Source of the DNA: Candidatus Micrarchaeota archaeon
GTDB lineage: Archaea; Micrarchaeota; Micrarchaeia; Anstonellales; Anstonellaceae
Direction of reading: 5' to 3'
Assembly (NCBI GenBank): GCA_013331805.1
Contig: DUFS01000013.1
Coordinates: 1-10,107, forward strand
DNA length: 10,107 bases
Shown here: positions 1 to 10,107 of the stretch, piece by piece
Layout of the letters: every line of letters starts with the position of its first letter
Position numbering within the stretch: the first letter of the stretch is position 1
Translations under genes and position numbers: made by a program
The notes under the pieces: generated by a model
Database searches by the model: none
Seen by the model: only the letters and a program-made list of their open reading frames with translations
Told to the model about the DNA's origin: nothing

Positions 1-34
1 GATTATTAAATGTTGTTATACAAATGACAAAAAA

Positions 35-649
35 TTATATCAATGGTGCGATTGAACAGCGGTGGGCACCATCTACCTTTATCAGTTCAGATAAATTAAC
101 AGTTGTGATGGTAGCATCAGCAGTTTTGCTTACCGGGCAGGAAGGAGAACCTATGAGGCGGGTTCTTAAGTGTGGTTCTTTGCTGCTGACAGAAATCAAA
201 TTAGCTAGAAGTTTCTTAGTTTGCTTCTCCGTGAGTAATTTTAAAGGAGAATAAAGGCTGTGTAGCAGTTCAATATCCTCCGCCTTTTCAATAGCATCAG
301 GATACAATAATTTTCCAACCAAACTGAAGACACAGTCCAGATGAAGAGTTTCGCCCACTGTCAAAATGGGAACAACCTCATAATCAGTTCCAACAACACT
401 TTGCAACCATTTCGCTCCATCCATATTGGTCCGGTAGCCAATACCGACTAGCATTAAATGATGTGCTTTATCCAAAAATAGGTCTCCCCACTCAATCATT
501 GCTTCTGGTGGCGGGACATAGTCCGCATTTTTAATCAATTCGTATTCCGACTGGCGTATCGCTGAAAGCATGTTAGCCCGAAGCACTTTCATGTCACACG
601 GAAATGACCAGTGTATCTTTTTCTGTTGCTCAGTCTCCTTTTTGATCAC
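35..649 (-). pseudogene. Amidinotransferase / dimethylarginine dimethylaminohydrolase (DDAH)-family protein, N-terminally truncated and probably decaying
   Basis: Family motifs are recognisable: FPCD (consensus FxRD), IEWGD (IEGGD), GYRTN, LHLDCVF, ANLISV and C-terminal DGAHRCSIAPL (GGxxRCxxxP, catalytic Cys). Only 204 aa with a GTG start, lacking the usual N-terminal part. DNA is visibly more AT-rich than the rest of the window. Confidence 0.6.
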
Positions 650-665
650 TATACCCCTTACGGGG

Positions 666-730
666 GCGTCAGAAGCTACTCCGTTGGGTCATCGCACAAG
701 GCTAACCCACTGGAGCGGTGTCATCATCGC
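666..730 (-). ncRNA. Box C/D guide sRNA (sRNA-1) with a non-canonical internal hairpin in place of C'/D'
   Basis: Minus strand reads GCG-AUGAUGA(box C, 727-721)-CACCGCUCCAGU(12-nt guide)-GGGUUAGCCUUGUGCGAUGACCC(hairpin)-AACGGAGUAGCUU(13-nt guide)-CUGA(box D, 672-669)-CGC. It has a terminal GCG/CGC stem, lies in an intergenic gap, has a TATA-like element about 23 nt upstream, and its guides are antisense to conserved 23S rRNA motifs. Confidence 0.8.
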
Positions 731-752
731 GTAAGTAGTTTGGTAAGAAGCG

Positions 753-759
753 TATTTAT
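753..759 (-). promoter_or_regulatory. TATA box for sRNA-1
   Basis: Minus strand ATAAATA ends about 23 nt before the sRNA 5' stem at 730, the standard archaeal spacing. Confidence 0.5.
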
Positions 760-790
760 CGGTTGCCCTTGTCTGCAAGTAGTTGCCAGT

Positions 791-1585
791 TCAGTAGAGG
801 ACGATCACCGGCTCGGTGTAGCGGCGAATCGAGCTTTCCCCCAGCCTCTTTCTCAGAGACGCGTCCATCATTTCCTTTGTAACTTCGGGAGGCTCGGCAA
901 GCCATCCCAGATGCAGGTTCAGCCTGATTATCCTGTCAGGGATCACATGCCTGGTGCTCTTGGGAGGCATGACTTTGCCCGAAGTTGCCGCGTCAAGTAT
1001 TTCCTCCTTTTTGTAAATCCTCCTGCAGAATACCGCATAGCCCTGGTTCAGGTATTCCTCCCACCTGTCGTCCGCCACGTACTGCATGTCCCTGCCCTCG
1101 GTTGCAGCTATGAATTTCCTTTGCTGCGAAACGACTCCCTGCACTGTCCTTTCGTTGGAATCGTAAAGGAAGCATTCCCGTTTCCCGTCAGTTTTCCTCA
1201 CGTAAAGGAAAGTGGCCTCCATCCTGTTTATGGCTGCCATTCCTGATTCAAAGTCAACTGCCTCAGGCTTGAATCCGCCGATTTCAGTGTGGCCAATCAC
1301 TTTTGAGACCGGGAACCAGCTTCCAACCCTGATTTCGGGCGAATGGTAATCCACGAGCTGGCAGGCGGCATTCGGGCACTTGATGAGCTCGAGGACCTTT
1401 TTCCTGTGATTGCCGTCCACCACCATGTTGCGGCTTTTCTCAACTATGAGCGGATCGACCAGCCTGCCCATGTTGAGCATGCCCTCGCGAAGCCTCTGCA
1501 GGTTGAATGGGATGATTTCCTCATGGCTGCAAAGCCTGTCGACGGGGAGGATCTGGAGGCGGCTTATGATCTCCTCGGGAAGCAT
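791..1585 (-). CDS. serK: SerK-type free serine kinase (ParB/Srx-fold, SerK/SbnI family)
   Basis: Motifs SHEE (SerK PHEQ, catalytic Glu), PLIV..VVDGNHR (DGHHR), VDY..WFP, RRIYKKEE and MPPKSTRHVIP (FSPKTTRHVLP in Thermococcus SerK) occur in the expected order. Start moved from 1609 to ATG 1585, which has a GGTG RBS and TTTAAA at 1617-1622 upstream. Confidence 0.8.
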   Translation of the reverse strand: MLPEEIISRLQILPVDRLCSHEEIIPFNLQRLREGMLNMGRLVDPLIVEKSRNMVVDGNHRKKVLELIKCPNAACQLVDYHSPEIRVGSWFPVSKVIGHTEIGGFKPEAVDFESGMAAINRMEATFLYVRKTDGKRECFLYDSNERTVQGVVSQQRKFIAATEGRDMQYVADDRWEEYLNQGYAVFCRRIYKKEEILDAATSGKVMPPKSTRHVIPDRIIRLNLHLGWLAEPPEVTKEMMDASLRKRLGESSIRRYTEPVIVLY

Positions 1586-1616
1586 CGATGCACCGCTACA
1601 AAATCGCACTATCTTC

Positions 1617-1622
1617 TTTAAA
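1617..1622 (-). promoter_or_regulatory. TATA box of serK
   Basis: TTTAAA lies about 31 nt upstream of ATG 1585. Confidence 0.5.
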
Positions 1623-1665
1623 TACGATCGGCGTTTCCTTCGTCAATCGCCTGCCATTAATTGTT

Positions 1666-1723
1666 GCCTCAGCCGCTGTTAACCACATCATGAGTGTCAG
1701 CGGTTGTTCATATCATCATCGGC
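1666..1723 (-). ncRNA. Canonical archaeal box C/D guide sRNA (sRNA-2)
   Basis: Minus strand reads GCC-G-AUGAUGA(C, 1719-1713)-UAUGAACAACCG(12 nt)-CUGA(D', 1700-1697)-CACUC-AUGAUGU(C', 1691-1685)-GGUUAACAGCGG(12 nt)-CUGA(D, 1672-1669)-GGC. All four boxes are present, both guides are 12 nt, and the GCC/GGC terminal stem has K-turn geometry. Confidence 0.92.
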
Positions 1724-1809
1724 GCAGCCGCTGAATTATTCAACGGAGTTGAATATTTTCATGGGCGAATTGGATTTGAACCAAAGGATTAAAATGAGCT
1801 ATATACAAT

Positions 1810-1825
1810 TACTCGCAATTGAGTA
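1810..1825. promoter_or_regulatory. Palindromic operator, candidate RbkR autoregulatory site
   Basis: TACTC-GCAATT-GAGTA inverted repeat 15 nt upstream of the rbkR ATG and just downstream of TATA-like TTAAAA (1789-1794). Confidence 0.6.
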
Positions 1826-1840
1826 GGGAAGGGTGAAGTC

Positions 1841-2479
1841 ATGCTGTCCGAAATAGTATTTTTTCTCCTGAGACAAGGCGCGCACAGGGAGCCCAAGCGC
1901 ATCACCACCAACGAGGTCGCCCAAAACATCAGCGTATCGCAGCAAACAGCCTCAAGGAAGCTCATCAACCTTGAGAAATCCGGCGAAATCGAGCGAGCGG
2001 GGGGCAAGGTTTTCCTTACGGAAAAGGCGGTTTCCCAGGCAAGAAGGTGCGTGAAGGAGGTGATGGAGGCCCTTGAAGGCACGAGCATTGGATTCGCAGG
2101 CACAGTTGTCCAGGGCGTGGGCGAAGGCGCCTATTACCTATCGCAAAAGGAGTACGTAAGGGAGTTCAGGAAACGCCTGGGCTTCAAGCCATTCCCCGGG
2201 ACCCTCAACGTGTCAATAGAGGATGACGACATAGAAAAGCGCCTGCTTCTGCGCCAGCAAAAACCGATACAGATAAGCGGATTTCGGAAAGGCAACCGCA
2301 CCTTTGGCAAGATCGAGGCGTACCGCTGCGCGATCGGTGGGATTCCGGCCGCAATAGTCTTCCCCGAGCGCTCGGTGCACGGCCTCAAGCTGCTTGAAAT
2401 AATCTCGCCTTTCCAACTGAGGAAAAAGCTGGATCTTTCTGACGGCTCCAAGGTGGGCATAGAAGTTGTGGCAAACTAA
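1841..2479 (+). CDS. rbkR: Bifunctional winged-HTH regulator / CTP-dependent riboflavin kinase
   Basis: N-terminal HTH (ITTNEVAQNISVSQQTASRKLINLEKSGEIER). Kinase motifs GTVVQGVGEGAYYL, LGFKPFPGTLN, PERSVH and LEIISPFQLRKKLDLSDG. GGTGA RBS upstream. Confidence 0.93.
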   Translation: MLSEIVFFLLRQGAHREPKRITTNEVAQNISVSQQTASRKLINLEKSGEIERAGGKVFLTEKAVSQARRCVKEVMEALEGTSIGFAGTVVQGVGEGAYYLSQKEYVREFRKRLGFKPFPGTLNVSIEDDDIEKRLLLRQQKPIQISGFRKGNRTFGKIEAYRCAIGGIPAAIVFPERSVHGLKLLEIISPFQLRKKLDLSDGSKVGIEVVAN

Positions 2480-2491
2480 AAAAGCCTAGTT

Positions 2492-3517
2492 TTACGACCA
2501 GCTTCCCAGTTTGGTCTGCGCCCCGACCTCGCTCATTTTCTTTTCAACATTCTCGCAGGTGCGGGCCACTCTTTCCTCTGAAAAGTCGAACTTGCCGCAG
2601 AGGAATTTCACAAGCTCGCCGCTTCTCATTTTCCCGAATCTGACCTCAACGCCTTTTTTCACAGGAGGCTCCAGGAAGAATTTTTCAACATTCTCAAAAA
2701 GCTCAAGCTGATCGGTTGCCCCTGCCTTATTTGCGGCTTCCACAAGCGACTTTGACTCCTTCACGATTTTCAGAGCCTTCTTGGGCCCAATCCCCTTCAC
2801 TCCCTCGTCAAAATCCGTTCCTGAAAGTATTCCAGCCCAGATCAGCTGCTGCCTGCTGACTCCCAGCGTGCCAAGAACTGAAAGTAGCTCGATGAATTCT
2901 GGCGTGACTTCAACGTATTCGTTCCTCCCAGGGATTTTCCTTCTTCCGCCAATAGACAGGTTGCGAAGCACAAGGGGCGCGCCGAACAGCAGGCAGTCTA
3001 TGTCCTGCGAGGCAACAGCATCTGCCGTGCCTTCAATTACCATTTGAGAAGCCTGCGCCTCTCCTTCCGAAGGCGATTCCACCACGGGTATCCCCATGAG
3101 CTCAAGAAGCTCCTTGGACTGCCGAACCATTTCGGAAGTCAGGCGCGAGGTTGCCTGTGCAGCCTTTCTTGCCTCTTCCATCATCCCTTTCTCCAGCGCA
3201 GCCTTCCAGGCAGCTTCCGCCTCCTTTTTCCGCTCGCTCCTCTCACGAAGAGTGTTGCCCTTCTGGTCAGGGGGCTTGCCGTCAAATACATAGATTGGGC
3301 GGATTCCGTTTTCCAGCAAGCGCGAATTCCGATAGAATATGCCGGCAAGGTGCCCTGTGGTGTTGCCGTGCGAATCCATCAGCGGCGTTCCATCTGGCTG
3401 GCGGATGGAGGACAGGAACTGGTATATGGTGTTGAATGCGTCAACAGCGAACTTCTTTCCCGCAAGGTCCGGAATGGATGCGGTCTTTTTCGGAAGCTCG
3501 CCCAAATCTACTCCCAT
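2492..3517 (-). CDS. fen: Flap endonuclease 1
   Basis: MGVDL start, AVDAFNTIYQFLSSIRQPDGTPLMD, YVFDGKPP, SEGEAQA, SQDIDCLLFGAP, GTDFDEGVKGIGPKKA and a C-terminal PIP box QTKLGSW. Confidence 0.98.
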   Translation of the reverse strand: MGVDLGELPKKTASIPDLAGKKFAVDAFNTIYQFLSSIRQPDGTPLMDSHGNTTGHLAGIFYRNSRLLENGIRPIYVFDGKPPDQKGNTLRERSERKKEAEAAWKAALEKGMMEEARKAAQATSRLTSEMVRQSKELLELMGIPVVESPSEGEAQASQMVIEGTADAVASQDIDCLLFGAPLVLRNLSIGGRRKIPGRNEYVEVTPEFIELLSVLGTLGVSRQQLIWAGILSGTDFDEGVKGIGPKKALKIVKESKSLVEAANKAGATDQLELFENVEKFFLEPPVKKGVEVRFGKMRSGELVKFLCGKFDFSEERVARTCENVEKKMSEVGAQTKLGSWS

Positions 3518-3563
3518 GGGTGCAAATTAGCCTGCGCATTGTTTTTATTGTATTGGTGGCGCC

Positions 3564-4307
3564 TCACTCCAGCGTCCTTGCAATGAGCCAGATGGCAAAC
3601 GCGCCCAGGAGAAGGAAAAACAGCTGCAGGGCAGAGCTTTTTGCCCGCTTTTCCTTGTGTATTTCCGGCAGGAGGTCCGCGGACGCAATGTAGATGAACA
3701 TGCCCGCTGTGAAGGCGAGCGCATAGCTTTCCATGTGCAGCACAGCACCTGAGAAAAAGAAGAACAGCACGCCGCCGGCAACAGCAGCAAGCGCGGAAAG
3801 GAAATTGAATGCAAGCGCCTTTTTCTTCGTATAACCGCTGAAAAGCAACAGGCCGAAATCCCCGATCTCCTGCGGGATTTCGTGGAGCGCAATCGCAAGA
3901 GTGGTGGTCAGCCCCAAAGGCACATTGACCAGGAACGCCGCGGCAATCGCAACACCGTCGAAAAAGTTGTGGAACGCGTCCCCCACCAGCGTAAGCATGC
4001 CAAGCGGATGGGTGTGCTCCCTTTCCCTTGCCGCATGGTGGTGGTGCCAGTGGATTATCTTTTCCATCACGAATGCTACAATAATTCCGACAAAGGCAAG
4101 CTCAAGCGCTGCAGATATGTCAATTCCTTTTGAAGCCTCGGGCAAAAGGTCGAAAAGCGCCGCACCCAGGAGCGTGCCTGTGGAAAAGCTGATCAGGAAA
4201 AAGAGGATTTCGTCAATCCTCTTCTTGCCCAGGAAAACAAGGACAATGCCAATGAGGGAAATCAGGCTCACCAGCACGGTTGCCGCAACAATGAGCTCAA
4301 GGACCAT
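3564..4307 (-). CDS. zupT: ZIP-family (ZupT/GufA) divalent metal, probably zinc, transporter
   Basis: Multiple hydrophobic TM segments, His-rich loop HWHHHHAAREREHTHP, TM4 GDAFHNFFDG, TM5 HEIPQEIGD and FIYIASADLLPE. True start is ATG 4307 (MVLELIV). The longer ORF call runs antisense through nikR. Confidence 0.93.
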   Translation of the reverse strand: MVLELIVAATVLVSLISLIGIVLVFLGKKRIDEILFFLISFSTGTLLGAALFDLLPEASKGIDISAALELAFVGIIVAFVMEKIIHWHHHHAAREREHTHPLGMLTLVGDAFHNFFDGVAIAAAFLVNVPLGLTTTLAIALHEIPQEIGDFGLLLFSGYTKKKALAFNFLSALAAVAGGVLFFFFSGAVLHMESYALAFTAGMFIYIASADLLPEIHKEKRAKSSALQLFFLLLGAFAIWLIARTLE

Positions 4308-4329
4308 GGCATTATAATGCAGGGAAATA

Positions 4330-4358
4330 TTATTAACTTTATCTATTATAGTTATTAA
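4330..4358. promoter_or_regulatory. Imperfect inverted repeat in the zupT/nikR divergent promoter, candidate NikR-family operator
   Basis: TTATTAAC-N13-GTTATTAA (one mismatch from perfect dyad). A further GTTATTAA copy at 4383-4390 abuts the regulator ATG. Confidence 0.5.
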
Positions 4359-4389
4359 CATTGGAAGAGCGCTTATAAGGCGGTTATTA

Positions 4390-4785
4390 ATGGGCGGAAA
4401 AACAAAAATAATCAGCATATCTCTCCCTTGGGAGGCGTTGCGGGAGGTGGACGGGCTCAAGTCGCAGCTTGGCTTCTCGGGGAGATCCGAGGCAATCCGC
4501 GCAGGCATCCGCACGCTCGTTTCAGAGAACAGGGAGCGGGAGAAGCTGTCCGGGAAGGTGAAATGCGTCCTCCTCCTGGTGCACAGCGAAAAATCGGAGG
4601 ACAAGGCAACAGAACTCAAGCACAAGTTCGAAGATGTCATCTCAACGCAGATACACAGCAGCCTTTCTGCGGGCAAGTGCATGGAAGTGTTCCTGATGGA
4701 CGGGGACGCGGAGCGCATAAAGAAGCTGGTGAAAGGCGTCCAGTCAAATAAGAAGATAGATTACTTCAAGCTCGTCGTGCCATGA
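4390..4785 (+). CDS. nikR: NikR-family ribbon-helix-helix metal-responsive regulator
   Basis: RHH domain IISISLP...GFSGRSEAIRAGIR. ACT-like C-domain with LKHKFEDVISTQIHSSLSAGKCMEVF. Confidence 0.88.
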   Translation: MGGKTKIISISLPWEALREVDGLKSQLGFSGRSEAIRAGIRTLVSENREREKLSGKVKCVLLLVHSEKSEDKATELKHKFEDVISTQIHSSLSAGKCMEVFLMDGDAERIKKLVKGVQSNKKIDYFKLVVP

Positions 4786-4786
4786 C

Positions 4787-5239
4787 CTATCTCTTTCCCT
4801 TCCTTTCTATTTCGAGTATGTCCCCCAAGGTTATCCCGCCCTTTGCCTGCGAGGATGCAGAGCCGCTTGTGCTCACAACTCCCTGCAGCAACTTGATGCC
4901 AAGCTCCTTTTCGAGCTTGTGCGCGACCTTCTCATCAGGAAGAGTCCGCTCGTGCTCGATCCTTTCCAAAAAAGACATCTTTTCGTTAATTCTTTCTGCG
5001 AGAACTTCGATCGGCAGGCCCAGCTTCTTCCTTGCATTTGCGATAATGGAACCGTAGCCTTCCACAACTTCCAGCTCCTCCTTGTGCCTCGTTGTGCCCA
5101 AGTCGCTTCTCATTTCCTGCGCAGGCGGGGACCTAAGCAGCTTCCCTGAGTTAGAGCAATCCGAGCAGACATTGAGCTTGGCGCCTTCAATTAGGATTAG
5201 GTAGCCCGCTTCTGGCGCTCCGCAAATTTCGCATTCCAC
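4787..5239 (-). CDS. mbf1: Archaeal multiprotein-bridging factor 1 (Zn-ribbon + HTH)
   Basis: CEICG...IEGAKLNVCSDC Zn ribbon, Cro-type HTH (ARKKLGLPIEVLAERINEKMSFLERIE...KLEKELGIKL) and C-terminal TLGD motif. GTG start with GGAGG RBS. Confidence 0.93.
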   Translation of the reverse strand: MECEICGAPEAGYLILIEGAKLNVCSDCSNSGKLLRSPPAQEMRSDLGTTRHKEELEVVEGYGSIIANARKKLGLPIEVLAERINEKMSFLERIEHERTLPDEKVAHKLEKELGIKLLQGVVSTSGSASSQAKGGITLGDILEIERKGKR

Positions 5240-5308
5240 TGCAAAGCCCTCCCAATGCTCTAACTCAATCGATAAAGCCTTATATTCGTTTCCAAGCCCA
5301 ATTGCTGC

Positions 5309-6481
5309 ATGAAAGACATGTTCAAGCCAGTGTTTGCCATAGGCGCAATTGCTGTCTCATTGCTGATATTCGTAACAGTCCTGGATTCGAATCTTCCGGC
5401 AATCGCCAAGTTCGTGCTTGGCGCTGCCTCGCTTGCCGGCTGCGGGATGGCGATTGCAGGCCTTTACAAGCTCGAGCACTGGGCAGGCATGTTCCTGCTT
5501 CGCAGCCAGCACGGGCTCAAGTTCCTTGACAGCGTTGCGAGAAAATATCCGCGGCTCTGGCAGTATTTTGCCGAAATGGGCATGATAGTGGGGTACGGCT
5601 CCCTGGCATATTTCATAATGGGCAGGAAAAAAATGGGCTGGAAAGTCGCTGCAGCGCGATATGCGCCAGGCACATTCATCCTGATCTTTGTCTACGCCCT
5701 ACTGCCCGTGGCAATGGCGATACTGCTTTCCATGGTGCGGGGAGGGGAGGAGTTTTCAACTGCTGGCTCGAAATTCCAGGAAGCCGCCTCGGGCGTGGAC
5801 GGCCTGAAATACATTTCCGCGGCTATGCTTGCGTTCGGTGGCATCACCTTCCTGACCACGATAAGCATTGTCACCTATGCCGGAATTGTCGGGGCTGCGC
5901 TTATTTCGGCGCTGATGGGAAATGGCGGGCCAATAGCCGCCACCCCTCCGGGCGGAATGCCGATCCTGCCAGGCGTCAACCTTGACCTGGTGCAGGGCCT
6001 GCTTGCCCTTGCCGTGGTGCTCCTGGTGCACGAGGGAATGCACGGCGTCCTTGCGCGGCTTTACAAGCTGCCCCTCAAGTCAGCTGGCCTGGTCATATTC
6101 GGCTTCCTGCCCTTTGGGGCATTCGTTGACATTGACGAAAAAAGGCTTTTCAAGGAAAGGAAGGAGCGGCAGAACTCGGTGATGGTGGCAGGAACGGCTG
6201 CGAACTTTGCCACAGCCATATTCTTCCTCGCCCTTCTTATATCATTCGTCGCATTGGTGGGCGCCTCGCCCTCTGACTTGCAGCGCCAGGTGGGCAGGTT
6301 CATTGCGCTTACCTTTTCGCTGAACGTGATAGTGGCTGCGGTGAACCTCGTCCCACTTCCCATGTTCGACGGCTACCACATAATGAGGAATGCAGTGCCA
6401 CACCCCTGGCTCCAGAAGGCGATAGTCTACCTGGTCGGGCTTTCCTTCCTGCTCACACTGTTCCCCTGGGTGCTCCGCTAG
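5309..6481 (+). CDS. Site-2 protease (peptidase M50) intramembrane zinc metalloprotease
   Basis: HEGMHG zinc motif in a TM segment, LKSAG, GAFVD, VMVAGTAANF and NLVPLPMFDG (NxxPxxxLDG). No PDZ insert apparent. Confidence 0.93.
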   Translation: MKDMFKPVFAIGAIAVSLLIFVTVLDSNLPAIAKFVLGAASLAGCGMAIAGLYKLEHWAGMFLLRSQHGLKFLDSVARKYPRLWQYFAEMGMIVGYGSLAYFIMGRKKMGWKVAAARYAPGTFILIFVYALLPVAMAILLSMVRGGEEFSTAGSKFQEAASGVDGLKYISAAMLAFGGITFLTTISIVTYAGIVGAALISALMGNGGPIAATPPGGMPILPGVNLDLVQGLLALAVVLLVHEGMHGVLARLYKLPLKSAGLVIFGFLPFGAFVDIDEKRLFKERKERQNSVMVAGTAANFATAIFFLALLISFVALVGASPSDLQRQVGRFIALTFSLNVIVAAVNLVPLPMFDGYHIMRNAVPHPWLQKAIVYLVGLSFLLTLFPWVLR

Positions 6482-6574
6482 GCAGTTTTCCAGTTTTGCT
6501 GCCAGGCCTGATCTCGCGGTTTTATCAAGTGTCGTAATCGGTACAAATGCCCCTGCCGCATTCAATGGGAGAAT

Positions 6575-6623
6575 TCAGGTTCATATGCTGTTCTGCACCG
6601 GCAGCGCTTCGGAGCATCATCAT
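6575..6623 (-). ncRNA. Probable box C/D guide sRNA (sRNA-3) with a Watson-Crick hairpin at the C'/D' position
   Basis: Minus strand reads AUGAUGA(C, 6623-6617)-UGCUCCGAAGCG(12 nt)-CUGC-CGGU-GCAG(hairpin; D'-like CUGC)-AACAGCAUAUGAAC-CUGA(D, 6578-6575). Intergenic and of similar size to sRNA-2, but the terminal stem is weak and no clear TATA is visible. Confidence 0.62.
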
Positions 6624-6658
6624 AAAAACACTTCGTGCCAGATTTTCCCGGTGGGTGG

Positions 6659-7021
6659 ATGACTTACGTACCTAAGGGCTATATCCCGACCAGAGTTCCC
6701 CGTTTTGTTCAAAAATTCTTGCCAAAAATTGTTCTTGAAAAATTCAGGATAAATTATGCCAAAGTTGTAATTAGAGAGCGTAAAAGGATCACCAAGCTCA
6801 ATCGCGGCACAACACTCCTGCCAGACGATCATCCTTCGCGTGTCAAAAAAGGTGAAATAATCCCGTTAGCCGGGCCTATCATGTCCCAGGAGCCCGGGGA
6901 ATTCATGAAAATCACAGAGGATTTCAGGAACATCATGTTGGGATTGCCGCTCAAGAACAAGGAACTCGAGAAGAAGTATGGCTATCCTTTGGTTGAGCAA
7001 ACCCGCCAGGATCCCAAGTAA
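6659..7021 (+). CDS. Hypothetical basic protein (about 120 aa)
   Basis: Open frame fills the gap. ATG 6659 is preceded by GGTGG RBS and an upstream ATAAAAA. No recognisable motif, and the 5' half is AT-rich. Confidence 0.6.
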   Translation: MTYVPKGYIPTRVPRFVQKFLPKIVLEKFRINYAKVVIRERKRITKLNRGTTLLPDDHPSRVKKGEIIPLAGPIMSQEPGEFMKITEDFRNIMLGLPLKNKELEKKYGYPLVEQTRQDPK

Positions 7022-7043
7022 TCGGTTTACCGTGTCAGTAACC

Positions 7044-7050
7044 TATAAAA
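7044..7050 (+). promoter_or_regulatory. TATA box, leaderless-transcript spacing
   Basis: TATAAAA ends 22 nt before ATG 7073 and no RBS is evident. Confidence 0.6.
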
Positions 7051-7072
7051 ATCCTAATTCCCTACTTGCAGT

Positions 7073-7612
7073 ATGGCAGAAGACGAAGAAAAGGATGCAG
7101 AAGAAAGCGGGGGCAAGCGCCAGATAGCCTCGCGCGGAATTCCCTCAAAGGACTCGCTTTACCTCCCCCCTCACAACTCACCCGAGCTTCGCAATTTCCA
7201 GGACGCAAACGAAAACCTTACAAGGAACATATGGAGCCTGGAAGAAGTGGCGAATTTCGTGTTCCCGAAAAGGTACCAGCTGAAGTACAATGAAATCGCG
7301 CTCTCATTCCTGAAGCTCGTGGTGGAAAAGACCACTGTTTCCGGGGACGAAATAGGCGGGTTCGTCTCATCGAACGGGATTTCCAAGGCTACCTTCTACA
7401 ACCGGGTGCTGCCGCGGCTCAAGAGAATAGGCTTGCTGAAGGTGGAGCGCCAGACAATAATAGCGCTGGAAAGCAAGCGCAAGTTCCGCCCCATGACCAT
7501 TTCCCTCTCGAAAACATTCGGCAACTACCTGGTGAAAATCGGCGACTCCTGGCTTGCGATCGTGGATGACGCAAGAAGCAAGAAGGGAGTTGAAAAGCGA
7601 TCAGAAAAATAG
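7073..7612 (+). CDS. Hypothetical protein with putative winged helix-turn-helix domain
   Basis: VSGDEIGGFVSSNGISKATFYNRVLPRLKRIGLLKVER fits a wHTH pattern. It has its own TATA box and host-like codon usage. Confidence 0.7.
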   Translation: MAEDEEKDAEESGGKRQIASRGIPSKDSLYLPPHNSPELRNFQDANENLTRNIWSLEEVANFVFPKRYQLKYNEIALSFLKLVVEKTTVSGDEIGGFVSSNGISKATFYNRVLPRLKRIGLLKVERQTIIALESKRKFRPMTISLSKTFGNYLVKIGDSWLAIVDDARSKKGVEKRSEK

Positions 7613-8470
7613 CTACTCGTCCTTGTCCTTCAAATCGTAGAAGATCTCCTCGCCAGGGTATATCTTCACCCCCAAACCCTCCACGAACTCGAAGGGGCAG
7701 ACCTTCTCGATCTGCCTTGTCCCCCTCATCTTCAGGATTTCAATCGCCCGGTAGCGGACCGACTGGTGGCGCGGGTGGTGCAGCATTATGACTCCGTCAA
7801 CCAGGTGCTCGATCCCTCCGGGGGATTTAACGGATTTCTTGCTGCTCAGGCCCTCAGCCGAGAGCATGGTGGTGCACTTCCACTTGTAAAGCAGGTCGAA
7901 TAGCGAAATCTCAGCCTCGCGCGCCTGGTATGGGCTGTCAAAAAGCATTGCATAGGAGGTGAGCGAGTCGATCGCAAGCCTTTTCGCGCCAAGGGAGGAG
8001 ATGGTGTCCAGTATGAGTCCGCCCCCCTCGTCCACCAGCTTTTTCACCTCGTGCGGGCGGTAGTTTATCGTGGCAAAAAGCAGCTCCTCCTCAAGCGCCT
8101 TGAAGTCAAAGCCGTATTTCTTCATGTGCCGCAGCACCGAAAAGCTCGGCTCCTCGAAAGTAAGAAGCACGCCAGGATCGCCGTACTGCACAGCGCCGTT
8201 GTACAGGAACTGCGACAGGAAGGTGGTCTTGCCGGTGCCAGACTCCCCCATGACAAGCGTGGTGGACACTGGCTCAAATCCCCCGCTGATAAGCTCGTCC
8301 AGCCCGGTTATCCCGGAGGGCACCCTCCTGTCAGGGCCTGAAGCAGCCTCCGCGGATGCAGCAGCAGGGGAAAGCTTCTGGGACTCTTTCGGCTTGTCCT
8401 CCTCCCCCCGCTTTACAGGCTGCACAGTGGGCCTGAGCTTGCGGTCTACTTTGGTCTCGGGCGTTGCCAT
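7613..8470 (-). CDS. KaiC-like (RecA-superfamily) single-domain ATPase, catalytically intact
   Basis: SGITGLDELISGG, Walker A GESGTGKT, catalytic LTFEEP, Walker B LAIDSLT, IEHLVDGVI and RAIEILKMRG. Start moved to ATG 8470 (GGTG RBS). It has an N-terminal low-complexity tail of about 45 aa. Confidence 0.9.
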   Translation of the reverse strand: MATPETKVDRKLRPTVQPVKRGEEDKPKESQKLSPAAASAEAASGPDRRVPSGITGLDELISGGFEPVSTTLVMGESGTGKTTFLSQFLYNGAVQYGDPGVLLTFEEPSFSVLRHMKKYGFDFKALEEELLFATINYRPHEVKKLVDEGGGLILDTISSLGAKRLAIDSLTSYAMLFDSPYQAREAEISLFDLLYKWKCTTMLSAEGLSSKKSVKSPGGIEHLVDGVIMLHHPRHQSVRYRAIEILKMRGTRQIEKVCPFEFVEGLGVKIYPGEEIFYDLKDKDE

Positions 8471-8512
8471 CAATTTGCACCGGTTGTCTTCGGCAAAAGT
8501 TCTCCAAGAACG

Positions 8513-8520
8513 TTTATAAA
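8513..8520. promoter_or_regulatory. Palindromic TATA (TTTATAAA), candidate bidirectional promoter
   Basis: Self-complementary TATA located 42 nt from ATG 8470 (-) and 43 nt from ATG 8564 (+). Confidence 0.6.
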
Positions 8521-8563
8521 TCTGCACAGCTTCAATTTTTCGTCTGTATTTGCTGTGGTGTTC

Positions 8564-9265
8564 ATGGTATCCGACCTCCTGCTTCCAACCGGGCTGAAAA
8601 GCCTTGACGAATTGCTCGGAGGCGGCCTTCCAATTTCCGGCAATCTGCTGTTATACGGCGACCCGCTGTGCGGCAAAAAGCCCCTTGTCATGCAGTTCAT
8701 CTACGAGGGCCTCAAGATGAACATACCCGGGATTTTCGTGCTCACTGACTACGGATTTGTGGAATGGAAGCAGATGATGCATTCCTCGGGCTGGCTGATT
8801 GACGCATACGAGAAGAACGGCCTTCTGCAGATAGTGGACTGCTACTCCAAGCAGTACGACCCCTCGCTCGTGGACGAGGGGATAGTGACCTACGTGAACG
8901 GCGCCGAGGACCTGTCCACGATTTCCATGCAGCTTGCCGGCCTGCAGGAGCAGATAGTGCAGATCGCGGACAACCACAGATTGGGCTTCCACTCGCTTTC
9001 CGCGCTTCTGGAAACCAACCAGCACGAGTCGGTCTACCGTTTCATGCAGTTCATAACCGGCAAGTTCCGGAGGACAGGGGCGACCGCCATGTACGTCCTT
9101 GAGAAGGGGATGCACGAGGAGAAGCACGTCAGGATGATCGAGCACCTCATGGACGGCCTTATAGAATTTGAGGATGACAAGCTCAGGATCAGGGGCCTGA
9201 TGGGCGCCTCGCCATCCTGGCACCAGTACGAAATCACAGACCAGGGGGTAAGGGTAAAGCTTTGA
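8564..9265 (+). CDS. KaiC-like RecA-superfamily protein with degenerate ATPase motifs (probably inactive)
   Basis: PTGLKSLDELLGGGLP, altered Walker A GDPLCGKKP, VLTDYG (no catalytic Glu), Walker B position FHSLS, IVDCYS and IEHLMDGLIEF. ATG 8564 has a GGTG RBS. Confidence 0.85.
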   Translation: MVSDLLLPTGLKSLDELLGGGLPISGNLLLYGDPLCGKKPLVMQFIYEGLKMNIPGIFVLTDYGFVEWKQMMHSSGWLIDAYEKNGLLQIVDCYSKQYDPSLVDEGIVTYVNGAEDLSTISMQLAGLQEQIVQIADNHRLGFHSLSALLETNQHESVYRFMQFITGKFRRTGATAMYVLEKGMHEEKHVRMIEHLMDGLIEFEDDKLRIRGLMGASPSWHQYEITDQGVRVKL

Positions 9266-9273
9266 GGTCAAGC

Positions 9274-9840
9274 ATGGAATCCATAACCGAATGGCTGGAG
9301 CCTGGCGAAAGGATAGAATCGACCTTCAGGGTGGGGAAAGTCACATTTTTTTTCATGGTGCTGTTCCAGCTTCTGCTGCTCTTCCTGCTTTCGCTTCCGC
9401 TCATATTCGCGGTTTTCTCAGTAGGGCTGGTGATGCATGAGGCGCCGCTGCTTCTGGCAGGCTTGGTTCCTGTCCTGTTCGTGGTCACCATCATAGCGGG
9501 CAAGGCAGTGGTGCACGTGCTTGAGCCAAAATCATTTTCCAGGGTGCTTGCCACAGTGGACATGCCTGCGGCAACCTCGACGGTATACCTCACCAACAAG
9601 CACCTGGGGCAGAAAACCCTGCGCCACCACCCGCTGATTGCCTATGGCGAAATCGAGTCCATCAAGCCCATGGGAGGTTTCACTGACATGGCCTGCGAGC
9701 TTTTGTTCGGCGTCCGCAAGATGCAGCTCCACACGCACTTCAAGGTCCAGTCGCTTTCCTTCTACCTTCCTGTCAGCGAGTGCGGGAAAATCCTAACCAT
9801 TATGAATTCGAGAATGCAGGAAGCCAGGAAAAAGGAGTGA
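9274..9840 (+). CDS. Membrane protein with two TM helices and a putative PH-like C-terminal domain
   Basis: LEPGERI N-terminus, two long hydrophobic stretches, then VYLTNKHL...IAYGEIESI, typical of bacterial/archaeal PH-like domains. ATG 9274 has a GAGGT RBS overlapping the upstream stop, suggesting coupling to the inactive KaiC gene. Confidence 0.65.
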   Translation: MESITEWLEPGERIESTFRVGKVTFFFMVLFQLLLLFLLSLPLIFAVFSVGLVMHEAPLLLAGLVPVLFVVTIIAGKAVVHVLEPKSFSRVLATVDMPAATSTVYLTNKHLGQKTLRHHPLIAYGEIESIKPMGGFTDMACELLFGVRKMQLHTHFKVQSLSFYLPVSECGKILTIMNSRMQEARKKE

Positions 9841-9996
9841 TTTTACCGTTCTGAACTCAATTTCTTCGCGGTTTCTTCCAATTCCTTCACAACCTCTTGC
9901 CGATGCTCGAAATTTTGGGGCGTTCTTTACACCGTCATCTGCCGAACTCTCCCTTTCTCAGCAGTCCCCCCCACCGACGTGCGCCCAACTTCTGGA

Positions 9997-10010
9997 GGAA
10001 AGGTATAAAA
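9997..10010 (+). promoter_or_regulatory. BRE + TATA promoter
   Basis: GGAAAGG-TATAAAA is a purine-rich BRE directly followed by a TATA box. Confidence 0.65.
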
Positions 10011-10061
10011 GGGGGGTTTTTCATAAACAACACAGAGAGAAGAGATGCCAGAGGCTAGCTT

Positions 10062-10107
10062 ATGCAGAAGAACGGCAAGCAGCTCAATCCTGTGCACAAG
10101 GCGAGCG
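10062..10107 (+). CDS. 5' end of a gene running off the window (MQKNGKQLNPVHKAS...)
   Basis: ATG with GAGG RBS downstream of the strong promoter, and the frame is open to the window edge. ATG 10045 in another frame is an alternative. Confidence 0.4.
   Translation, partial: MQKNGKQLNPVHKAS

Follow-up and report, generated by a model that had tools for sequence, protein, structure and literature searches.

What does the 65-nt intergenic stretch at positions 730-666 of the minus strand encode, and on which RNA would its product act? It lies in a window that is the whole 10.1-kb contig of an archaeal metagenome-assembled genome (1.19 Mb, 83 contigs, 91.5% complete), and it carries no annotation. 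The public proteins nearest to the FEN-1 of this genome (52-54% identity) belong mostly to metagenome-assembled genomes labelled Candidatus Micrarchaeota; judged by this one protein, the lineage is probably Micrarchaeota (DPANN). The earlier note had pointed out strings on the plus strand that look like 23S rRNA targets, and both are present as described, ACTGGAGCGGT at 709-719 and AAGCTACTCCG at 673-683. We suggest that the stretch is very probably an independently transcribed archaeal box C/D sRNA gene of about 65 nt, guiding methylation of the equivalents of E. coli G2251 and U2438. Its transcription, the RNP assembly on its atypical C'/D' element and the exact methylated nucleotides are what we infer from the comparisons described below.

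Read on the minus strand from 730 to 666, the gene is 5'-GCG AUGAUGA CACCGCUCCAGU GGGUUAGCCUUGUGCGAUGACCCA ACGGAGUAGCUU CUGA CGC-3'. A 3-nt stem strand is followed by box C, a 12-nt spacer, a 24-nt internal element, a further 12-nt spacer, box D and the complementary stem strand. Both guide spacers thus measure 12 nt: the first separates box C from the base of the internal helix, the second the end of this helix from box D. The family, as defined in the available text of Lui et al. 2018 (PMC6009581), has its box C (RUGAUGA) close to the 5' terminus and its box D (CUGA) close to the 3' terminus. The coordinates of all features are collected in Table 1. The terminal stem of the window, GCG/CGC, is in a register unlike that of all 35 relatives (GC/GC in 27 of 28 distinct sequences) and would leave a bulge of 2 nt, not 3 nt. 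This is because its 3' flank differs, being part of a duplicated stretch of about 83 nt. The folding stability of the naked RNA is unremarkable (z = -1.2). Pairing between the two guides appears in the minimum free energy fold; as a selected structure it was rejected, since G-to-A guide variants break it. The Rfam scan, an Infernal-type check proposed in the earlier note, returned no family match at E≤10 over 666-730, hence none at the gathering threshold.

Table 1. Features of the sRNA gene and of its flanks (positions in the window; sequences in RNA sense).
Feature	Position	Strand	Remarks
TATA-like box AUAAAUA (RNA sense)	753..759	-	23-29 nt upstream of the sRNA 5' G
Terminal stem, 5' strand GCG	728..730	-	sequence read; GC...GC paired in 27/28 distinct relatives
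Box C AUGAUGA	721..727	-	perfect; UGAUGA invariant across 30 aligned homologues
D' guide CACCGCUCCAGU	709..720	-	C713 = N+5, pairs with the G2251 equivalent
Non-canonical C'/D' element GGGUUAGCCUUGUGCGAUGACCCA	685..708	-	4-bp covarying helix and K-turn-like loop
D guide ACGGAGUAGCUU	673..684	-	A677 = N+5, pairs with the U2438 equivalent
Box D CUGA	669..672	-	perfect; invariant across 30 aligned homologues
Terminal stem, 3' strand CGC	666..668	-	complementary to GCG
Downstream hairpin CCCC-GUAA-GGGG	654..665	-	outside the conserved RNA; within the ~83-nt duplicated stretch 597-679

The gene is bordered by two ORFs of the same strand, one at 791-1609 (weakly SerK/SbnI-like) and one at 35-592 (weakly amidinotransferase-like). 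An archaeal TATA box is expected to be centred about 26 nt upstream of the start of transcription. In the window and 35 homologues the A/T fraction reaches about 0.9-1.0 at -29 to -23, against about 0.4-0.6 around it, and a second A/T-rich patch is found at about -10 to -4 relative to the 5' G. The presence of a TATA-like box at the expected distance in all copies argues that each copy is its own transcription unit. The copies are thus presumably transcribed independently, each from a start at the terminal stem or close to it.

With 161 nt around the locus as a query, BLAST against 60 relatives and the own genome recovers the same dual-guide RNA from 37 of the 60 relatives. The conserved part is limited to query positions of about 71-132, corresponding to window 730-669, a 62-nt core that extends from the 5' G to box D (74-94% identity). 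By this search, 21 of the 22 other genomes in the genus have the core, and so does most of the family. The flanks are unrelated among relatives, and both guides are nearly invariant. Full-length copies are recognised by regular expression at 35 of the 37 homologous loci; another (L046) is canonical by eye, and the last (L043, in G005) contains an insertion. In L043 (G005:C9, about 28085-28244) this is a segment of about 60 nt in the loop of the internal hairpin, with both guide halves intact. A strict two-guide pattern gives 66 matches in 65 of 401 genomes sampled across the phylum, and the reversed control pattern gives none in the 401. The pattern matches in 26 of 29 genomes of family f1, as well as in the own order and seven families of the same class, and in no genome of two large families (0/94 and 0/83). 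As the pattern is strict, these counts are lower bounds. Lack of conservation of the boxes and guides in relatives had been named in the earlier note as grounds for rejecting its reading; both are conserved in the homologues found in the two samples. Over 582-1561, 661-1800 and 457-690, the window is matched without a difference by contigs of three independent metagenome assemblies, one of them spanning the whole gene, so the sequence is no assembly artefact.

The internal element is the unusual part of this RNA. Box C/D sRNAs have internal D' (CUGA-like) and C' (UGAUGA-like) boxes, which fold into a K-loop or K-turn containing two G-A pairs. No CUGA-like D' box is found in the window. Internal structure was scored on an alignment of 30 long-form homologues (28 distinct sequences). 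A 4-bp Watson-Crick helix (708-705 with 686-689) is followed by a K-turn-like loop, a 2-bp stem (702-701 with 695-694) and the loop 700-696. The helix pairs 708-686, 707-687, 706-688 and 705-689 lie directly inside the guides. Their compensatory counts are GC 17/UA 11, GC 22/AU 6, GC 27/UA 1 and UA 24/CG 1/GC 1/other 2, with 0 to 2 unpaired cells per pair. The covariation score of the helix is reached by none of 500 shuffles, and slid registers are only 24-50% paired. The next pair outwards, 709-685, is unpaired in 14 of 28 sequences and therefore stands outside the helix. The internal loop sets U704 and A703 against G693, A692, U691 and G690. Here A703, A692, U691 and G690 are invariant, position 704 is U in 27 and A in 3 homologues, and position 693 is any nucleotide. 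Inward of this loop the homologues have a stem of 2-3 bp and then a variable loop. Conservation thus extends to one G-A pair (A703 with G690) and to a 3-nt NAU bulge, the remainder being the covarying Watson-Crick helix. On structural grounds we infer a K-turn remnant: NAU would correspond to the three-nucleotide bulge, and the 1b-1n sheared pair would be G690-A703. Watson-Crick pairs would stand in for the second sheared pair as well as for the U-U layer, with the kink placed one layer inward.

Homologues from other families have a canonical D' box (C/A)UGA and C' box AUGAU(G/U)A with the same 12-nt spacing. In L046 the canonical form reads CACCGCUCCAGA-CUGA-UUA-AUGAUGA-ACGGAGUAGCUU-CUGA. In some homologues a D' box AUGA is paired with a C' box AUGAUUA, which is a compensatory change from C-G to A-U. 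Where the D' box is CUGA, it begins exactly 12 nt past box C. Lui et al. 2018 (PMC6009581), in the available text, give 3-11% as the share of known sRNAs with non-canonical K-motifs. As the K-turn-like loop of the window keeps a single G-A pair and is shifted inward by one base-pair layer, both the binding of L7Ae and the N+5 ruler have to be assumed for this half of the RNA.

As the own 23S gene is not assembled (RF02540 gives no match in the 91.5%-complete genome), guide pairing was tested on the 23S rRNA of relatives only. The own 16S gene lies on contig C10 and spans 2.3 kb for a model of 1,478 positions, with a second partial SSU match beside it. Several 23S genes of relatives (L013, L014 and others) span 4.4-5.1 kb against a model of 2,987 positions, which suggests that they carry large insertions or introns.

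In 10 of 10 full 23S loci of relatives, the D' guide pairs with GCUGGGGCGGUA without interruption over 11 positions, 9 of them Watson-Crick and 2 G-U. The same motif is found in 27 of 30 shorter 23S loci, the remaining three being truncated. The earlier note had predicted 11 pairs with a single G-U; the length of the duplex stands, but there are two wobbles, since the P-loop of the relatives reads GCUGGGGCGGUA. This motif is identified as the P-loop because the E. coli row of the alignment is GACUGGGGCGGUC at this place, and because Dennis et al. 2015 (PMC4644070) equate the alignment position G2520 with E. coli G2251 in the part of the paper available to us. The fifth guide nucleotide before the base of the internal helix is C713, the N+5 position, and it makes a Watson-Crick C-G pair with the G2251 equivalent of the relatives, the partner that the earlier note had named for it. 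The guide dinucleotide opposite G2253 and G2252 (window 714-715) varies: it is CU in 27, UC in 30 and UU in 9 of the 66 matches, and all three variants keep pairing with both guanosines. CC occurs in 0 of these 66 matches, obtained with a search pattern that admitted only pyrimidines there. Hence, every variant leaves one G-U wobble or more in the P-loop duplex.

Under a simple scoring scheme a competing 16S site, AUUCGAGCGGUG, scores 19 versus 18 for the P-loop and offers 8 contiguous Watson-Crick pairs. However, it has a mismatch at N+4, beside the would-be methylation site, and the UC variant of the guide would pair worse with it. As the window has no canonical D' box, the exact site of the D' guide, G2251 or its 5' neighbour G2250, is deduced from the canonical homologues. 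The conserved guide and spacing make the G2251 equivalent the most likely site in the long form too, with a shift by one nucleotide to G2250 also possible.

The D guide is directed to the strand just 5' of the peptidyl-transferase ring. In this region the 23S rRNA of the relatives reads ...CAAGCUACCCCGGGGGUAACAGGCU..., and the target AAGCUACCCCGG lies directly 5' of GGGGGUAACAGGCU. The duplex consists of 7 Watson-Crick pairs, an A-C mismatch at guide position N+8 and 3 further Watson-Crick pairs. The earlier note had let this target end in ...ACUCCG, and it is the actual sequence of the relatives, AAGCUACCCCGG, that gives the one internal mismatch. The fifth nucleotide upstream of box D, A677, stands opposite the U of AAGCU, so that an A-U pair is formed at N+5. 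This uridine is assigned to U2438 from the alignment with the E. coli row CGGAUAAAAGGUACUCCGGGGAUAACAGGCU and from A2451, which we take to lie in the GAUAAC segment; the E. coli numbering thus depends partly on this anchor. The 2'-O-methyluridine predicted in the earlier note by the N+5 rule therefore keeps its position on the 23S rRNA of the relatives, as a predicted methylation.

By complementarity alone this assignment is only suggestive. In an unbiased scan of the own 16S rRNA, the 23S rRNA of two relatives and the detected tRNAs, AAGCUACCCCGG is tied second with a score of 16 and is the joint-best 23S site. Two 16S sites score as high or higher (17 and 16), and no tRNA site scores higher than AAGCUACCCCGG. 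The 12 tRNAs found by Aragorn offer no good site. A regular expression for peptidyl-transferase motifs of the GGGAUAAC type has no match in the 23S rRNA of the relatives, because these read GGGGGUAACAGGC. A whole-genome scan for complements of the guides is uninformative, as 12-mers with G-U allowed recur by chance. What decides is covariation between guide and target. Among the 19 genomes with both the sRNA and the 23S segment, G or A in the guide tracks C or U in the target in 19 of 19. All four genomes with the target ...CCCUGG carry the guide ACAGAG... (G003, G008 and G017 of the own genus, G046 of another), and all 15 with ...CCCCGG carry NCGGAG.... The varying target base is the tenth position, and the covariation is seen in two genera. 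The mismatched guide A is invariant. The 23S rRNA of N. equitans has U at the mismatch position, thus the guide A may be ancestral.

We propose the following sequence of events for the action of the RNA. L7Ae would bind to the terminal C/D K-turn and to the internal K-turn-like element, and Nop5 with fibrillarin would then assemble on both L7Ae-bound motifs. The two 12-nt guides would pair with nascent 23S rRNA, and fibrillarin would add a 2'-O-methyl group to the nucleotide that faces the fifth position of the guide, counted upstream from box D' or D. The D' guide would thereby place a methyl group on the P-loop guanosine equivalent to E. coli G2251, and the D guide on the U2438-equivalent uridine of the strand leading into the peptidyl-transferase ring.

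The protein machinery needed for these steps, which the earlier note had proposed to look for, is encoded in the own genome: fibrillarin (292 bits), Nop5 (192 bits) and L7Ae (97 bits) are all found above the Pfam cut-offs. No RlmB orthologue is found there; the single SpoU-family gene is TrmJ-like, scoring 172.7 bits as TrmJ/YjtD (cut-off 167.15) and 49.9 bits as RlmB (cut-off 160.15). FtsJ/RrmJ is likewise not found in the own genome, and across 61 genomes (60 relatives and the own one) there are marginal matches only, of 29.6 bits at most. Overall, the unannotated dual-guide box C/D sRNA put forward in the earlier note is backed by its boxes, spacers and promoter, by conservation, by the core proteins, by complementarity to the 23S rRNA of relatives and by the covariation of the second guide.

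Several other readings of the locus have to be weighed. The RNA might be a real box C/D sRNA whose D' half does not methylate G2251: it could act on the neighbour G2250, or do no more than hold the P-loop, as a folding chaperone or a half-mer partner, during methylation of U2438 by the D guide. We regard this as improbable. In its favour, the D' box CUGA is missing, the A-G (2b-2n) and U-U pairs are now Watson-Crick, and the remaining G-A pair is one layer further from the guide. Conserved guides unable to methylate are also described for Pyrobaculum in the available text of PMC6009581, and the G-U wobble that is always kept, with the CC variant at 0 of 66 matches, would suit such a role. However, homologues that possess a canonical D' box and K-loop share the identical guide and its 12-nt spacing, and in them N+5 is located at G2251; the N+5 pair is a Watson-Crick C-G. 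Moreover, A703, A692, U691 and G690 do not vary, as expected of a protein-binding K-turn remnant. The D guide, in turn, might have its main target in another RNA, such as a tRNA or other stable RNA that escaped assembly or detection and offers a proper A-U pair in place of the invariant A-C mismatch. The small number of tRNAs detected by Aragorn (12) means that few stable RNAs were covered by the scan, and an identical guide of M. maripaludis is listed without a predicted target by Dennis et al. 2015 (PMC4644070). Nevertheless, we consider this quite unlikely: the guide follows the 23S base in every genome of the covariation set (19/19), N. equitans, whose 23S rRNA carries U where the mismatch lies, has a nearly identical guide with the same predicted site, and neither the own 16S rRNA, the 12 tRNAs nor the 23S rRNA of relatives contains a better one.

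It is least credible that there is no RNA gene at all, and that the locus is a conserved DNA element, for example a recombination or attachment site, or resembles the boxes by chance. The duplication of the last 11 nt and 72 nt downstream elsewhere in the genome would agree with a DNA element. Against it speak the compensatory changes of the internal helix and the guide-target covariation, which are signatures of selection at the RNA level. The TATA-like box, too, is at the right distance in all 36 genes examined, and the conserved block starts at the terminal-stem nucleotides just 5' of box C and stops at box D. Hence, we retain the reading of the locus as a gene for a dual-guide sRNA directed to the P-loop and to the U2438 equivalent.

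The duplication itself has the following form. The last 11 nt of the sRNA and about 72 nt downstream (597-679, with the CCCC-GUAA-GGGG hairpin) have a second copy in the genome, about 92% identical, which runs into contig C41 of the own genome (C41:1-54). A 36-nt piece is repeated 4.3 kb away, at C41:4324-4359, where the flank that follows the shared 11-mer (GCAAUUAAUA...) resembles the normal 3' flank of the relatives. Judged by its arrangement, the duplicated stretch looks like an attachment-site-style duplication at the 3' end of an RNA gene. No integrase is found on C41, which carries only a P-type ATPase, an AAA_14/DUF4143 ATPase and a fragment of a DDE transposase.

On the other side of the gene, the relatives' loci L017, L033, L028, L032 and L031 have a tandem second promoter and box-C RNA gene about 110 nt upstream of the sRNA. 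This upstream gene starts with GCGAUGAUGACAC; it contains a hairpin with the conserved loop UCUCGCNNNGCUCGA and, in addition, a terminator-like hairpin. In these and other relatives, the CGCUCCAGUGGGUUA segment of the sRNA itself is found a second time, directly upstream of the TATA box. Neither the tandem gene nor the CGCUCCAGUGGGUUA copy is present in the genome of the window.

The window contains a second, canonical box C/D sRNA at 1666-1723 of the minus strand, about 940 nt away, with the structure GCC-GAUGAUGA-12 nt-CUGA-loop-AUGAUGU-12 nt-CUGA-GGC. Its D' guide UAUGAACAACCG makes 10 contiguous Watson-Crick pairs with the 23S A-loop of the relatives, and N+5 falls on the U2552 equivalent. 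It has a sub-threshold snoPyro_CD match in the Rfam scan, and contigs of other organisms in two metagenomes match the window at 1664-1723 only. Judging by these complementarities, the window may carry guides for both universally conserved ribose methylations of the large subunit. A third canonical candidate lies on contig C64 of the own genome, around 7145 of the minus strand, and its best rRNA complement is a 16S site with one mismatch. A regular-expression scan for canonical C/D RNAs found only these two others (1723-1666 and C64), and by design it misses the sRNA at 730-666.

What do these results mean? They add a well-supported and widely conserved family of methylation-guide RNAs to Micrarchaeota, and they suggest that a small-genome archaeon with no detectable RlmB or RrmJ uses RNA guides at the P-loop and, via the neighbouring gene, at the A-loop. 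The helix-extended C'/D' element is a natural variant for testing the K-turn and spacing rules of box C/D RNPs. Current understanding is not overturned; this is an ordinary kind of gene with an unusual internal fold. A bolder view, which we advance tentatively and hold to be possible rather than probable, is that the clade has rebuilt its C'/D' K-loop. The tandem G-A and U-U layers would have given way to a covarying Watson-Crick helix, leaving a minimal K-turn (one G-A pair, the NAU bulge and an extra unpaired U) one layer inward. Together with the A-loop guide, both universal ribose methylations of the large subunit would then be guided by RNA, and not performed by RlmB- or RrmJ-type enzymes. 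If L7Ae and Nop5 still assemble on the rebuilt element, the clade would possess a distinct box C/D architecture of natural origin, on which the setting of the N+5 ruler could be examined. If the view is true, the P-loop and A-loop would be methylated by guides via a duplex tolerating a conserved A-C mismatch, and the orphan sR106 guide of M. maripaludis would gain a target.

Finally, we compare the RNA with known systems. RlmB of bacteria and Mrm1 of mitochondria are stand-alone SPOUT methyltransferases that form Gm2251. They modify the same nucleotide as predicted here, but they are protein-only enzymes. The archaeal C/D families of Rfam (snoPyro_CD RF00095, sR1, sR14 and others) have the general architecture in common with the sRNA but give no match to it at E≤10. 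Guides for methylation of the G2251 equivalent are predicted, in the available part of PMC4644070, for T. tenax sR7, P. calidifontis sR36 and two sRNAs of M. kandleri. By the same source they would place the same P-loop 2'-O-methylguanosine via a box C/D guide, and are likened to the present RNA by this predicted site alone. They differ in that their hosts are hyperthermophilic Thermoproteota or Methanopyrus and that their second guide aims elsewhere.

The site of the D guide, too, has counterparts among the sRNAs of Dennis et al. 2015 (PMC4644070), whose target positions were taken from the table in supplementary file 1. The D guide AAGGAGUAGCUG of N. equitans sR14 is predicted there on 23S U2712 in alignment numbering. 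U2712 is the twelfth column of the block in which the E. coli row starts with CGGAUAAAAGGU, and thus the same uridine. Unlike the RNA described here, sR14 meets no mismatch, since the 23S rRNA of N. equitans has U in place of C; it also has another D' guide and degenerate boxes (AUGAAGA and CAGA). In sR106 of M. maripaludis C5 both guides are marked NP in the same work, which we read as no target predicted. One of them is the identical 12-nt guide ACGGAGUAGCUU followed by CUGA, and the 23S row of M. maripaludis reads AAGCUACCCCGG, resulting in the same A-C mismatch as here. However, in sR106 the 12-mer serves as the D' guide, it is combined with an unrelated second guide, and a canonical K-loop forms the C'/D' motif. 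The covariation shows that the conserved A-C mismatch is tolerated, therefore the identical guide of M. maripaludis can be assigned to the same site. In the literature searched, no paper held both Micrarchaeota and fibrillarin, and none both sR106 and maripaludis. The high novelty implied by the earlier note has to be reduced, as both sites are already predicted sRNA targets in other archaea; neither the two target sites nor the guide is of a new kind. The new points are the lineage, the joining of both guides in a single RNA, the atypical C'/D' element and the evidence from covariation that the duplex with the mismatch is the real interaction.

Follow-up and report, generated by a model that had tools for sequence, protein, structure and literature searches.

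A Box C/D Methylation Guide of Candidatus Micrarchaeota with an Altered, Covarying Inner C'/D' Motif

The structural model for all RNA-guided 2'-O-methylation comes from the C/D RNPs of archaea and rests on two symmetric L7Ae sites. The locus analyzed here raises the question of whether an archaeal RNA whose inner C'/D' motif has lost the expected letters is still a methylation guide, and of what its second L7Ae site has become. It lies in a stretch of 10,107 nt (positions 1 to 10,107 of DUFS01000013.1, our contig C24; hereafter the window) from the Candidatus Micrarchaeota assembly GCA_013331805.1, a genome of 1.19 Mb in 83 contigs with 52.9% G+C and an estimated completeness of 91.5%. A reading made from the sequence only had picked out three candidate RNAs, all of them on the minus strand, and had proposed that in two of the three, sRNA-1 and sRNA-3, the C'/D' K-loop is replaced by a base-paired hairpin, so that they might form a lineage-specific, single-K-turn guide class that standard archaeal sRNA finders would miss. 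No description of C/D sRNAs from Micrarchaeota or DPANN was found in the full-text literature, subscription journals lying outside the scope of that search.

We conclude that sRNA-1 of Candidatus Micrarchaeota is indeed a methylation guide of the box C/D type (table 1). It has C and D boxes, a terminal stem, and guides complementary to rRNA; it is conserved, its inner helices covary, and the genes for its protein partners are present in the genome. What it fails to show is an inner CUGA/UGAUGA K-loop with tandem sheared G·A pairs, since D' reads GUUA and C' reads AUGACCC. The letters that had been quoted for sRNA-1 and sRNA-3 are all present on the minus strand, and positions 686–708 are exactly the hairpin of sRNA-1, for which the named pairings (GGGUUA with UGACCC, GC with GC, a CUUGU loop, and a bulged GA) can be written as proposed. 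The exact length of 12 nt for the first guide was likewise confirmed in both RNAs, as was the absence from sRNA-1 of a canonical D' box CUGA and of a second sheared pair. The terminal stem is GC/GC in 33 of 34 aligned orthologues; in the source genome's own version (G000) the 3' flank differs, and here CGC pairs with GCG one base out of the usual register.

Table 1. Positions of the candidate guide RNAs and of the parts of sRNA-1 (window coordinates unless a contig is named).
Feature	Position	Strand	Basis or remark
sRNA-1, complete double-guide box C/D sRNA with 3-nt flanks GCG...CGC	666..730	-	Sequence, and conservation as a unit
C box AUGAUGA	721..727	-	UGAUGA invariant in 34/34 aligned orthologues
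D' guide CACCGCUCCAGU, 12 nt	709..720	-	Pairs with LSU P-loop GCUGGGGCGGUA; predicted N+5 = G2251 (E. coli numbering)
Inner segment GGGUUAGCCUUGUGCGAUGACCC	686..708	-	GGGUUA 708-703, GC 702-701, CUUGU 700-696, GC 695-694, GA 693-692, UGACCC 691-686
Outer Watson-Crick helix, 5' strand GGGU, at the place of the old box D'	705..708	-	Pairs with 686-689; covariation, RNAalifold
Internal loop, non-bulged strand: U704 (2n), A703 (1n)	703..704	-	2n is U in 30/34 and A in 4/34; 1n invariant
Stem I: G702-C694 (-1 pair), C701-G695 (-2 pair), loop CUUGU	694..702	-	-1 pair invariant, -2 pair covaries
Internal loop, bulged strand: G693 (L1, variable), A692 (L2), U691 (L3), G690 (1b)	690..693	-	Remnant of box C'
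Outer helix, 3' strand ACCC	686..689	-	A689 is the old 2b adenine, now Watson-Crick paired with U705
D guide AACGGAGUAGCUU	673..685	-	Pairs with LSU AAGCUACCCCG (E. coli 2434-2444); predicted N+5 = U2438
D box CUGA	669..672	-	Invariant in 34/34 orthologues
sRNA-2, canonical C/D sRNA: D' CUGA, 5-nt loop CACUC, C' AUGAUGU	1666..1723	-	D' guide directed to U2552 of the A-loop
"sRNA-3", C-box-like and D-box-like words around a hairpin	6575..6623	-	Unsupported as an sRNA
Third credible guide, contig C64	7145-7094	-	Intergenic; 5-bp terminal stem, canonical D' CUGA, C' GGAUGA

A 201-nt query around sRNA-1 found matches in 24 of 40 relatives at 77–94% identity, and all of these matches are limited to the RNA of roughly 60 nt (query positions 54–132), the flanks not being conserved. 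Within the same family 23 of 24 genomes gave a match, as did the single genome of a second family, and none of the 15 genomes representing ten other families did. Exact-pattern scans recovered 40 genome loci and 44 metagenome loci, and genomes and metagenomes combined hold 61 distinct versions; the genome records are mostly titled Candidatus Micrarchaeota, others carry the titles Micrarchaeia or Anstonellaceae, and the title Candidatus Iainarchaeum appears on two. Because only the 60-nt RNA is conserved in 24 of the 40 relatives and its hairpin covaries, sRNA-1 is beyond chance. No RNA sequencing run was listed as containing the stretch. An Rfam scan of the window with E-values up to 1 returned nothing for either sRNA-1 or sRNA-3, and the prediction that standard models would miss sRNA-1 thus held for the Rfam models. 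A 29-nt repeat of the 3' end of sRNA-1 at the edge of contig C41 was considered as an integration site, and this reading was rejected as no integrase was found on that 5.8-kb contig.

The source genome encodes fibrillarin, L7Ae, and Nop5. Its Nop5 is a protein of 270 amino acids for which the alignment covers residues 114–365 of the 366-residue Pyrococcus Nop5 chain: It keeps the coiled coil and the C-terminal domain and is without the N-terminal domain, an atypical feature that is also found across the order. A Pfam NOP5NT search for a separately encoded N-terminal domain gave no match in the source genome, and this model scored above its cut-off in none of the 14 control genomes either. Given the truncated Nop5, the RNP may depart wholly from the textbook model.

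Comparison of the 61 versions shows that the inner motif exists in two forms. The canonical form is found in eight versions (L025, L080, L083, L095, L100, L154, L160, and L172, several of them named Iainarchaeum or Micrarchaeota) and consists of NNGA (AUGA, UUGA, UCGA, UGGA, or CUGA), a stem I of 2–3 bp with its loop, a 3-nt bulge that is mostly AAU, GA, and two further pairs, the spacers being 11–12 nt long. The stem I of this form shows that the ancestral motif was a K-turn rather than a K-loop, and the claim that a K-loop had been replaced has to be corrected in this respect. The derived form is found in at least 52 of the 61 versions, that of the source genome included (L023 looks derived though it was left unparsed by our script), and runs in the order 4-bp helix, W, A, stem I, loop, stem I, N-A-U-G, 4-bp helix, which gives a 2×4 internal loop with U/A-A facing N-A-U-G. 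The derived state is stable and, as had been supposed, lineage-specific. Canonical C'/D' boxes in orthologues had been named as something that would refute the proposal, by showing recent decay; they do occur, in the eight versions above, and indicate derivation from a canonical motif rather than recent decay.

The helices of the derived form are supported by covariation in an alignment of 34 derived versions (A1). Changes on both sides of a pair were observed in 13, 9, 2, and 4 of the 34 sequences for outer pairs one to four, the fourth pair (U705–A689; alignment columns 27 and 45) being UA in 28, CG in 2, GC in 2, and other in 2, and in 8 of 34 for the second pair of stem I (CG 25, GC 6, AU 1, UA 1, other 1). 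Pairing is kept in 97.4% of the 340 helix cells, compared with 20–35% when the partners are slid against each other; both-sided changes occupy 36 cells against 9.4 in shuffles, and the covariation score is 0.318 against 0.096, values that none of 500 shuffles reached in either case. RNAalifold, run unaided, predicted the outer helix and stem I and left W-A and N-A-U-G unpaired. The check for covariation across relatives thus came out positive, and the replacement helix of sRNA-1 is real. In the orthologue L024 the loop of stem I is enlarged by about 54 nucleotides, with the core unchanged.

Between these covarying helices lies an invariant core. All 34 aligned sequences have G–C as the −1 pair of stem I, the A at 1n, and the A-U-G of the bulged strand; among the 60 parsed versions of both forms, L3 is U in all and L2 is A in 58. 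A putative U704·G690 pair never covaries, being A·G in 4 of 34, and U704 is never C. Of the 50 derived versions that could be parsed unambiguously, 45 have U and 5 have A at 2n, two G calls (L077 and L102) being of ambiguous register; at 2b, 8 of the 52 derived versions have G or C. At the level of sequence compatibility, the motif keeps a stem I with a Watson–Crick −1 pair and a 3-nt bulge, after which G(1b) stands opposite A(1n); it has lost the sheared A(2b)–G(2n), 2b now pairing with the base 5' of 2n. A K-turn register without the extra base on the non-bulged strand was tried and rejected, as UGG...CCA and GAG...CUC fit the shifted register only. The proposed base-paired hairpin therefore stands insofar as the tandem sheared pairs are lost and 2b has entered a Watson–Crick helix, and falls short insofar as six core nucleotides stay invariant between the covarying helices.

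In the minimum free energy fold of the free sRNA-1, A703–U691 and U704·G690 are closed, so that the hairpin is continuous apart from a GA bulge; this closing of the internal loop is a point that we count against the presence of a minimal K-turn. A rod-like fold of the whole RNA through guide–guide pairing (CUCC with GGAG) was rejected, since the complementarity is absent from the CCGCCCC and CCGUCCC versions and the fold of the whole RNA is not unusually stable (z = −1.47).

The following course of events probably accounts for this motif. The ancestral inner C'/D' would have been a normal K-turn, with NNGA, a stem I of 2–3 bp and its loop, a 3-nt bulge, and GA, as still seen in sister lineages, and in the clade of the source genome the second sheared pair, A2b·G2n, would have been lost. 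The old 2b nucleotide would have entered a Watson–Crick pair that extended stem II to 4 bp, position 2n would have turned into an unpaired or wobble U/A, and a residual 2×4 internal loop (W-A facing N-A-U-G) would have remained between the two covarying helices. This loop would stay the second L7Ae site, as a minimal K-turn with one G·A pair whose binding and kinking are predicted by analogy, and with the Nop5–fibrillarin unit assembling there the RNP would remain two-sided. We consider that the inner motif is probably such a reduced, single-G·A K-turn that still recruits L7Ae, because six core nucleotides (the −1 pair, the A at 1n, the G at 1b, the A at L2, and the U at L3) are invariant between helices that covary. 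The 2b adenine makes a stabilizing A-minor contact in standard K-turns, and as 2b is G or C in some derived versions, a standard kink cannot be general among them, which we also count against our reading.

A precedent for a site of this kind is provided by Hofler et al. (PMC8413462), who describe binding of Pyrococcus L7Ae to a C'/D' motif with stem I, the 1n–1b A·G pair, a U at 2n, and no 2n–2b pair; for L7Ae on the motif of yeast snR51 the KD given there is at most 100–200 nM, and a crystal structure was determined (7OZQ). According to the same paper, the yeast protein Snu13 does not bind this reduced motif. Stem II is disrupted in the crystal, and the authors do not take the motif for a bona fide C'/D', two points that weigh against our reading. 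It should be noted that the invariant core of sRNA-1 corresponds to the features which, together with stem I, are named there as needed for binding by Pyrococcus L7Ae.

The alternative closest to the original proposal would be a plain hairpin that no longer binds L7Ae, in an RNP with a single K-turn as in most yeast snoRNPs, where nothing but the Nop5 dimer and the guide–target duplex would hold the second Nop5–fibrillarin. Several observations fit this reading, which is the main rival although we hold it to be unlikely: The tandem G·A signature is gone, the old 2b pairs in Watson–Crick fashion with covariation, a non-A 2b occurs in the derived versions counted above, the minimum free energy fold is a continuous hairpin, and the Nop5 of the order is atypical in being without its N-terminal domain; moreover, more than 80% of yeast guides work without functional C'/D' motifs (PMC8413462). 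A plain hairpin leaves unexplained, however, why A(1n), U(L3), G(1b), the "bulged" A(L2), and the −1 G–C pair are invariant in 34 of 34 sequences when the neighboring pairs covary freely, why U704 never changes to C, which would make the better pair, and does change to A in 4 of 34, and why RNAalifold leaves the core positions unpaired. Archaeal L7Ae, unlike Snu13, also binds a comparable reduced motif (PMC8413462). With the six nucleotides of a minimal L7Ae site never varying between covarying flanking helices, and with Pyrococcus L7Ae binding such a motif, the idea of a single-K-turn guide is not supported.

An asymmetric, eukaryote-like RNP of the Micrarchaeota goes further, with a true K-turn and L7Ae at the C/D end only, an inner helix or reduced loop that L7Ae reads differently or not at all, and a Nop5 without its fibrillarin-binding N-terminal domain throughout the order; this strikes us as rather improbable, and were it true, the Gm2251/Um2552 enzyme of these reduced archaea would be unlike any solved archaeal sRNP. 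It could also be supposed that the inner motif is decaying and that the D' guide is a relic, sRNA-1 acting as a single-guide sRNA through its D guide, since the D' box is missing and the D' guide has two G·U pairs and a terminal mismatch to the P-loop. This is very improbable: Few parts of sRNA-1 are as conserved as the D' guide, the paired stretch of this guide has changed across the 61 versions only from C to U so that pairing with GGGG is kept, the derived motif is fixed and conserved in at least 52 versions, and the predicted site is the universally conserved Gm2251. The reading as a reduced K-turn that still recruits L7Ae remains the one that we favor.

The targets of the guides were searched in the LSU genes of relatives from the same genus, as domain V of the genome's own LSU rRNA is unassembled and the source genome contains no P-loop or H74 words. 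In all six LSU loci of these relatives that were examined first the D' guide of sRNA-1 pairs with GCUGGGGCGGUA with one terminal mismatch and two G·U pairs. The versions titled Iainarchaeum have the D' guide UACCGCCCCAG, which is the full complement of the P-loop as it reads in the Micrarchaeota LSUs; the D' guides of the Micrarchaeota read CCGCUCC or CCGUCCC, C-to-U changes with which G·U pairing to GGGG is kept, and across the 61 versions the paired stretch varies only in this manner (CCGCCCC, CCGCUCC, and CCGUCCC). The partner of the D guide is AAGCUACCCCG, which in E. coli numbering lies about 190 nt downstream of the P-loop site; the duplex has one A·C mismatch in all the relatives' LSUs examined, and a compensatory change of guide and target was found: One genome (G003) has the target CCCUG and the guide CAGAG, six others have CCCCG and CGGAG. 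The A·C mismatch of the D guide, the use of relatives' LSUs as targets, and the atypical Nop5 are further points that we count against our explanation as a whole. Among the nine tRNAs kept from ARAGORN, a small set that makes this a weak test, no guide pairs at more than 9 of 11–12 positions.

Alignment to the annotated E. coli 23S rRNA places the N+5 nucleotides at G2251 for the D' guide and at U2438 for the D guide; the numbering was checked by anchor words at 2058–2060 and 2444–2457. The 12-nt first guide of sRNA-1 has thus been retained and is still under selection, as its P-loop complementarity and the pairing-keeping changes indicate, and by all the sequence criteria available the guide adjoining the odd inner motif is functional. 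The D' guide would be aimed at the Gm2251 site, with G2251 as the predicted nucleotide of methylation. Compared with the canonical orthologues, stem II has gained one pair and one unpaired base, and the second spacer has 13 rather than 12 nt; because stem II is longer, the distance to the target could shift, and G2251 is perhaps not the modified base. Should the enzyme take its measure from the G·A pair instead of the helix end, methylation could fall on G2250 or U2249. Gm2251 and Um2552 are the two methylations of the peptidyl-transferase center that are universally conserved. A shift of the modified site by unusual C'/D' motifs is described for yeast in PMC5389607, and PMC11542601 lists Gm2251 as a conserved site whose Haloarcula equivalent is made by fibrillarin with an sRNA.

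The second RNA for which an altered inner motif had been proposed, sRNA-3, fares differently. It comprises AUGAUGA (6623–6617), 12 nt, the hairpin CUGC-CGGU-GCAG (6604–6593), AACAGCAUAUGAAC, and CUGA (6578–6575). It could be a young second member of the variant architecture in which all four C'/D' pairs have turned Watson–Crick (CUGC/GCAG), a reading in favor of which it is intergenic, has exact C and D boxes and a 12-nt first spacer, and has CUGC...GUGCAGA where CUGA...RUGAUGA can be read with a Watson–Crick pair in place of each noncanonical one. Its D spacer furthermore has the 8-mer AUAUGAAC and the 6-mer AACAGC in common with sRNA-2, in which AUAUGAAC takes up the final base of the C box and extends into the D' guide, AACAGC lying within the D guide; sRNA-3 could be a rearranged copy of sRNA-2. 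We nevertheless consider membership in the variant architecture to be distinctly improbable. No homologue was found in the 40 relatives, and 13 relatives' loci downstream of the orthologous M50 protease gene hold neither a similar sequence nor a C/D candidate. The spacers match rRNA over no more than 6–7 nt and do not match tRNAs, the terminal stem is almost absent, the first spacer is self-complementary, and the fold is no better than that of shuffles (z = −0.63, with 54 of 200 folding as well). The word pattern itself is to be expected about once per window, and three loci of the hairpin type occur in the reversed genome. Probably, sRNA-3 is a chance occurrence or an orphan, and of the two variant sRNAs that had been proposed only sRNA-1 is confirmed.

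The pattern TGATGA-N35-65-CTGA occurs three times in the window against 0.92 expected, and because 14 of 200 shuffles also reach three, the bare word pattern proves little. A scan for a C box, 11–13 nt, a hairpin of at least 4 bp, 11–14 nt, and CUGA gave 10 loci in the genome and 3 in the reversed genome; besides sRNA-1 and sRNA-3, none of these loci was sRNA-like on inspection, their terminal stems being weak or absent. A comparison of 68 C-box...D-box candidates with rRNA by runs of 9 bp proved too noisy, with one match on contig C43 lying inside open frames.

Two other guides of the genome are canonical. sRNA-2 is the sole Rfam match in the window, scoring weakly as sR14 (16.6 bits, the cut-off being 38); its D' guide forms a perfect 10-bp duplex with GGUUGUUCAU in six of six LSUs, pointing at U2552. 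No gene for FtsJ/RlmE was found in the 91.5%-complete source genome, and one is present in all 14 control genomes. The guide on contig C64 has a 10-bp match to an SSU-like stretch. As both of these RNAs have canonical K-loops and sRNA-3 is unsupported, the genome's guides are two canonical ones and one variant, and what had been called a guide class is one family. This suggests a very small guide set for a DPANN genome, with three credible guides, two of which are aimed at the conserved G2251 and U2552.

The finding is a variation on a well-known machine. Its interest lies in the fact that an archaeal clade has fixed an inner motif without the 2n–2b pair on a guide aimed at G2251 of the P-loop; Hofler et al. 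2021 (PMC8413462) describe the 2n–2b G·A pair as conserved among the guide RNAs of archaea. The clade offers a natural archaeal test case for the least K-turn that L7Ae needs, for the need of occupancy at the second site, and for a role of stem II length in setting the methylated position.

Among known systems, the canonical archaeal C/D sRNAs of Pyrococcus and Pyrobaculum, as described in PMC7994747 and PMC6009581, have in common with sRNA-1 the RUGAUGA and CUGA boxes, a 2-bp terminal stem, two guides of 12–13 nt with N+5 logic and nearby targets in one domain, and the genes for fibrillarin, Nop5, and L7Ae. In both papers the archaeal C'/D' is a K-loop to which L7Ae binds, and PMC6009581 mentions some "non-canonical K-motifs" in Pyrobaculum, among which there may be a motif similar to that of sRNA-1. 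In contrast to the canonical sRNAs, sRNA-1 has an inner motif without CUGA and without the second sheared pair, a stem I where the canonical K-loop has a loop only, and a stem II made of a 4-bp Watson–Crick helix with an extra unpaired base. K-turns with a base other than G at 2n are reportedly known from work of the Lilley laboratory, for example variants of the ribosomal Kt-23, in which the G·A at 1b·1n is said to be kept and 2n to be U or A. In such Kt-23-type variants the 2b adenine still faces 2n; in sRNA-1, 2b pairs with the next base along and 2n is an extra base.

The closest likeness is with the C'/D' of yeast snR51 (7OZQ), which as described in PMC8413462 also has an intact −1 pair in its stem I, a sheared A(1n)·G pair, a U at 2n, a purine at L2, a U that is flipped out in snR51, and no 2n–2b G·A, a likeness drawn from this description and not from a structural comparison. 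Box C' reads AUGACUA in the snR51 crystal and AUGACCC in sRNA-1. By the same account, snR51 differs in being eukaryotic and not bound by its own Snu13, and in having a stem II that is disrupted in the crystal, whereas that of sRNA-1 is a conserved, covarying 4-bp helix. By its target, which is the sole basis of this comparison, sRNA-1 can finally be placed beside the P-loop guides given in Table 1 of PMC11542601 for Haloarcula marismortui (Gm1950 sRNA) and for the snoRNP-made sites of yeast (Gm2619), human (Gm4196), and Arabidopsis (Gm2620): The predicted target is the same G2251, and its modification would likewise be guided by an RNA rather than made by a stand-alone enzyme such as RlmB.

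The inner C'/D' motif is altered in more than one of these guide RNAs. Copies of sRNA-2, the canonical box C/D sRNA of the window, were found in 22 loci of relatives (within L041–L067), and in 4 of these (L055, L059, L060, and L062) the inner stem of the RNA is roughly 20 nt long and the C' box reads AUGUAGA; this is a second remodelling of a C'/D' motif, different from that of sRNA-1. The predicted target of the sRNA-2 D' guide, as read on the relatives' LSU rRNA, is the A-loop, with which its pairing is perfect, and the predicted site is U2552 (E. coli numbering). A search of the genome that holds the window (G000) found no FtsJ/RlmE gene.

A second C-box...D-box RNA lies close to sRNA-1 in one relative (G014; coordinates of all features are listed in the table). 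This RNA shares its opening GCGAUGAUGACAC with sRNA-1, but inside it forms a perfect palindromic hairpin around CUCGAG and contains no C'/D' words at all; it may be a paralogue whose interior is truly hairpin-only.

Coordinates of features in the window, in other contigs of G000 and in G014
Feature	Location	Strand	Remarks
Second C-box...D-box RNA of G014	L002:1385-1460		About 110 nt upstream of G014 sRNA-1
Gene flanking sRNA-1	Window 35-649	Minus	204-aa protein
Gene flanking sRNA-1	Window 791-1609	Minus	272-aa protein
sRNA-2	Window 1666-1723	Minus	Canonical box C/D sRNA
Recurring segment	Window 651-679 and C41:1-29		97% identity between copies
SSU rRNA	C10:197-4064	Minus	Model matches
Further canonical C/D sRNA	C64:7094-7145	Minus	Intergenic
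Nop5 gene	C14:5505-6314 (= L037:1459-2271)	Minus	270 aa

The 3' end of sRNA-1 in G000 lies within a recurring segment, which comprises the last 11 nt of the RNA and the following hairpin CCCCG-UAA-GGGG, and the second copy of which sits at the extreme end of its contig. On the 3' side of the D box, the flanking sequence is CGCCCC in G000 and GCAAAA in nearly all relatives, and the G+C content of the window, about 52%, falls to about 40% below position 650. Such a recurrence could mean that the segment is a repeat, that it marks a branch in the assembly or that it stems from an old insertion; no integrase was found on contig C41. Of the two proteins encoded on either side of sRNA-1, the shorter gave weak arginine-deiminase/DDAH-like matches below the Pfam cut-offs, and a Pfam search with the longer returned no family.

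The SSU rRNA match of G000 covers 2306 nt, for a model of 1478 positions, and just downstream on the same contig lies another match, a partial one to model positions 829–1467; together they suggest a 16S gene with large insertions or introns; the LSU genes of several relatives are likewise long or in pieces. The canonical C/D sRNA on contig C64 has a 10-bp match on this contig, to the conserved word GUCAAGUCAC within an SSU-like stretch. Its terminal stem has 5 bp (CGGCA/UGCCG), its inner boxes are CUGA (D') and GGAUGA (C'), and its second spacer, at 15 nt, is unusually long.

Inspection by eye revealed no upstream frame ahead of the G000 Nop5 start, and an AT-rich, TATA-like box was read immediately 5' of it. 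The stop-to-stop frame of Nop5 is at most 350 aa in 30 of the 31 genomes of the order, and 436 aa in the remaining one. Compared with a Pyrococcus Nop5 chain, of which the alignment covers residues 114–365, the G000 protein lacks the N-terminal (fibrillarin-binding) domain.
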